A DNA stretch of 61,203 nucleotides, filler included, from a candidate division TA06 bacterium SM23_40 (lineage in GTDB: Bacteria > LJUI01 > SM1-40), in NCBI GenBank assembly GCA_001303705.1. It is 6 parts of 6 records of this genome, joined end to end, with 100 filler letters (N's around TTAATTAATTAA, not from the genome) between each part and the next. Parts side by side here need not be neighbours in the genome. Positions count along the whole stretch, not along the records: positions 38,556 to 45,573 come from LJUI01000135.1; 5 more parts are not named here. One strand, written 5' to 3'. Made by a program: the position numbers and the translations under genes. Below, piece by piece: positions 1-61,203 of the stretch (positions within the stretch are counted from its first letter, which is position 1; the number at the start of each line of letters is the position of its first letter). Under the pieces are notes generated by a model. The model was not told the DNA's origin. It saw only the letters and a list, made by a program, of their open reading frames with translations, and ran no database searches.

Positions 1-810
1 GGATCGTACGGTGGCGGCGGGATCGCTTGCTGGTGGCTTTCGTTCCCGATCATCGACCTCAACACGATCGTGGGCAACACCTCTCTGTCTGATCCGGGTG
101 GGGGAGTCTACTGCCACCAGTCCTCTCCGACCCTGGACATCAATACGTTCTCAGGCAACGTTGCTCCTTACGGCGGAGCGATCGGTTGCGACTATTACGC
201 TTCTCCGGCGGTGACGAACTGCATCCTCTGGGCGGATAGCGCAGGCACATTCCAGGAGATCTATCTGGGCCTCTTCGCGACAGTCACCGTCGACTATTCG
301 GACGTCCAGGGCGGCTGGTCGGGGACAGGCAACATCAACGCCGACCCGAAGTTCGTCCTCCCCGGTCAGGGGGACTACCGTCTGCTCTGGGGTTCGCCCT
401 GTATCGATGCCGGCGATCCTACCTGGCCCAATGATCCGGACGGCACGCGCTGCGATATGGGAGCGCACCCGTTCGACCAGAGCCGGCAGCTCACGCTGTA
501 CCTCACGCCCCATGCTTCCCACGTTACGCCCGGCGGGCAGCTCGGGGTGACCTACACCGTCATCAATCGGCAGGCGCAGCCCGTGCCGTTTACGGTATCG
601 AGCGATGCGGTCCTGCCGAACGGGAATACGGTGAACGTTCTGGGGCCGAGCAACTACACCCTCCCTGCGAATTTCACGGCGCAGCGGACCTTCACCCATA
701 ACGTGCCAGCTGTCGCACCTGTTGGGGACTATCTGTATCGGTCTCAGATCACGCCGCAGGGCAGCCCGAACCCTTACGATCAGGATCAGTTTGCATTCCT
801 GAGTCCATAG
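1..810 (+). CDS. Secreted right-handed beta-helix repeat protein with shared C-terminal domain, paralogue 1 (5' truncated)
   Basis: Frame is open from base 1 (GSYGGGGIACWWLSFPIIDLNTIVGN...). Contains GGG(V/I)xC...SSPT repeats, the NINADP...SPCIDAGDP...DMGA motif, and a C-terminal domain ending DQDQFAFLSP. Confidence 0.85.
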   Translation, partial: GSYGGGGIACWWLSFPIIDLNTIVGNTSLSDPGGGVYCHQSSPTLDINTFSGNVAPYGGAIGCDYYASPAVTNCILWADSAGTFQEIYLGLFATVTVDYSDVQGGWSGTGNINADPKFVLPGQGDYRLLWGSPCIDAGDPTWPNDPDGTRCDMGAHPFDQSRQLTLYLTPHASHVTPGGQLGVTYTVINRQAQPVPFTVSSDAVLPNGNTVNVLGPSNYTLPANFTAQRTFTHNVPAVAPVGDYLYRSQITPQGSPNPYDQDQFAFLSP

Positions 811-937
811 CGGCGCAGTATCCACGATGTGGCCGTGGTCGGAGCTGTGTCGTTCGACTGCGAGACCTCGACCACCTCGAGTAGAGGTTCTTCCACCGGG
901 CCTCTCCGTGGAGGCCGGCAACCAGAAGGAGGGTATG
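811..937 (+). repeat. Conserved intergenic element, copy 1 (copy 2 at 2516-2645)
   Basis: GGCGCAGTATCCACGATGTGGCCGTGGTCGGAGCTGTGTCGTTCGA is identical in both copies. Both copies contain two hairpins and end in the RBS GAAGGAGGGT. Confidence 0.85.
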
Positions 938-2515
938 ATGAAGACGGTGGCAACTCTCGTGTGCGGAGCCGCAGTCCTTTTGCTGTGTGCGAGCGCGTGG
1001 CCGGCAGTGTTGAACGTGCCCGGCCAGTATCCGACAATCCAGGCCGGGATCGATGCCGCGGCGATCGGGGACACGGTGCTCGTCGCTCCCGGCACCTACA
1101 CCGGGAACGGGAACCGTGACCTTCACTTTTCGAGCTCCCTCCCCGCCAAGGATATTACGGTCATGTCCTCGGGCGGGCCCTGGGTGACGATAATCGATTG
1201 TCAGGGGTCCAGCTCGAGTCCCCACCGGGGGTTCATCTTCCAGTGTTGCGAATCCTCGAACTCGGTCGTACAAGGGTTCACCATCCAGAACGGGTGGACC
1301 ACCGAGGGCGGAGCCATCAGCTGCCTGAGCTCATCTCCGACGATCACCGGGAACGTAATTCGGGCGAATACCGGCCAGGATTTCGGAGGCGGGATCTGGT
1401 TCAGCCAGTATTCACATCCGACCATCACGAACAACTTCATTCTGGAGAATCAGTCCGATGCGGGCGGCGGGATCTGCTGTTATCTGTATTGCATCCCCAC
1501 CATCACCGGCAACCTGATCGAAGGGAATACCGCAGCCGGGATGGGTGGTGGAATCCAGGTGTACGACGGGGGACCCTGGCACGGTCCGCTCGTGACTGGC
1601 AACACGATCAGAGGCAATTCGAGCGGCGCCGGCGCCGGCGGCATCGGCTGCTCGAACTCCTTCGCGACCATCATCGGCAACAGGATCGAGGGGAATGTCG
1701 TGCAGTCCGGTTCTGGCGGCGGGATCTTCTGCGGGTTGTCGTCTCCGATCATTGATCTCAACACGTTCGTGGGCAACAACTCAGGATCGTATCCGGGCGG
1801 CGGTGTCTACTGCTACTGGCAGGCTTCTCCGACCATGGACATCAACACGTTCTCAGGCAACTCCGCCTCCTACGGCGGCGCTGTCGGCTGTGACATGCAG
1901 TCTCATCCCTCGGTGACGAACTGCATCCTCTGGGCTGATGTGGCCGGTGCGCCGCAGGAGATCTACGTGGGTCCCATCGGCTGCAGCATCACCGTCGACT
2001 ACTCAGACGTTCAGGGTGGCTGGCCGGGCACGGGGAATATCAACGCCGACCCGAAGTTCGCGCTGCCGGGCCAGGGGGAGTACCGTCTCCTCTGGGGTTC
2101 GCCCTGCATCGACGTCGGCGACCCCACGTGGCCGAGTGATCCGGATGGCACGCGCTGCGACATGGGAGCGCATCCCTTCGACCAGAGTCGGCAGCTCACA
2201 CTCTATCTTACGCCCCATGCGTCCCATGTCTCGCCCGGCGGGCAGCTCGGGGTGACCTACACCGCGATCAACCGGCAGCCGCAGCCTGTTCCGTTCACGG
2301 TGTCGAGCGATGTTGTCCTGCCGAACGGGAATGCGGTGAACGTAGTGGGGCCGAGCACCTATACGCTCCCTGCAAACTTCACGGCCCAGCGGCTCTTCAC
2401 TCACAACGTGCCGTCTTCTGCACCGGTCGGGAACTACCTGTACCGGTCCAAGGTCGCGCCGCCGGGGAGCCCTAACCCCTATGATCAGGACCAGTTCGCA
2501 TTCCTGAGTCCGTAG
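938..2515 (+). CDS. Secreted right-handed beta-helix repeat protein with shared C-terminal domain, paralogue 2
   Basis: RBS AAGGAGG, signal peptide MKTVATLVCGAAVLLLCASAWP, VPGQYPTIQAGIDAA..GDTVLVAPGTY start motif, multiple GGGI-x-C / PTITGN repeats. Confidence 0.9.
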   Translation: MKTVATLVCGAAVLLLCASAWPAVLNVPGQYPTIQAGIDAAAIGDTVLVAPGTYTGNGNRDLHFSSSLPAKDITVMSSGGPWVTIIDCQGSSSSPHRGFIFQCCESSNSVVQGFTIQNGWTTEGGAISCLSSSPTITGNVIRANTGQDFGGGIWFSQYSHPTITNNFILENQSDAGGGICCYLYCIPTITGNLIEGNTAAGMGGGIQVYDGGPWHGPLVTGNTIRGNSSGAGAGGIGCSNSFATIIGNRIEGNVVQSGSGGGIFCGLSSPIIDLNTFVGNNSGSYPGGGVYCYWQASPTMDINTFSGNSASYGGAVGCDMQSHPSVTNCILWADVAGAPQEIYVGPIGCSITVDYSDVQGGWPGTGNINADPKFALPGQGEYRLLWGSPCIDVGDPTWPSDPDGTRCDMGAHPFDQSRQLTLYLTPHASHVSPGGQLGVTYTAINRQPQPVPFTVSSDVVLPNGNAVNVVGPSTYTLPANFTAQRLFTHNVPSSAPVGNYLYRSKVAPPGSPNPYDQDQFAFLSP

Positions 2516-2645
2516 TGGCGCAGTATCCACGATGTGGCCGTGGTCGGAGCTGTGTCGTTCGAACGCAAGACCTCGGCCACATCGAGTAGAGACTCATCCA
2601 CCGGCTTCTCTTCCGAGAGGGACCGGCAACGAGAAGGAGGGTGTC
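2516..2645 (+). repeat. Conserved intergenic element, copy 2
   Basis: Near-identical to 811-937. CGATGTGGCCG (2530-2540) pairs perfectly with CGGCCACATCG (2574-2584). Confidence 0.85.
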
Positions 2646-4199
2646 ATGAAGACGGTCGCAACTCTTGTCTGCGCAGCCGCAGTCCTTTCCCTGTGTGCGA
2701 GCGCGTGGCCGGCTATTCTCTACGTGCCGAGCCAGTATTCGACGATCCAGGGCGCGATCAATGCGTGCTCAGTCGGCGACACGGTAATGGTAGCCCCTGG
2801 CACCTACACCGGCAGCGGGAACCGTGACCTCGACTTCGGCGGTAAGGATATCTGCGTGATGTCGTCGAACGGTCCGTGGGTGACGGTTATCGATTCTCAG
2901 GGGAGCAGCTCGAATCCCCACCGGGGGTTCATCTTCCAGAACAGCGAGACCCCGAGCGCGACAGTGCAGGGATTCACGATCCAGAACGGATGGGCGGGCG
3001 ATGGCGGCGCTGTCTCCTGCCAGAACTCCTCCCCGACGATTACGGGGAACGTGATGCAGGGGAATACTGCCCAGTACATCGGTGGCGGCATCTCCTTCCT
3101 CGGGGGTTCCTCTCCGGTCATCACCGGCAACTTCATCCTTGCGAATGGAGCGAATGCCGGTGGGGGGATCTACGGCCAGGATCCGAGTACTCCCACCGTC
3201 AGCGGCAACCTGATCGAGGCGAACGCGGCTGCCCAGGATGGGAGCGGGATCGCCTTCGGTCCACTGTGCGGGGGAACCATCAGCGGCAACACGATCAGGG
3301 GGAATGCCGGTGGTGGCATGGGCGGTGGGATCGCCTGCTATGCGTCCTTTCCCAGCATAGTGGGGAACAAGATCGACCTGAACTCAGGACCCATGGGCGG
3401 CGGCGGGATCGCGTGCTGGTACTTCTCGTCTCCGACGATCGACTCCAACACCATCGTGGGGAACGTAGCCGGGTCGAACCCGGGCGGAGGGATCTGGTGC
3501 TGGCAGTGGTCCTCTCCGACCATGGACCGGAATACGTTCAGCGGGAATTTCGCCGGCAACGGGGGCGCCATCGGGTGTGATATGGGGTGTACGCCCACGG
3601 TCAGGAACTCCATCCTGTGGGCGAATGTCTCCACCACGAACCCGGAGATCTACGTCGGTCCCAACAGCTCTACCATCACCGTCGACTACACCGATGTCCA
3701 GGGTGGTTGGCCCGGGACAGGCAACATCAACGCCGACCCGAAATTCCTGTTGCCTCCCCAGCTCGACTTTCGCCTCCTCTGGCCCTCGCCCTGCATCGAT
3801 GCTGGCGATCCGACACCATCGCTCAACGATCCAGATGGCACACGTCGCGATATGGGAGCCCACTACTTCGACCAGGGCCCGACCCTTACGCTCTATCTCA
3901 CACCCTCCAGTTCCCATGTCACACCCGGCGGTCAGCTTCGGGTTAGATACACGGTCATCAACAGAAACGCCGGGCCAGTGACGTTCTCGGTGGTGAGCAA
4001 TGTTGTCCTGCCGAACGGAAACACACTGAATGTCCTGGGGCCGAGCTCATATACGATTCCCGGCAATGTGACGGTGCAGCGGACGCTCACCCATAACGCC
4101 CCGGCCGCCGCACCGGTCGGCCACTACCAGTATCAGTCGAGCATCACCGGAATCCTGAACCCGCCGCCGATGCAGGTGTTCGGATTCCTCGTGCCGTAG
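2646..4199 (+). CDS. Secreted right-handed beta-helix repeat protein with shared C-terminal domain, paralogue 3
   Basis: Same RBS, signal peptide and repeat architecture as 938-2515. The C-terminal domain has diverged and ends QVFGFLVP. Confidence 0.9.
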   Translation: MKTVATLVCAAAVLSLCASAWPAILYVPSQYSTIQGAINACSVGDTVMVAPGTYTGSGNRDLDFGGKDICVMSSNGPWVTVIDSQGSSSNPHRGFIFQNSETPSATVQGFTIQNGWAGDGGAVSCQNSSPTITGNVMQGNTAQYIGGGISFLGGSSPVITGNFILANGANAGGGIYGQDPSTPTVSGNLIEANAAAQDGSGIAFGPLCGGTISGNTIRGNAGGGMGGGIACYASFPSIVGNKIDLNSGPMGGGGIACWYFSSPTIDSNTIVGNVAGSNPGGGIWCWQWSSPTMDRNTFSGNFAGNGGAIGCDMGCTPTVRNSILWANVSTTNPEIYVGPNSSTITVDYTDVQGGWPGTGNINADPKFLLPPQLDFRLLWPSPCIDAGDPTPSLNDPDGTRRDMGAHYFDQGPTLTLYLTPSSSHVTPGGQLRVRYTVINRNAGPVTFSVVSNVVLPNGNTLNVLGPSSYTIPGNVTVQRTLTHNAPAAAPVGHYQYQSSITGILNPPPMQVFGFLVP

Positions 4200-4307
4200 G
4201 CTGATGGGCTTGGGCATCGAATGGAGGGAATTCCCGACGGGAGGGGGCTGGTCTCGGTGCCCCAGATGTAGCCAGGCCAGATGTGCTCGAGAGGAAGCAT
4301 CACAAAC

Positions 4308-4340
4308 GCGCAGCGCGCCTCTATGTGAGGCGCGCTGCGC
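4308..4340. terminator. Strong hairpin, probable terminator (short U-tract on the minus strand)
   Basis: Perfect 14-bp stem GCGCAGCGCGCCTC-TATGT-GAGGCGCGCTGCGC, followed by GTTTGT on the minus strand. Confidence 0.65.
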
Positions 4341-4626
4341 TCGTGCCGGGCCGTGCTCCACGGCGTACGGCTGATGTCGCCGGGGATTCTGGCTCCGTCA
4401 AAAGCCGTGTCCGGGCCGAGGTGAACGTCGGCGGGGTACAGCCTCGGCCGAGGGAGTGTTGCCGTCGAGCGTGATACCCCAGGCAGGGATCATCGATACC
4501 GCCCGGTGCGTGCCGGAGAAGTACTACTTGTCGTGATCCAGTTTTGGGATCGGCGATCCTTGCCTGCTGAGCGAGAGCGGTATGTGGGTGGGGCCTCGGG
4601 CCAGACCGCCTTGTGCCGCTAATACC

Positions 4627-4881
4627 TCATAGCGCCGAGGCCCTCCACCCAATGGGGCAACACAGACTGTCGTCCCTCTCAACCTCGTGAGGACACGGCT
4701 CAAGAGAGCCGGTCACCCGCGACTTTCCGCGATGTATCCTCGGCCCCCGACCGTACAGGGCTGTGCTCCCAACCACCGGATAGGGAACTACTGGAGCAGA
4801 AGGAGCGGGTTCGCCCGGTCGATCGTACGGGCTGAAGATCACATCCGCGGTTCCCGCGCGGAGGTCTGGCCTGATCGCCAT
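4627..4881 (-). CDS. Small hypothetical protein (84 aa), possibly sigma54-regulated
   Basis: GGAGGT lies 5 nt before the ATG. No recognisable family; could be a fragment of a decayed gene. Confidence 0.35.
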   Translation of the reverse strand: MAIRPDLRAGTADVIFSPYDRPGEPAPSAPVVPYPVVGSTALYGRGPRIHRGKSRVTGSLEPCPHEVERDDSLCCPIGWRASAL

Positions 4882-4905
4882 TCAGGACCTCCGGGGGAGT
4901 CTGTC

Positions 4906-5130
4906 CTAACAGCTCAGGAGCCCGGTCGGCAGACAGCAGTACGAGGGCGTGCCCAGACAGACCCTCGTCCTTTTCGCGTGCGGCGTAGGCATCGGAATGG
5001 TTGATCCCCCTCCCTGATGGGGAATGTGTGCCGATCCATGTTCTATCGGTGCATGAGCTGCCCAGATCCGATAGTGGGCGCGGGTGACTCCCGCGTGTGT
5101 CCCTGGGAGAGCTATTGACTGACCCATCAT
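4906..5130 (-). CDS. Small His/Cys-rich hypothetical protein (74 aa) downstream of a sigma54 promoter
   Basis: Strong RBS AGAAGGAGGGTGAAC-ATG, ~50 nt after the predicted sigma54 start site. No recognisable family. Confidence 0.4.
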   Translation of the reverse strand: MMGQSIALPGTHAGVTRAHYRIWAAHAPIEHGSAHIPHQGGGSTIPMPTPHAKRTRVCLGTPSYCCLPTGLLSC

Positions 5131-5190
5131 GTTCACCCTCCTTCTGGATCGAGCGTGGCCTGTACTGGCCTTTGCTCATGTGCTTCTTAC

Positions 5191-5207
5191 TGCAAGAACC
5201 GTGCCCA
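5191..5207 (-). promoter_or_regulatory. Sigma54 (-24/-12) promoter
   Basis: Minus strand reads TGGGCACGGTTCTTGCA, matching TGGCACG-N4-TTGC(A/T) with exact GG/GC spacing. It lies just downstream of a sigma54 activator gene. Confidence 0.7.
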
Positions 5208-5290
5208 CTCAGGGTGGATTCATCCAAGTGCTTGGGGTACAGGGTATTCCGGCAATAGTCCTGCGTGGCCATGCCGCCCGCCAAACGAAA

Positions 5291-5314
5291 GAAGAGGCCA
5301 AATATGGCCTCTTC
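5291..5314 (-). terminator. Intrinsic terminator of the activator gene, overlapping a candidate enhancer site
   Basis: 10-bp stem GAAGAGGCCA-TATT-TGGCCTCTTC followed by TTTCGTTT on the minus strand. Confidence 0.65.
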
Positions 5315-5378
5315 AGGCACATGGATTGAGCTAACCTATTGAAGCACTGTGACGCCCGGGCCGCGGTCAAATATGGCC
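5296..5378. promoter_or_regulatory. Two palindromic candidate upstream activator sites GG(C/T)CAAATATGGCC
   Basis: GGCCAAATATGGCC at 5296-5309 and GGTCAAATATGGCC at 5365-5378, about 115-200 bp upstream of the predicted sigma54 start site. Confidence 0.55.
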
Positions 5379-5397
5379 GGTGCGGAGGAAAACGGTG

Positions 5398-6939
5398 CTA
5401 TGACCCCAGGTCCAGCTTCTTCATCTTGCCTCTCAGGGTGGAGCGAGGGATGCCCATGATACGGGCCGCCTCAGCTTTGTTGCCACCCACCCGGGAAAGG
5501 ACGCGACGGATGTACTCCCTCTCCAGCTCCTCATAGGAGAGTGGCCGACCCTGCTGGTCCGTGAAAACATTGGCCGGGGTGACCACCGGGACGGGTGTCC
5601 GCAGTTTCTCCGACAGGTCCTTGAGGGTGATCCTGCTCCCTTTCCTGGCGAAGATGACTGCCCGTTCGATCTCATTCTCCAGTTCCCGGACGTTGTTTTC
5701 CGTCCAGTCGTAATTCTTCAGAGCCTCCAGCGCTCGTGCGTCGAACCCGCGCAGCTCCTTTCCCTTCTCTCTGCTGTACTTGTCCAGGAAATGCTGTGCC
5801 AGAAGCGAGATATCTTCCCGTCGGTCTCTCAACGGAGGCACATCGATCGTTACCACGTTTATTCGGTAGTAGAAATCCTGGCGGAACCGGCCCTCCTGGA
5901 TTGCATATCGCAAATCCTCATTTGTTGCGCAGACGAGGCGGACATCTACCTTAGTCGTCTTTGTGCCCCCAACTCTCCGGATCTCGTTCTCCTGGAGGAC
6001 CCTGAGGAGCTTGATCTGCATGGGATGACTTGTATGGTGTATCTCATCTAGAAACAGAGTCCCGCCCCCGGCTGCCTGGAATAGCCCCTGTTTGTCTATG
6101 GCGCCGGTGAACGCGCCCCTGACGCTGCCGAAGAGCTCGGCCTCCAGGAGCGTCTCGGGCAGGGCGCCACAATTGAGAGCCAGGAAGGGGCCGCTCTTTC
6201 GCTTTCCGTTGTAGTGAATCGCTTTGGCGATCACTTCCTTCCCGCTCCCGGACTCTCCTGTGATGAGTACCGTGGAATCATCGTCCAGGATCTGGGTGAC
6301 GCTCTGGAAGACCTTCTGCATCGCCTTGCTCTGGCCGATGACGCCGGGAACGTCGTACCGCTTCCCGACCTCTTCGCGAAGGGTGATGTTCTCTGTCAGC
6401 AGTCTATCCATCAGGTTCGCGTTGCTGATGGCGATTGCGGCCAGGTTGGCGAAAGCTTCCAGAAACGCAGCGTCTTCTCGCGTGAAGGTCTTCACGTATA
6501 TTCGTTGATCAATATAGAGAGTGCCCAGAGGGTCAGGTCGTCCCGGTACGATGAGCGGTACACAGACGAAAGAGAGGATATGCAGGCCTCGCACACTCTC
6601 GGCGTTTCTGAATCGTGCGTCCGACTGGAGATCAGCACTCATGATAGTCTTTTTATCCTTGAGTGCCGTCTGAACGATGCTCGTGCTAAAGGCGATATCT
6701 TCCTCCTCCAGGGTCTCCGAGGCGACAGTGCGATAGGTTTCGCCGGACTCGTCTGTCAGAATGATCATTCCCCTCTCTGCACCCAGTCTGGCGATGGCGG
6801 AGTGGAGCACCTCGTCGAGCAGCGTCTGTACGTCTTTGATCTGATTGATCCTCTGGCTGAAGGAGAAGAGGGTCATCAATCGATCCTGAGACAGGGGGTA
6901 TTCCTCGTCTCCCTGGACCTGATCAGCGTCGACGCTCAT
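5398..6939 (-). CDS. Sigma54-dependent Fis-family transcriptional activator (GAF + AAA+ + HTH)
   Basis: N-terminal GAF domain, Walker [15 protein letters not shown] loop, [18 protein letters not shown]-terminal [19 protein letters not shown]. Confidence 0.95.
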
Positions 6940-6959
6940 AGGGTCCCGGCCCTCCTTTT

Positions 6960-7844
6960 CTATGTATGCTTGGCCATTCTTAGATCGTCGTGCAATTCGA
7001 CGATCTCTCTTTTGCCAAGGTAGAATTGTCTCAGTCCTTCCTCGAGATTCGATGTGATCGACTCGACTATCTGTGCAGCAGCATCCAGGTGCTCACGTGC
7101 GGGTACGTGTTGTGCTCTCCTGAGGAGGACTCTGGCGACACAAAAGTGTGCCCGCCACAGAAGCTCTCTCATCCCGCGGGGCTCGGCGATTTCCAGGACC
7201 AGAAGCTCTCTCATCCCGCGGGGCTCGGCGATTTCCAGGACCTGGCCGGCATGAGATTCCGCCTCGTCCAGATCGCCCTGCGCAAGGCGGATTCGGGCGA
7301 GAATAAGGTGGGCGCGGGCGATATACTGCGGCTTCCCCAGGTCTGCTGCGAGGCCGAGCAGTTCCTCGGCGTACTTAGTGGCCTGGGGATCACGATTCTG
7401 GGTGGTCTCTATCTGTGCCGCAAGGCTAAGGGCCTCTGATATCGATTCAACGATTCCAAGCTCCCGGAGAATCCGCAATCCCTCTTCTACATCGACGCGC
7501 GCCTCTTCGTCGTCCCGTCTGAAGTGCTTGACCAGTGCCGCATCGATGAGTGACGCGGCGCGCATCGATCTTGTCCCGACTATCTGGGCAGTCCGTGTAG
7601 CCTCCTCAAGCGCCTCCAGCGCCCGGTCCTGGTCGCCGATCTCCAACCAGACTCTGGCCAGACAGTGTTGTGCATCCCACTCTCCGGCCTTGTCGCCGAT
7701 CTGCTTGTGAATAGCCAGGGCCTCCTCCTGGTGGCCGAGAGCAGCCCGATAGTCTGCGCGGCATGTATGGATCGCTGCAATGCAGCACAGCGCATCGGCC
7801 TCGCCAAGTCTGTTCCCGATCTCCCGCTCGATCTTGAGTGACAG
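6960..7844 (-). CDS. TPR-repeat protein, C-terminal part (5' truncated by contig end)
   Basis: Open frame to the contig edge (LSLKIEREIGNRLGEADALCCIA...EEALAIHKQIGDKAGE). MalT/STAND-like TPR repeats. Confidence 0.85.
   Translation of the reverse strand: MSLKIEREIGNRLGEADALCCIAAIHTCRADYRAALGHQEEALAIHKQIGDKAGEWDAQHCLARVWLEIGDQDRALEALEEATRTAQIVGTRSMRAASLIDAALVKHFRRDDEEARVDVEEGLRILRELGIVESISEALSLAAQIETTQNRDPQATKYAEELLGLAADLGKPQYIARAHLILARIRLAQGDLDEAESHAGQVLEIAEPRGMRELLVLEIAEPRGMRELLWRAHFCVARVLLRRAQHVPAREHLDAAAQIVESITSNLEEGLRQFYLGKREIVELHDDLRMAKHT
7158..7242. repeat. Exact 42-bp in-frame tandem duplication
   Basis: CAGAAGCTCTCTCATCCCGCGGGGCTCGGCGATTTCCAGGAC occurs twice, encoding VLEIAEPRGMRELL twice. 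Confidence 0.95.
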
Positions 7845-7944
7845 NNNNNNNNNNNNNNNNNNNNNNNNNNNNNNNNNNNNNNNNNNNNTTAATTAATTAA
7901 NNNNNNNNNNNNNNNNNNNNNNNNNNNNNNNNNNNNNNNNNNNN
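7845..7944. other. Artificial contig linker
   Basis: N-run, TTAATTAATTAA (stops in all six frames), N-run. Confidence 0.98.
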
Positions 7945-8362
7945 GATTCGCGACACGAGCCTCCACCAACTCCCAACCAGTCGAGGTAGCACACAGGTTC
8001 CCCGCTCTCCACAAGACGGCGCCAGGGAGGACCGCAGCAAGAGCCTCGACGATTTGCCAGCCAGTTGAGGCGACCTGTAGGTTCCCACGGGCGATCGGCC
8101 TTCTCTATCTGGGTCGCCCCGTCTGGATCCCCGACCCTCGATTCGCGACACTGCACCTCTGAACTGCCGCCCCCTGGTACCGGCGAGCGCACTCAAGTGC
8201 TGCCCGGCGATCATCCATTATTGTAACTCGAACACCCGCGACCGCGCAAGCCGTGACCGGAGTCTCCGGATCACAATGAAGGGGAGTGAAGGGGACCCTT
8301 GGCTGCGGGGTCCCACCAGGCGCACGGCCTTCCGGTACGGGCTACTGTGTGCAAAAAGAGAC

Positions 8363-8391
8363 TTGACAGCGCCCTCCAGGGTGGGTAGGAT
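8363..8391 (+). promoter_or_regulatory. Sigma70-type promoter
   Basis: TTGACA-17 nt-TAGGAT upstream of the rubrerythrin-family gene. Confidence 0.7.
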
Positions 8392-8464
8392 GCCGACGTC
8401 CAGCGATGGACTCCGCACGACTGCTCTGTAATCTCGAACCAGACACTTGCGCAAGGAGGAGTAG

Positions 8465-8917
8465 ATGCCATCGATGACGTTCAATGAGGCCATAAGCCTG
8501 GCCATCGAACGCGAGATCGGAGCTGCGACACTGTACGATGGGGCATCCAAGAAGGCAACCAGGCCCGATGCGAAGAAGATGTTCGAAGAGTTGGCCGACG
8601 AAGAGCGCGAGCACCGCAGACGCCTCGAAGAACTCGATCCATCCAAGCTCACCTCATATAAGGTTGAAGAGATTCCGGATATGGGCATCGGGAAGCCAGA
8701 GGGTAAGGCCACATTCGACCCCAACATGGGATACCAGAAGATACTGATGTTTGCGATCGCGAAGGAGGAGGAGGCAAAAGGATTCTACGAACACCTGGCT
8801 GGCACGGTCGACAAGCCGGAGGTGCGCCAACTCTTCACGGCGCTGGCACAGGAAGAGGCAAAACACCGGCTGCGCCTCCAGGACGAATATGACGAACACG
8901 TGATGACCTGGGATTGA
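8465..8917 (+). CDS. Rubrerythrin/ferritin-like diiron protein
   Basis: Two ferritin-like halves: AIERE...Y...LADEEREH and AIAKE...Y...LAQEEAKH. RBS AAGGAGG. Confidence 0.9.
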   Translation: MPSMTFNEAISLAIEREIGAATLYDGASKKATRPDAKKMFEELADEEREHRRRLEELDPSKLTSYKVEEIPDMGIGKPEGKATFDPNMGYQKILMFAIAKEEEAKGFYEHLAGTVDKPEVRQLFTALAQEEAKHRLRLQDEYDEHVMTWD

Positions 8918-8949
8918 ACCGCAGGGGTGACTGCGTTCACGAGGTGACG

Positions 8950-8979
8950 CCCCCAGGCCCGAGAGATCGGGCCTGGGGG
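8950..8979. terminator. Hairpin between convergent genes
   Basis: CCCCCAGGCCCGA-GAGA-TCGGGCCTGGGGG. Confidence 0.65.
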
Positions 8980-9006
8980 TCGACATACGTATATGCCTCT
9001 CAATGA

Positions 9007-10227
9007 CTATCGCTCTGCTGTGACGCGAAAGTTGAATCCATCCACATCGATGACGTTATCGGGCGGCGTGCCGACATAGGCCCGATACTCATAGCTGCCG
9101 ACAGGCGCGGCGGCCGGGATCTTGTGCCCGAGATCAGCGTCGATCACCTCTCCTGAGCCGAGGGTGATCCTGGTCGGGCCGATCAGCCAATCAGTGAGCG
9201 TGCCGCCAGGAATGGCCGCTTTTGTGCCTACATAGAACGTCTGGCTCGTCCCGGTGTGGTTCAACAGGCTGACCCGAAACTTGAGGGAATCACCGGGCGC
9301 GAGGTGGACGCCCGCGATCGGGTTCACACTCACCGTGATATCTGTCAGACCGTCGCACTCATACCAATTCGATTCATTCACCGAATAGGCATACCCGTCC
9401 GTCTCGATGACCACCGTCCCCACCTCTCCCGTGATATAGACATCGCTCAGCGAATCCAACCTCGCCACAACTTCGGGATCGGGATCGTCCCCTGAGATGA
9501 CCGACACTTCCGGAACGATCCGGTGGAGGAAGTACGAACTCGACGCGTTCCCATACCCGTGATGGTCTGCCTGGTACACCTCGACGTCGCCTACGTCATT
9601 TGCGATGATGTCTTCGATATACCACAAGAGATCGCCAGCTACGTACAGATCGAACTCTCGGTAGGAGAGGACATTAATGATAGAGAGCGCATTTTCATCG
9701 TGAGGTGGATCAGTGAACGGAGGCGAAAGGTACCCTGCCCCGTTCAGCGAGACACAGAGCGAGACGACCCCTCCGCCGAGATCGATCACGTCCCCCTCTT
9801 CAATCGTCGTACGCCTGTTCCCGACTGCAACGACATAATTGGAATAGGTCAGCGTACTGTATGACCATCCCCTGTCGTATGCAGCCTCATCGATCTCTAC
9901 TCCCATGTCGACGAGCTCCACGATCCCGCCGATGTGATCGGCGTGGTAGTGAGTTGCGATGTGGTAGTCGAGATCGTCCACACCCTGAGAGAGGAGATAG
10001 GACCGGACCACGGGAGCGGTATCGCCCCACCCGCTGTCGATCAGCATCGGAGTCCCCGCGGACGAGATCACAAGAGTACAATCACCATTTCCCACATCGA
10101 GACAATGGATCTCCATCTCTCCCGCGTCCGCCACCGCGCGAGGAAGACACAACAACGCGGCCACCGCCAGCAGACGTGCCGCGGCCGGGCACTGGCCTCC
10201 CGACCATCTGCTTCCCTCTCTTCTCAT
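9007..10227 (-). CDS. Secreted ComEC/Rec2-type metallo-beta-lactamase-fold hydrolase with shared C-terminal domain
   Basis: Signal peptide, LDVGNGD, THYHADHIGG, AGD and DHHG motifs. C-terminal HKIPAAAPVGSYEY...DVDGFNFRV domain. Confidence 0.88.
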   Translation of the reverse strand: MRREGSRWSGGQCPAAARLLAVAALLCLPRAVADAGEMEIHCLDVGNGDCTLVISSAGTPMLIDSGWGDTAPVVRSYLLSQGVDDLDYHIATHYHADHIGGIVELVDMGVEIDEAAYDRGWSYSTLTYSNYVVAVGNRRTTIEEGDVIDLGGGVVSLCVSLNGAGYLSPPFTDPPHDENALSIINVLSYREFDLYVAGDLLWYIEDIIANDVGDVEVYQADHHGYGNASSSYFLHRIVPEVSVISGDDPDPEVVARLDSLSDVYITGEVGTVVIETDGYAYSVNESNWYECDGLTDITVSVNPIAGVHLAPGDSLKFRVSLLNHTGTSQTFYVGTKAAIPGGTLTDWLIGPTRITLGSGEVIDADLGHKIPAAAPVGSYEYRAYVGTPPDNVIDVDGFNFRVTAER

Positions 10228-10444
10228 TGCTCACCCTGGAGAGGTACGCTCAATCTCGATCGCCGGGCCGACCACGGACCCGAGGCGATCCCGTAAGCGC
10301 CCTCTGTGCAGCTGTACCGTCGTGCTTTGCCGCTCGTTTGTCGCTCCCGGCGACGGTTTCCCGGAAGCCGCACCTAAGTGAGAATAGCACAGCTTCGTCC
10401 GCGCTGGCAAGGACTTTCATCTCCGGCCTCACCAGAATTTTCCC

Positions 10445-10474
10445 TTGACATCCATGACGGCCCTCAGATACTAT
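10445..10474 (+). promoter_or_regulatory. Sigma70-type promoter
   Basis: TTGACA-18 nt-TACTAT. Confidence 0.55.
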
Positions 10475-10578
10475 CGCCCGCGATAGCTGGCTCTCTCGAA
10501 ACGGATGCATCGGGAAGCGGACAGTGCGCGGCATCCTGAGCAGTCCCGCAGCGTCAACCACCACAAAGGAGGACAACA

Positions 10579-10974
10579 GTGGGATTCTTCGGTGCGATGT
10601 TCGGTGCGATAGTCGGCATCTTCATTGTGGCAACGATCATTGCCGCGTTCTTCATGTGGCTTGGAGCGAAGCTGGCTCGTGTCGAGAATGCCACGTTCGT
10701 GAAGTCGATTCTCGCCGCACTGGCCGCAGCCGCCATCACCTGGATCGTATCGCTCATTTTTTCACTCGTCCCGGTCGCAGGCACCATCGTCGGGTTCGTT
10801 ATCGGTTTGATCCTCACGATCTTCGCAATCAAGGCCATCTACGCTACCACGTTCGGCAAGGCGGTCCTGGTCTGGGTCTTCCACATCATCGCCGAAATCA
10901 TCGCCGTTATCATCGGCATCCTGACATTTGCAGGTGCCCTCTTCGCTGTCGGCGGAGGGATAGAGGGTATGTAG
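10579..10974 (+). CDS. Small integral membrane protein (about four TM helices)
   Basis: RBS AAGGAGG, GTG start, four hydrophobic segments. Confidence 0.85.
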   Translation: MGFFGAMFGAIVGIFIVATIIAAFFMWLGAKLARVENATFVKSILAALAAAAITWIVSLIFSLVPVAGTIVGFVIGLILTIFAIKAIYATTFGKAVLVWVFHIIAEIIAVIIGILTFAGALFAVGGGIEGM

Positions 10975-10985
10975 CAGAACGAAAC

Positions 10986-11016
10986 GCCGGGCTGTCCCGC
11001 CACGGGACAGCCCGGC
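10986..11016. terminator. Hairpin between convergent genes
   Basis: 14-bp stem GCCGGGCTGTCCCG-CCA-CGGGACAGCCCGGC. Confidence 0.7.
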
Positions 11017-11041
11017 CCACACTGTCTGTGCCTTCCGTCTC

Positions 11042-12235
11042 CTACTGGTAGCTCTTCCATTTCGCCTCGAGCTTCTTGTCCTGAAGCGTTTCCATGATGT
11101 AGTCGGCGAGCTCCTGGCCGGTCGCCCCGTCGGACCGACCGGTGATGGCGAGCTTCCGCTCATGCTGGCCGCAGATGTCGAGCGCCATCTCGAGCATCTT
11201 CGCTCTGTCAGGGAAGCCGATGTGCGAGAGGAGCATGGCCGCAGCCCTGATCATGCTGCTCGGATCGGCATACTGCGCCCTGTTTTCGCGTACCATTCTC
11301 GGCGCCGAACCGTGGATCGCCTCGAACATGGCGTAGCGCTTTCCGATATTTGCGCTCCCCGCGGTGCCGACCCCACCCTGAAACTCCGCTGCCTCATCGG
11401 TCAGAATATCCCCGTATAGGTTCGGAAGAGCCATCACCTTGAACTGCGTGCGACGCTTCTGATCCACGAGCTTAGCAGTCATGATATCGATATACCAATC
11501 ATCGACCTCGATCTCGGGGTACTCCCTGGCGATCTCCTGACCGATCTTGAGAAATTTCCCGTCGGTCGTCTTGACGACGTTCGCCTTCGTCACGAGCGTG
11601 ACTTTATTGACCCCGTTCTTCTTTGCGTACTCGAACGCCGCCCTGATGATACGGTCAGAGCCCTGCGTCGTCGTAACCGTGAAATCGACCGCCAGGTCCT
11701 CTGTAACGTCGACGCCGTTACTCCCCAGGGCGTACGCTCCCTCGGTATTCTCCCGGAAGAACATCCAGTCGATGCCCTCCTTGGGGACTTTGACAGGACG
11801 CACGTTGGCAAACAGGTCCAGTTCCTTCCGCATCGCGACGTTCGCACTCTCCACATTGGGCCAGGGATCGCCTCTCCTCGGCGTCGTTGTCGGGCCCTTG
11901 AGGAGCACGTGGCACTTCTTGATCTCTGCGAGGACGTCGCCAGGTATCGGCTTGTTGTGCTTGGCCCGATTCTCTATCGTCAGTCCCTCGATGACCCGGA
12001 ATTCGACCTTGCCCGATTTCTGCTCATCCTCAAGCATGAACTCGAGAACACGCTGAGCCTGGGCGGCGATATACGGACCGATGCCATCGCCCCCGATGAT
12101 ACCGATGATGATCGGCCTCAATGCCTCGAAGTCGAGCCAGTCCTCAGCCGCCTTCATTCGATCGACACGCGCTAACTGCTGCTCCAACACAGCGCCGAAG
12201 TGTTCCTTCGCCTTCTCCACAGCTTCACTGCTCAT
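11042..12235 (-). CDS. Isocitrate/isopropylmalate dehydrogenase family protein
   Basis: GDGIGP, LKGPTTTP, SANVAMRKELDLFANVRP, RENTEG, NLYGDILTD, FEAIHGSAP. Confidence 0.93.
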   Translation of the reverse strand: MSSEAVEKAKEHFGAVLEQQLARVDRMKAAEDWLDFEALRPIIIGIIGGDGIGPYIAAQAQRVLEFMLEDEQKSGKVEFRVIEGLTIENRAKHNKPIPGDVLAEIKKCHVLLKGPTTTPRRGDPWPNVESANVAMRKELDLFANVRPVKVPKEGIDWMFFRENTEGAYALGSNGVDVTEDLAVDFTVTTTQGSDRIIRAAFEYAKKNGVNKVTLVTKANVVKTTDGKFLKIGQEIAREYPEIEVDDWYIDIMTAKLVDQKRRTQFKVMALPNLYGDILTDEAAEFQGGVGTAGSANIGKRYAMFEAIHGSAPRMVRENRAQYADPSSMIRAAAMLLSHIGFPDRAKMLEMALDICGQHERKLAITGRSDGATGQELADYIMETLQDKKLEAKWKSYQ

Positions 12236-12319
12236 GTGTCTCCTCCGTCTCCGCGACAGATGAGCCCGACGCCTGCCGTGACTCTCATCGGGCTCGAGTT
12301 GACTCCTCCTGCCGGCTCT

Positions 12320-12835
12320 TCAAACCTCCCCCTCTTCTCGTTCACGCGTGGCTTCGTCGAGCCACCCGGCGATTCGGTCCGGCGAGGGTACGCTGCCGAC
12401 AGACTTCACTACTCCGTCTATGATCAACGCCGGTGTACTGACTACCCCGTAGTCCGCTATTGCCGCAATGTCGGTGACGTGCCGGATATCGGCCCGTATG
12501 CCGAGCTCGCTCAGCACCGCCATCGTCCTCTGCATCAGCATATCACACGGGGGACAGCCGGGGCCCAGGACGCGGATCTCCAGCGCCGTGCTCTCCCTCC
12601 CTTCGTCGGCCACCGGCTCTCCGATAAACCGCTTGAACTCACGCAGGAGAGCGGCGGCATAGCGTTCGCGGGATGCAAGAGGGACGTAGTTACGCGCCGC
12701 GACCAAAGCGATGAGCCTCTCGGCTCTTCGAGCGTCATCCTCTCCGCCTTCGTCCCTGACTGCCCGGAACGCCGCATCGAGGCCCACCAGGCCGACCGAC
12801 ATCCCATCCACCATGATCTCTCTGACCTCGTCCAT
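12320..12835 (-). CDS. Thioredoxin-family (MTH895-type) redox protein with N-terminal extension
   Basis: IRVLGPGCPPC and YGVVSTPALIIDG motifs. Start taken at MDEVREI. Confidence 0.85.
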   Translation of the reverse strand: MDEVREIMVDGMSVGLVGLDAAFRAVRDEGGEDDARRAERLIALVAARNYVPLASRERYAAALLREFKRFIGEPVADEGRESTALEIRVLGPGCPPCDMLMQRTMAVLSELGIRADIRHVTDIAAIADYGVVSTPALIIDGVVKSVGSVPSPDRIAGWLDEATREREEGEV

Positions 12836-12870
12836 GATCTCCGCCGACCTCCGCGCGAGGGGCGCGACGG

Positions 12871-14820
12871 CTAACGCTGCCTCCACCCTCGCGGCCGCGG
12901 CAGCCGCGCTTTCGATTCCCCCGGCCGCGCGGCCTCTGCCGCCTTCTCCTCGGGTCCCCCGGCTTGCTCCTCTGTGCCCGAGGAGCTCGCCGATTCAGCC
13001 GGGGGGGACTCGCTGCCTACGGCGGCCGGCGCGGCGCTCGCCGACTCGTCAGATGCTCCTTCTTCTGCGCGGGCGAACGCGACCCGTGCGCGCAGCCGCC
13101 GCGCAGCCGCCAACGATCGCTCGGCTGCTGCAACGATCTCGGGCTTCAGGCCCTCCTCAGCGATCTCCTCCGTGAACTTGCGTCGCCCATCGAAGATATC
13201 CCTGATGTAATCGTCGATCTCTTCCTGAGAGTAGAAGTTCGACGGGTCGTACTCACTCAGGCTGTGCCCTTCGACATAGACGATCTCGTCCCGACCGAGG
13301 CGGCCGCGTTGGTACTGGTTTGTTCCACGCAGATCCCCACGCTGGATTGCCGCCATGAGGTTGATTGGCACTCTAACGGGCTTCCTGATCTGTCTCTTCT
13401 TCTTGATCTCCCCTACGGTGACCGTTTCGAGTATCTCACCCACGCCGCCCGTGTTGTACTGGTAGAACCTGACCTTGCCCGGGTACTTATCGATGAGCTT
13501 CATCACGATGTCATAGAACCTGTTCGTCTTCCTCGCTCGCGATCCGATGATGAACGGGTCGGTGCCGACGATCCTGACCGACTCACCCGCACGGTGTGGC
13601 TGCGAGGCATAGCTGTGGGTCGACTCGCCCCACAGGTACGCGAGGATCGCCTGTTCCGGGGTCAGCTCGATCGCAAACGGCATGACCGTGTTCCGCCTCG
13701 TGATGAACGCAAGGATGATTCCATCCAGATCGTCGAGCGAGGATAGGTCGATGCTCCTGGAGCTGATGCCAACGAGTCGCCGCCCCCTCCTGATGCGGAG
13801 TTTCTCGCGCTGTATCACAGCCCGCCCGTTTGCAGTCAGGCTCTCATCGAGGAAATCGACGTTCCCGTCCGAATCGATCATCACATTCTCATACAGCGCC
13901 GTACTATCGATCAGCGCGTGATACATCGCCTCCTGCAGTTTCTCGTCGACATCAGTCTTGACGAAGAACCCCACCTCCGTCCCCAATGCGGTCCCATCCT
14001 GCCTGAGGAAGACGATATCGTCTTGCGCGACTTCAGTCCTCTCTCCGTCCTCATATCGCAGACCCAGCTGGTGGCACGCCCAGGTCGACTTGCCGGTAGC
14101 CGTCAGGCCGAACATGAAGACACCGTAGGTCTTCAGCTTCCCTTCTTTGGCATCGCGCACGGTCACGAGCTTGGTGCCGGCGTGGAGCCCCAGCATTCCG
14201 TGTTCGTCAGCGTACCACATCGCCTGGCGGAGGAATCCTTTCTTGTCCTCTCCCATGTAGTCTGTGCCGAGAGCAATGTTGAGATTGTACTCGGGAAGCA
14301 CGAGCACCTGCTGGCGCAGCTGGTGCTCCTCCGGAATATGGATCATGGTGAACTCCGGGCCGGGGCGCCGCCGCGACGGCTTGGCCACGGTATTGCCCCA
14401 CATATACGCGATGCGGTAGTTCTTCTGGTCGGCGCCAGAGACGTACAGATTGCAGATCGGGTTATAGACGTCGTTCTGGCCCATCTGGCGACTGATGCAG
14501 ACGAACGGCAGTGTGCGCATCAGGTGGAGCACCCTATGGAGCTCTTCCGGAGCATTCTCAATGAGGTCTCGCTGCAGATCGGTCGGGCGCGGCAGACGCA
14601 CCGACTCGCTCCCGAGATAGACAGTCCGCGGCGCAACCCGGCTCGAGACCGACGACCGCCACCCATAGGACCCGAACTTCGTCCTCGTCGCCGTCTGCAG
14701 GGCCAGCGGCCTGAGAGTATCGAGCTTCATGTGCCGGATATTCGGACCCTTCAGCACAGGAACGAGGTTCTCATAGAACCGCCTGTACACTTCGTTGTCG
14801 TAGATGTCGCTGCTCCCCAT
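12871..14820 (-). CDS. pckA: Phosphoenolpyruvate carboxykinase (ATP)-family protein
   Basis: GTDYMGEDKKG, LHAG, FGLTATGKST (kinase-1a), QDD (kinase-2), ENV..NGR, NTG. Low-complexity C-terminal tail. Confidence 0.85.
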   Translation of the reverse strand: MGSSDIYDNEVYRRFYENLVPVLKGPNIRHMKLDTLRPLALQTATRTKFGSYGWRSSVSSRVAPRTVYLGSESVRLPRPTDLQRDLIENAPEELHRVLHLMRTLPFVCISRQMGQNDVYNPICNLYVSGADQKNYRIAYMWGNTVAKPSRRRPGPEFTMIHIPEEHQLRQQVLVLPEYNLNIALGTDYMGEDKKGFLRQAMWYADEHGMLGLHAGTKLVTVRDAKEGKLKTYGVFMFGLTATGKSTWACHQLGLRYEDGERTEVAQDDIVFLRQDGTALGTEVGFFVKTDVDEKLQEAMYHALIDSTALYENVMIDSDGNVDFLDESLTANGRAVIQREKLRIRRGRRLVGISSRSIDLSSLDDLDGIILAFITRRNTVMPFAIELTPEQAILAYLWGESTHSYASQPHRAGESVRIVGTDPFIIGSRARKTNRFYDIVMKLIDKYPGKVRFYQYNTGGVGEILETVTVGEIKKKRQIRKPVRVPINLMAAIQRGDLRGTNQYQRGRLGRDEIVYVEGHSLSEYDPSNFYSQEEIDDYIRDIFDGRRKFTEEIAEEGLKPEIVAAAERSLAAARRLRARVAFARAEEGASDESASAAPAAVGSESPPAESASSSGTEEQAGGPEEKAAEAARPGESKARLPRPRGWRQR

Positions 14821-15406
14821 TCTTGCATCTGCTCCTGATCAGTCTCGGAATTCACTGTCTCTTCCGCGCACCCATTTCCACATCCTTGCGATCCCGGCGA
14901 CCCGCCACATCTCTGATGCCGGTCTCAGATCGCCAGGCAACGAGGACTCCCCCCACGGGGTCGCAATTCTACCACAGCAGGAAATCCGATACAACCCCTT
15001 TCCTTCATTCCCTCTCCGAGAGCTATCCCCTGTCCGGGACCCGTATCTTCCCTCCCTTCCGGCGCTTCGGATACTATCGCGATCCGACAATGAAAACGTC
15101 GAATTTGGTTGCACTCAGCAACCCGTCTGGATATAATGGGGCACCAGAGATCGGAACCTCTCACGAGGGCCGTGGGCGCCGGGAGCCTGCGTGCTCGTGG
15201 GAAGACCTATTCCGCCAGTTCCGGCCCCCCCCGATCTTGCCACCTGAGAGAGTAGGGGCGATGCCGAGTCTGCGGGACGCGAAGCTAACCATCGGCCGGT
15301 GGCACATCGTGGGCCACGCCGCACCGGCATAGCGAATCACGGCCGTCCTCGCGAGGCCCTGACGGCAGATGAAGCTCGGGAACCATACATACAAGGGAGG
15401 AGGACG

Positions 15407-16900
15407 ATGACACTCGTCGGTTGGCTCATTCTGGCTGGCGCAATAGTAGTCGCGCTTGGATTACTTGTCCTGGCCATGTGGAAGCAGTATCGCAAGGTGG
15501 GGCCGAACCAGGTCCTCATCATCTCCGGAGGCAGGCGGCGAACGGTCATCGACCGCGATGGCACGAAACGGAAGATCGGGTACCGCACGCACATCGGCGG
15601 CGGCACCTTCGTCCTCCCGTTTCTCGAAAGCGCCCAGGTCCTCTCGCTCGAGGTGTTCACGCTGGGTATCGAAACCCCAGAGGTCCTCACACAGGAGGGA
15701 GTCCCGATTCTCGCGCAGGGCCTTGCCCAGGTGAAGGTACGGGGCGATGAACACTCGATCCGTCTCGCAGCGGAGCAGTTTCTCGGGAAGGGACCAGAGG
15801 GAATCAGGGAGATTGCCAACCAGATCCTTGAAGGGCATATGCGGAATGTCATCGGCACGATGACGGTGCAGCAGATCTATCAGAATCGTGAGGACTTCGC
15901 ACGTAAGGTCGTGGAGGCTGGTTCGCAGGACTACACTGCGATGGGTCTTCAGATCCTCTCATTCGCCCTCAAGGACATTGCAGACACGCAAGGATATATC
16001 GAGGCACTCGGAAAGCCGCAGGTGGCGGCAGTGAAGCGAGATGCCGCGATCGCCGAGGCGGAGACGGAACGGGACGCCACGATCAAGTCCGCCCTCGCAC
16101 GCAAAGAGGGAGACGTCGTCAAGTTCCAGGCCGAGACCGAGGTTTCCGAAGCCAGCCGGGACTATGAGGCGAAGCGCGCCGAGTTCCAGGCCCTCATCAA
16201 CAAGAAGCGGGCTGCAGCCGATCTTGCCTATGATCTGGAGCGCCATCGGGTCGGCCAGGAGCTGAAGCTGGAAGAATACAAAGTCAAGATCGTCGAGAAG
16301 GAACAGGCAGCCATCGTCGAAGAGAAGGAGATCGAGCGCCGCGAGAAGGAACTCGAGGCGACCGTCAAGAAGCAGGCTGATGCGGAGAGGTATCGTGTGC
16401 AGGCGTTGGCCGATGCCGAGAGCTATCGGCTCGAGAGCGAGGCGAAGGGACGCACGGAGGCGAAGAAGCTCGAAGGAGCCGCCGCAGCCGAAGGGATTCG
16501 CGCGCACGGGTGGGCCGAGGCCGACGCGATGAGAAAGAAAGCCGAGGCCTGGCGGGAGTACAACGAGGCAGCAGTCTATCAGATGTTCGTCGAGATGCTC
16601 CCGCAGCTGGCTCGAGCCGTGGCCGAGCCGCTCTCGAAGGTCGAAAAGATCGTCCTTGTGGGGAGCGGAGATGGTCCGGGCGCATCGCAGATAACTGGCC
16701 AGGTGGCGAAGGTCCTGGCGCAGCTCCCGGTCGTGATCGAATCTCTCACCGGCATAGACATAAAGGCGATGCTTGAGAAGCGCACAGGCCAGCCGGGCGA
16801 CCAAGCAGCTGGGATAGTGCCGTCAGACAGCGCCGCGACCGGCAAAGAGCCCGAAGAGGAGGGACCCCACCCCAGGACCGGGCGGCGGAAGGGCAACTGA
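15407..16900 (+). CDS. Flotillin/SPFH-family membrane protein
   Basis: N-terminal TM helix, YRKVGPNQVLIISG, SPFH domain, AEA coiled-coil repeats, PLSKVEKIV. Confidence 0.92.
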   Translation: MTLVGWLILAGAIVVALGLLVLAMWKQYRKVGPNQVLIISGGRRRTVIDRDGTKRKIGYRTHIGGGTFVLPFLESAQVLSLEVFTLGIETPEVLTQEGVPILAQGLAQVKVRGDEHSIRLAAEQFLGKGPEGIREIANQILEGHMRNVIGTMTVQQIYQNREDFARKVVEAGSQDYTAMGLQILSFALKDIADTQGYIEALGKPQVAAVKRDAAIAEAETERDATIKSALARKEGDVVKFQAETEVSEASRDYEAKRAEFQALINKKRAAADLAYDLERHRVGQELKLEEYKVKIVEKEQAAIVEEKEIERREKELEATVKKQADAERYRVQALADAESYRLESEAKGRTEAKKLEGAAAAEGIRAHGWAEADAMRKKAEAWREYNEAAVYQMFVEMLPQLARAVAEPLSKVEKIVLVGSGDGPGASQITGQVAKVLAQLPVVIESLTGIDIKAMLEKRTGQPGDQAAGIVPSDSAATGKEPEEEGPHPRTGRRKGN

Positions 16901-16971
16901 TCGAGTGACCAGTAGACGCGGCACTCGCCGGTGCCACCACCCGACACGACGCGACGATGTGAGGAAGCCGT

Positions 16972-19401
16972 ATGATAGCTGAAAGGATCCAACGTATCGC
17001 ACTCTCCCCGACGCTCAGGATCAACGCTACTGCCCTTGCGATGAAAGCGGAGGGGATAGATGTCGTCGACTTGAGCGTGGGGGAGCCGGACTTCCCCACT
17101 CCTGAGAACATCAAGGAGGCGGCAAAGCGGGCGATCGATAAGAACATCACCAAGTACACTCCCAACGATGGCATTCCGGCGCTGAAGGAGGCGATCAGAA
17201 AGAAACTCCGCAACGAGAACGGTCTGGAGTATGGTCCGAAGGAAATCATCGTCTCGTGCGGCGCCAAGCAATGCCTGTACAATCTCTCGGTGGCTCTGTA
17301 CAACAAGGGAGAAGAGGCGATCATCCCTGCACCCTACTGGGTCTCGTATCCCCAGCAGGTGACTCTTGCCAAAGCGAACCCGGTGATCGTTCCAACCAAA
17401 GAGGAGAACGGATTCCGGATCACGCCTGAAGAGCTGAAGGCGGCGATCACTTTCAACACCAAGGCCCTCATCCTCAACAACCCCTGCAACCCCACCGGTA
17501 CCGCCTATACCCGGGAGGAGCTCGAGCCCCTGATCGACATCGCCGTGGACGAAGGCATCTACATCATCGCGGACGAGATCTACGAGAAACTGGTCTATGA
17601 CGACTTTCGCTTCACGAGCGCCGCCTCCCTCGGCCCGCAGATCAAGGAGCGCGCGATCGTCATCAACGGCGTTTCCAAGGCCTACTCCATGACCGGGTGG
17701 CGGATCGGGTACGCTGCCGGCCCCAAGGAGATCATCGCGGCGATGGACAAGGTCCAGAGTCACAACACTTCGAACGCGCCCTCCATCTCGCAGATGGCGA
17801 GTCTCGAGGCGTTGACCGGACCGCAGACCGACATCCCGAAGATGGTCGCCGAGTTCCAGCGGCGCCGCAATTATGTCCTCCATCGGCTCCAGTCGCTCAG
17901 AGATGTCTCGTGCATGGTGCCGCGCGGCGCGTTCTATGTCTTCCCCAATTTCAGCGCCTACTTCGACAAAGAATTCAAGGGGATGGAGATACGGAACTCC
18001 TATGGCCTTGCCTACTATCTGCTCAAGAACGCCTTGGTCGCCATCGTTCCCGGCGATGCCTTCGGTGCCGAGGGATTCATCCGCATCTCATACGCAACAT
18101 CGATGGAGAATCTCGAGAGGGGCATGGACCGCATCATCGAAGCCGTCTCGAAATTGGAGAAGACGAGGAGAGTGCGCAAGGTCGCTCTCTCCAACGTGAT
18201 GACGAAAGAACGCTCACTTGCGCCTACCGAGACTGACGTGAGTATGGAGATGCGCAATGCGCTCGTGGGCGAGGTGGAGGCTCACCTCCGATATGACAAC
18301 TACTACGAGTGGAATGCCAACATCGCCGGCGTCGTCACCCAGCTGAGGACGAACGACCACCATCTGTACGATTTCTGGATGGAGAACTGGTATCCTGCGC
18401 CGCTCGAGGCAGATCTCGAACCGCACGGCATCATCTATGCTGTCGACGGGATCCCCGGACGCGAGCCCCGCGCGTTCTACAACTCGGAGTCGAAGAGCGG
18501 AATCATCATCAACACCACCTACTATGCCCAACTCAGAGCGTGGGCGATCGGGATTGTCACCGACATCACAGAGCGCCTGTTCGATGTCCACTCAGTTCAC
18601 GGAGCCTGCCTCGATTTCGATGGCACCGGTCTCCTCATTATTTCCCCTCCGGGGACCGGACGCTCCACCCACCTGTACGGCCTGCTGAGCCGACCTCACG
18701 CTCGCCTCCTCTCTGATGATTGGGTCACCATCAGATATCGCGGCCAGGAGGCGATCGCCGACATCCCCGAGCGCAAGTTCTATGTCGAGACTGATATCGC
18801 CCGAAAGCACCGCGAGCTCATTGATCTATTCGATCGCAGTCGGTGCGAGAACGTGATCACTCGAAAGGACGACTGCACGGATGAAGCCTGCCTGCGCGAG
18901 GATGTCTGCCGACTCGACCGAGGTGATCCCCACTGCTACTGGGCTTCAGGCACCTCAAGGGCCATGCTCGATCCATACTGGATCGGCGGCCCGGAAAAGC
19001 ACGTCAAGCGGACGACCACCCGCTGGGTGCTGGTTCTGAAGAGGGACACCAGCTCGCCGCCGCTTGCCGAGCTATCTCCGGAAAACGCGGTCGAGGCTCT
19101 CGTCGAGGGCAAGTATCCAGTTGGCGCCAGGGTCTCTTCCACCCCCTCCTCGGGATTCGGGCCAGCGGGGCGGACTGCACTCGTGGGAGTGAGCGCCGGC
19201 GGAGGGGGAGGCCTGTGGAGCGCGACAAAGGAGCCGTTCTACAATCCCTACCTCCTAGTGCGGACCGACGAGCGGCTCGAACTCCAGAGACGGTTCTTCC
19301 AGCGGCTCGCCGCCGCGGCGTCATGGTACCATGTAAACACTGGCGTGGAGGCTCCGGAGGAGATCCAGAGGCGGATTATCGAGATGATCGGCAGCGAGTG
19401 A
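16972..19401 (+). CDS. Class I/II PLP aminotransferase (aspartate aminotransferase-like) fused to a C-terminal PEPCK/HPr kinase-like P-loop domain
   Basis: N-terminal ~395 aa has GEPDF, NPCNPTG, DEIY, SKAYSMTGWRIGY. C-terminal part has VHGAC, SPPGTGRST, SDDW. Confidence 0.9.
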   Translation: MIAERIQRIALSPTLRINATALAMKAEGIDVVDLSVGEPDFPTPENIKEAAKRAIDKNITKYTPNDGIPALKEAIRKKLRNENGLEYGPKEIIVSCGAKQCLYNLSVALYNKGEEAIIPAPYWVSYPQQVTLAKANPVIVPTKEENGFRITPEELKAAITFNTKALILNNPCNPTGTAYTREELEPLIDIAVDEGIYIIADEIYEKLVYDDFRFTSAASLGPQIKERAIVINGVSKAYSMTGWRIGYAAGPKEIIAAMDKVQSHNTSNAPSISQMASLEALTGPQTDIPKMVAEFQRRRNYVLHRLQSLRDVSCMVPRGAFYVFPNFSAYFDKEFKGMEIRNSYGLAYYLLKNALVAIVPGDAFGAEGFIRISYATSMENLERGMDRIIEAVSKLEKTRRVRKVALSNVMTKERSLAPTETDVSMEMRNALVGEVEAHLRYDNYYEWNANIAGVVTQLRTNDHHLYDFWMENWYPAPLEADLEPHGIIYAVDGIPGREPRAFYNSESKSGIIINTTYYAQLRAWAIGIVTDITERLFDVHSVHGACLDFDGTGLLIISPPGTGRSTHLYGLLSRPHARLLSDDWVTIRYRGQEAIADIPERKFYVETDIARKHRELIDLFDRSRCENVITRKDDCTDEACLREDVCRLDRGDPHCYWASGTSRAMLDPYWIGGPEKHVKRTTTRWVLVLKRDTSSPPLAELSPENAVEALVEGKYPVGARVSSTPSSGFGPAGRTALVGVSAGGGGGLWSATKEPFYNPYLLVRTDERLELQRRFFQRLAAAASWYHVNTGVEAPEEIQRRIIEMIGSE

Positions 19402-19516
19402 CCACCCCGGTGCTCGCGATCAGGCACTGTACAGATCGGCGCGGAACTGGTTACTATGACAGTTGGGGCACGGACCCTGAAGGTTTGTGCCCCCAGTTCT
19501 GTACTATGGCACCGGC

Positions 19517-19894
19517 TCACCTGGATTTCGTCACAAAAAGCCCGGTGAGATAGGTGACCAGGAAGATCGAGGCGAACGGAATCCATGTTCCCACAACACT
19601 GGAGAACATCTCGAGACTTCTCAGAATCAGGAGAGCGACGACGAACAGATCCATGAAGACTACCAAGGCGATGAATATGATCGCAGTCTGCAGCGGAGCC
19701 GTGTAGCCAAACCTATTGAAGTAGATGAGGGCCACTAACAGGGAGGCAAGAGGAGCAACGATTGCATGGACCAGGAGCGTCCTCTCCACGGACGCAACCG
19801 CCATCCCGATCCACATCGTCGATCCGCATGCAACCCAGATGGCGAACGCATGCGCAAGGATAGTGATGACCCTCCAGGCGCTCCCGCTCTTCAT
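19517..19894 (-). CDS. Small membrane protein
   Basis: Four hydrophobic segments. Start overlaps the stop of the upstream gene (ATGA). Confidence 0.8.
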   Translation of the reverse strand: MKSGSAWRVITILAHAFAIWVACGSTMWIGMAVASVERTLLVHAIVAPLASLLVALIYFNRFGYTAPLQTAIIFIALVVFMDLFVVALLILRSLEMFSSVVGTWIPFASIFLVTYLTGLFVTKSR

Positions 19895-20367
19895 GGCGTC
19901 CCCTTCTCGAGGTCGCTCTCTTCATCCTTACAGCTATAGAGCGTCGCTCCACATGCCCCGCATTCCTTCTCATACCACGCGGATCCGACGCCGCACTCCG
20001 GACAGCTCCATCTCGACTTCTGTTCGGCCAGCCAGTCATCGAGGCCACGCTCACGGATGGCCTCCAGGTTCTTCAACACTATAGAGTGGTGCGCACACTC
20101 ATCATCCTTGAACGCTACCAGGCGTTTGCAGGGGAATTCGCTGCAGTCAAAGCAGAACTCGACATCCTCATCCTCCGCACACTTCTTGATATCGCAGCTT
20201 GTGCAGAATGATGAGAGCGTCTCCGTCTTACAGCCGTGGCACCGCAGATCCTCGGGCTTCATCTTCCACTCTCCCGCGACCTCCTCAACCCTGCCGTCTC
20301 TGTTGGCACGAAGGACGGGGCATGCGCCGCAGTACAGACCGCAGTACGAATCGTATCTCAACTCCAT
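19891..20367 (-). CDS. DUF3795-type Cys-rich protein with C-terminal zinc ribbon
   Basis: YCGLYCGACP, CHGC, C..C.IKKCA, FCFDCSEFPC, WSCPECG..CGACG. Confidence 0.85.
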   Translation of the reverse strand: MELRYDSYCGLYCGACPVLRANRDGRVEEVAGEWKMKPEDLRCHGCKTETLSSFCTSCDIKKCAEDEDVEFCFDCSEFPCKRLVAFKDDECAHHSIVLKNLEAIRERGLDDWLAEQKSRWSCPECGVGSAWYEKECGACGATLYSCKDEESDLEKGTP

Positions 20368-20731
20368 TGTTCCATCCCTCTGTTGTGTGGCCCTCGCTGA
20401 AGCCAGCGGGCCGCTTCTCCCCTCATCACTCCTCGCACCGAGACTGACAGCCCAGGCATCTCGCGGACGGACCATCATCTCACTCGCACGGAGACCGGCG
20501 AGGCCGCCGGATACGGTGATCGCCGCTGCGAACCCGGAGCGAGCCGGTGGATACAACGATATGTCTTGTCTCACGCTGCGTCAATAGTCTTCCCCCTCTT
20601 GTCTACAGTACTACCCGGCCGGCCGCCGGATGGTAGTTCGGCGGGCCCGGGCGGAGAAGGTGCACACGCTCTGAACCAGGCCGCAGACCGGGAATGGCCG
20701 GAGAGAACCACAAGGGAAGGAGATGAAATGC

Positions 20732-20760
20732 TTGACGGTCTGCGGTGCAGGTGCTAGATT
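20732..20760 (+). promoter_or_regulatory. Sigma70-type promoter
   Basis: TTGACG-17 nt-TAGATT upstream of the RND adaptor gene. Confidence 0.5.
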
Positions 20761-20855
20761 CAGCTGCCGGTGCAACAGTGATATAACTGATTGAATCCAT
20801 GTCTCACTCACGCGATCCTACTCGCGTACGCATCATCTCAGGGGAGGCGACGATC

Positions 20856-21947
20856 ATGAGCAGATCCTATCAACTCCTCGCATGTGCCGCACTCCTTTTC
20901 ATGGTCGTTGGATGCAGAGGAGGCGGGGAACCTGAACCCCAGCCCACTCCCGTCCCGGGTATGGGGACTACGCCGGTCGTTGTGGAAGAGATCTTCCCCA
21001 GCCCCCTGCAGCAGACCATCCAGACGGCCGGAACGATCGAGCCGATGGCCCAATCCACACTCTATGCGGGAATCGAGGGACAGGTGATCGGCATCACCCA
21101 GGGTGCCAACAGTGCCGTCAGGAGAGGGGACCTCCTCGTCGAGATAGACTCGCCTGCTTTGCGTCTGGAAATCGAACGCGCCGAGAGCGACATCCAGAAT
21201 ATGGAGTCGGAGGTGAAGGAGGCCGAACGAGTGCACGACGAGAAGAAAGCACTTCACGCACGGTATGCTATTCCCTGGTCGGAGCTCAGGCAGGCCGAGA
21301 TAGCGCTGGAGGCGTCAACAGCGACTCTCGACTCAGCACGCGCTGCCCTCGATACACTCCTCGTAGCATTCGATGAGACAAAGATCTCCAGCCCGATTGC
21401 GGGCACGATAACCCGCATGCAGGTCGAGGTCGGCGATTCGGTCTCCCGGGGTCAGTCTCTGTGTACTGTCTCGGACATGTCACGCATCAGAATGAAACTC
21501 GACGTGCCCGGACGGGATGCCGCCTCGCTCGACAAAGACCAGGAAGTTACGATCAGAACCGACGCCCGCCCCGGCGCGGAGTTCAGCGCACACGTCGCGA
21601 ACATCGCCTCGGCCCCGGATCCGCAACCCGGCAACGTGCTGGTCACAGTCGTTGTCGATAATCCTCGGGGGAGACTCTCTACGGGACGAACAGGACCCGT
21701 CCGCATTTTGGGACGCAAGGTCCGCGATGCACTGGCCGTGCCGAGCGATGCCGTTGTCGAGCGCAACGGAAGAGAGGTAGTCTACATTGCGGACGGGGAT
21801 ACTGCCGTAGAACGTCCGGTCAGGCTGGGCATCAGCGATGGGAAACGCATCGAAGTACTGGAAGGTGTTGCCGAGTGGGACTACGTGGTCATATCCGGCC
21901 AGGAAGATCTGGAGCCCGGCACAGCCCTCAGTCTTCCCGAACCCTAG
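20856..21947 (+). CDS. Efflux RND transporter periplasmic adaptor (membrane fusion protein), lipoprotein
   Basis: Lipobox-like LLFMVVGC, GTIEP, V.RGDLLVEID, coiled hairpin, ISSPIAGTI..V.VGDSV, LAVPSDAV. Confidence 0.9.
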   Translation: MSRSYQLLACAALLFMVVGCRGGGEPEPQPTPVPGMGTTPVVVEEIFPSPLQQTIQTAGTIEPMAQSTLYAGIEGQVIGITQGANSAVRRGDLLVEIDSPALRLEIERAESDIQNMESEVKEAERVHDEKKALHARYAIPWSELRQAEIALEASTATLDSARAALDTLLVAFDETKISSPIAGTITRMQVEVGDSVSRGQSLCTVSDMSRIRMKLDVPGRDAASLDKDQEVTIRTDARPGAEFSAHVANIASAPDPQPGNVLVTVVVDNPRGRLSTGRTGPVRILGRKVRDALAVPSDAVVERNGREVVYIADGDTAVERPVRLGISDGKRIEVLEGVAEWDYVVISGQEDLEPGTALSLPEP

Positions 21948-22017
21948 TCCAGGAATCCCGGACAGTGGAACTCAATTCGCGGACCCTGCCTCCTCTCGCG
22001 TCGATTGCCGCGCGCAA

Positions 22018-22152
22018 TCACATCGCGGCGAATTCGAGGTCGCTCCGCCGCCCCTCAGTAACGAGGAAGTCCCGGTACGTGTCACACCGCCCGGCCAGCT
22101 CATCGTCCGTCCCTCCATCGACAAGCCGACCGTCATGGAAGATGAATACCGT
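22018..22152 (-). pseudogene. Remnant 3' end of the ABC exporter gene (homologous to ~27024-27158)
   Basis: Encodes TVFIFHDGRLVDGGTDDELAGRCDTYRDFLVTEGRRSDLEFAAM* versus TIFVFDDGRLVDTGTHDELAGRCDTYRDFLVTEERRSDLEFAAT* in the intact gene. Confidence 0.9.
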
Positions 22153-22524
22153 CAGCGATAACCCCAGAAGATGTTCTCTACCTAGTCAACTCACTCCGAC
22201 CCAGTTCAATGGCCAATCTGGCCCCTACCGAATGGTTTGGATACTTCGTGACTCTCGACTGGCATTGCTGGAACCCGCCAAGCCACCTCGGTCTCGCTAC
22301 GCCCCCAAAAGCAGCGGGCCACTGGTCACCTGCGTGCTCACGCGATTGACTGGCGAGTTCGAAAAGAACGCCGGGTCCCAGAGAATTCTGACTTGACGCT
22401 TGTGCGATTGAATGGTACTATCCGGGCCCCAGACAGCTCAGGAAGCTCAGGATTCGCGTTCGATGCTAGTAGCCTGACGGTTGAGAAGGACGGGTTAACA
22501 GTACTACAGGAGGTAGCGGCCTCC

Positions 22525-24264
22525 ATGCGATGGACTCGAAAATCGAGACCGATGTGGCTGGACCCCATTTTGCTGGCCGCAATCCTATTCACCGGCCTAG
22601 TAATTCGCCTGGAAAAGGCCGCTTCCAGTTTCCTGGGGCAAGATGAATGCTACTCCATTGCTCTCTCTTCTCTTCCCTTCGGCAAGATGACAGAAGCTTT
22701 CCTCAAGGACGTGAATCCCCCTCTCTTCTACGTAGCCTTACACGTCTGGTATCGACTTTTCCCTCACTTAGATGTGGCTCTCCGGCTCCTCCCCATTCTT
22801 GCTGGGCTAACTACGCTCTGGGTCTTCTACCTCCTGGCGAGCCGAATCGGAGATCGGCACGTAGGCCTTCTCGCCACCCTGATGCTCGCTCTCTCCCCTT
22901 GGTACATCGACATGTCCATCTTACTTAGGTGGTATAGTCTTCTCGCCCTCTTCAGTCTGACATCGCTGCTTCTCCTTTTGAAAGCGGCGCGGTCCAGGAA
23001 TAGATCACTCTGGTTTGGCTTCATCCTTAGCTCGATACTCGTCGGATATGCCCACTACTCCGCGATTCCTGTCCTAGTCACTCTGGGCTTCATCTGGGTC
23101 GGACTGGTGGTGACCGAATCGAACAGAGAAGAGAGAGTCGAGTTCTTCAGAAGGGGCATGATAGCATTTCTCATAATCGTCGTATGTCTTATCCCCTCTC
23201 TTCTTCTCGCAAGGTTACAGTACCAGAATTACCTGGCGTTCTCCCACAGAGCCCTCTTTCTCTCGCTAGACCAGGCCTCCGTCCATAGAGATTGGTCAGT
23301 GTTCGTCAAACAATTCTCGATCACCGGATCGATCCGTTCCCTGACCCGGTTCTCTCTCTTCGGCGATTATCCGACTGGCCGGATGGCCAGTCGGGTCTGG
23401 TTCGGGTTGGCGGCCCTCCTGCTGATCATTGGAACCGTCGATATGTGGAAGAGGAATCGGAGAGCGTCGGTGGCCATCCTCGCGTGGATAGTGATACCAG
23501 TCGCGGCTTTCCTGATCATCTCCCTCTCCCCCGCGATCCATGGTAGTGCAAAGACCCCGAACAGATGGGTTGGACCGGTCGTCCCCGTCATTCTCCTTCT
23601 CATGGCCTGGGGTGCAGCAACTCCAGGCATCTGGCCTAAGGAGAGATCGAACATCAGCTGGGGCAAAATCATCTCTGCCCTTCTTGTAGTGTCAATGCTT
23701 ACCGGGCAGGCGGTCCTCGCCCGGCGCGCTCTCCATGAGGAAAGCGAAGAGTCTGCCAGACTCATCTCCGGGGTCATCTCATCGGCTTCGAAGCCCAATT
23801 CGGCCATCGTCGTAATCACAGCGAGTTGGTACTATGGCCTCCGCTGGTATGCCAGATCGGAGCCTTTCCCGGAAGGTTATCACTTGCTGAGCAGAAACGA
23901 ATTCATTTCGGTCTCTCTGCCTATTCTCGGTGATCCCGCCAGTGAGTCGAAGATCTTGCGCGAGATATCTCAGCAGCTTCAGCACGATCGAGCCGGGGCG
24001 CTGGACCGATGGGCGACTATGCTCATCGAGGCGAGCGAACGCCTGAGCCGACAGTACGCCGAAGTTTGGTGGATGTATAAGGCGGAGGCGAGACGAGCAC
24101 CTTATCTAGGGAGAACCGATCCTCGGGGATATCTCAAGAAGTGGCTAGACGAAGTCTCTAGCGGGTACACGGTCTTCACAGCCCCAGACGGACTGAACTT
24201 CCTCTTTAAAATTCGTGGGCAGAACGCAGAATCGTCCATGAAAGAGGGTGAGACCTCTGCTTGA
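22525..24264 (+). CDS. GT-C fold glycosyltransferase (family 39/PMT-ArnT-like)
   Basis: LGQDECYS...DVNPPLFY motif, LRL, ALSPW..RWYS, many TM helices. RBS AGGAGG. Confidence 0.85.
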   Translation: MRWTRKSRPMWLDPILLAAILFTGLVIRLEKAASSFLGQDECYSIALSSLPFGKMTEAFLKDVNPPLFYVALHVWYRLFPHLDVALRLLPILAGLTTLWVFYLLASRIGDRHVGLLATLMLALSPWYIDMSILLRWYSLLALFSLTSLLLLLKAARSRNRSLWFGFILSSILVGYAHYSAIPVLVTLGFIWVGLVVTESNREERVEFFRRGMIAFLIIVVCLIPSLLLARLQYQNYLAFSHRALFLSLDQASVHRDWSVFVKQFSITGSIRSLTRFSLFGDYPTGRMASRVWFGLAALLLIIGTVDMWKRNRRASVAILAWIVIPVAAFLIISLSPAIHGSAKTPNRWVGPVVPVILLLMAWGAATPGIWPKERSNISWGKIISALLVVSMLTGQAVLARRALHEESEESARLISGVISSASKPNSAIVVITASWYYGLRWYARSEPFPEGYHLLSRNEFISVSLPILGDPASESKILREISQQLQHDRAGALDRWATMLIEASERLSRQYAEVWWMYKAEARRAPYLGRTDPRGYLKKWLDEVSSGYTVFTAPDGLNFLFKIRGQNAESSMKEGETSA

Positions 24265-24365
24265 TCCGATCCCCTTCAGTTCTCGTCTGCTCTCAACAGT
24301 CACCCAACATACTCCTCTCATCTCAGGAGACTGAACCCACCACATACCGCACCATGTGCAAGGGG

Positions 24366-24682
24366 ATGAGCACGGATAGATGCTATCGATTGGTCTTCTG
24401 TGCCGCACTCGTTCCTATGGTGACAGGCTACAGAGCACGCAGAGAGCCCCAGCCTCAACCGACTCCCTCGACGACGGCCACACCGGTCGTTGCTCAGGTA
24501 ATCGACTCTGCCGACCCTCTGGTCGATATCGAAGAGGCTCGCCCTCAGATAACGCTCGAGATAGGCTTCGGCGATGAGGATGTGTCCAAGTCATCGAGGA
24601 CATTGCGGAGCGAGACTACGCCATCATGTGCCTGCGACAGAACCTCGAACACAGCTGCGCAGTGACGACCCGTGAGCCCCAG
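24366..24682 (+). pseudogene. Internally deleted, frameshifted remnant of the RND adaptor gene
   Basis: N-part CYRLVFCAALVPMVTGYRARREPQPQPTPSTTATPVVAQVI matches SYQLLACAALLFMVVGCRGGGEPEPQPTPVPGMGTTPVVVEEI. C-part VQVIEDIAERDYAIMCLRQNLEHSCAVTTREP matches IEVLEGVAEWDYVVISGQEDLEPGTALSLPEP. Confidence 0.8.
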
Positions 24683-24755
24683 GTGCAGCCGCGATCAGTC
24701 ATCACTCACTCGTCGCAGCTCTCCTCCCCCCGGGCGCTTCTCACGGCCTATTCCC

Positions 24756-24784
24756 TTGACATCCTGGCAGGCACAAGGTACAAT
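24756..24784 (+). promoter_or_regulatory. Sigma70-type promoter
   Basis: TTGACA-17 nt-TACAAT. Confidence 0.75.
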
Positions 24785-24971
24785 GCTTTTGACAAGAATG
24801 GCCCGCCGCAAGCTCGCCTCCGAACCGCCGCAGAGCAGTGCGCGCGAGCCCTGGCCACTAACTGCTCCCGGCCCACTCGGCCAGAATAGAGCCTGTGGCA
24901 CACCGTCGGTCACTCAGAAACGCCAGTGGACGCGGGAGTGCTGTGCCGATCTGACGGACCAGGGTGGCACG

Positions 24972-25112
24972 ATGCGAACAATGTGGACTCGAGTGCTGAT
25001 GGCCTGCACGCTGGCCTGGGCTCTCATTATCCTCACCCACTACATCTTCCAGCATGCATCCTACCTGACTCGCTTTCTCCAATACGCCACGCGCCTGATG
25101 GGAGCAGCGTGA
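24972..25112 (+). CDS. 46-aa single-TM protein coupled to the next gene (or a split-off N-terminus of it)
   Basis: MRTMWTRVLMACTLAWALIILTHYIFQH...; its TGA overlaps the ATG at 25112. Confidence 0.5.
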   Translation: MRTMWTRVLMACTLAWALIILTHYIFQHASYLTRFLQYATRLMGAA

Positions 25113-26983
25113 TGTCTGAGCTCCTCCTCACAATAGCCCTGGTTGGAACCGCCAGCGCGATCGGAAGGCGGTCCCTCCGGTGGCTTAGAGTAGAGTTTGC
25201 ATCCGTGGGCGAAGAACTCATCTTCTCTTCAGCGCTCGGGCTGATAGAGTTTTCCTATCTGGTTATGCTTGCCGGGCTTGTCGGCCTGCTCTATCGATGG
25301 TTTGCATATGGTCTATTGGCGGTCACTGCCATAGCTTTTCATCGAGATCTCTTCCATTTCCTCACGTGCAGCCGTGCTCTTCTTGCTCGCACCAGAAGAC
25401 TCCGACATGGCCAGCTCTTCGACCGCCTTCTCATTCTCATTCTCGTAACGACGGCCCTCGTCTCGCTCGTCGGAGCCCTCGCACCACCGATCGCCTACGA
25501 CGAGCTCTCATACCACCTTCAATTCCCTAAGGAGTATATCGACGCCCATCGCATCTGCCGGTATCCCGCGGTCGTCTGGGGTTATCCCCAGACGACCGAA
25601 ATGCTCTATCTCCTGGGAATGCTCCTCAGCGGCGACATCGTCGCAAAACTCGTTCATTTCACGTTCTACGCACTCACCCTGGCAGCGATCGCGGCCTTTG
25701 CCCGGCGCTACCTGGCGAGTCATCGGCTTGGCTTACTCGCGGCAACGATCTTCTCTTCCATGACCATCGTCGGATGGCTTGCCACAACCGCTTATGTAGA
25801 TTTGGCTTTGACCGCTCTTTCCTTCCTTTCTGTCTACGCACTCGCCAATGCTGTTCTCAACAAAGAGCGGAACTGGAGTCTAGTGGCCGCCCTCATGTGG
25901 GGAGCAGCAATGGGGGTGAAATACACCGGACTGCTCATGCCCGGCATCTTCGTCCTGGGAGTGCTCATCTACGTCTTGCTGAAGATGGAGGGGGGATTCA
26001 AGAGGTCTGCGGCCAGATTCACGATAGCTATCTTGATCGCTTTCCTCCTCATCGCACCCTGGCTGGCAAAGAACATTGCATACGTAGGCAACCCTGTTTA
26101 CCCATTTCTTGGAAAGGTCTTCAAGACTGTTGGACCCAAGGGGCTTGGCCACTTGATGGACGAACCGAGGCTTCCCAGCGCGACCGAGCGCGGTCTGCTG
26201 AAGAATCTGCTCCTCCCCTGGAAGATTACCTTCGAAGAGAAGTTGAGCGCGGGAGCAGACCGGATGGTAGGGGTGGGACCGCTCTTTCTCATGTTCCTGC
26301 CGATGCTGATCTGGCTGAGGCCCAGGCATCGGGCACTATCCTTCCTCCTCGCCTACGCTCTTGTAACATTCATCATCTGGGCACTGCTCATTCCACTCGG
26401 CCCGAGGTTTCTCCTCCCGATCTTTCCTGCACTTGCCGTACTCACCTCGTACGCTGCTACCAGGCTATCCGAGGGCGGAGCGATAGTAAGAGGTGTCGCG
26501 AGGAGCGCGCTACTCCTGGGTATGATCTATCCGAACCTCGGCATCAGCGGCAACCGATTCGTGGAGCAGGCACTGGTTGTCTCCAGACTAAAGTCAAGAG
26601 ACGACTATCTTCTCGGCGCCTTCGATGGGTATGCTGCCCAGAAGTTTACCAACGATAGGGTCATCGACAGCTCCGAAATCGCCACCACCGATGGGAGAAC
26701 CTACTATCTGAACCACCGGCCAGCCCTCACCGGCGGATGGGGCATCTACGAACTGAACCTCCTCACCCAAGGCGGGCACATCATAGATAGGTTGAGGCAA
26801 CGAGGCATCTCCTACCTACTCACGAGCGAGCACAGTCTGCGCGTGGCTAAGGACCGAGTGCCCACGATACTAGACAGCCTCACTCGTGAACTTGCTGGCC
26901 AGGACGTTACGATTCTCTTCTCCGAGAACGGCTGGTGTCTCTATTCGATTAGCGATATCACGCAGGAACGACGAGAGCGGTGA
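25112..26983 (+). CDS. GT-C fold glycosyltransferase (family 39/83-like), polytopic membrane protein
   Basis: PPIAYDELSYHL, YPQTTEMLY, AYVDL, GVKYTG, PWLAKN...GNPVYPF, RFLLP. Confidence 0.85.
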   Translation: MSELLLTIALVGTASAIGRRSLRWLRVEFASVGEELIFSSALGLIEFSYLVMLAGLVGLLYRWFAYGLLAVTAIAFHRDLFHFLTCSRALLARTRRLRHGQLFDRLLILILVTTALVSLVGALAPPIAYDELSYHLQFPKEYIDAHRICRYPAVVWGYPQTTEMLYLLGMLLSGDIVAKLVHFTFYALTLAAIAAFARRYLASHRLGLLAATIFSSMTIVGWLATTAYVDLALTALSFLSVYALANAVLNKERNWSLVAALMWGAAMGVKYTGLLMPGIFVLGVLIYVLLKMEGGFKRSAARFTIAILIAFLLIAPWLAKNIAYVGNPVYPFLGKVFKTVGPKGLGHLMDEPRLPSATERGLLKNLLLPWKITFEEKLSAGADRMVGVGPLFLMFLPMLIWLRPRHRALSFLLAYALVTFIIWALLIPLGPRFLLPIFPALAVLTSYAATRLSEGGAIVRGVARSALLLGMIYPNLGISGNRFVEQALVVSRLKSRDDYLLGAFDGYAAQKFTNDRVIDSSEIATTDGRTYYLNHRPALTGGWGIYELNLLTQGGHIIDRLRQRGISYLLTSEHSLRVAKDRVPTILDSLTRELAGQDVTILFSENGWCLYSISDITQERRER

Positions 26984-27023
26984 GCTTGCTGAGTCTCCCA
27001 CAGTTCTTTTCGGCGCCGCGGCA

Positions 27024-28793
27024 CTAGGTGGCCGCGAATTCGAGGTCGCTCCGCCGCTCCTCAGTAACGAGGAAGTCCCGGTACGTATCACACCTCCCGG
27101 CCAGCTCATCATGAGTCCCCGTGTCAACTAGTCGACCGTCGTCGAAAACGAAGATCGTGTCTGCCCGCGTGATCGTTGAGAGACGATGTGATATGAGAAG
27201 GCACGTAGTGTCAGGGAGGACACTGAACAGCCGATTCCAGAAGCGATCTTCGTTTCGTGCGTCGAGCGAAGCAGTGCAGTCATCGAGAAGCAGCACCTCG
27301 GGATGATGAGCTATCGCTCGCGCGATCGCAATCCGCTGTTTCTGGCCGCCGGAAATGAGCGTGCCCTTCTGCCCCAGCACCGTGTCGATTCCCCCGGGAA
27401 GCTCTTCCAGATCGTCGTCCATCTGACTGATCGAGAGACACTCTCTGAGCCAGTCGTCGGCAACCGAACGTCCGAAAGAAACATTCTCCCCGATCGACTC
27501 CGAAAAGAGGAGCGATTCCTGGGGGACGTATCCGATCCGCTCTCTGTACGTCCGCCAGTCCCAGCTAGCGAGCGGACGACCGTTGACGAGCACCTCCCCC
27601 TTCTGCGGGACGAGGAGGCCCGCGGTCACCTTGAGCAAGGTCGATTTCCCGCTCGCCACCGGCCCCACGAGCGCAATCCGCTTCCCGAAGGGTATGCGAA
27701 GATCGACTTCTGATAGAGCTGGACGCCCGTCATCATATGAGAACGTAACCCTCTGGAAAGCGATCTCCTCGATCTTCTCCAGCTCTGGACCTTCCTCGCG
27801 GTGGATGACTTGCACCGGGTAATCGCGCAGCTCATCTTCTCGATCCATGCAGACGAACGCCACCCGCGATGTGGCGAAGAGATTCGGCACATCCATCATC
27901 GGGAATATCAACATGTCGAGGTAGACATAGAAGGCGTACAGAGCACCGATGGTGAGCTCTCCGCGGAGCACCATGTACCCACCGACCGCCAGGACGATGA
28001 CCTGTCCCATCCGGCTCGCCACGGTATCGAACGAGTGAACGGCAACCATGAGCTTGGCCGTCCTGAGCTGCACACCGATACGATGCTGAAGGAGTTGGTC
28101 GAGCCGCCGCGCCTGCCCCGCCTCGGCACAGAACGCCTTGACGATCCGTATCCCCGAAAACGCCGCCTCGAGCAGACTATTGGTCTCCGAGGTAGACCGT
28201 TGCTGCTCGTCCCAGGCATCCGAGAGCCGCGTCCTCAACAAGTAGAAGAAGTACAGCATGGCCGGAATTGGAGCCGTCGAGAGGAGCGCCAGTCTCCAGT
28301 CGAGGATGAACATCGCCCCGATACAGAAGATGAGCTTCGACCCCGACTCGACGGCCCGGAAGATACCTGAGCAACAGAACCACGCGATCTTCGGATAATC
28401 CGCGATGTCATCGGTGAGCCGCGTGATGATGTCACCGGTGCGGAAATGGTTCAAGAATCGATAGTCCTTCTTGAGAACCTCGCCGAAGATGTCCTCTCTG
28501 ATGGCGACCTCGAGCTTCAAGTTCGTCCAGCCCCTGAATGCCGGGTAGAATCCCGCGATGAATCGACCCACGCCGATCACAGCGAGGATGATCATGATCC
28601 GGCCGAGATTGAAGGAAGCCGGATCATCCGATCCCAGAGCCGCCGTCACCTCGTCGATGATCGTCCGGAAGACGAGAGGGAACGCGATCGCCACGGCGCT
28701 CGACACAAGGGTGAAAATGAACAGGGCGACAAGCACGCGCCGGTGCGGCCTCCAGTATGACCAGATCCAGCCAATTCGCTTCGACAGAACCAT
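27024..28793 (-). CDS. ABC exporter, fused permease + ATPase
   Basis: TM domain, GPVASGKST, ISGGQKQR, LLLDD (degenerate Walker B), SHRL. Confidence 0.93.
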   Translation of the reverse strand: MVLSKRIGWIWSYWRPHRRVLVALFIFTLVSSAVAIAFPLVFRTIIDEVTAALGSDDPASFNLGRIMIILAVIGVGRFIAGFYPAFRGWTNLKLEVAIREDIFGEVLKKDYRFLNHFRTGDIITRLTDDIADYPKIAWFCCSGIFRAVESGSKLIFCIGAMFILDWRLALLSTAPIPAMLYFFYLLRTRLSDAWDEQQRSTSETNSLLEAAFSGIRIVKAFCAEAGQARRLDQLLQHRIGVQLRTAKLMVAVHSFDTVASRMGQVIVLAVGGYMVLRGELTIGALYAFYVYLDMLIFPMMDVPNLFATSRVAFVCMDREDELRDYPVQVIHREEGPELEKIEEIAFQRVTFSYDDGRPALSEVDLRIPFGKRIALVGPVASGKSTLLKVTAGLLVPQKGEVLVNGRPLASWDWRTYRERIGYVPQESLLFSESIGENVSFGRSVADDWLRECLSISQMDDDLEELPGGIDTVLGQKGTLISGGQKQRIAIARAIAHHPEVLLLDDCTASLDARNEDRFWNRLFSVLPDTTCLLISHRLSTITRADTIFVFDDGRLVDTGTHDELAGRCDTYRDFLVTEERRSDLEFAAT

Positions 28794-30593
28794 CTACGCT
28801 ATCTCCCCGGACTTGAACTGGAGGTCGAAGAGCGCCCGGTAAATACCGTTCCGCTCGTACAATTCCTCGTGGTCCCCCTCCTCCACGAGCTTGCCCCTGT
28901 GAAGCACGAGAATGCGATCGGCAGAGACGATAGTCGCGAGTCTGTGCGCCACCACGATAGAGGTCCTCCCCTCGAACAGGCGGGCGAGGGCCGCCTGTAT
29001 CTCACGCTCGGTCGCCGGATCGACCGATGCGGTCGCCTCGTCGAGCACGAGGATATCCGGGTCGCGGACCACGGCACGCCCGAAAGAGATGAGCTGCCGC
29101 TCGCCCATCGAGAGGTTGGCACCACCCTCGGCTAGCTCAGTCTCATATCCCTCGGACAATCGCTCGATCACCTTCTCGGCCTGTACGGTCCTCACGGCCT
29201 GCTCCACCGCCTCAGGTGAGATGTCGTCGGCGAGGGCTCGGAGGTTCTCACCCACGCTCCCGGGGAAAAGATGTATGTCCTGTAAAACGAGACCGATCTT
29301 CTCCCGCCACGCTCTCTGCCGATACCCTTTGATATCCACCCCGTCGAGCGTGATCTTGCCCTCGGTCGGCTCGTAGTAGCGAAGGAGAAGATTGGTGACC
29401 GTAGTCTTCCCGCCTCCGGACTCCCCTGCCAGGGCGATACGCTCCCCCCGATTCACGACGAACGAGAGCCCATCGAGCGCCTTCTGTCCGCCATCGTATG
29501 AGAAACTGACGTTCTCGAATGCGAGCTGCTGCCAATCATCGGGAACCGTCTCGCGGGCACCGGGGTAGTCAGGGGTCTTCGAGGGAGTATCGAGAACCGC
29601 GAAGACACGGTCCGCAGAGGCCAGGGCTCGCTGGATGAAACTCACCTGCTCAGAGAACATGACGATCGGGAAGAAGAGCCGCCTCGTGTACTCGAGAAAG
29701 AGGACAAGTGTCCCCACGGTCATTCCAGTCCCGAACACCTGCCGCGATCCGACCCAGATGATCACCATCACTGCCGCCACTTCGAGCGTCCAGAGAACGC
29801 TCCACAGACCGTATTCGAAGAACATCGCCCCTGTCTGGACGCGGTACTTGTCGAGGTTCCGACGCCGGAGCTTCAGTCTCGCCTGCTCGATGTGCCCGTA
29901 TACCTGGAGGATCGGTATGCCCTGCACATACTCGGTGAGGAAGGTCGAGATCCGGGCGTAGAGCTTCCGAATACGTCGATAGATACCGCGCAGGTACGTC
30001 AGGAAGTAGAAGGTCCCCAGGCAGAGCGGAACGCCCATCGCCAACACCGATGCCGTCACGCGCGCATCAGCGATGAGCATGACGACGAGCACTCCAACGA
30101 GAAGCACGAGGCTCCGAAAAAGCCCGATGGCAACCTCGGAAAAGAGCATCTGGAGGCGCTCTGCATCAGACTCGACCCGGGCCATGAGCCTACCCGGCGG
30201 GTTCTTGTCGAAGTAGGCGAGGGAGAGCGTGAACAGGTGTTTGAACATCCTGTTCTTGAGCCGGGTGACGATCCGGAGGCCCATCCGCGTCGTGACGATC
30301 ACCTGGAGGTACCCGGCCCCCATACCCACGATGAAGATCAGGGCGTATGCGACAGCACTTCGCACGATGCCGGCCCTATCCCCGCCCGTGATGTCGTGGT
30401 CGATCAGATAGCGCAGAACGAGGGGACCACCGATCTCGGCCGCCACGGTCACGAGCAACAGCAGGATCCCGCATGCCAACGCCCCGAGGTGCGGCCTGAG
30501 GAGGGGCAGCATCCTGCCAAGCATCCTGGCGACGCTGAGGCGCCGGATTTCTCCTTCTTCTGTGTCCAGTATCTCTTCGTCCCAATACCACAT
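28794..30593 (-). CDS. ABC exporter, fused permease + ATPase (heterodimer partner)
   Basis: GESGGGKTT, LSMGERQL, LVLDEAT, AHRL. Start is ATG 30593 (alternative GTG 30626). Confidence 0.93.
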   Translation of the reverse strand: MWYWDEEILDTEEGEIRRLSVARMLGRMLPLLRPHLGALACGILLLLVTVAAEIGGPLVLRYLIDHDITGGDRAGIVRSAVAYALIFIVGMGAGYLQVIVTTRMGLRIVTRLKNRMFKHLFTLSLAYFDKNPPGRLMARVESDAERLQMLFSEVAIGLFRSLVLLVGVLVVMLIADARVTASVLAMGVPLCLGTFYFLTYLRGIYRRIRKLYARISTFLTEYVQGIPILQVYGHIEQARLKLRRRNLDKYRVQTGAMFFEYGLWSVLWTLEVAAVMVIIWVGSRQVFGTGMTVGTLVLFLEYTRRLFFPIVMFSEQVSFIQRALASADRVFAVLDTPSKTPDYPGARETVPDDWQQLAFENVSFSYDGGQKALDGLSFVVNRGERIALAGESGGGKTTVTNLLLRYYEPTEGKITLDGVDIKGYRQRAWREKIGLVLQDIHLFPGSVGENLRALADDISPEAVEQAVRTVQAEKVIERLSEGYETELAEGGANLSMGERQLISFGRAVVRDPDILVLDEATASVDPATEREIQAALARLFEGRTSIVVAHRLATIVSADRILVLHRGKLVEEGDHEELYERNGIYRALFDLQFKSGEIA

Positions 30594-31047
30594 AGATCCT
30601 ACCCGGTCGGTCGCGTTCTTCCTCACGGGCTACGAGATCCGGCCGGACCAGAAGGTCCAACGAAGACAGACCGCGACCCATGCCCATTCAGGAGAGATGA
30701 GGCCCCCTCAGAGGGGGGGGCCTCGCGACACAATGTGATAATCTCATTCCATTCTGATCTGCTGGGGCGGACTCCGATAGGAAAAAGACATCCGATATCG
30801 GCCATACCCTACCACGCCCCGGCCAGTTTGTCAAGCGCCAACATCCATCAGATCCATCAGTTGGGATCTATCAGTCGATCTATCAGTCTGGGATCTGTCA
30901 TGCCACCTACTTCATGTCCTTGCTTGTGATCTGGAGGGCATTCGGTTCCTGCTGGCCTCCCTGTCTGCCCTCTCTTCTATGCCCGCTGGGTCCTCGATGT
31001 TCGTTATCTCCGCCGGGTCCTCGATGTCCGCTATCTCCGCTATCTCC

Positions 31048-31206
31048 TCATCTGCCATCGATGACCCGGAAGCCGATGCCCGCGGCATCATACACTTCCT
31101 CGAGGTTGCAGTCGGTCAGACCCATTCTCAGAAGATAGACCGAAGGCGGTGTGCCGGCAGGTACGGTAACAGATCCGTGTCGTTCGATCGTCGACTCGGC
31201 AGGGAT
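31048..31206 (-). CDS. 3' end of a gene terminating in a diverged copy of the shared C-terminal domain (absent from the ORF track)
   Basis: Manual translation IPAESTIERHGSVTVPAGTPPSVYLLRMGLTDCNLEEVYDAAGIGFRVIDGR*, open to the contig edge. Confidence 0.7.
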   Translation of the reverse strand: MPAESTIERHGSVTVPAGTPPSVYLLRMGLTDCNLEEVYDAAGIGFRVIDGR

Positions 31207-31207
31207 G

Positions 31208-31307
31208 NNNNNNNNNNNNNNNNNNNNNNNNNNNNNNNNNNNNNNNNNNNNTTAATTAATTAANNNNNNNNNNNNNNNNNNNNNNNNNNNNNNNNNNNNN
31301 NNNNNNN
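31208..31307. other. Artificial contig linker
   Basis: N-TTAATTAATTAA-N. Confidence 0.98.
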
Positions 31308-31606
31308 TCGAAGCGACCTGCACATCACGAAATGCCGCTAGCGAACTCCGAAGGAGCCCCATCCGCCGCCCCCTCGACCCCCCGTCGTTCAGGCGATCAC
31401 GAAGTAGCCAACGAGCGCCCCGAGCCCACGCGAAGCGGACGCCCCGCGTCCTCCGCCCCCACCCAACAAACTGAGCATATCACAAAAGATCGACATCGAA
31501 GCGACCTGCACATCACGAAATGCCGCTAGCGAACTCCGAAGGAGCCCCATCCGCCGCCCCTTCGACCCCCGTCCTTCAAGCGATCACGCACTAGCCAACG
31601 AACGCC
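31308..31606. repeat. Direct repeat with 188-bp period at the contig edge
   Basis: TCGAAGCGACCTGCACATCACGAAATGCCGCTAGCGAACTCCGAAGGAGCCCCATCCGCCGCCCC starts at both 31308 and 31496. Similarity extends ~110 bp. Confidence 0.9.
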
Positions 31607-31742
31607 GCCGGCCTACATAGATCCGACGAACACCGGCACCCCACCTCGAGGTGGCCGCAACTCCTATCGGCGCACACCGGCGCTCCCGCCAGCTGACAGG
31701 GAACTCACACCACGGCAACCGGACGACCAGCGGCGGAGGAGC

Positions 31743-34700
31743 TCAACTCACCAACCCATCGATCTTCGCACAAACCTGCACATCTGTCGTATGCTTCAGC
31801 TCGATCGCCTTCGCCGGACACTCACCCGAACACGTCCCACACCCCTGGCAGGCGGCGATCTCGATCACCGCCACACCGTCAACGATCCTCGGCACATCAT
31901 ACGGACACACGCGCAGACAGGTGAGACAGGCGGCACATCGATCCTCATCGACGACCGCGACCGCGCCCCCAACCGACAGCATATCGAGAGAGAGGATGCG
32001 CGACGCCCGCGAGGCAGCGGCACTCGCCTGGGCAAGAGCCTCAGATAGATATTTCGGATAGTGAGCGAGCCCGCAGAGGAACATCCCCTCGGAGGCGAAA
32101 TCGACCGGGCGGAGCTTCATATGCGCCTCGAGGAAGAAGCCGTCCGGGTTGAGAGAGACTTTCAACAGCTGCGCCAGCGCCTCATTCCGCGTATCGGGCA
32201 CGATGGCCGAAGAGAGAACAACCAGGTCCGGCTCGATCGTCACATCTGCCCCCAGCATCATCTCCTTCATCCTGACGACGAGCTTACCATTCTCACTCAC
32301 CTGGGGCTCGTCATCGTCCGCATATCGGAGAAAGATGACCCCCTTCTCCCGCGCTTCCCGATAGAACTTCTCCCGGAACCCGTACGACCTCATCTCGCGG
32401 TACAGAACATAGACAGCAATCTCCGGATTGAGCTCCTTCAGCTTGAGGGCGTTCTTGATCGCCTCTCCGCAGCAGATGCGGCTGCAATAGGGGCGTTCCT
32501 CATTACGCGAGCCCACACACTGGATCATCACCACTTCGCGCAGCCCTGATGGATCGAGACTGCCGTCTACGAGCTGCATCTCGAGCTCCTGTTGGGTGAG
32601 AACCCGCTCTGAAGTATCATGGAGGAAATGGCCGTCCCGCAGCTCCTGCCCTCCGGTGGCGACGATGATGACACCGCACTTCACCTCCTCCGGGCCCCCT
32701 GCCGGCTCACCTCCATTGCCTCCCTCTCCCCTCGGCCCGATCGTCACCGTGAAGTTCCCGACGAACCCGGTGAATCCCGTCACTTCCGAGCCCCGGTGGA
32801 CTGTGATCCTTTCTTCGGCCTCGACCTGGCCGCGAAGTGACCCGAGGAATGCCTGGGGATCTCCGCCATCCAGCAAGTAATGGAGATGCCGGAGATTCCC
32901 TCCCAGCTCATCCTCGCGCTCCACGAGATGCACGGGAAATCCCTGGCGGGCGAGATCGAGCGCGCTCACCATCCCCGCTGGGCCGCCGCCGATGACGAGC
33001 GCGGTCTTAGTCAACGGGATATCCTGCTTATACAGCGGCTCTAGATAGTGGGCCCGCGCCACCGCCATCCTGACGAGATCGCGCGCCTTCCCCGTCGCTC
33101 GCTCGTGCTCGTGAGGATGAACCCAGGAACACTGGTCGCGGATATTCGCCATCTCGAAGAAGTATGGATTGAGCCCCGCCTCCCGGATCGTATCCTGGAA
33201 CAGGGGCTCGTGCGTGCGCGGCGTACACGAGGCGACGATGACGCGATTCAGCTGGTGCTCTTCGATCGTCTGCTTGATGTGTTCGAGAGCATCCTGCGAA
33301 CAACTGTACAGATTGTGCTCGGCATGAGCTACGTCCGGGAGGGTGGCCGCCTCCTCGACAACCGCGGGGACATCAACCACACTACCGATGTTGCGACCAC
33401 AGTGGCAGATGAAGACGCCGATCCGCAGACCCTCCTTCGACACGTCCTTCTCCGGCGGATAGACCTTGGGCTCCACGCACGTGTTCCGCGCCGAGGCGAG
33501 AAGCCCCCCGACACGAGATGCGACACCGGATGCCTCGACGACCGTCTCCGGGATGTCCTTCGGCTCCACGAACGGACCGCAGACGTAGATGCCATCGCGA
33601 GTCGTGCTCAATGGATCGAAGGGATCGGTCCAGCAGAATCCGTGCTCGTTCAGACGCACCGACAGACGATCGGCCAGATCCTTGATATCGTCGCCGGGCA
33701 CCAACCCCCCGGACAGCACAACCATATTGAAGATGTCTGTGACGATCTCGCCCTGCTCGTTCTGGTAGCGAATCATCAGGTCCTTCGTCCCCGGCACCTC
33801 TTTTATCGAGGATGGGCGACACCGCGTATAGACGACACCGAGCTCCTTCGCCCGCTCGTAGTAGGCATCGAATCCCTTGCCGAATGCACGCAGGTCGATG
33901 AAGAATATCTGGCACGAAACATCTGGCTCATGCTCCATGGCGATGATCGCCTGTTTGGTCGCATACATGCAGCAGACCGACGAACAGTAATTGTGATCCG
34001 CCTCCCGTGAACCGACACACTGGATCCATGCGATCCGCTTCGGCAGCTCGCCATCTGACGGCCGGATGATCTTCCCCTGATAGGGCCCGCTTGCGCTGAG
34101 AATGCGCTCGAACTCGAGGCTGGAGACGACGTTTGCGTATCGCTTATGCCCGAACTCCCCGAGGGTATCGACATCGAACAGCTCGAACCCGGGAGCGAGG
34201 ATGACCGCACCTACGTCGAGCGTCTCCACCTTTTCCTCGTCCATGTCGTGAACGATCGCATTGGCCTCACAGGCGATTTCACACAGGCGGCAGTCCGAGC
34301 AGACCGCACAAGCAAGACAACGCGCTGCCTCGCGCCGCGCCTGCTCCTCGGTGAATGCCTGCTCGATCTCGCGGAAGTTGTCGATCCGTTCCGGCACCGG
34401 GAGCCTGGCAGGTTGCTCACGCGGGATCGACGGCGTCTGTTCTGTGATCCTCGCCTCTGCTGTCGGAACCTCACGCTTGGGAACCTCGATCTCTTCTCCC
34501 TGGAGGAAGCGGTCAATAGAGATCGCAGCGCGGTGCCCATCGGCGATCGCCTCGATGGCTGACGCCGGCCCCCGGACTGCATCGCCTCCTGCGAAGACAT
34601 CGGGAAGATTAGTCCTCTGGGTACCGGGATCGGCCTCGATGAGTCCCCGCCTGGTGACGGCGAGCCCTTCCTGCTCTACGAACGAGAGATCGCATGCCTG

Positions 34701-36257
34701 GCCTATGGCGACGATGACCGTGTCGCCGTAGATCTGCGCCTCGGTGTTCGGTTCGAGTGTCGGATTGAACCGGCCCTCCTCATCGAAGACCGAGCTGCAG
34801 ACCAGCGTCTCTATTCCTGTCACCTTCCCGTCCTCGCCCAACAGACGTTTGATGCCCAGGGATGGGTGGATCGTGAACTCCTCTTCGAGTGCCTCGTCGA
34901 CCTCCCACTCGTGGGCGGGCATCTCCTCGCGCGACTCGAGACAGATGATGTGGATATCCTCGCCGCCAACGCGTCGCGCGGTCTTGGCAACATCGATGGC
35001 GACATTACCGCCGCCTATCACGAGCACTTTCTTTCCAACCTTGACTGGTTTCCCGAGGCTGACATCGCGCAGGAAGGGAATACCGGGAAGGGCATCCTCG
35101 AGATCTTCGCCTTCAACGCGGAGCTGGCGGCTGAGATGTGCGCCGACGGCCACGAAGAAGGCACCATATCCCTGATCACGGAGATCGCCGAGAGTGAAGT
35201 CCGTACCCAGTCGCTTGCCCGATTTGATCTCTACACCGAGGCTCTCGATCAGGCCAACTTCAAGGTCGAGAACGTCCTTCGGCAAGCGATAGTCGGGGAG
35301 GCCTACTCTCAGCATCCCCCCGGGCTTCGGGAGCGCATCAAATACCGTTGTGCGATATCCGAGGCGGGCCAGGTAATTGGCGCAGGAGAGGCCGGCCGGG
35401 CCGGCGCCGATGATGGCGATGGACTTCTCCTGGGTCTTCTCAAGCGGCTCGGGGGGCTTGAAGTCCGGCGAGGCGTACACCGCATCGGTGAGGAAACGGC
35501 GGAGCTGCCGTATGGCTACCGGCTCGTCACATTCGCCGCGGCCGCACTCTTCCTCGCAGGGATGGTGGCAGATGCGTGCGGTGACGCCGGGAAGAGGGTT
35601 GGCCCGGTAGATCACCTGGAGGGCTTCCTCATATCGCCCTTCCGCGATGAGCGCGACATAACCCTGGACGCTCGTCTCGGCGGGGCAGTTGATCTTGCAC
35701 CTGGCATACCCGAGCTTATCTATGGAATATGCGTTGGGCACCGCCTGAGGATATCGGCGAAAGATGGCCTTGCGCCCGGTCAGACCGAGCTCGAACTCCG
35801 CCGGCACTTCGATCGGACATACCTTCTCGCACTCACCGCAGCCCGTGCACTGACGCAGATCGATGAACCGCGCGTAGCGACGGATCGTTGCCGCAAGACG
35901 CCCGGGCTCCCCCTCTACCCGCTCCAACTGTGCGTTAGTAATGACTTCAATGTTCGGATGCCTTCCCGTGCCCGATAGCCGGGGTGAGATCGTGCACATG
36001 GCACAGTCGTTCGTGGGGAAGGTCTTGTCCAGCTGCGCCATCTTCCCGCCGATACAGGGCTCCTTCTCCACGAGATAGACTTTGAATCCGGACTCGGCGA
36101 GATCGAGTGCGGCCTGCATCCCCCCGATGCCGCCACCCACAACCATCACCGCGCCGATCGTGCCGCCGTTACCGCCGGCGCCCGCCGTCGGATCGCCACC
36201 GTTCCCGCCAGACCCGTTGCCCCCCTCATGCTCCTTGCTGTGTGGATCTCCTATCAT
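31743..36257 (-). CDS. hdrA: HdrL-type multidomain heterodisulfide reductase A-like flavoprotein with inserted GltD-like NAD(P)H module
   Basis: VVGGGIGG, LDKTFPTNDCAMC, two QCVGSR..YCS..CC motifs, GVFICHCG, ASCTPRTHE, ANIRDQCSWVH, GltD-like ICHHPCEEEC / IIGAGPAG / IGGGNVA, ferredoxin motifs. Confidence 0.93.
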   Translation of the reverse strand: MIGDPHSKEHEGGNGSGGNGGDPTAGAGGNGGTIGAVMVVGGGIGGMQAALDLAESGFKVYLVEKEPCIGGKMAQLDKTFPTNDCAMCTISPRLSGTGRHPNIEVITNAQLERVEGEPGRLAATIRRYARFIDLRQCTGCGECEKVCPIEVPAEFELGLTGRKAIFRRYPQAVPNAYSIDKLGYARCKINCPAETSVQGYVALIAEGRYEEALQVIYRANPLPGVTARICHHPCEEECGRGECDEPVAIRQLRRFLTDAVYASPDFKPPEPLEKTQEKSIAIIGAGPAGLSCANYLARLGYRTTVFDALPKPGGMLRVGLPDYRLPKDVLDLEVGLIESLGVEIKSGKRLGTDFTLGDLRDQGYGAFFVAVGAHLSRQLRVEGEDLEDALPGIPFLRDVSLGKPVKVGKKVLVIGGGNVAIDVAKTARRVGGEDIHIICLESREEMPAHEWEVDEALEEEFTIHPSLGIKRLLGEDGKVTGIETLVCSSVFDEEGRFNPTLEPNTEAQIYGDTVIVAIGQACDLSFVEQEGLAVTRRGLIEADPGTQRTNLPDVFAGGDAVRGPASAIEAIADGHRAAISIDRFLQGEEIEVPKREVPTAEARITEQTPSIPREQPARLPVPERIDNFREIEQAFTEEQARREAARCLACAVCSDCRLCEIACEANAIVHDMDEEKVETLDVGAVILAPGFELFDVDTLGEFGHKRYANVVSSLEFERILSASGPYQGKIIRPSDGELPKRIAWIQCVGSREADHNYCSSVCCMYATKQAIIAMEHEPDVSCQIFFIDLRAFGKGFDAYYERAKELGVVYTRCRPSSIKEVPGTKDLMIRYQNEQGEIVTDIFNMVVLSGGLVPGDDIKDLADRLSVRLNEHGFCWTDPFDPLSTTRDGIYVCGPFVEPKDIPETVVEASGVASRVGGLLASARNTCVEPKVYPPEKDVSKEGLRIGVFICHCGRNIGSVVDVPAVVEEAATLPDVAHAEHNLYSCSQDALEHIKQTIEEHQLNRVIVASCTPRTHEPLFQDTIREAGLNPYFFEMANIRDQCSWVHPHEHERATGKARDLVRMAVARAHYLEPLYKQDIPLTKTALVIGGGPAGMVSALDLARQGFPVHLVEREDELGGNLRHLHYLLDGGDPQAFLGSLRGQVEAEERITVHRGSEVTGFTGFVGNFTVTIGPRGEGGNGGEPAGGPEEVKCGVIIVATGGQELRDGHFLHDTSERVLTQQELEMQLVDGSLDPSGLREVVMIQCVGSRNEERPYCSRICCGEAIKNALKLKELNPEIAVYVLYREMRSYGFREKFYREAREKGVIFLRYADDDEPQVSENGKLVVRMKEMMLGADVTIEPDLVVLSSAIVPDTRNEALAQLLKVSLNPDGFFLEAHMKLRPVDFASEGMFLCGLAHYPKYLSEALAQASAAASRASRILSLDMLSVGGAVAVVDEDRCAACLTCLRVCPYDVPRIVDGVAVIEIAACQGCGTCSGECPAKAIELKHTTDVQVCAKIDGLVS

Positions 36258-36354
36258 CTCCTACTCCCGGCTATCTTCGCTCTCGAGGCTTCTGAAGACG
36301 CCTCCAGATCACACGATGCTACAGCACCATCAGTGTTTCGTTGCCGACCGTAGA

Positions 36355-36910
36355 TCATCTCAGATGGATACCCTCTAAGTCACTGACAAGCTTGCGGAAT
36401 TCCTCATGCTTACCAATCCCGATCTTTTCATCCTCTACCCTCTCGAATTGCTTCAGTAGTTCTTCATGTCTCTCTACTGAAAGACGACCGTCTGCTATCG
36501 GGTTAAGGATGTTATCCTCCTCGTCAATCTGTTCAGTCAGTAGTGCAATGTGATTTTTTGCATTCTCAACGATTCTGACTGAAGCTCCACGATCCCCAGC
36601 CTCGTATGCGCCAATCGCCTCGCTCATCCCCTTGACGTAATCGCGTCCTATGTTGTGCTCGATAAGCATTACACCGATCGGCCACCTCACCTGGGCATCC
36701 CGCCCTCCTCCAACGCGCGGAAAAGGAGGTCCTCCTCCTTCCCGTGGTGACATCTATCCGCGAAGATCTCAATAAACTCGACCATTTGCTCAAGATGCTC
36801 CGGATTGGCCTCTTGTTGGGACTCGAACGTCTCGCAGACCTTCCCTAACACCCTTAGCATTAGCTTTGTCGCTTCATGTTCCTTTTTCAACTGCTCTGTT
36901 GGCCTTGTTC
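36355..36910 (-). pseudogene. Hemerythrin-domain protein pseudogene
   Basis: LKKEH...DRCHHGKEEDLLF in one frame and PIGVMLIEH...EEDNIL in another. TGA plus a 1-nt shift at ~36680-36690, no in-frame ATG at the expected start, and QIDEE where HIxKE is expected. Confidence 0.85.
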
Positions 36911-36987
36911 TGTTTCCCCCATTTCTACCGTACGGCGACTCCCCTACCTGAACCTACTTAGATGGTAGTCGCCATCCGACGGGCTCC

Positions 36988-38454
36988 CTACGCCGAGGGC
37001 GCCTCCACCACCTCCACCAGCTCACCCTTCAACGGCGAGACCCCCATCTCCGACAGCCTCGCCGCCATCTCATTCGCGATCTCGGCCAACTTCGGGCCCA
37101 TATTCGCCGCCAGATTGTGTATCTCGAGTCGATCCCCACGCACGCCTATCTGATCAAGCACCTCCTTCATGGCCGCGACGCGCTTGGACGCCCTCAGATT
37201 TCCGTGAAGGAACTTACAGTTGTCCTCATGGCAGGCGAAGACCAGAACGCCATCGGCGCCCTCCTCGAATGCACGAAGGATCAGACGAGTATCCACCTTC
37301 CCCGTGCAGGGAAGCCGTATGATCTCGAGTCCGGGAGGGAGAGCGAGCCTCATCGCTCCCGCCATGTCGAACGATTCATATCCGGAGTGCTCGCAGGCAA
37401 AGGCCACGATGCGAGGAGATGGCCAATCCGCATCGAACCGCGGATCCCAAGATAGGAGCGTATCGATCTGGTCATCGGTGAAGTTCCTCAACTGGATCGC
37501 TACAGCCGGGCACTCCGCAGCGCATATCCCGCACGCCTGACAGGCGAGCGGCGCGATCTCCGGCGCACGCGTGTACGTGATCGCCCAATGCGGGCAGTAG
37601 CGCTGGCAGGTGAGGCAGAGCGTGCATTTTCCTTTCGTCACCTCGGTGCGGTTGGTCGGTGCGGGCCGGCCGCCGCTGCCCAGCAGCTCTACGACCGAGG
37701 CCACGACACCTCGCGCCTCGGCCACAGCCTCATCCTCACTCTCGGGAACCCTCGAAGTGCCGACATTGAAGACTCCGACCCGGCGCGATGACGCGGGCAG
37801 AAGATAGACATTGTCCTCCTGCAGGAATCCGCCGGGCCCCATGTTGATGCGGAGCGATGATGCCAGGCTCTCGGTCTCGGGCCCCGGGTCGACTCTCTCC
37901 TCGAGCACAAGAAGGTCGGCCGGGATCCTGATCAAGGGCGGTTCCCGATCGGCCTGCCGCAGATAATCATCTATGACCTCGACCACCGGCGTGCCATTGT
38001 CCATGGACAGGCGCGGCGGCTCGTCGTCCGTGTAACGGAAGAAGATCACGCCCTCGTCGCGCAGCTCACCATATCGACGGGCAAGTCCTCTCCCGTGTAC
38101 CTCTACCTCATGCGAGATGATGTATACTTCGGCATTCTGTTCGCGGTGCAGGCGATGGGCGCTCGTCAGCGCAGACTCAAGGGCAAGCCTCGAATCCTGT
38201 CCCGCAAGCCCGAGGACGAAGCAGACGATACGCCGCTCCCCCTCCGATCCCTCCGACCACGGGAGCGAAGGTGCGCCCGGGGCCGCCGCGCCCGCGAGAG
38301 CCTCCTCCAGTTCGTACAGACCTACGACACGCCCACCATGCTCGACCCCATACTCCTCTCCTGCAAACCGTTTTTCGTCATCGGTTGCGACAACCACCGC
38401 ACCCACACATTCGTGCTTCACTCCGCGCTCATCTCTGATCCGGGCGTTGAAATT
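36988..38454 (-). CDS. Degenerate HdrA C-terminal region + 2x[4Fe-4S] + MvhD fusion (5' truncated)
   Basis: CTLCLTCQRYCP, CQACGICAAECP, MvhD motifs IVAFAC, LPCTGKV, GADGVLVFACHEDNC. Frame open to the contig edge. Confidence 0.88.
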   Translation of the reverse strand, partial: NFNARIRDERGVKHECVGAVVVATDDEKRFAGEEYGVEHGGRVVGLYELEEALAGAAAPGAPSLPWSEGSEGERRIVCFVLGLAGQDSRLALESALTSAHRLHREQNAEVYIISHEVEVHGRGLARRYGELRDEGVIFFRYTDDEPPRLSMDNGTPVVEVIDDYLRQADREPPLIRIPADLLVLEERVDPGPETESLASSLRINMGPGGFLQEDNVYLLPASSRRVGVFNVGTSRVPESEDEAVAEARGVVASVVELLGSGGRPAPTNRTEVTKGKCTLCLTCQRYCPHWAITYTRAPEIAPLACQACGICAAECPAVAIQLRNFTDDQIDTLLSWDPRFDADWPSPRIVAFACEHSGYESFDMAGAMRLALPPGLEIIRLPCTGKVDTRLILRAFEEGADGVLVFACHEDNCKFLHGNLRASKRVAAMKEVLDQIGVRGDRLEIHNLAANMGPKLAEIANEMAARLSEMGVSPLKGELVEVVEAPSA

Positions 38455-38455
38455 G

Positions 38456-38555
38456 NNNNNNNNNNNNNNNNNNNNNNNNNNNNNNNNNNNNNNNNNNNNT
38501 TAATTAATTAANNNNNNNNNNNNNNNNNNNNNNNNNNNNNNNNNNNNNNNNNNNN
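38456..38555. other. Artificial contig linker
   Basis: N-TTAATTAATTAA-N. Confidence 0.98.
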
Positions 38556-38821
38556 ATCGAAAGCACGGAAAAGGTGTGAAGATGAGTAGAAGTCATACCT
38601 CCCGGATTCTATTCCCGCACGACCACCGCGTCAACCCCAATCCCTCCCGGGGACGTTGGTAGGTTCAGAAGGTTACGGCCGGGGACGTGCTCGGGAGTTT
38701 TGGGTTGACGGGGGGAGGTGGTCGTAATAGGATATGTGGGCCTTTCTGTGCGCCCATCAGGTCGGCCTGCCTCCGGAGGTGTTCTCCGTTGGATGGTGTG
38801 TCTTCTCCTGCGATCAATCCG

Positions 38822-40306
38822 GTGAGCGTATTGCTCATCAACCCCCCTGTCTTCTTGCTCGCGCGTGATATGCGTTCAGGTGCCGGGATTCCGTCCGGCC
38901 TTCTCTCGATCGCGGCCGTGCTCAATGCCCACGGGTACCGGGCTCTGGTGTACAACGCCGATTTCGAGGGTTCAGTGAGAGCGAGGTCCGGACGGCGAGG
39001 GCATGCGAGCAGGGGGTTGGGTGCACAGGAGATATGGAGCTCCGTGCGGGAAGTGATGAGGGAGCATCGTCCCGGGGCTGTGGGGATATCGTTCGCCACG
39101 GGCGGGCTAGCACCTGCAATCGAGCTAGCCAGGCTCGTCAAGGAGATCGATCCGGGGGTATGGGTGATCGCGGGGGGCATCCATCCCACGGCCCGGCCTG
39201 AGGAGGTACTCTCCTCCCCCGGATTCGATGTGGCGGTGTGCGGTGAGGGGGAATACACCACCCTCGAGGTGATCCGGGCGCGGGAACAGGGACGGCCGCT
39301 CGGGGATGTCCCGGGGATCGCGTACCGTGATGAGGGGAGGGTGGTAGGGACGGGGCGAAGATCCCGTATCGACGACCTCGATCAGATTCCCGTCGACTAT
39401 CGAGACTTGCTGATCGATGTCGATCTCTATCCCCGGGAGGCGCTGGGATATATCTGGACGTCTCGGGGATGTCCATTCAGCTGCGCGTATTGCTCATCTG
39501 CGATTATCTGGGGTGGGGAGGTCCGATTCCGCAGCCCCGAGCACGTAGTTGAGGAGCTCGGTCACGTCTTCGGGCGGTACGGGGTCCGTGACTTTCGCTT
39601 CATTGACGACAACTTCACCTACCATCCCCGACGCGTGACCCGGATCTGTGAGGGCATCCTCGACCGAGGACTGAGGATATCGTGGTCCTGCTGTTCGCGG
39701 GCCGATCTGGCGATGAAGTTTTCCCCTGACCTGCTACGACTCATGCGTCGATCGGGATGTCGGCGTATCTGCATCGGATTCGAATCAGGGTCTCAACAGA
39801 TCCTGGACTCGGTGGGCCGCGGGGTCTCTCTTTCCGATATGGCGGTCACCCTGGGAGCGATGAAGCGGGCTGGTATCGGCATCCATGCGGACTTCATTAT
39901 CGGGATGCCCGGGGAGAGCAGCACCAGTCTGGCGGCCACGTTCGATCTGGTGCGCCGGGTAGGTGAGGGTGCTGGAGCGACTCTGAGTATTGCTCGCTTT
40001 CGCCCGTACCCGGGGACGCCGCTGTCGGAGGATCAGGCTTCCCGCGATCCCGGCGCCCGGACGGTTGCGGCTCCGGGCCGGGATCAACCGGTCACGGACG
40101 GGGAGATCGACCGCTGGGTGGAGATGGCGAGACAATACGCCGAGGTACACAATGTGCGCGTGCTGGCGCGCAGCCCGACGTTCGTCCTTGGCCGGCTCAG
40201 GGAGAATCTCCGATCTCCGCGGGGGATGGCGGGACTCGTCTCACGAGTAGTGCGTTCCTATCTTGCCCGCTCCAGGCCGCCGGCCGGGCCCTGTTGTCGG
40301 CAATAA
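38822..40306 (+). CDS. B12-binding domain radical SAM protein
   Basis: VLLINPP start, IAGGIHPT, GEGE, TSRGCPFSCAYC, DDNF, GFESGSQ, FIIGMPGE, PYPGT. Confidence 0.92.
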   Translation: MSVLLINPPVFLLARDMRSGAGIPSGLLSIAAVLNAHGYRALVYNADFEGSVRARSGRRGHASRGLGAQEIWSSVREVMREHRPGAVGISFATGGLAPAIELARLVKEIDPGVWVIAGGIHPTARPEEVLSSPGFDVAVCGEGEYTTLEVIRAREQGRPLGDVPGIAYRDEGRVVGTGRRSRIDDLDQIPVDYRDLLIDVDLYPREALGYIWTSRGCPFSCAYCSSAIIWGGEVRFRSPEHVVEELGHVFGRYGVRDFRFIDDNFTYHPRRVTRICEGILDRGLRISWSCCSRADLAMKFSPDLLRLMRRSGCRRICIGFESGSQQILDSVGRGVSLSDMAVTLGAMKRAGIGIHADFIIGMPGESSTSLAATFDLVRRVGEGAGATLSIARFRPYPGTPLSEDQASRDPGARTVAAPGRDQPVTDGEIDRWVEMARQYAEVHNVRVLARSPTFVLGRLRENLRSPRGMAGLVSRVVRSYLARSRPPAGPCCRQ

Positions 40307-40320
40307 TCTAGAGAATTCTA

Positions 40321-40350
40321 TTGACAGGACGGGCATCGGTGGGGTACAAT
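40321..40350 (+). promoter_or_regulatory. Sigma70-type promoter
   Basis: TTGACA-18 nt-TACAAT. Confidence 0.7.
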
Positions 40351-40437
40351 CCCTGGGCGAGGAGAAGCGGCTCGATTGCCTGATACGAGCCTTTGGGTCT
40401 CGAGGTGGGGTATCAGCATCGTTCGAGGGGGCGCACA

Positions 40438-40941
40438 ATGAAGAAGATCATGAATGAGAAGAGACGGCTCATAGGGGTTCTTGCACTGATCGCTCTGACG
40501 GCGGGCATGCTTGCCTGGCAGGTGCAGGCGTCGAACATAGAGAAAGAGGATGCGCGGAGGGAGTTCGGGGAGGCGTACGTGGAGATCGACCAGGTCTTCA
40601 CAGACTACCAGTACTACTATCCCGGCGACCCGGTCCTGGTGACGGTGATCTGGACCTACGTCAATACCATCATACCGGGAATGCCGTTCGATTTCGATGT
40701 CACCCTGGGGATCGCGCGCAATAATCCGCCGTACTACGGCGGCCTGCAGACGGCCGAGGTCAACTGCGACAACTACATCCCGGGAACCTACTATACCTCA
40801 CACTGCCTCACGATTCCGTGGACCGCGCCGTCCGGCATCGAGGGTATCTGTGGGGCCAAGGTGACGCCTGAACCACCGTACCAGAGCCACGGCACTGGCA
40901 CGGTGCAAGGAAACGTCTTCCATATTATGGAGTGGGAGTAG
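40438..40941 (+). CDS. Secreted small Ig-like protein
   Basis: Signal peptide, TDYQYYYPGDPVLVTV (macroglobulin-domain-like) and LTIPWTAPSG motifs. Confidence 0.75.
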   Translation: MKKIMNEKRRLIGVLALIALTAGMLAWQVQASNIEKEDARREFGEAYVEIDQVFTDYQYYYPGDPVLVTVIWTYVNTIIPGMPFDFDVTLGIARNNPPYYGGLQTAEVNCDNYIPGTYYTSHCLTIPWTAPSGIEGICGAKVTPEPPYQSHGTGTVQGNVFHIMEWE

Positions 40942-41039
40942 CCCGGCCGCCGACTCGCAGGATTCGAGACACCCACCTCGCGGATGATACGTCTGCATGG
41001 AACGTAATCTGCGAGGTGTTCCTTTTCCGGAGATGACAC

Positions 41040-42440
41040 GTGAGTGGCGCGGGCCGGCGCTCGTCCTGTGGTATGGAGAGTGCGCGGACTGAGCAGGTTC
41101 TGGAGGATTTCGTGATCCGCCCGGTACGATCATTCAGTCTCGTTAGGTCTGCCCTCGGTGTCCTGCACCTGGTCGCCCTCCTCGCGTGCGTTGGCGCTGC
41201 AGACGCACGGATAGAGGGAGAGTTCCAGCTCAACACCTGGGTCGCGGGGGATCAGGAGCGGCCGGCGGTCGCCTCGCATCCGGCCGAGGGGTGGGTCGCG
41301 GTCTGGCAATCTGGTGAACAGGATGGCGACTGCTACGGCGTGTACGGAAGGCTCTTTGCCCCGGAGGGAGAGCCGGACGGAGAGGAATTCCGTGTCAATG
41401 TCGACACGATCGGATGCCAGATGTTTCCCCGCATTGATTCCGACCCGACAGGCAGGTTTGTCGTCGTCTGGCAATCGTGGGGGCAGGATGGTTCTGGATA
41501 CGGGATATTCGGGCGTCGCTTCGATGATGAGGGCACCCCTCTCGGGCCGCCGTTTCAGATCAACATCTGGACTGCCGGCAACCAGGAGCGACCGGCGGTT
41601 GCGACACAGAGTGATGGCTCGTTCCTCGTAGTCTGGCAGTCTTCCGCACAGGATGGATCGAGCTATGGGGTGTACGGGCAGGAATTCGATGAGGAGGGCA
41701 ACCCGACGGGCGAGGAGTTCGGTGTCAATGTGGAGACCGAGGGGTGGCAGGGCAATCCCGATCTGGCCATCGGGCCTGCGGGGACATGGGTTGTTGTCTG
41801 GGAATCGGAGAACGGCGACGGCAATGGGTTCGGTATCCTGGCCAGGCGCTTCGGAGCCGCGGGCATTCCGCTCGGCCCTGAGATCGCAGTCAACGAGCAC
41901 CTCATCAATGATCAGATCCTCCCCGCTGCGGGCGTCGATAGCCAGGGCAACCTCATCGTCGTCTGGTCGTCGGAGGATCAGGATGGCCATCGGTTCGGCG
42001 TCTATGCGAGGCGGTTCTCGTCCGAGTTGGTGCCCCTGGGCGAAGAATTCCAAGTGAATACCTACACCTACAAGGATCAGATGGGCCCGAGCGTGGCCGT
42101 GACCCCTGATGGGCAGTTCGCAGTCCTCTGGATGTCATCGTTTCAGGACGGGAGCGGTCTGGGAGTATTCGGTCAGGTCTATCTGGCCAACGGGCAGCCG
42201 TTGGGAAGCGAGTTCCAGGTGAACGAGTATACCGATCTCTATCAGTCATTCCCCCGGGCGGCGTGCGATACAGGATGTCTGGTCATCGTCTGGCAGTCCG
42301 ATGTTCAGGACGGGGACGGGTACGGTATCTGGGCTCGTGCTTACCAGATGGCCGAGCTGGGTGGGGACAGTGAGAGGATCGCGCGGCCGCACGGAGCGCA
42401 ACATGCCGGGACGGGATCGAATCTGCCCGCGAAGGAATAG
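41040..42440 (+). CDS. Secreted seven-repeat (EFQVN-type) probable beta-propeller protein; start uncertain
   Basis: Seven ~57-aa repeats G.EF.VN....Q..P.VA....G.FVVVWQS..QDG...GVY; hydrophobic signal ending GAADA. Confidence 0.85.
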   Translation: MSGAGRRSSCGMESARTEQVLEDFVIRPVRSFSLVRSALGVLHLVALLACVGAADARIEGEFQLNTWVAGDQERPAVASHPAEGWVAVWQSGEQDGDCYGVYGRLFAPEGEPDGEEFRVNVDTIGCQMFPRIDSDPTGRFVVVWQSWGQDGSGYGIFGRRFDDEGTPLGPPFQINIWTAGNQERPAVATQSDGSFLVVWQSSAQDGSSYGVYGQEFDEEGNPTGEEFGVNVETEGWQGNPDLAIGPAGTWVVVWESENGDGNGFGILARRFGAAGIPLGPEIAVNEHLINDQILPAAGVDSQGNLIVVWSSEDQDGHRFGVYARRFSSELVPLGEEFQVNTYTYKDQMGPSVAVTPDGQFAVLWMSSFQDGSGLGVFGQVYLANGQPLGSEFQVNEYTDLYQSFPRAACDTGCLVIVWQSDVQDGDGYGIWARAYQMAELGGDSERIARPHGAQHAGTGSNLPAKE

Positions 42441-42454
42441 ACGTGAGGAGAGCG

Positions 42455-43516
42455 ATGCTAAGATTGGTCCTTATCCTGCTCACCTGCTTGCTGACAGCCC
42501 CTGCCGTCTGCTGCGCACAGTCGGTCTTCATCTGGAAGATGGAGACCGAGTCAATCGTCGATCCGGACGGCGGCGGGTCGGTGCAGCAAGATTATGCTGT
42601 GAAGCGTGCACTCGACGAGCTGGAGCTCGTCTATGAGGTGGGTAGAGATCTCCCGGAAGATCTGTCGCCGTACCGGGTCATCTTCGTCCTCATGGGATGG
42701 TGGTGCTGAGGCGGGGGCGGAGCTACGATTGCTCCGGAGGAGCAATTGCGATTGACCTCGTTCCTCGACGATGGCTGCGGCCTGTACATCGAGGGGAATG
42801 ACTTCGGCATGCACCATCACGCGTGTTCGCTGTACGGGTACTTCGGCTGCGCATATCTCGGCGATGGCAACAACTACTACAACGTCGCCCGCCTCGACGG
42901 TCAGGCCGGGAGCCTGGCAGAGGGTATGGTCTTTCACATGCTCTATGGTCAGGAGCCCGACATATTTCCCGACGAAATAGGCAATGCCGGCGGCGCTCTG
43001 TTGTTCTTGTCTCAGGACGGCATCGGCCGCGGCGTGCAGCACAGTCCTCTGGGGTATGAGTATCGGGCGATCCACCTCACCGTGCCCTTCGGCGCCCTTA
43101 TCGACGAGGAGTCCACCAAGTCTCAGCTCATGGCTCGATATGTCGACTTCCTCTGGAGCACAATCCACGTCGGGGTGGACCCGGATACGACGCTCATCCC
43201 CCAGGGCGGGATTCTCGAGTACGACTGGTCTCTGGTGAACAACTCCGGTGTGCCTCAGTCGGTCTGGGCACGATCCCGCGTGAGGCTCCCCGGGGGGACG
43301 GTCCTTCCCCTCCTCGGGCCGGTTCCGGTCACCCTCGGGCCCGGGCAGCAGGTGAGCGGACACCGGGTGCACGGGGTCCCGGCAAACGCGCCGATCGGTG
43401 AGTATGTGTACATCGTCGAAGTCGGTGTGCCGCCCGACAGCCTCATCGACCAGGCCAGATTCGCGTTCAGCGTGGAGAGCGGGATGAGAGTGGATGGCGC
43501 TTCTGGTTCCGACTGA
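42455..43516 (+). CDS. Putative secreted selenoprotein (in-frame UGA at 42707-42709) with shared C-terminal domain
   Basis: ORFs 42443-42709 and 42746-43516 are in the same frame, separated only by one TGA. Read-through gives ...IFVLMGWWC-U-GGGGATIAPEEQLRLTSFLDDG. A hairpin follows the TGA. Confidence 0.75.
42726..42748 (+). promoter_or_regulatory. Candidate bacterial SECIS element
   Basis: CGATTGCTCC-GGA-GGAGCAATTG, a 10-bp stem with one G-U pair. The loop starts with G, and 26 nt separate it from the UGA. Confidence 0.6.
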
Positions 43517-43694
43517 TCGAGCGCGAGGGCGCGTTACAGACGTCGCATTTGATAGTACGCGATGCAGCTTCCCGGCATCGCCTTGTCGGGGGCGGGGCGT
43601 GCGAGCTCGGGGGAGTTGACCAGTACACGGACCTCCTGGAGGGGAGGGTATGCTCCTCCCACGCGGAGGAGCGACAGCGGAAGGGAGGCGGAAC

Positions 43695-44789
43695 ATGAAG
43701 TGGGCAGTGGCGATAGCGTGTGCGGCTCTGATCCTTGCGCAGGCCGCATCCGGAACCATCATCCGCGTTCCGGAAGACTACTCGACGATTCAGGCCGGGA
43801 TCAACGCGGCCTCGTTCGGGGATACGGTCCTGGTCGGGCCAGGGCTGTATGAGGAGACGATAACTCTTGCCTACGGGGTGTACGTGACGAGCGAATACGG
43901 ACCTGCCTACACGGAGATCACCGCACACGGTCATATCATAACCGGAGCGGACAGCAGCGTGTTCGAGGGTTTCCGCGTCACCAACGACGGCCTGGGGACC
44001 AGCTGGGGGTACGGGTGGTCTGAGTCGACTACGATCATCCGCCGCAATGTCTTCATCGGCCACTACGTGGGCCTTCACTGCGGGCAGACGGGAAGTGCGG
44101 AGACGATCGTCAACAATGTGATAACCGATAATGCGCATAGCGGTATCACGTTCGGATGGGATGCGGCGCCGATTATCGAGAACAACATCGTCTACGACAA
44201 CAATGCTGGCCTACATCACTACGGTACGGGATACGCGCCGACGATCGACTACAACGACGTCTGGAACAACGTCACTAACTACAGCAACGTGACGCCCGGC
44301 CCCAACGACATCAGCGCCGATCCGAATTTCCTCAACACGGCCAAGCGAGACTGGAGGCTCCTCTGGCCTTCTCCCTGCATCGATGCGGGCAATCCGGCTA
44401 CACACTATAACGATCCGGATGGGACGAGGAATGACATCGGCGCGTACTACTTTCATCAGGGAGGGCCGGCCGCGATCTACCTCACTCCGGATACGACGAC
44501 CGTCGCGAGGGGGGGCTCACTGGGGGTGACCTACACTGCGATCAACCCAAGTCCGACGCAGCCCCTGTCGTTCTACGCGAAGACAGAGGCGACGCTCCCG
44601 AACGGTAATCCCTTCCCGGTCTTCCTGAAACAGGCGGGTCTCGGTCCGGGGGAGACGAAGCAGGTGTACATAACGCACACGGTCCCCATGGCGGCTCCGC
44701 TCGGGCTCTATCTGTACACCACCTATATCGGGGTGCCGCCCAACACGCTGTGGGACACGGATGTCTTCCCATTCAGCGTAGAGCCGTAG
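43695..44789 (+). CDS. Secreted beta-helix protein with shared C-terminal domain
   Basis: Signal peptide, VPEDYSTIQAGINAA, NNVI..N repeats, SPCIDAG, C-terminal HTVPMAAPLGLYLY...DTDVFPFSVEP. Confidence 0.9.
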   Translation: MKWAVAIACAALILAQAASGTIIRVPEDYSTIQAGINAASFGDTVLVGPGLYEETITLAYGVYVTSEYGPAYTEITAHGHIITGADSSVFEGFRVTNDGLGTSWGYGWSESTTIIRRNVFIGHYVGLHCGQTGSAETIVNNVITDNAHSGITFGWDAAPIIENNIVYDNNAGLHHYGTGYAPTIDYNDVWNNVTNYSNVTPGPNDISADPNFLNTAKRDWRLLWPSPCIDAGNPATHYNDPDGTRNDIGAYYFHQGGPAAIYLTPDTTTVARGGSLGVTYTAINPSPTQPLSFYAKTEATLPNGNPFPVFLKQAGLGPGETKQVYITHTVPMAAPLGLYLYTTYIGVPPNTLWDTDVFPFSVEP

Positions 44790-44861
44790 GGGGACGCTCT
44801 CCAGGGACCCGGGGGGAATCCCATCGATGCCGCCTGCAGCGTCGTTGAGCCGATGGAAAAG

Positions 44862-44894
44862 GAGCCGGGGCGAACGGTATGTTCGCCCCGGCTC
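44862..44894. terminator. Hairpin, probable terminator
   Basis: GAGCCGGGGCGAAC-GGTAT-GTTCGCCCCGGCTC. Confidence 0.65.
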
Positions 44895-45178
44895 TCAATC
44901 GTTAGCCGCCCCCTGCGACGATGCGCTGCACAAGGGGCGGTAGCCCGGGCCTGGGGGCAGACAAGATGCTCGTTGACACGACGTCGATGCTGTGTTATGT
45001 GAGACATTGATGCGAGCCCATCTCAGAGGCTGAGTGTGGGGGAATGCAGCGAACTCGCGAAGGCTGGCTGCGGCACGTGAGCCGGCTTTTCCCCGGCGGC
45101 CACGGCGGGCAGGTGCCCCGGTGGACTGAGGAGTCCGATCCGGATGCCCGCACGCCAACCTGAAGGAGCAGATGTAGC

Positions 45179-45573
45179 ATGAAATACCCTGTGAGGGCTG
45201 CCTGGTTCGGCGGCATCGCGCTCATCATTTCAGGCTCCTGGGCCATCTCGACGCCGCTCGTCCAGTATGCGGCGGCCGGGGAGTATGCGACGCAGAATGA
45301 GTCGGCAGGTGCGGAACGTGCGTACGATGGTCCTGCCTATGCGGATACGTCGGCAGGTGAGGAACGTGCGTACGAGGGTCCTGCATATGCGGATGAGTCG
45401 GCAGGTGAGGAACGTGTGGACAAGGGTCCTGCGTATGCGGATGAGTCGATAGGTGAGGAGCGTGTGGACGAGGGTCCTGCGTATGCGGATGAGTCGGTGG
45501 GTGAGGAACCGGGGCATGAAGAGCCGGCATATACGATTGAAGGGATCGAGGTCATCGCCTCTCCCATCATCGA
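45179..45573 (+). CDS. Probable TonB-dependent receptor N-terminus with acidic repeats (3' truncated)
   Basis: RBS AAGGAG, signal peptide, acidic repeats, then the TonB-box-like IEGIEVIASPII at the contig edge. Confidence 0.55.
45299..45538 (+). repeat. Five 48-bp (16 aa) coding tandem repeats
   Basis: Unit ~GAGTCGGCAGGTGAGGAACGTG.G.ACGAGGGTCCTGC.TATGCGGAT, encoding ESAGEERxxEGPAYAD. Confidence 0.93.
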
Positions 45574-45673
45574 NNNNNNNNNNNNNNNNNNNNNNNNNNN
45601 NNNNNNNNNNNNNNNNNTTAATTAATTAANNNNNNNNNNNNNNNNNNNNNNNNNNNNNNNNNNNNNNNNNNNN
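45574..45673. other. Artificial contig linker
   Basis: N-TTAATTAATTAA-N. Confidence 0.98.
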
Positions 45674-47036
45674 AGGACCGGGGCGGAATATCGGCAATGA
45701 AGAGCTCGGGAAGTCCCTCCTCGGTAAACCTGTTGACCGGACTCATACACAGGCCGTACCCGTGTGGGAACTTGAGGCGGAGATTGACCCAGGTCTGGGC
45801 CTCGGCGGGAAGTTGCTGCTGGGAGAGTTCGCGAGCCGAGAGCATGACCTGGCGGTAGCTCCCATCGATCAGATAGCGATCGACGTCGACGTCATTGAAA
45901 TCGTAGTACAACCGGATCTCCTGTATCTGGCTGTAGGTAGACCGGAGCGGGCGCCAGTCCCACAGCCTGATGTTGTCGATCGTCTGCCGGTTCTGCTCCA
46001 GGTCTCGGAGCGTCAGGTCATCCCGTATGTCGAGTGCGCGCTCCTCAACCGAGTCGAGGCCGTAGGCCAGGCGGGTGAACTCGATGTTGTGCCTCAGATA
46101 GGGTTCCTCCTTCACGGCTTCGTTCGGCTCGACGACGAATTTCTGAAGGAGTGCGGGATAGATTCCGCCGAGGACGATTGCTGCGATGACGAGGAGGCCG
46201 AATGAGAGGAGAGCCGGACGCCAGTTCCGGATGATGAGGGCGGCGATGAGAGCAGCGGCGGTGAGGAAGCTCAGAACTAAGAGGATGCGGAGCGCGACCA
46301 GTTGGGCGTGGATGTCGGTGTAGCTCGCGCCGAATGCCACGCCGCGCGGGGAGTATAGGAGGCGGTACATGCCGAGACGATATCCCCACGCCTTGAGGAC
46401 GAAGAATAGAGCGAGAAGGATGAATAGGTGGCGTCGCACAGGCGGAGGTACGAACAGACTCCTTCCCAGCATCCGGATCCTGCCTCCGTACAGGTAGATG
46501 AGCGTTGCTGTCAGCCCCGCGACGACGAGCATCCCCATGAGCCAGTTGCGCAGAAAGCTGACGAGCGGCAGTGAGAATACATAGTACCCTACATCCGACT
46601 GGAAGACGGGGTCGCTCACGCCGAAGGGGGAGCGATAGATGAACCGGAGCACGGTGTCCCACTTCGCGGTCGCCCCCATGCCGACGAATACAGTTATGAG
46701 GAGGATTCCGAAGATGAGGAGGAGATTGATCTGACGCGCAGGTAGCTGAGGGATCTCTATAATCTCCCCCTGGGGTGTCCGGAAGATAACTCGTTCAGGG
46801 CGTGGCGCGAGACTGCGCGCGACGAGAGCATTCGTGCCGATGATGATGAGGGCGAGGGCGCCGAACGCAAGGCCGGTCCCTATTCTCGCGAAGATGACTT
46901 TGAGGAAGACGGATGTATAGCCGACTGCCCCGAACCAGAGCCAGTCGGCATAGATTCCGAGCCAGGCTCCTGCTACCAGCACGAGGAGGAAGATGACGGC
47001 GGCAGCGACGATGTAGGGGACGATCTTCCTGCTCAT
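45674..47036 (-). CDS. UPF0182 family membrane protein (3' truncated)
   Basis: DWLWF..VGY..VF, DPVF..DVGYYVFSLP, GASYTD, V.PNE..KE.PY...NI..TR.AYGL, NIRLWD, DVDRY. Confidence 0.92.
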
Positions 47037-47290
47037 GGGACCTCCGACGTGAGGGGCGTCCTGTGGCGCGTGTCTGTGGGCTGGAGAGCTTACCTGTCGG
47101 GCACCCCGGCGCGCCAGAAAGAGGGGTACTCGCGAGCACCGGGATATCTCGCCATCCGAGAGAGGAGTATAGTCAGCCTCTTCTCGGGGTGTCAAGGAAA
47201 AGAATGGGCAGCCCCTGCGCGGGAATCACAGGATCGATCCTGTCCACGTGAGATCAAAGTGGAGAGCGAACAGGACGACGGGGGATGATC

Positions 47291-47397
47291 GAGGGGACAG
47301 GGAGAAGCAATTGAGGGGACAGGGAGAAGCAATTGAGGGCACAGGGAGAAGCAATTGAGAGCACAGGGAGAAGCAATTGAGAGCACGGGGAGGCGAT
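47291..47397. repeat. 22-bp tandem repeat, about 4.8 copies
   Basis: Unit GAG(G/A)G(G/C)ACAGGGAGAAGCAATT. Confidence 0.92.
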
Positions 47398-47450
47398 CGA
47401 GGGCTCGGGGGGAGAATGGAGGGCAGAGCGGGAGCGATAGGGGGGCGGAA

Positions 47451-49406
47451 TCAGTCCTGCGGCTGTGGGGATCTCGGTTCGACGAAGATGACCTTCTCCT
47501 GAGAGAGAATGACGACGCCCGGTTGTGCTCCCCGGGGCTTGCGCACATGGCGCCTCTCGGTGTACGCCACGGGGACGATGCCGGAGGACCGCGCCTTGCT
47601 GAAGTGGGCGGCGATCGATGCTGCATCGAGTATATCGGACTTGTCGGGTTGAATGCGTCCGTCGTCAGTAATAAGGATCGTATGGGAGCCCGGGACGCCT
47701 CGGGCGTGGAGAAAGATGTCACGCGGGCGAGCGACCTTGAAGGTGAGGAGATCGTTCTCCTGGTTATCGCGTCCGACAAGGATCGTGAGACCCCGTCGGG
47801 TAGCGAATCGGCGGGGGACGGCCCGGGGCAGCCGGTCGAAAGCCGGCCTGGCCGATGGCGGCTGTCGAGCACGGGCCAACCCGATCCCCTGATCGGCGAG
47901 CGCACGCCTGATCTCTCGGAGATCCTCCTCGGCCCGTTCCGGAGTCAACGACATACATGTGCGGAGGCCGGTCTCGGACGGCACCGGCTCTCCCATCTGC
48001 CACGCACGGATCGTTTCAATCCTTGTGCCGAGCGCCCGCAGAGCCCCGAGTTTCTCCAGAGTGCTTCGTATCCTCGTTTCGATCTGCCTCCTGCCGCGCC
48101 TCGCCTTGCGCGCTCGACGAAAATAGGAGATCGCGTTCTGGCGTGGTGACAGATCCGGTTCCAGTTCGACCGAGATCTTTCTCTCTCCGCCCTCGTGGTA
48201 GCCTGTAAGGTCGACCTGCTCCATTCCGCGATCGATCCTGTCGAGGTTCGCGATGATGAGTTCGCCCTTCATCTGAAGGGTGAGGGCATCGTCGGTGGCT
48301 TCGAGATCGGAGAGCTGCTTCTCCTCGAGCCTCTCATAGCGCTTGATCGACCTCCTGATCATCTTCGCAAGCTGTGAGATCTCGCTGCGTCTCGATTCGG
48401 CTCGGGCCCGGAGGCGGGCGAACGTTTCTATCGCCTCGCTCATCGAGGTTGGCCGGTCTGCCTCTACGTCCTCCAACAGGGAGAGCGGGAGGGCGGAGAT
48501 GGCGATGGGTTCTCCTCGCTGTACGTAAACCAGTGGAGTGAAATGTCTGTCCCTCACATCCCGCGCCACCCTGGACAGATTGTGGGCCAGCCGATGTGAG
48601 ACTTCGGGATCTCTGACAGCATCCTCCGCGGCGATGCCCGTATCGTGGAGTACCTCTCGGGCGAGAAGGGGGGAGAGTCCTCGCACCAGGCCGACAAGAC
48701 CCCTGACAAACGTCTCCTGTATATCCGCAGGTTCTCCGGCGCTCGCCTCGTCTGGCGTGATCGAGAGGATTCGCTCAATCGTCCGTTGACTCTCTTCTGG
48801 ATCGGCACATTCCGGGAGCGTCACCTGATGAGAGGGCCGAGCCTCCCGCTCAGTCTCCGGGATCGAGTCGAGACCCGGTGCACGACCCGCTGCCATCGCC
48901 TCCGCTGCCAGCCCCAACCGCTCGCGCATCGGTGGTGTAGGCGGTGCATAGAGTTCACCCAGGACGAGCCGGCCATGGCCTGGTTTCGATATCGCACTCC
49001 CCTTCCAGGCGTCGAGGACCCGATCATCTCGGTCCGTAAGGATGACATTCGGGCTGCGCGGGATGAGTTCACATAGGAGATGATAGTCGCTCGATTCGCC
49101 GGCCCCGAAGGAGAGCCTCAACAGACGATCAAGATCGATCTGGTCGACCCGGAGGAGTGTTGTTCTCTCGAGCCGGGATCGCACTGCGCCCACGAACGGG
49201 ATCTCAAGTGAGACACCTTTGAGGGACGATCCGGTCAGGAGCAGGTGGGGAAAGGAACGATCGAGAGAGATCAGGAGTCTGGCCATTGAGGTGGCGATGA
49301 GGAGATCGTCCTGGCTGACCTGGCGGACTGTCTTCACGATCGCGGTGCCGAGCTCGGCGTTCAGCTCGAGGGCGAGTGCCCGCACAGCGATGTTGTCGAG
49401 ACTCAT
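47451..49406 (-). CDS. rqcH: RqcH/FbpA (NFACT) ribosome quality-control protein
   Basis: MSLD...ALALEL, Q..LDR, EL...NVILTD, GLSPLLARE, QNA..YF..ARKA, VGRDNQEND, FLHARGVPGSH, V.KP.GA.PG. Confidence 0.9.
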   Translation of the reverse strand: MSLDNIAVRALALELNAELGTAIVKTVRQVSQDDLLIATSMARLLISLDRSFPHLLLTGSSLKGVSLEIPFVGAVRSRLERTTLLRVDQIDLDRLLRLSFGAGESSDYHLLCELIPRSPNVILTDRDDRVLDAWKGSAISKPGHGRLVLGELYAPPTPPMRERLGLAAEAMAAGRAPGLDSIPETEREARPSHQVTLPECADPEESQRTIERILSITPDEASAGEPADIQETFVRGLVGLVRGLSPLLAREVLHDTGIAAEDAVRDPEVSHRLAHNLSRVARDVRDRHFTPLVYVQRGEPIAISALPLSLLEDVEADRPTSMSEAIETFARLRARAESRRSEISQLAKMIRRSIKRYERLEEKQLSDLEATDDALTLQMKGELIIANLDRIDRGMEQVDLTGYHEGGERKISVELEPDLSPRQNAISYFRRARKARRGRRQIETRIRSTLEKLGALRALGTRIETIRAWQMGEPVPSETGLRTCMSLTPERAEEDLREIRRALADQGIGLARARQPPSARPAFDRLPRAVPRRFATRRGLTILVGRDNQENDLLTFKVARPRDIFLHARGVPGSHTILITDDGRIQPDKSDILDAASIAAHFSKARSSGIVPVAYTERRHVRKPRGAQPGVVILSQEKVIFVEPRSPQPQD

Positions 49407-49878
49407 AGCCGGCCTCCTCTCGGTCCGTTGACCTATCCATCCGCCGTCATGTGCAGACCGACCCCTTCTCCAATCTAGTATATGTGCGGATTCTCGCTCC
49501 TGTCAACAGGAGGCCTCGCTCCAGACGACCTATCGCGAGTCCGCCTGCCTCGCCGAAGGCCTGGTGTGGGAACGGCCAGACATAAGCGAACGTCCTGGCT
49601 GAGGCAGCCTCGCGGCCGGAAGAAGGTCTACACACCACCGCCTGAGCACCTCTGGAGGAGGCGGGACGAGCCGGCTTCGTGGAGCGAGAAACGGCAGCAG
49701 CAAGCAACAGCTGTCTGTGCCAAGCTAAATAGGACATTTCTATTTTGGTAAGAACCGGCCATTTCTTGTCTCTGGCATTGACAGCGGGAGGGAAAACGGT
49801 TGACGCTCGGCAGGCCGTGTGTTAGATTGTGCCAAACATTGCGGCCTGTGTGCGATTTCACAGAGGATGTGAACAGCT

Positions 49879-52578
49879 ATGACTGAACTACCTAAGGCAT
49901 ATGACCCCAAGGCGGTCGAGGAGAAGTGGTACCGGTTCTGGGAGGATGAGGGTCTGTTCGAAGCCGAGATCGACGAGGGGAAAGAACCCTTCACCATCGT
50001 CATCCCGCCTCCCAACATCACCGGCATCCTGACGATGGGTCATGTGCTCAACAATATGCTGCAAGATGTCCTCATCCGCTGGAGGCGGATGGAAGGCAGG
50101 GAGACACTCTGGCTTCCGGGTACTGACCACGCAGGGATCGCCACCCAGAATGTGGTTGAGCGTGAGCTGGCAAAGGAGGGTCTCACCCGCCACGACCTGG
50201 GGAGGGAGGAGTTCGTCGGCAGGGTGTGGAAGTGGCGGGAGCGGTTCGGGCGTACGATCATCCTCCAGCTCAAGCGTATCGGCTGCTCGTGTGATTGGCG
50301 TCGGGAGCGGTTCACGCTCGACGAGGGGCTGTCGAACGCTGTCTTCGAGGTCTTCACCCGGCTGTACAAGAAGGGCCTCATCTATCGCGGCGAATATATC
50401 ATCAACTGGTGTCCGCGCTGCAGCACCGCCCTTGCCGACGAGGAGGTGGAGCATCGCGACCATCACGCGAAGCTCTACTACATCACGTATCCGTTGAAGG
50501 ACGCCGACGGTTTTGTGACGGTCGCGACGACGAGGCCCGAGACGATGCTCGGAGACACAGCCGTGGCGGTTCACCCCGCTGATAAGCGCTACAGAAACCT
50601 GGTGGGAAAGACTGTCATCCTTCCGCTCGCCGGGCGCGAGCTGCCGATCGTCGCCGACGAGGCGATCGACCTCGACGTAGGGACCGGAGCACTCAAGGTG
50701 ACGCCCGCCCACGATCCCGTCGATTTCGAAATCGCCGAACGCCACGGGCTGGAGCGAGTCGTGGTGATCGGCGAGGATGGGAAGATGAGCGACGGGGCCC
50801 CACCTGCCTATCGAGGCATGGACAGGTACGAGTGCCGTGACGCTGTCATGAAGGACCTCGAGGCGCAGGGGCTCGTGGAGAAGGTGGAGCCGTATGATCA
50901 CGCGGTGGGTCACTGCTACCGCTGCGACGCCGTCATCGAACCGTATCTCTCGAAGCAGTGGTTTGTGAAGATGAAGCCGCTTGCCGAGCCGGCTATCAGA
51001 GCCGTCGAGACCGGGAAAGTTCGCCTGTACCCTGAGCGCTGGACAAAGGTGTACCTGCACTGGATGCACAACATCAGAGACTGGTGCATCTCGCGCCAGA
51101 TCTGGTGGGGCCACCGCATACCGATCTGGTATTGTGAGGGATGTGGTGAGATGGTCATCTCGAAACAGGCACCGGCCGCCTGCGAGGCGTGCGGTGGTAA
51201 AGAGTTCAAGCAGGATGAAGATGTGCTCGATACCTGGTTTTCGTCATGGCTCTGGCCGTTCTCGACGCTCGGCTGGCCTGAGGAGACTGAAGAGCTCGGC
51301 TATTTCTATCCTACACAGGTGCTCGTCACGGGGCCGGACATCATCTTCTTCTGGGTGGCACGGATGATCATGGCCGCGCTCGAGTTCGTGGGCGAGATTC
51401 CGTTCCACGACGTCTATCTCCACGTCATCATCCGTGACCTGGAGGGCCGGATGATGAGCAAGTCGCTCGGCAACTCCCCTGATCCGCTCGAGCTGATCGA
51501 CGAGTTCGGCGCGGACGCACTGCGCTTCGGCCTCATGCTCATCGCCCCCCAGGAAGCCGATATCCTGTTCGGAAAGGAACGTCTGGAGACAGGCCGCCAC
51601 TTCTGTAACAAGCTGTGGAACGCGTCGCGCTTCCTCCTGATGAATATCCAGCCCGATGACGTTGACGATCTCACAGAGCTGTCAGAGAGCTTCCGGGCTG
51701 ACGGCAAGGGTACCGGATTCAAGGATGCCATCGGAGACGACCGCCTCGAGCTCGACGATCGCTGGATCCTGAGTCGGTTCAATGTTGCGGTGGGAAGGGT
51801 CTCGTCCTCTCTCGGAGCGTACCGTTTCAATGAAGTTTCGCGCATTCTCTACGACTTCATGTGGCACGAGCTCTGCGACTGGTACCTCGAAACCATCAAG
51901 GATCGCCTGTACGGCGACGATGCAGCGGCACGGCGGACGGCGCTCGCGGTGGCCCTCCACTGTCTCGACGGCTCGATCCGTCTGTTGCACCCGTTCATGC
52001 CGTTCATAACGGAGGAGATCTGGCAGCGCCTTCCTCACCGCGGTGCGAGCATTATGACGTCCCCGTGGCCGAGGCAGGAGGAGGAATTGGCGGATAAGGC
52101 TGTCGAGCGTCAGATGGGACTCCTCCAGGAGATCATCGGCACGATACGGAACATCAGAGGCGAGATGAACATACCTCCGAACAAGCACGCGCGCTGCCTC
52201 CTCCGATGCTCAAACGACGATACAGCTGCCCTCCTTCGATCAGGGGAACGGTATATCAGGAACCTGGCGAAGGTCGATGGCCTGGAGATCGGTCCAGACC
52301 TCGATCGCCCGGATCAGTCTGCCAGCGGAGTGGTCGAGGACGTGGAGATATTTGTCCCCCTGGCCGGACTCATTGATTTCGACGTCGAGAGGACAAGGCT
52401 GGAGAAGGAAGTCGAGCGTGCGGGACGTGATCTTGAGCGGGCTCTGCAGCGACTCTCCAACAGGGAGTTCCTCGCCAAGGCACCCCAGGCGGTCATCGAT
52501 CAGCAGCGGGAGCTGAAGGTCGAGCTCGAGGGAAAACTGGAGCGCCTTCGCGAGAGCCTCGACGTGTTGACCCGCTAG
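49879..52578 (+). CDS. valS: Valine--tRNA ligase
   Basis: PPPNITG.L.MGH, GTDHAGIATQ, ATTRPET, DWCISRQIWWGH, DVLDTWFSS, MSKS, C-terminal coiled coil. Confidence 0.97.
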   Translation: MTELPKAYDPKAVEEKWYRFWEDEGLFEAEIDEGKEPFTIVIPPPNITGILTMGHVLNNMLQDVLIRWRRMEGRETLWLPGTDHAGIATQNVVERELAKEGLTRHDLGREEFVGRVWKWRERFGRTIILQLKRIGCSCDWRRERFTLDEGLSNAVFEVFTRLYKKGLIYRGEYIINWCPRCSTALADEEVEHRDHHAKLYYITYPLKDADGFVTVATTRPETMLGDTAVAVHPADKRYRNLVGKTVILPLAGRELPIVADEAIDLDVGTGALKVTPAHDPVDFEIAERHGLERVVVIGEDGKMSDGAPPAYRGMDRYECRDAVMKDLEAQGLVEKVEPYDHAVGHCYRCDAVIEPYLSKQWFVKMKPLAEPAIRAVETGKVRLYPERWTKVYLHWMHNIRDWCISRQIWWGHRIPIWYCEGCGEMVISKQAPAACEACGGKEFKQDEDVLDTWFSSWLWPFSTLGWPEETEELGYFYPTQVLVTGPDIIFFWVARMIMAALEFVGEIPFHDVYLHVIIRDLEGRMMSKSLGNSPDPLELIDEFGADALRFGLMLIAPQEADILFGKERLETGRHFCNKLWNASRFLLMNIQPDDVDDLTELSESFRADGKGTGFKDAIGDDRLELDDRWILSRFNVAVGRVSSSLGAYRFNEVSRILYDFMWHELCDWYLETIKDRLYGDDAAARRTALAVALHCLDGSIRLLHPFMPFITEEIWQRLPHRGASIMTSPWPRQEEELADKAVERQMGLLQEIIGTIRNIRGEMNIPPNKHARCLLRCSNDDTAALLRSGERYIRNLAKVDGLEIGPDLDRPDQSASGVVEDVEIFVPLAGLIDFDVERTRLEKEVERAGRDLERALQRLSNREFLAKAPQAVIDQQRELKVELEGKLERLRESLDVLTR

Positions 52579-52701
52579 CCGGCGGACAGGGCGCGATTCC
52601 CCTTTTCACGTAATCCCGCGGATGTAATGCTGGTAAGTCCCCGTTGAGCTGACATAGAGCGTTCGGACCGAGGGCCCGATAGGTCCGGAGCGGAGGACGT
52701 A

Positions 52702-53184
52702 ATGGACCCGGATCAGGTGACAGAGAAACTGATCGATTCCGTGCGGCGTTTTCTCGACTTGGTGAGAAGTCTCGATCCACACACCTACAGAAGACGGGTT
52801 ACGGGCCAGTGGTCCACGCACGAGATCACCGCACACCTTGCTGGTTGGAACCGGCTGATGATAGAAGCATGTGAGACCATTCGAAAGGGGATGCTGCCCG
52901 GGTATTTCGGGGAGATAGCGACGAACATGGCCCAGGTCAATGCCCGGCTCGTCGAGGAGTATGCCGGTCTGAGTCAAAACGAGCTGTGTCAGCGGACCGA
53001 GGCCACGCTCGATGAGCTCCTCCGTTATGCATCTCGGCTGCCGGCAGGTGATCTGACACGCGATTTCGGCGTCCGCGTGAGAAATGAGGTCGTTGTAACC
53101 CTTCTAGGCAGTCTCGACGTACTCGCCCAGGACTACGATCACCACCGGGAGCAGATCCTGAAGATGCTGGAGCATGGTGCGTGA
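52702..53184 (+). CDS. DinB/ClbS-DfsB-like four-helix bundle protein
   Basis: WSTHEITAHLAGW and terminal DHHREQI motifs. RBS GGAGG. Confidence 0.78.
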   Translation: MDPDQVTEKLIDSVRRFLDLVRSLDPHTYRRRVTGQWSTHEITAHLAGWNRLMIEACETIRKGMLPGYFGEIATNMAQVNARLVEEYAGLSQNELCQRTEATLDELLRYASRLPAGDLTRDFGVRVRNEVVVTLLGSLDVLAQDYDHHREQILKMLEHGA

Positions 53185-53346
53185 TTGCCTGAGGTGAATG
53201 GGTCCTCCCGGGCACACTTTCCCTGTGCCTCGTGATTTTTGTGCTTCATGATCAACCGGCCGGTCCTTCGCGTCCCGTGTCTCCCTGAGTGCGCCAACTC
53301 AACCATCTCACCCTCCTCGGTTGCGCCGTCCGCAGGGCGCCAGGAC

Positions 53347-53401
53347 GTCTCCGGGCCCATGCCATCTCCGGGCCCACGCCGTCTCCGGGCCCATGCCATC
53401 T
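53347..53401. repeat. 17-bp tandem repeat, three copies
   Basis: Unit (G/A)TCTCCGGGCCCA(T/C)GCC. Confidence 0.9.
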
Positions 53402-53609
53402 GTATCGGACGGCCGTTGAGAGCGGGCTCCCCTGTGCCGACAGTTCGTTTGACTTTCGCCCGTCTCCGGTGGTAGTCTGTGGGCGGCCGAGAAGGGCCAT
53501 CTGACCGGATTGGGCCCTCCCTCCGGAGTGGGAGTGTAAGAGGATGCACAGAAGGGCCTGACGGGCTGAATACGATGGGAATTCGACGCTTTTCCGGGGA
53601 TAGAGTGAG

Positions 53610-54524
53610 ATGAGAGAGATCGACGGATCGTACGGTGAGGGAGGCGGTCAGATACTGAGGACGAGCATCGCGCTCTCCCTCATCCGGGGAGTGCCGGTGA
53701 CGATCAGCCGCGTTCGCGCCGGGCGCAGGCGGCCCGGCCTCAGACCTCAGCACCTCGCATGCGTGCGCGCCGCGGCCGAGATCTCGGGGGCGCAGGTCGA
53801 GGGGGCGGAGATCGGATCTCAGCAGGTCTCGATCGTCCCCGGTCCGGTAAGACCGGGGAGGTACACATTCGATGTGGCAGAGGAACAGGGGAGCGCAGGG
53901 TCTGTGGCGCTGATGCTTCAGACGATTCTACCTGTTCTCCCTCTCGCCGGTGCTCCGTCCGAGCTCGTCCTGCGCGGGGGAACGCATGTGCCGATGAGTC
54001 CGCCCGCCCATTATGTGAGGTCGGTGCTCTGTCCCGTGTTGGCCCTGCTCGGAGCGCGGGTCGAGGTCGAGATCAGGCGTTGCGGGTACTACCCGCGCGG
54101 GGGCGGGGAGATCGCTGTGCGCATCTCGCCCTCGGGCGGCCTCAAACCCCTCGTCTTGGGCGAGCGCGGTGCGCTCGAGAGGATCGTCGGCCTCTCTGGT
54201 GTGACGAAGCTCCCGCTCAGCATCGCGGAGCGGCAGCGTTCTGAGGTACTCCGCCGGCTTGAGCACCTCGGCACTCCTGTGGAGATCGATGCCGCTGAGC
54301 TCCCCGGGCGATGGCCCGGCACGTTTGTCCACCTCGCGGCAGAGTGCGAGAGAGGATTGGGCGGAGCCAATGCCCTGGGACGGCCGGGGAAGAGAGCAGA
54401 ACAGGTGGGCGATGAGGCAGCCGGGGAACTTCTCCAGTTCCTCAGCTCGTCGGCGCCGGTCGATCCTCACCTGGCCGATCAGCTTGTCGTCTTTCTCGCC
54501 CTTGCCAGCGGAGCTTCAGAGGTG
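53610..54524 (+). CDS. rtcA: RNA 3'-terminal phosphate cyclase (3' truncated)
   Basis: IDGSYGEGGGQILR, RPGLRPQHL, GGTHVPMSP, GYYPRGGG, VDPHLADQL. Confidence 0.95.
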
Positions 54525-54624
54525 NNNNNNNNNNNNNNNNNNNNNNNNNNNNNNNNNNNNNNNNNNNNTTAATTAATTAANNNNNNNNNNNNNNNNNNNN
54601 NNNNNNNNNNNNNNNNNNNNNNNN
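54525..54624. other. Artificial contig linker
   Basis: N-TTAATTAATTAA-N. Confidence 0.98.
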
Positions 54625-55001
54625 TTCGCTTTCAACACCGCCTCGAGCTGCGGACGGACCTTCGCGTCGACGCTGTTCAGGATCTCTTCGATCCCGGGCT
54701 TGTCGTCGTCGCCCTCGCTCTTCTTCGCGGGATAGGGATAGCCGGCGAGGGACGCCAGCATCGAGAAGACGCCTTGCGGGATCTTGCCCTTCTCGACGCC
54801 GCCAAGCGCCTTCAGGGCCGTCTTGACAGCCTCGAGATCATCGCCGGCCAGCTTCTCGGCCTTGGCGATCTCCTCGAGCTGCTCCATCAGCTCCTTGGAC
54901 ATACCTTCCTCCGATTTTTGAAAGAGACGTTTTGCGCGGTTGGCCGGGCGCTTGACAGGAGAGAGCTCAAGCACCTCAAGTTCTTCTAGCCATGTGCTCA
55001 T
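54625..55001 (-). CDS. Probable phage scaffold protein N-terminus (3' truncated)
   Basis: LEELEVLELSPVKRPAN...FQKS start followed by charged helical sequence; located after the protease gene. Confidence 0.6.
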
Positions 55002-55034
55002 GGCCTTACAGGAAAGTGGATAAGAGATTAAGTG

Positions 55035-55391
55035 TCAAGCAATCAGGAGCACAAATTTTCCGAGCTTCCGCTTGACCTCTCCCAGCGTGGTGTCTGGGGA
55101 GAAAATTCTGGCACCATCATTCCCGACGGCGATGAGTTCGCCAGCAAGGCGTGGACGGTCCTTCAGCGGCTCAGCCCGATCGACCAGGGCGAGAATCGCG
55201 GATGTCTTCCCCTTGCCATTGCTGAGGCGCCGAGCATCGCGGATGTCCTGTTCGCTCCATGAGAGACGTCGGCGCCTTCCCTCTCCGCTACAAGATGGAT
55301 TCAGAATGCCCTCGCGAACCCAGAACTGCAGACGGGATACCGGGATCCCGGTCTGCTCAGAAACTTCTTTTGTCGAATACGCTTCAGTCAC
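55035..55391 (-). CDS. MerR-type helix-turn-helix DNA-binding protein
   Basis: YSTKEVSEQTGIPVSRLQFWVREGILNPS...RRLSWSEQDI. Confidence 0.85.
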   Translation of the reverse strand: MTEAYSTKEVSEQTGIPVSRLQFWVREGILNPSCSGEGRRRRLSWSEQDIRDARRLSNGKGKTSAILALVDRAEPLKDRPRLAGELIAVGNDGARIFSPDTTLGEVKRKLGKFVLLIA

Positions 55392-56385
55392 GGATCACCT
55401 TCGCGGCGTAGCCGCCCCACGAGATTCCGTAATCCCCGTCGATGACCTGCTTCCAAAGCGCCTTGTCCGGATAGTGAATACCGGCGATCCAATCGCCAGG
55501 CTCGACGCGCCTGCCATGAAAGGTCTTCACATCGTCTGGTATCAGCAGATTTTCCACAAGTCGAGCTCTGCCATCGATGGGCTGTCCATGCTCAAACTTC
55601 AGCTTCTGAGAGTTCATGTAGCCATAGCAGCCCTTCTCGATCTCTTCGCGGCTGATTTGATGCCCATGGGTATCCATCATCCCGGGCCGGGCCACGAGGT
55701 AATAGGCGATCTGCTTTTCTGGAGCTGCACAGAGAATCGGGACGAGCGATCGATCTTCATCATCTTCCGATTTCTGCTGCTTCAGCCGGCCAATCACTGC
55801 TTTCACGCCGTCGGTGATATCGATGGTGCGAAACGAACCCTCCTGGAAATCTCCCGGGTCGCGCTGTCGGACGCGCCAACCGCTGTCTGTTTCGTCGATC
55901 CCCGGGTTCGGGCTGAGCTTGAAATCGTGGTCCTTGATCCAGGCGCGCACCGATGCCTCGGTGGGGAACTTGTCCTTGTCGAAGATCAGGGTCTGGATCT
56001 CGGTCGGATCTGCTCCGGCGTAGGAGAGAAGCTCGCGCACCTGTTCAGACTTTTCCACGAACCCGCGCCGCTTGGCCTCGCCGTTGATGGTTTCAACTGC
56101 CTCTGCGAGCCCCTCGATCTCGTCGCCGCGTCGTCCAGCCTGTCTGCTCCATCGCGAGAGCGCAGAGCGAATTGCTCGCAGATCGTCATCTGACAGCCCC
56201 TTGGCCTTGTCGGCAATCATGGTTAGGGCGATCTTCTCGAGCGGCGAGATCATCGGAGACCGCCAGGAGGCATCACCGCCGGCCTTCGGAAGCGCCTGTT
56301 GGTGAAGCTGTTGATAAACCCATGACGGCAGGTTGTCACGTGCTGCCGCCAGGAACCGGCTGAGATATTCTGGCGTCGGGCTCAT
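55384..56385 (-). CDS. XkdF-like putative prohead serine protease with extra N-terminal domains
   Basis: C-terminal KQIAY.LV..P...DTHG..I..EEIEK....M...EH...VE...GDW....D..LW..V..G..GISWGG. Confidence 0.75.
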   Translation of the reverse strand: MSPTPEYLSRFLAAARDNLPSWVYQQLHQQALPKAGGDASWRSPMISPLEKIALTMIADKAKGLSDDDLRAIRSALSRWSRQAGRRGDEIEGLAEAVETINGEAKRRGFVEKSEQVRELLSYAGADPTEIQTLIFDKDKFPTEASVRAWIKDHDFKLSPNPGIDETDSGWRVRQRDPGDFQEGSFRTIDITDGVKAVIGRLKQQKSEDDEDRSLVPILCAAPEKQIAYYLVARPGMMDTHGHQISREEIEKGCYGYMNSQKLKFEHGQPIDGRARLVENLLIPDDVKTFHGRRVEPGDWIAGIHYPDKALWKQVIDGDYGISWGGYAAKVIRD

Positions 56386-56606
56386 GGCTCTATCTCCAGT
56401 TTCGGGACAATGACCAGCCTCGGGGGCTCATCGATCGGTTTGCGCTCCCCTGCTTCGATCTTTCGTAGCAGTGCACGGGTCTCTTCTGCCCGGGCCTCGA
56501 AGAATCCCGCGACGTGCTCCAATTGCGGGATTGTGAACTTGCCAGCATCCAGGGTCGCAGTCACGACGGCGTACATGATTTCGATTGCCTGTTTCGTCTT
56601 GTCCAT
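56382..56606 (-). CDS. Phage hypothetical protein
   Basis: Start and stop overlap both neighbouring genes. Confidence 0.7.
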   Translation of the reverse strand: MDKTKQAIEIMYAVVTATLDAGKFTIPQLEHVAGFFEARAEETRALLRKIEAGERKPIDEPPRLVIVPKLEIEP

Positions 56607-57055
56607 CACTTCCCCCGCCTGAATTGCATGGGTTCAAGTCGCGGGATCTTCTGCTGCTCCGGAGGTGGCGGGGCTGGCTCGGGTGGCGGTCGCTTGGCGG
56701 GCTTCGCCGGTCGCTTCTCGCCGCGAAGCGTGTTCAGCACCTTGGGTCGTGGCCGGCGGGCGCGGGTCTCGGCAAGCTGGCGCTCGAGCTGCTCTGCCTT
56801 GGCCTGGAGTGCTCCGGCGCTGATCCCGGCCTGGTGACCCTGAAAGAAGATCATCCGTCGGGCGAGCTTCTCGAGCTTCTCGGACTGAGCGTTGATCACG
56901 GCTTCCTGCTTGGCTACCCGCTCGCTGAGCTGCTCAAGCATCCGGTCAACCGCGCCCTCCGCGCTGTCGCCCTTCGAATAGCCCATGGCTGCGGCGATCG
57001 CCGCGACCGCGATCACCGTGTTCCTGATGCCCTCGACGAGCTTGCGCGTGTCCAT
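56606..57055 (-). CDS. Phage hypothetical protein (hydrophobic N-terminal helix, coiled coil, Pro-rich tail)
   Basis: TGATG overlap with the gpF-like gene, VIAVAAIAAAMG segment, PPPEPAPPPP. Confidence 0.7.
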   Translation of the reverse strand: MDTRKLVEGIRNTVIAVAAIAAAMGYSKGDSAEGAVDRMLEQLSERVAKQEAVINAQSEKLEKLARRMIFFQGHQAGISAGALQAKAEQLERQLAETRARRPRPKVLNTLRGEKRPAKPAKRPPPEPAPPPPEQQKIPRLEPMQFRRGK

Positions 57056-57954
57056 CAGCGTTTTCTCCCCTCCTGGACCAAGACTACCGTGCATCGACAA
57101 TTGGGGTGACTTGGCGGCGCATCGATCTTCTGCCCGTCTCCCGTCGTGAAGGGCTCTCCGATCGGCCTCTGCTGCCCTTGCATCGGAGCACAGATCTCCT
57201 CGCTCACTCGATCATCGCCCGCGGTCAGCCACTCCTGAACGTATCCTTCAGGAAAGGCATCTTCGTCTTTGAGCTGCTGCCAGAGCTGTGCTCGCCCCTG
57301 TGAGACAGCAGAGATGCTCTCGGTTCTTGCGATGGTCCGGGCCCGTTGGCCGATCAAGCGTTCTGAATATTTCTGGGCGCGCTGCTCGATTTTGGCGTAG
57401 GGCACGCCCTCCTTTTGAAGCTGGCCCCAGTAGCGAGACACCGCTGTGCCCTGTCGTTCCGTGAGCCCGAGAGAGCGCCGGATGTCTTTCGCGATCTGCC
57501 CTGGGTGTCTTCCCCTGGTGATTCCGTCCCGCAGCGTGTTGCTGATGGCTGCTCTGGATGTGTCGCTCAGTTGTTTGGCAAGTTCTAGCAGGTGATCATC
57601 AACCCATTTCCGAACAGCGGGGCGCATGGGATCCAGCACGACGATCTTTCCCATCTCTTTTGCTGCAAGTCGCCCGCCGGAGACGAGGCCCTTGTTCAGC
57701 TCTTCGCTTAGCCCGCTGGCGATGGCCTCGATGCCTCCCCCGTTGGTCTTGCGCCAGACGTCCTCGACGGTCGCTGTGTCAAGCATCTTAGCCAATTCGC
57801 CGATCGGAACTCGATCCCGGAGGGAAAGAAGAGCCTTTTTGACGTGCTTGGCAATCTCTCCCTCAACGCGGGCCGCTGCGCCGAAAACGGCTCTTTGCTT
57901 CGGGATCAGGCGTTTCTCCAGCGGGACAAGCGCCGGATGGGCGACAAACGGCAT
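57055..57954 (-). CDS. Phage minor head protein (Mu gpF/SPP1 gp7 family)
   Basis: RARTIARTE, W.TAGDDRV...C, PPSHPNCRC. Confidence 0.9.
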   Translation of the reverse strand: MPFVAHPALVPLEKRLIPKQRAVFGAAARVEGEIAKHVKKALLSLRDRVPIGELAKMLDTATVEDVWRKTNGGGIEAIASGLSEELNKGLVSGGRLAAKEMGKIVVLDPMRPAVRKWVDDHLLELAKQLSDTSRAAISNTLRDGITRGRHPGQIAKDIRRSLGLTERQGTAVSRYWGQLQKEGVPYAKIEQRAQKYSERLIGQRARTIARTESISAVSQGRAQLWQQLKDEDAFPEGYVQEWLTAGDDRVSEEICAPMQGQQRPIGEPFTTGDGQKIDAPPSHPNCRCTVVLVQEGRKR

Positions 57955-59262
57955 CTATTCCTTCTCTGGCTCCGGCAGGCTGGCTACCCTCCTCAGATGT
58001 CGCTCAAGCTTGTCATCTGGGAACAGCTCGGCGCCAGCTCCAGCAATCGCGGTGATGTAGGCCCCCAGCTCGGCCAGGTCCGGACTCTCGATGTCTCCGT
58101 GGACAAGGTTTGGATATGGGGCGGACCGTCCGTTGATCTCCATCAGGCGCGGAATCGCGTCCCTGTTGAATGTTTCGGCAATGGTGTCACACCATGCCCC
58201 GAGAGCGGTGGCGAAGATCTCGGTTTTCGAGCTGGCAAGAGCGAAGCTTCCGACTTTCTCGTGACCGAGCAGAATGAAGTCGGCGAGCACCGTCATCGCG
58301 ATTCGCTGGTCATACCGCGTCAGGATTTTCGACGTATCGAATTGCTTGGTACCCGCGCTGGAGAGCAGTTTGAGATCATAGAGCAGGTTGCCCCCATCAT
58401 CATAGACCGCAGGAAAGACCACACCGACCTGGCTGTCCATTCTGATGTTCCGGACGATCTTCTGGATCTCTGCGAGAAGGGCTTTCTCTCGCGCACCAGC
58501 TCCATCGTAGAGCAGCTCAACCGGCACCGTGGCGAAGGGGATCCCGCAGATATCGCGCTCGACTCCGATTGCTTCGAACTCCTCGATCCGCTTCTTGAAC
58601 CACCACGGTCGGTATGCTCCGCGGAGAACCGAACGCCCTTCGGGATTCCCACGTCGACACGTCGTGCGAAAGTTGATGAACTTTTCGGCTGGGATGGTGA
58701 CCTCATGAAAATCCGGGGGGGCGACCTGCACCACTGCCAGGGTGTCTCCCCCCTCTCCGAATTCCCAGCGATCGATGGTGTCCTGGGCACGAATGGGGAG
58801 CCTGCGCCAACCGATCTTCCCGTCGTCGTGCTGTGAGGAAATCTTCGCTGACATGCCGCGACGGACTTTGTAGACCAGTTCATGAAGCGAGAATCCGAAG
58901 GGAAGCATTGTCAGGATCTCGCTGACGATTTCGGTGAAGGGGGTGTCCATGTCCCAGAGGCAGGATTCCAGAAACTCCGCATCCCCGACGTGCTCTTTTT
59001 CGGTGCCGGCTGGTTCCACGTCCCATGAGACCTGGCGAATGAGCATCTCGATCGCGAACAGCATCGAGGAGACGACCGGATCATTCTCAGACATCTCACG
59101 GAATGCCTTGAGCCCCCGATCTCCCTTGAGGGATTGTAGGAATTCCTCGTCAAGACGTCCGCTATATTGCTTCAGCCCGGTCTTCCCGAGCTCACGAGAC
59201 AGGTTGGCGTTGAGCCGGCTCACTCCCGCTCCGGTGTCCTCTTGTTTCTTTTTTCGCGGCAT
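57955..59262 (-). CDS. Phage portal protein (DUF935-like)
   Basis: Position right after terL, 435 aa, ELG.TGL....G...EEF, GNPEGRSVLR.AY.PW, RYD..IA..VLA.F. Confidence 0.85.
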   Translation of the reverse strand: MPRKKKQEDTGAGVSRLNANLSRELGKTGLKQYSGRLDEEFLQSLKGDRGLKAFREMSENDPVVSSMLFAIEMLIRQVSWDVEPAGTEKEHVGDAEFLESCLWDMDTPFTEIVSEILTMLPFGFSLHELVYKVRRGMSAKISSQHDDGKIGWRRLPIRAQDTIDRWEFGEGGDTLAVVQVAPPDFHEVTIPAEKFINFRTTCRRGNPEGRSVLRGAYRPWWFKKRIEEFEAIGVERDICGIPFATVPVELLYDGAGAREKALLAEIQKIVRNIRMDSQVGVVFPAVYDDGGNLLYDLKLLSSAGTKQFDTSKILTRYDQRIAMTVLADFILLGHEKVGSFALASSKTEIFATALGAWCDTIAETFNRDAIPRLMEINGRSAPYPNLVHGDIESPDLAELGAYITAIAGAGAELFPDDKLERHLRRVASLPEPEKE

Positions 59263-59279
59263 ATTCGCCTCTGGGTGGG

Positions 59280-60704
59280 TTAAGAGACGGTACTAAAGGG
59301 GCTCGCGCCGGTCAAGTCCGGGAGCTTGATATCACCCATCGCCGCAGCCCTGCTGTCATCCAGATCGGATAGTGCCTGACTCATGGCATCCACCTGGTCA
59401 TCATTCGCAGAGGACGGGAAGGTTGTCACCTCGTCGATGAATTCGGCAACCCATGGGTAAAGCTTCGGATTCGGGATCCAGACATTGCCTGACTCCCAGA
59501 GCGGGGCAACGGCCTGCGCCCTTGCTTCCTTACTGCCCTTGGGGTTCACCGCAATCAATCCGGGGATCTGAGATTTCAGTGCGGAAATGATTGCCGGTCC
59601 ATTCGCCTTGTCTTCGACAAGCTTTCTTCGCGCCTCGGGCCACCGCTGAGAAAGCGGAGGGATCGCGTGAAGGGTTGCGACAAAATCAAGGCGATCTCGT
59701 CGCTGATCGAGCAGATAGTAGTTTCCGCTCACTGCACCCCAGATCTGGCCCACCACGAAGCTCGAAGAGTCAGCGTCTTTGAAGCTCATATCCCAGCTCT
59801 GGATTATTCTGTCAAATCGATCTGGCAGAGCATCCCAGTAGCGAAGCCACTCCTCCTTGAAAATCGTTCCTTCCGCTGGCCGCGGGCGTTGTTGGAACAT
59901 CCCGGCCCAGACCCGTTCGCCCACCGCCTTGCGCCGAAGCATCAGTTCCTTCTCGCTGAATCGGTGCTCGCAAAGCGGAGCTCCGATCTTGCGCCCAAGG
60001 GGATCGTTGTCTTCTGCTATCGCCGGAAGCTTGATTAGCTTCCACGGGTCAGAGTGCTCTTTGAGAAGCCAACCCGCGAGGTCAGCCTGGTGCCAGCGAG
60101 TTTGGATTAGGATCATCGTCGCGTTCTCTTGGGCGCGGGTGTAGAACGTGGACTGGAACCACTCGAGAACCCTGCGCCGGTAGGTGACCGATTGCGCCTG
60201 TTCCCAGTTCTTGAAGGGATCGTCGATGATCATCAGATGGCCGGGATAGCCAGTGATCGCGCCCCCGACGCCTGCAGCGATGAGCCCGCCCCCATGGGCC
60301 GTGTACCAGCGGCTTGCGGCTCGCACGTCCTGGCGGGCCTTCGTCAGCAGCTGTTGTCGGCTGGAGAAGGTGTCTCGAATTTTTCTTCCCCAGTGAGCCG
60401 CAAGCTTTGCTTCATGCGAGGTGATGATGACCCAGTGCTCCGGAAACGCCTCGAGGTACCAGGTGGGAAGCCAGTGAGAGAGCAGGGAGCTCTTTCCGTG
60501 CTGCGGTGGCATGTTGATGATCCACCGGCCGCGGTCGAGCCCGCCAGCGAGTTGCTCGGAAATGTAGACCAGATGATCGAACGGCCACCACATCTTACGG
60601 GAAAGATGATGTGCAAATCCGTGGAGGGTGACGCGCCAGTCCTGCGGGCTACGCCGCCGAACCGTTCCCGCTTCCGGTCTTGCTCGCTGTCTTTTTCTTG
60701 CCAC
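59280..60704 (-). CDS. Phage terminase large subunit
   Basis: MPPQHGKS Walker A, IIDDP Walker B, QTRWH..DL.G, QQRP, SWD, VEDKANG, DDQVDA. Confidence 0.95.
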   Translation of the reverse strand: MARKRQRARPEAGTVRRRSPQDWRVTLHGFAHHLSRKMWWPFDHLVYISEQLAGGLDRGRWIINMPPQHGKSSLLSHWLPTWYLEAFPEHWVIITSHEAKLAAHWGRKIRDTFSSRQQLLTKARQDVRAASRWYTAHGGGLIAAGVGGAITGYPGHLMIIDDPFKNWEQAQSVTYRRRVLEWFQSTFYTRAQENATMILIQTRWHQADLAGWLLKEHSDPWKLIKLPAIAEDNDPLGRKIGAPLCEHRFSEKELMLRRKAVGERVWAGMFQQRPRPAEGTIFKEEWLRYWDALPDRFDRIIQSWDMSFKDADSSSFVVGQIWGAVSGNYYLLDQRRDRLDFVATLHAIPPLSQRWPEARRKLVEDKANGPAIISALKSQIPGLIAVNPKGSKEARAQAVAPLWESGNVWIPNPKLYPWVAEFIDEVTTFPSSANDDQVDAMSQALSDLDDSRAAAMGDIKLPDLTGASPFSTVS

Positions 60705-61086
60705 CGATCACCAGGCGCATCTGTTCTCGAATCCCGCTGTCCTCTTCATTCGCATCGAAAATGGGCTCCCGGGCGAGCGTGCGTCCGAACTCGGAATGAT
60801 AGCGGCGCTCGAGCAACCACGCTGCGGCCTGCCAGTGTGTTTTTGCTGCGATGCGGATAATGGCGAGAAGCTCGGTAACGCCGTCGCTTTCGGCTTCCTT
60901 CACTGCTGCGCGGAATGTGCCGTAGATACTGCCCGGATCCTTCTCGCCCTTGTCCAGCCAGCGGTTGAGGGTGGAATGGTCGATGCCGCCACGCTGGGCC
61001 GCCATCTTGTAGGGCATCTGGAGGCGGATCGCTTCACAGATCCGCTCTTGGACTTCTGGAGTGAGCTTGCTCTTGCGTCCTGCCAT
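60649..61086 (-). CDS. Probable terminase small subunit
   Basis: GRKSKLTPE...I..AI..HTH and WQAAAWLLERR; immediately upstream of terL. Confidence 0.75.
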   Translation of the reverse strand: MAGRKSKLTPEVQERICEAIRLQMPYKMAAQRGGIDHSTLNRWLDKGEKDPGSIYGTFRAAVKEAESDGVTELLAIIRIAAKTHWQAAAWLLERRYHSEFGRTLAREPIFDANEEDSGIREQMRLVIGGKKKTASKTGSGNGSAA

Positions 61087-61087
61087 C

Positions 61088-61201
61088 CTACTTGACCAGT
61101 CTTGGTTCGAGCCCCGCTCCCAAGTCTACCATCCGCTGGAGGGTGACGGCGACATACTTGGGCTCGATCTCCATCCCGTAACATCTGCGATCAAGTTGCT
61201 C
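61088..61201 (-). CDS. C-terminus of a phage N4/N6 DNA methyltransferase (5' truncated, absent from the ORF track)
   Basis: Manual translation EQLDRRCYGMEIEPKYVAVTLQRMVDLGAGLEPRLVK*, typical of the end of beta-class methylases upstream of terS. Confidence 0.75.
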   Translation of the reverse strand, partial: EQLDRRCYGMEIEPKYVAVTLQRMVDLGAGLEPRLVK

Positions 61202-61203
61202 CG

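Follow-up and report, generated by a model that had tools for sequence, protein, structure and literature searches.

Mammalian thioredoxin reductase carries a Gly-Cys-Sec-Gly redox centre at the flexible C-terminus of a flavoenzyme. Bacterial SECIS elements are recognised by bSECISearch-type criteria, which place the apical loop of the hairpin about 16-37 nt after the UGA and ask for a G early in this loop. Vicinal Cys-Sec (C-U) motifs are present in the bacterial selenoproteins SaoL, SaoB, SaoC, HgcA and MbdU and in a CopZ-like form (PMC13188914, Table 1), and such motifs were read as metal-interacting by Haft and Gwadz (10.1101/2022.07.06.499078). The sole amidotransferase entry of Table 1 of PMC13188914 is the PyrG-related NF004836 family. 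Here a locus with an internal TGA was analysed in a stretch of DNA of 61,203 nucleotides (the whole of it is hereafter called the window), for which a preliminary description had proposed a new family of secreted selenoproteins. The results indicate that the locus very probably contains a genuine selenocysteine gene, belonging to a large and apparently undescribed family of exported selenoproteins for which a function can only be suggested.

The gene extends over positions 42455-43516 of the plus strand as a single 353-codon frame, with the ATG at 42455, one internal TGA and a terminal TGA at 43514-43516, and its start is separated by 14 nt from the stop of the upstream gene (41040-42440). Direct reading of the sequence confirmed that the lone TGA is codon 85 and immediately follows a Cys codon, as previously described, and also that the upstream piece brings both the ribosome binding site and a hydrophobic, signal-like N-terminus. 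The internal UGA (codon 85) is very probably the selenocysteine codon of a 353-residue exported protein. The features of the locus are the following:

42446..42450, plus strand: Shine-Dalgarno-like AGGAG, 4 nt upstream of the ATG, read directly from the sequence.
42455..43516, plus strand: proposed complete selenoprotein CDS of 353 codons, followed by the terminal TGA; codon 85 would encode Sec.
42455..42517, plus strand: putative signal peptide MLRLVLILLTCLLTAPAVCCA, aa 1-21, a hydrophobic N-terminus recognised by eye, with a helix at aa 2-13 in the model.
42518..43162, plus strand: predicted GATase1-like alpha/beta domain, aa 22-236, from the model and structural matches; it spans the TGA.
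42704..42709, plus strand: vicinal C-U motif, formed by Cys84 (TGC, 42704-42706) and the proposed Sec85 (TGA, 42707-42709), in a loop between a strand and a helix.
42726..42748, plus strand: SECIS-like hairpin CGATTGCTCC-GGA-GGAGCAATTG, 10 contiguous pairs, apical loop GGA, 16-nt spacer.
43163..43477, plus strand: predicted C-terminal beta-sandwich, aa 237-341, from the model, with Ig-like matches at Z 12-14.
43514..43516, plus strand: terminal TGA read as stop; the best SECIS-like hairpin downstream of it has only 4 bp.

Under translation table 11 this frame is split by gene callers, as had been anticipated, into an ORF of 88 or 84 aa (42443/42455-42709) and a TTG-started ORF of 256 aa (42746-43516). 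Public entries also store the pieces apart, as an 81/84-aa cluster and as 'hypothetical proteins' of 256 and 245-248 aa, and the closest named relatives are the 245-248-aa 'hypothetical proteins' of candidate division TA06 MAGs. A word-indexed protein search retrieved the window's own piece and one truncated relative (74% identical), and nothing else. TGA is the stop codon of 8 of the 25 window genes, which indicates that there is no global recoding, and an alternative genetic code was ruled out on this basis. When the list of window ORFs obtained with TGA translated as U was scanned by eye, no other convincing TGA-interrupted gene was found.

The AlphaFold2 model of the read-through protein, obtained with a 57-row alignment, had a pLDDT of 89.6. 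In this model, aa 22-236 constitute one alpha/beta domain with strands contributed from both sides of the TGA, in agreement with the earlier proposal that read-through yields one coherent alpha/beta domain, and the mature protein starts at the first beta-strand (aa 23-28), as in the relatives. As modelled, this first domain is a glutamine-amidotransferase-like fold. VIA-align comparison of aa 22-236 provided matches with 2gk3_A (Z 16.8), GH42 domain B (Z 16.6), 3rht_A (Z 16.5), the IFT52 GIFT domain (Z 14.7), ThuA-like proteins (Z 14.5) and true glutamine amidotransferases (Z about 12-13); the class I glutamine amidotransferase type of fold was recovered over aa 20-236 at Z 16.8-12, and Foldseek agreed on a GATase1-like fold (E 1e-8 to 1e-10). 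The best structural matches, namely STM3548 (2gk3), the Planctomyces GATase1-like protein (3rht), GH42 domain B, ThuA-like and IFT52 GIFT, extend over 177-212 aligned residues, but with only 10-15% sequence identity to the window domain, and the shared fold does not imply a shared function. No selenocysteine is listed in Table 1 of PMC13188914 for the non-catalytic families with a GATase1-like fold, and the window protein had no Pfam or NCBIfam match at E<=1.

In the model, strand 73-79 is connected to helix 94-105 by a loop of 14 residues (aa 80-93), and this loop holds the C-U pair. This would locate Cys84-Sec85 at the C-terminal edge of the central sheet, at the topological position of the amidotransferase nucleophile elbow, and the alignment places the Cys that is invariant among Sec-form members near the same position. 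The modelled protein is not a thioredoxin fold, in which the motif would sit at the start of helix 1: its fold is GATase1-like and its motif is in a loop. No invariant or nearly invariant His was found in four family alignments, so a hydrolytic triad is not supported by these alignments; the distant members also lack the Cys. These more distant homologues have neither Cys nor Sec in the loop (FYPYN-GSL is one example), indicating that the motif is not essential for the fold. The PyrG-related NF004836 selenoprotein resembles the window protein in having a class I amidotransferase-type fold, with the Sec near the nucleophile elbow after the central strand. However, its motif is different and no export domains are listed for it, whereas the window family combines C-U or C-x-x-U with a signal peptide and sorting-type C-terminal domains, and the NF004836 model gave no match either to the window protein (E<=1) or to the Sec domain of seven relatives.

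The C-terminal domain had been described as shared, and it was indeed found to be 38% identical over 102 aa (E 1e-18) to the C-terminus of the neighbouring beta-helix protein (43650-44789). HMMER searches also matched it to the extreme C-termini of many other proteins, and it is possible that this beta-sandwich is a sorting or anchor domain. Signal-peptide-like N-termini were present in all the relatives examined whose N-terminus was inside the fetched DNA, and 5 of the 7 relatives scanned showed, above cut-off, a type IX secretion sorting domain (TIGR04183 / PF18962) at the C-terminus. These five share with the type IX cargo that bears a type A sorting domain both this domain and the signal peptide. 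Unlike such cargo, the window protein and the Phycisphaerales relative end in a different beta-sandwich domain, and TIGR04183 / PF18962 were absent from both in the Pfam and NCBIfam scans. The protein would undergo Sec-dependent export and then be displayed outside the cytoplasm. The genes beside the Phycisphaerales copies encode an FG-GAP protein, a kinase-TPR protein and a HEAT-repeat protein, none of which is related to the neighbours of the window gene, and hence the genomic context gives no functional lead.

The Cys-Sec motif reported in the preliminary description holds for the window and for two Phycisphaerales copies, which have C-U-G in a loop two residues shorter than that of C-x-x-U, but it is not the norm of the family, whose usual motif is L-G-x-x-C-x-x-U-G (C-x-x-U) and occasionally C-x-x-C. 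The parallel with mammalian thioredoxin reductase was also sustained only in part: in both cases a vicinal Cys-Sec is followed by Gly (W-C-U-G in the window) and could form a selenylsulfide, whereas the window motif is internal, is placed in an exported non-flavin domain and is replaced by C-x-x-U in most relatives. The dipeptide itself is not new, since C-U was already known in several bacterial selenoproteins. SaoL, SaoB, SaoC, HgcA and MbdU resemble the window protein in the Cys-Sec dipeptide and in having database entries typically truncated at C-U, and SaoB is exported as well; however, they represent unrelated folds and families (no NCBIfam match) and occur in another genomic context.

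The Cys/Sec pair would cycle between the selenol/thiol and the selenylsulfide forms, with a disulfide, polysulfide or comparable oxidant outside the cell as its substrate, or it may instead chelate soft metal(loid)s. The second alternative, which concerns only the function, would make the pair a site where a surface protein binds soft metals or metalloids (Hg, As, Cu, Se) instead of a catalytic redox centre, and we consider it rather unlikely. It draws on the metal-interacting interpretation of the bacterial C-U selenoproteins of PMC13188914 (10.1101/2022.07.06.499078), on the predicted position of the motif in a flexible loop and not at a helix N-terminus as in the CxxC of thioredoxin folds, and on the conserved acidic residues E113, D169 and D173. 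Against this, most members have C-x-x-U, which PMC13188914 ties to redox motifs, and neither the window gene nor the two Phycisphaerales loci have metal-resistance or transport genes beside them.

Insertion of selenocysteine at codon 85 requires a signal in the mRNA, and the earlier claim of a 10-bp hairpin with a G-starting loop downstream of the UGA proved correct. The loop of the hairpin at 42726-42748 begins 26 nt past the UGA, and the structure (10 bp, GGA loop, 26 nt) agrees with the SECIS stem-loop criteria known from bSECISearch descriptions. The alternative hairpin that had been reported to use the same GCTCC is also visible in the sequence (GGAGC 42719-42723 with GCTCC 42731-42735) and is weaker. 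As a control, the same loose criteria were applied to the 25 window genes, and a SECIS-like hairpin of at least 9 pairs was found at 202 of 13391 codon positions (1.5%). The best hairpins after the gene's own terminal TGA and after 8 other TGA stops of the window had 1-6 pairs, so that of the 10 TGAs examined none is followed by a longer hairpin than that at 42726-42748. The folding energy of the whole segment (z of -1.67 for the window and 0.28 to -1.14 for four relatives) is not significant alone, and local hairpin statistics and covariation were therefore used instead. The Rfam scan of the window gave nothing at gathering thresholds. The proposed mechanism is that SelB with Sec-tRNA(Sec), recruited to the hairpin 16 nt downstream, would read the UGA, and that translation would stop at the second TGA, where such a hairpin is lacking.

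The same signal was looked for in the relatives, taking as background the other codon positions of the same genes. A hairpin of at least 5 bp with a G early in the loop, 16-37 nt downstream, was present at 41 of the 47 UGA sites, as against 37.5% of 10290 other codon positions, and a hairpin of at least 6 bp at 33 of the 47, as against 20.8%; the UGA sites are related by descent, so this enrichment and the shuffle tests given below overstate independence. In Cloacimonadota the hairpin has 4-6 bp, starts 15 nt past the UGA and shows a GUN apical loop, and a subgroup has instead a GGUC tetraloop about 9 nt further on. Among 31 Cloacimonadota sequences the helix was paired in 72.6% of the cells (62.5% in shuffles), with 22 double-change cells versus 7.8 +/- 2.0 in shuffles, a value that was reached by none of 500 shuffles. 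The covariation score for these sequences was 0.341, compared with 0.156 in shuffles and at most 0.214 in slid controls, and RNAalifold independently predicted the central 4 pairs of the helix. In the covarying columns, the third base of Gly codons pairs with the first base of adjoining codons, a pattern that points to a constraint at the RNA level.

Evidence for the selenocysteine machinery comes from the genomes of relatives; a tRNA scan of the window yielded none. SelA, SelB, SelD and tRNA-Sec were all above cut-off in the Phycisphaerales and Calditrichota genomes (tRNA-Sec scores of 76 and 71 bits), and the 2.5-Mb Cloacimonadota MAG contained SelA and SelD, with SelB and tRNA-Sec under cut-off. 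One SelD copy in the genomes of relatives itself carries a TGA. SelA was detected in 10 out of 10 further Cloacimonadota genomes, comprising five of five carriers of the Sec form and five of five carriers of the Cys form, and hence it does not discriminate between the two forms. Readthrough of the UGA without selenocysteine, by near-cognate insertion of Trp or Cys in an organism that lacks or has lost the machinery, is considered very improbable. The GGA loop of the window, without the GU that is found in most relatives, would fit such readthrough, but SelA and SelD occur in the three relatives' genomes searched (all four components in two of them), and SelA in the ten additional ones. Furthermore, the hairpin is at the correct distance and surpasses those after the other window TGAs examined, and loss of the machinery normally gives replacement by Cys, as in L006 and L007.

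Selenocysteine insertion at this codon is also consistent with its conservation in the family. An exhaustive HMMER search with the read-through protein provided 1169 representatives at E<=1e-3 and 161 at E<=1e-10. Among the best 150 representatives, about 53 (counted by hand) begin at most 10 residues from their own N-terminus at query positions 90-131; the sequences of these downstream-only representatives start at differing arbitrary codons just past the TGA, which is the signature of gene calls truncated at the stop. The site is covered in the full-length representatives, of which two read C-x-G-C at this point. Four loci, one from a Phycisphaerales MAG, one from a Cloacimonadota MAG and two from a Calditrichota MAG, all showed an in-frame TGA at the homologous position. 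Profile searches were extended to 232 Cloacimonadota species genomes, where 95 of the site-spanning matches listed had one TGA and 11 had none (hand count), and to 79 Calditrichota genomes, in which all 27 strong site-spanning matches carried one TGA; weaker Calditrichota matches (E 1e-13 to 1e-31), corresponding to very large proteins, had no TGA. Of 401 sampled Planctomycetota genomes, the family was found with this query only in one Phycisphaerales genome, with two copies that both contain the TGA. A match in a second Planctomycetota genome was confined to the C-terminal domain. The five genomes examined for copy number had 1-4 Sec copies each. A single-protein scan of genome contigs gave no confirmed match, and a metagenome scan retrieved the same sequence only, with a gene identical to that of the window, which is therefore not independent.

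All the fetched loci were re-aligned by script, giving 49 distinct homologous domains with DNA from the window, Phycisphaerales, Cloacimonadota and Calditrichota. Exactly one TGA was present at the same column in 47 of the 49 domains and TGC (Cys) in the other two, the flanking residues were conserved on both sides, and none of the 49 had a Trp, Arg or Gly codon at this column. The TGA was also checked against other sequence data. Metagenomes of marine sediment, seawater and estuaries contain part or all of the stretch in 13 public runs (12 studies), and contigs from three of these studies (X1, X3 and X5) span the TGA and show no listed difference; one of the three may itself be the source of the window. 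A variant strain (X7), roughly 92-97% identical, has 16 listed in-frame differences: ahead of the TGA 4 of 6 are synonymous and beyond it 9 of 10, 13 in all, indicating that both halves are under purifying selection in frame. Right after position 43516 this strain shows dense, non-periodic changes and an insertion, which identifies the second TGA as the true stop. The short X7 contig over the TGA has only 6 of 12 differences listed and is not decisive for the codon.

These data leave very little room for the TGA being a nonsense mutation, a pseudogene lesion or a sequencing or assembly error in a gene with Cys or Trp at this position. Local errors do occur, since the scaffold of the window contains 440 N and a second small window gene is apparently frameshifted, but a lesion is hardly compatible with a TGA in 47 of 49 domains from three phyla, its retention in the contigs of three studies, the mostly synonymous differences of the variant strain on both sides and the 10-bp hairpin that follows it. 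Equally implausible is that the locus encodes two proteins, one exported (a peptide of 84 aa) and the other cytoplasmic (256 aa, starting at TTG 42746), as the separate pieces listed by gene callers and public databases would suggest, given that the downstream calls of relatives begin at arbitrary codons, the predicted single sheet requires strands of both pieces, the Cys-form relatives are continuous proteins, the signal peptide is only on the upstream piece and the sorting-type domains are on the downstream one, and the frames run through in the DNA also for relatives that databases store only as a truncated downstream part, which contradicts that homologues are consistently two separate proteins.

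The gene of the window belongs to a large family whose members were found in Cloacimonadota, Calditrichota and TA06-like bacteria and also in a single Phycisphaerales genome. The valyl-tRNA synthetase (ValRS) of the window shows 54% identity to the ValRS of the Cloacimonadota genome and of the Calditrichota genome, and 48% to that of the Phycisphaerales genome; judging from these identities, the host is probably another lineage near those phyla. Public names of the members are 'hypothetical protein', 'large repetitive protein' and 'T9SS type A sorting domain-containing protein'. With regard to novelty, the preliminary description had not recognised the family as a known one, and this was upheld: the Sec domain of seven relatives had no Pfam or NCBIfam match (only C-terminal or middle domains were matched), and none of the 119 selenoprotein families and subfamilies in Table 1 of PMC13188914 (2026) corresponds to it, the cd/PTHR-only families being set apart by name. 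None of those 119 families is a T9SS cargo. Cloacimonadota, Calditrichota and secreted forms are not mentioned in the main texts of PMC13188914, PMC12013277 (deep-Sep), PMC13326102 (BSepDB), PMC5029168 and PMC9312934, as far as these were available. In the literature covered, no paper was found linking selenoprotein or selenocysteine with Cloacimonadota (searched also as Cloacimonas, Cloacamonas, Cloacimonetes and WWE1), and no related paper was recognised in the part of the literature covered that joins selenocysteine with type IX secretion. The family seems to have escaped notice because its members are cut by gene callers at the selenocysteine codon.

The finding illustrates that selenoprotein genes are systematically mis-called. 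In species-representative genomes of at least three phyla, the public entries for well over 100 genes are truncated proteins named 'hypothetical' or 'T9SS sorting domain', and these annotations can be corrected once the family is recognised. The family adds to the fold that is listed once for selenocysteine in PMC13188914 (PyrG-related), and its about 47 natural SECIS examples, in two registers, are useful for the training of predictors. Its relatives are known from uncultured sediment and digester bacteria, and its recognition enlarges the selenoproteomes of Cloacimonadota and Calditrichota, which are important fermenters and syntrophs in digesters and sediments. Tentatively, and at rather less than even confidence, we suggest that a family of type IX-secreted selenoproteins of the cell surface is recognised here for the first time. 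Its widespread extracellular Cys/Sec domains (C-x-x-U or C-U), built on an amidotransferase-like scaffold, would number 1-4 per genome in Cloacimonadota, Calditrichota and TA06-like bacteria and would perform selenol chemistry outside the cell, in anoxic sediment and in digesters. If this is true, the family would fill a missing block in the selenoproteomes of these uncultured phyla and may serve, for example, in the reduction of extracellular disulfides or polysulfides or in metal(loid) capture. Recognition of the family also points to a selenium-dependent chemistry on the cell exterior.

The window is scaffolded sequence interrupted by N gaps; 440 N were counted, in runs lying between about position 7845 and about 54624, one of them near 45.6 kb. 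The main selenoprotein gene was identical in the metagenome locus L001. With a single constant offset between L001 and the window, the two did not match base for base, and 4507 mismatches were obtained over 13 kb. The following features accompany this gene in the window:

31743-38421 (-), HdrA-like flavoprotein/ferredoxin fusion of 1504 aa and MvhD (FlpD)-domain protein
36319-36890 (-), small hemerythrin-like gene, apparently split between two reading frames
41040-42440 (+), repeat protein gene with about 7-8 tandem repeats of ~55 aa (…VVWQS..QDGSGYG[IV]FGRRF…)
43163-43477 and 44481-44786, C-terminal beta-sandwich of ~105 aa, with 38% identity between the two copies
57055-60704 (-), Mu F, portal and large terminase genes of Mu-like phage type, at the window's end

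The position of the phage genes indicates that a prophage or phage remnant adjoins the region. The families of the HdrA-like fusion and of the MvhD (FlpD)-domain protein both occur as selenoproteins in certain organisms; in the window, no internal TGA was present in either frame. In the hemerythrin-like gene one frame stops at a TGA (...HHGKEEDLLFRALEEGGMPR) and the other goes on with ...GVMLIEHNIGRDYVKGM...; the apparent split is explained by a frameshift, by a pseudogene or by an error in the assembly.

Immediately upstream of the selenoprotein gene, the product of the repeat gene gave no match in Pfam, and its sole NCBIfam match, a weak one, was 'PDIAV motif lipoprotein'. This product probably resembles a beta-propeller, is secreted, and is encoded in the same operon as the main selenoprotein.

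Among the Cloacimonadota relatives, a Cys-form gene (L007, 4020-4066, -) carries TGC in place of TGA and retains the hairpin GGTGC-GGTCG-GCACC at the SECIS position. This hairpin may be the relic of a SECIS that persisted after Sec was recently replaced by Cys. A subgroup of six loci (L015, L018, L020, L025, L027 and L034) lacks the usual GUN-loop hairpin and has instead the hairpin GGCUC-GGUC-GAGC(U), located ~9 nt farther 3', about 26-38 nt after the UGA. Two SECIS registers therefore occur within one family.

The beta-sandwich is common to the main selenoprotein and the NosD-like beta-helix protein encoded next to it. When homologues were searched with the read-through protein, the same domain also matched dozens of proteins that differ greatly in length, at their extreme C-terminus. 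It may represent a lineage-specific sorting or anchor domain, substituting for the type IX secretion (T9SS) sorting domain of the relatives.
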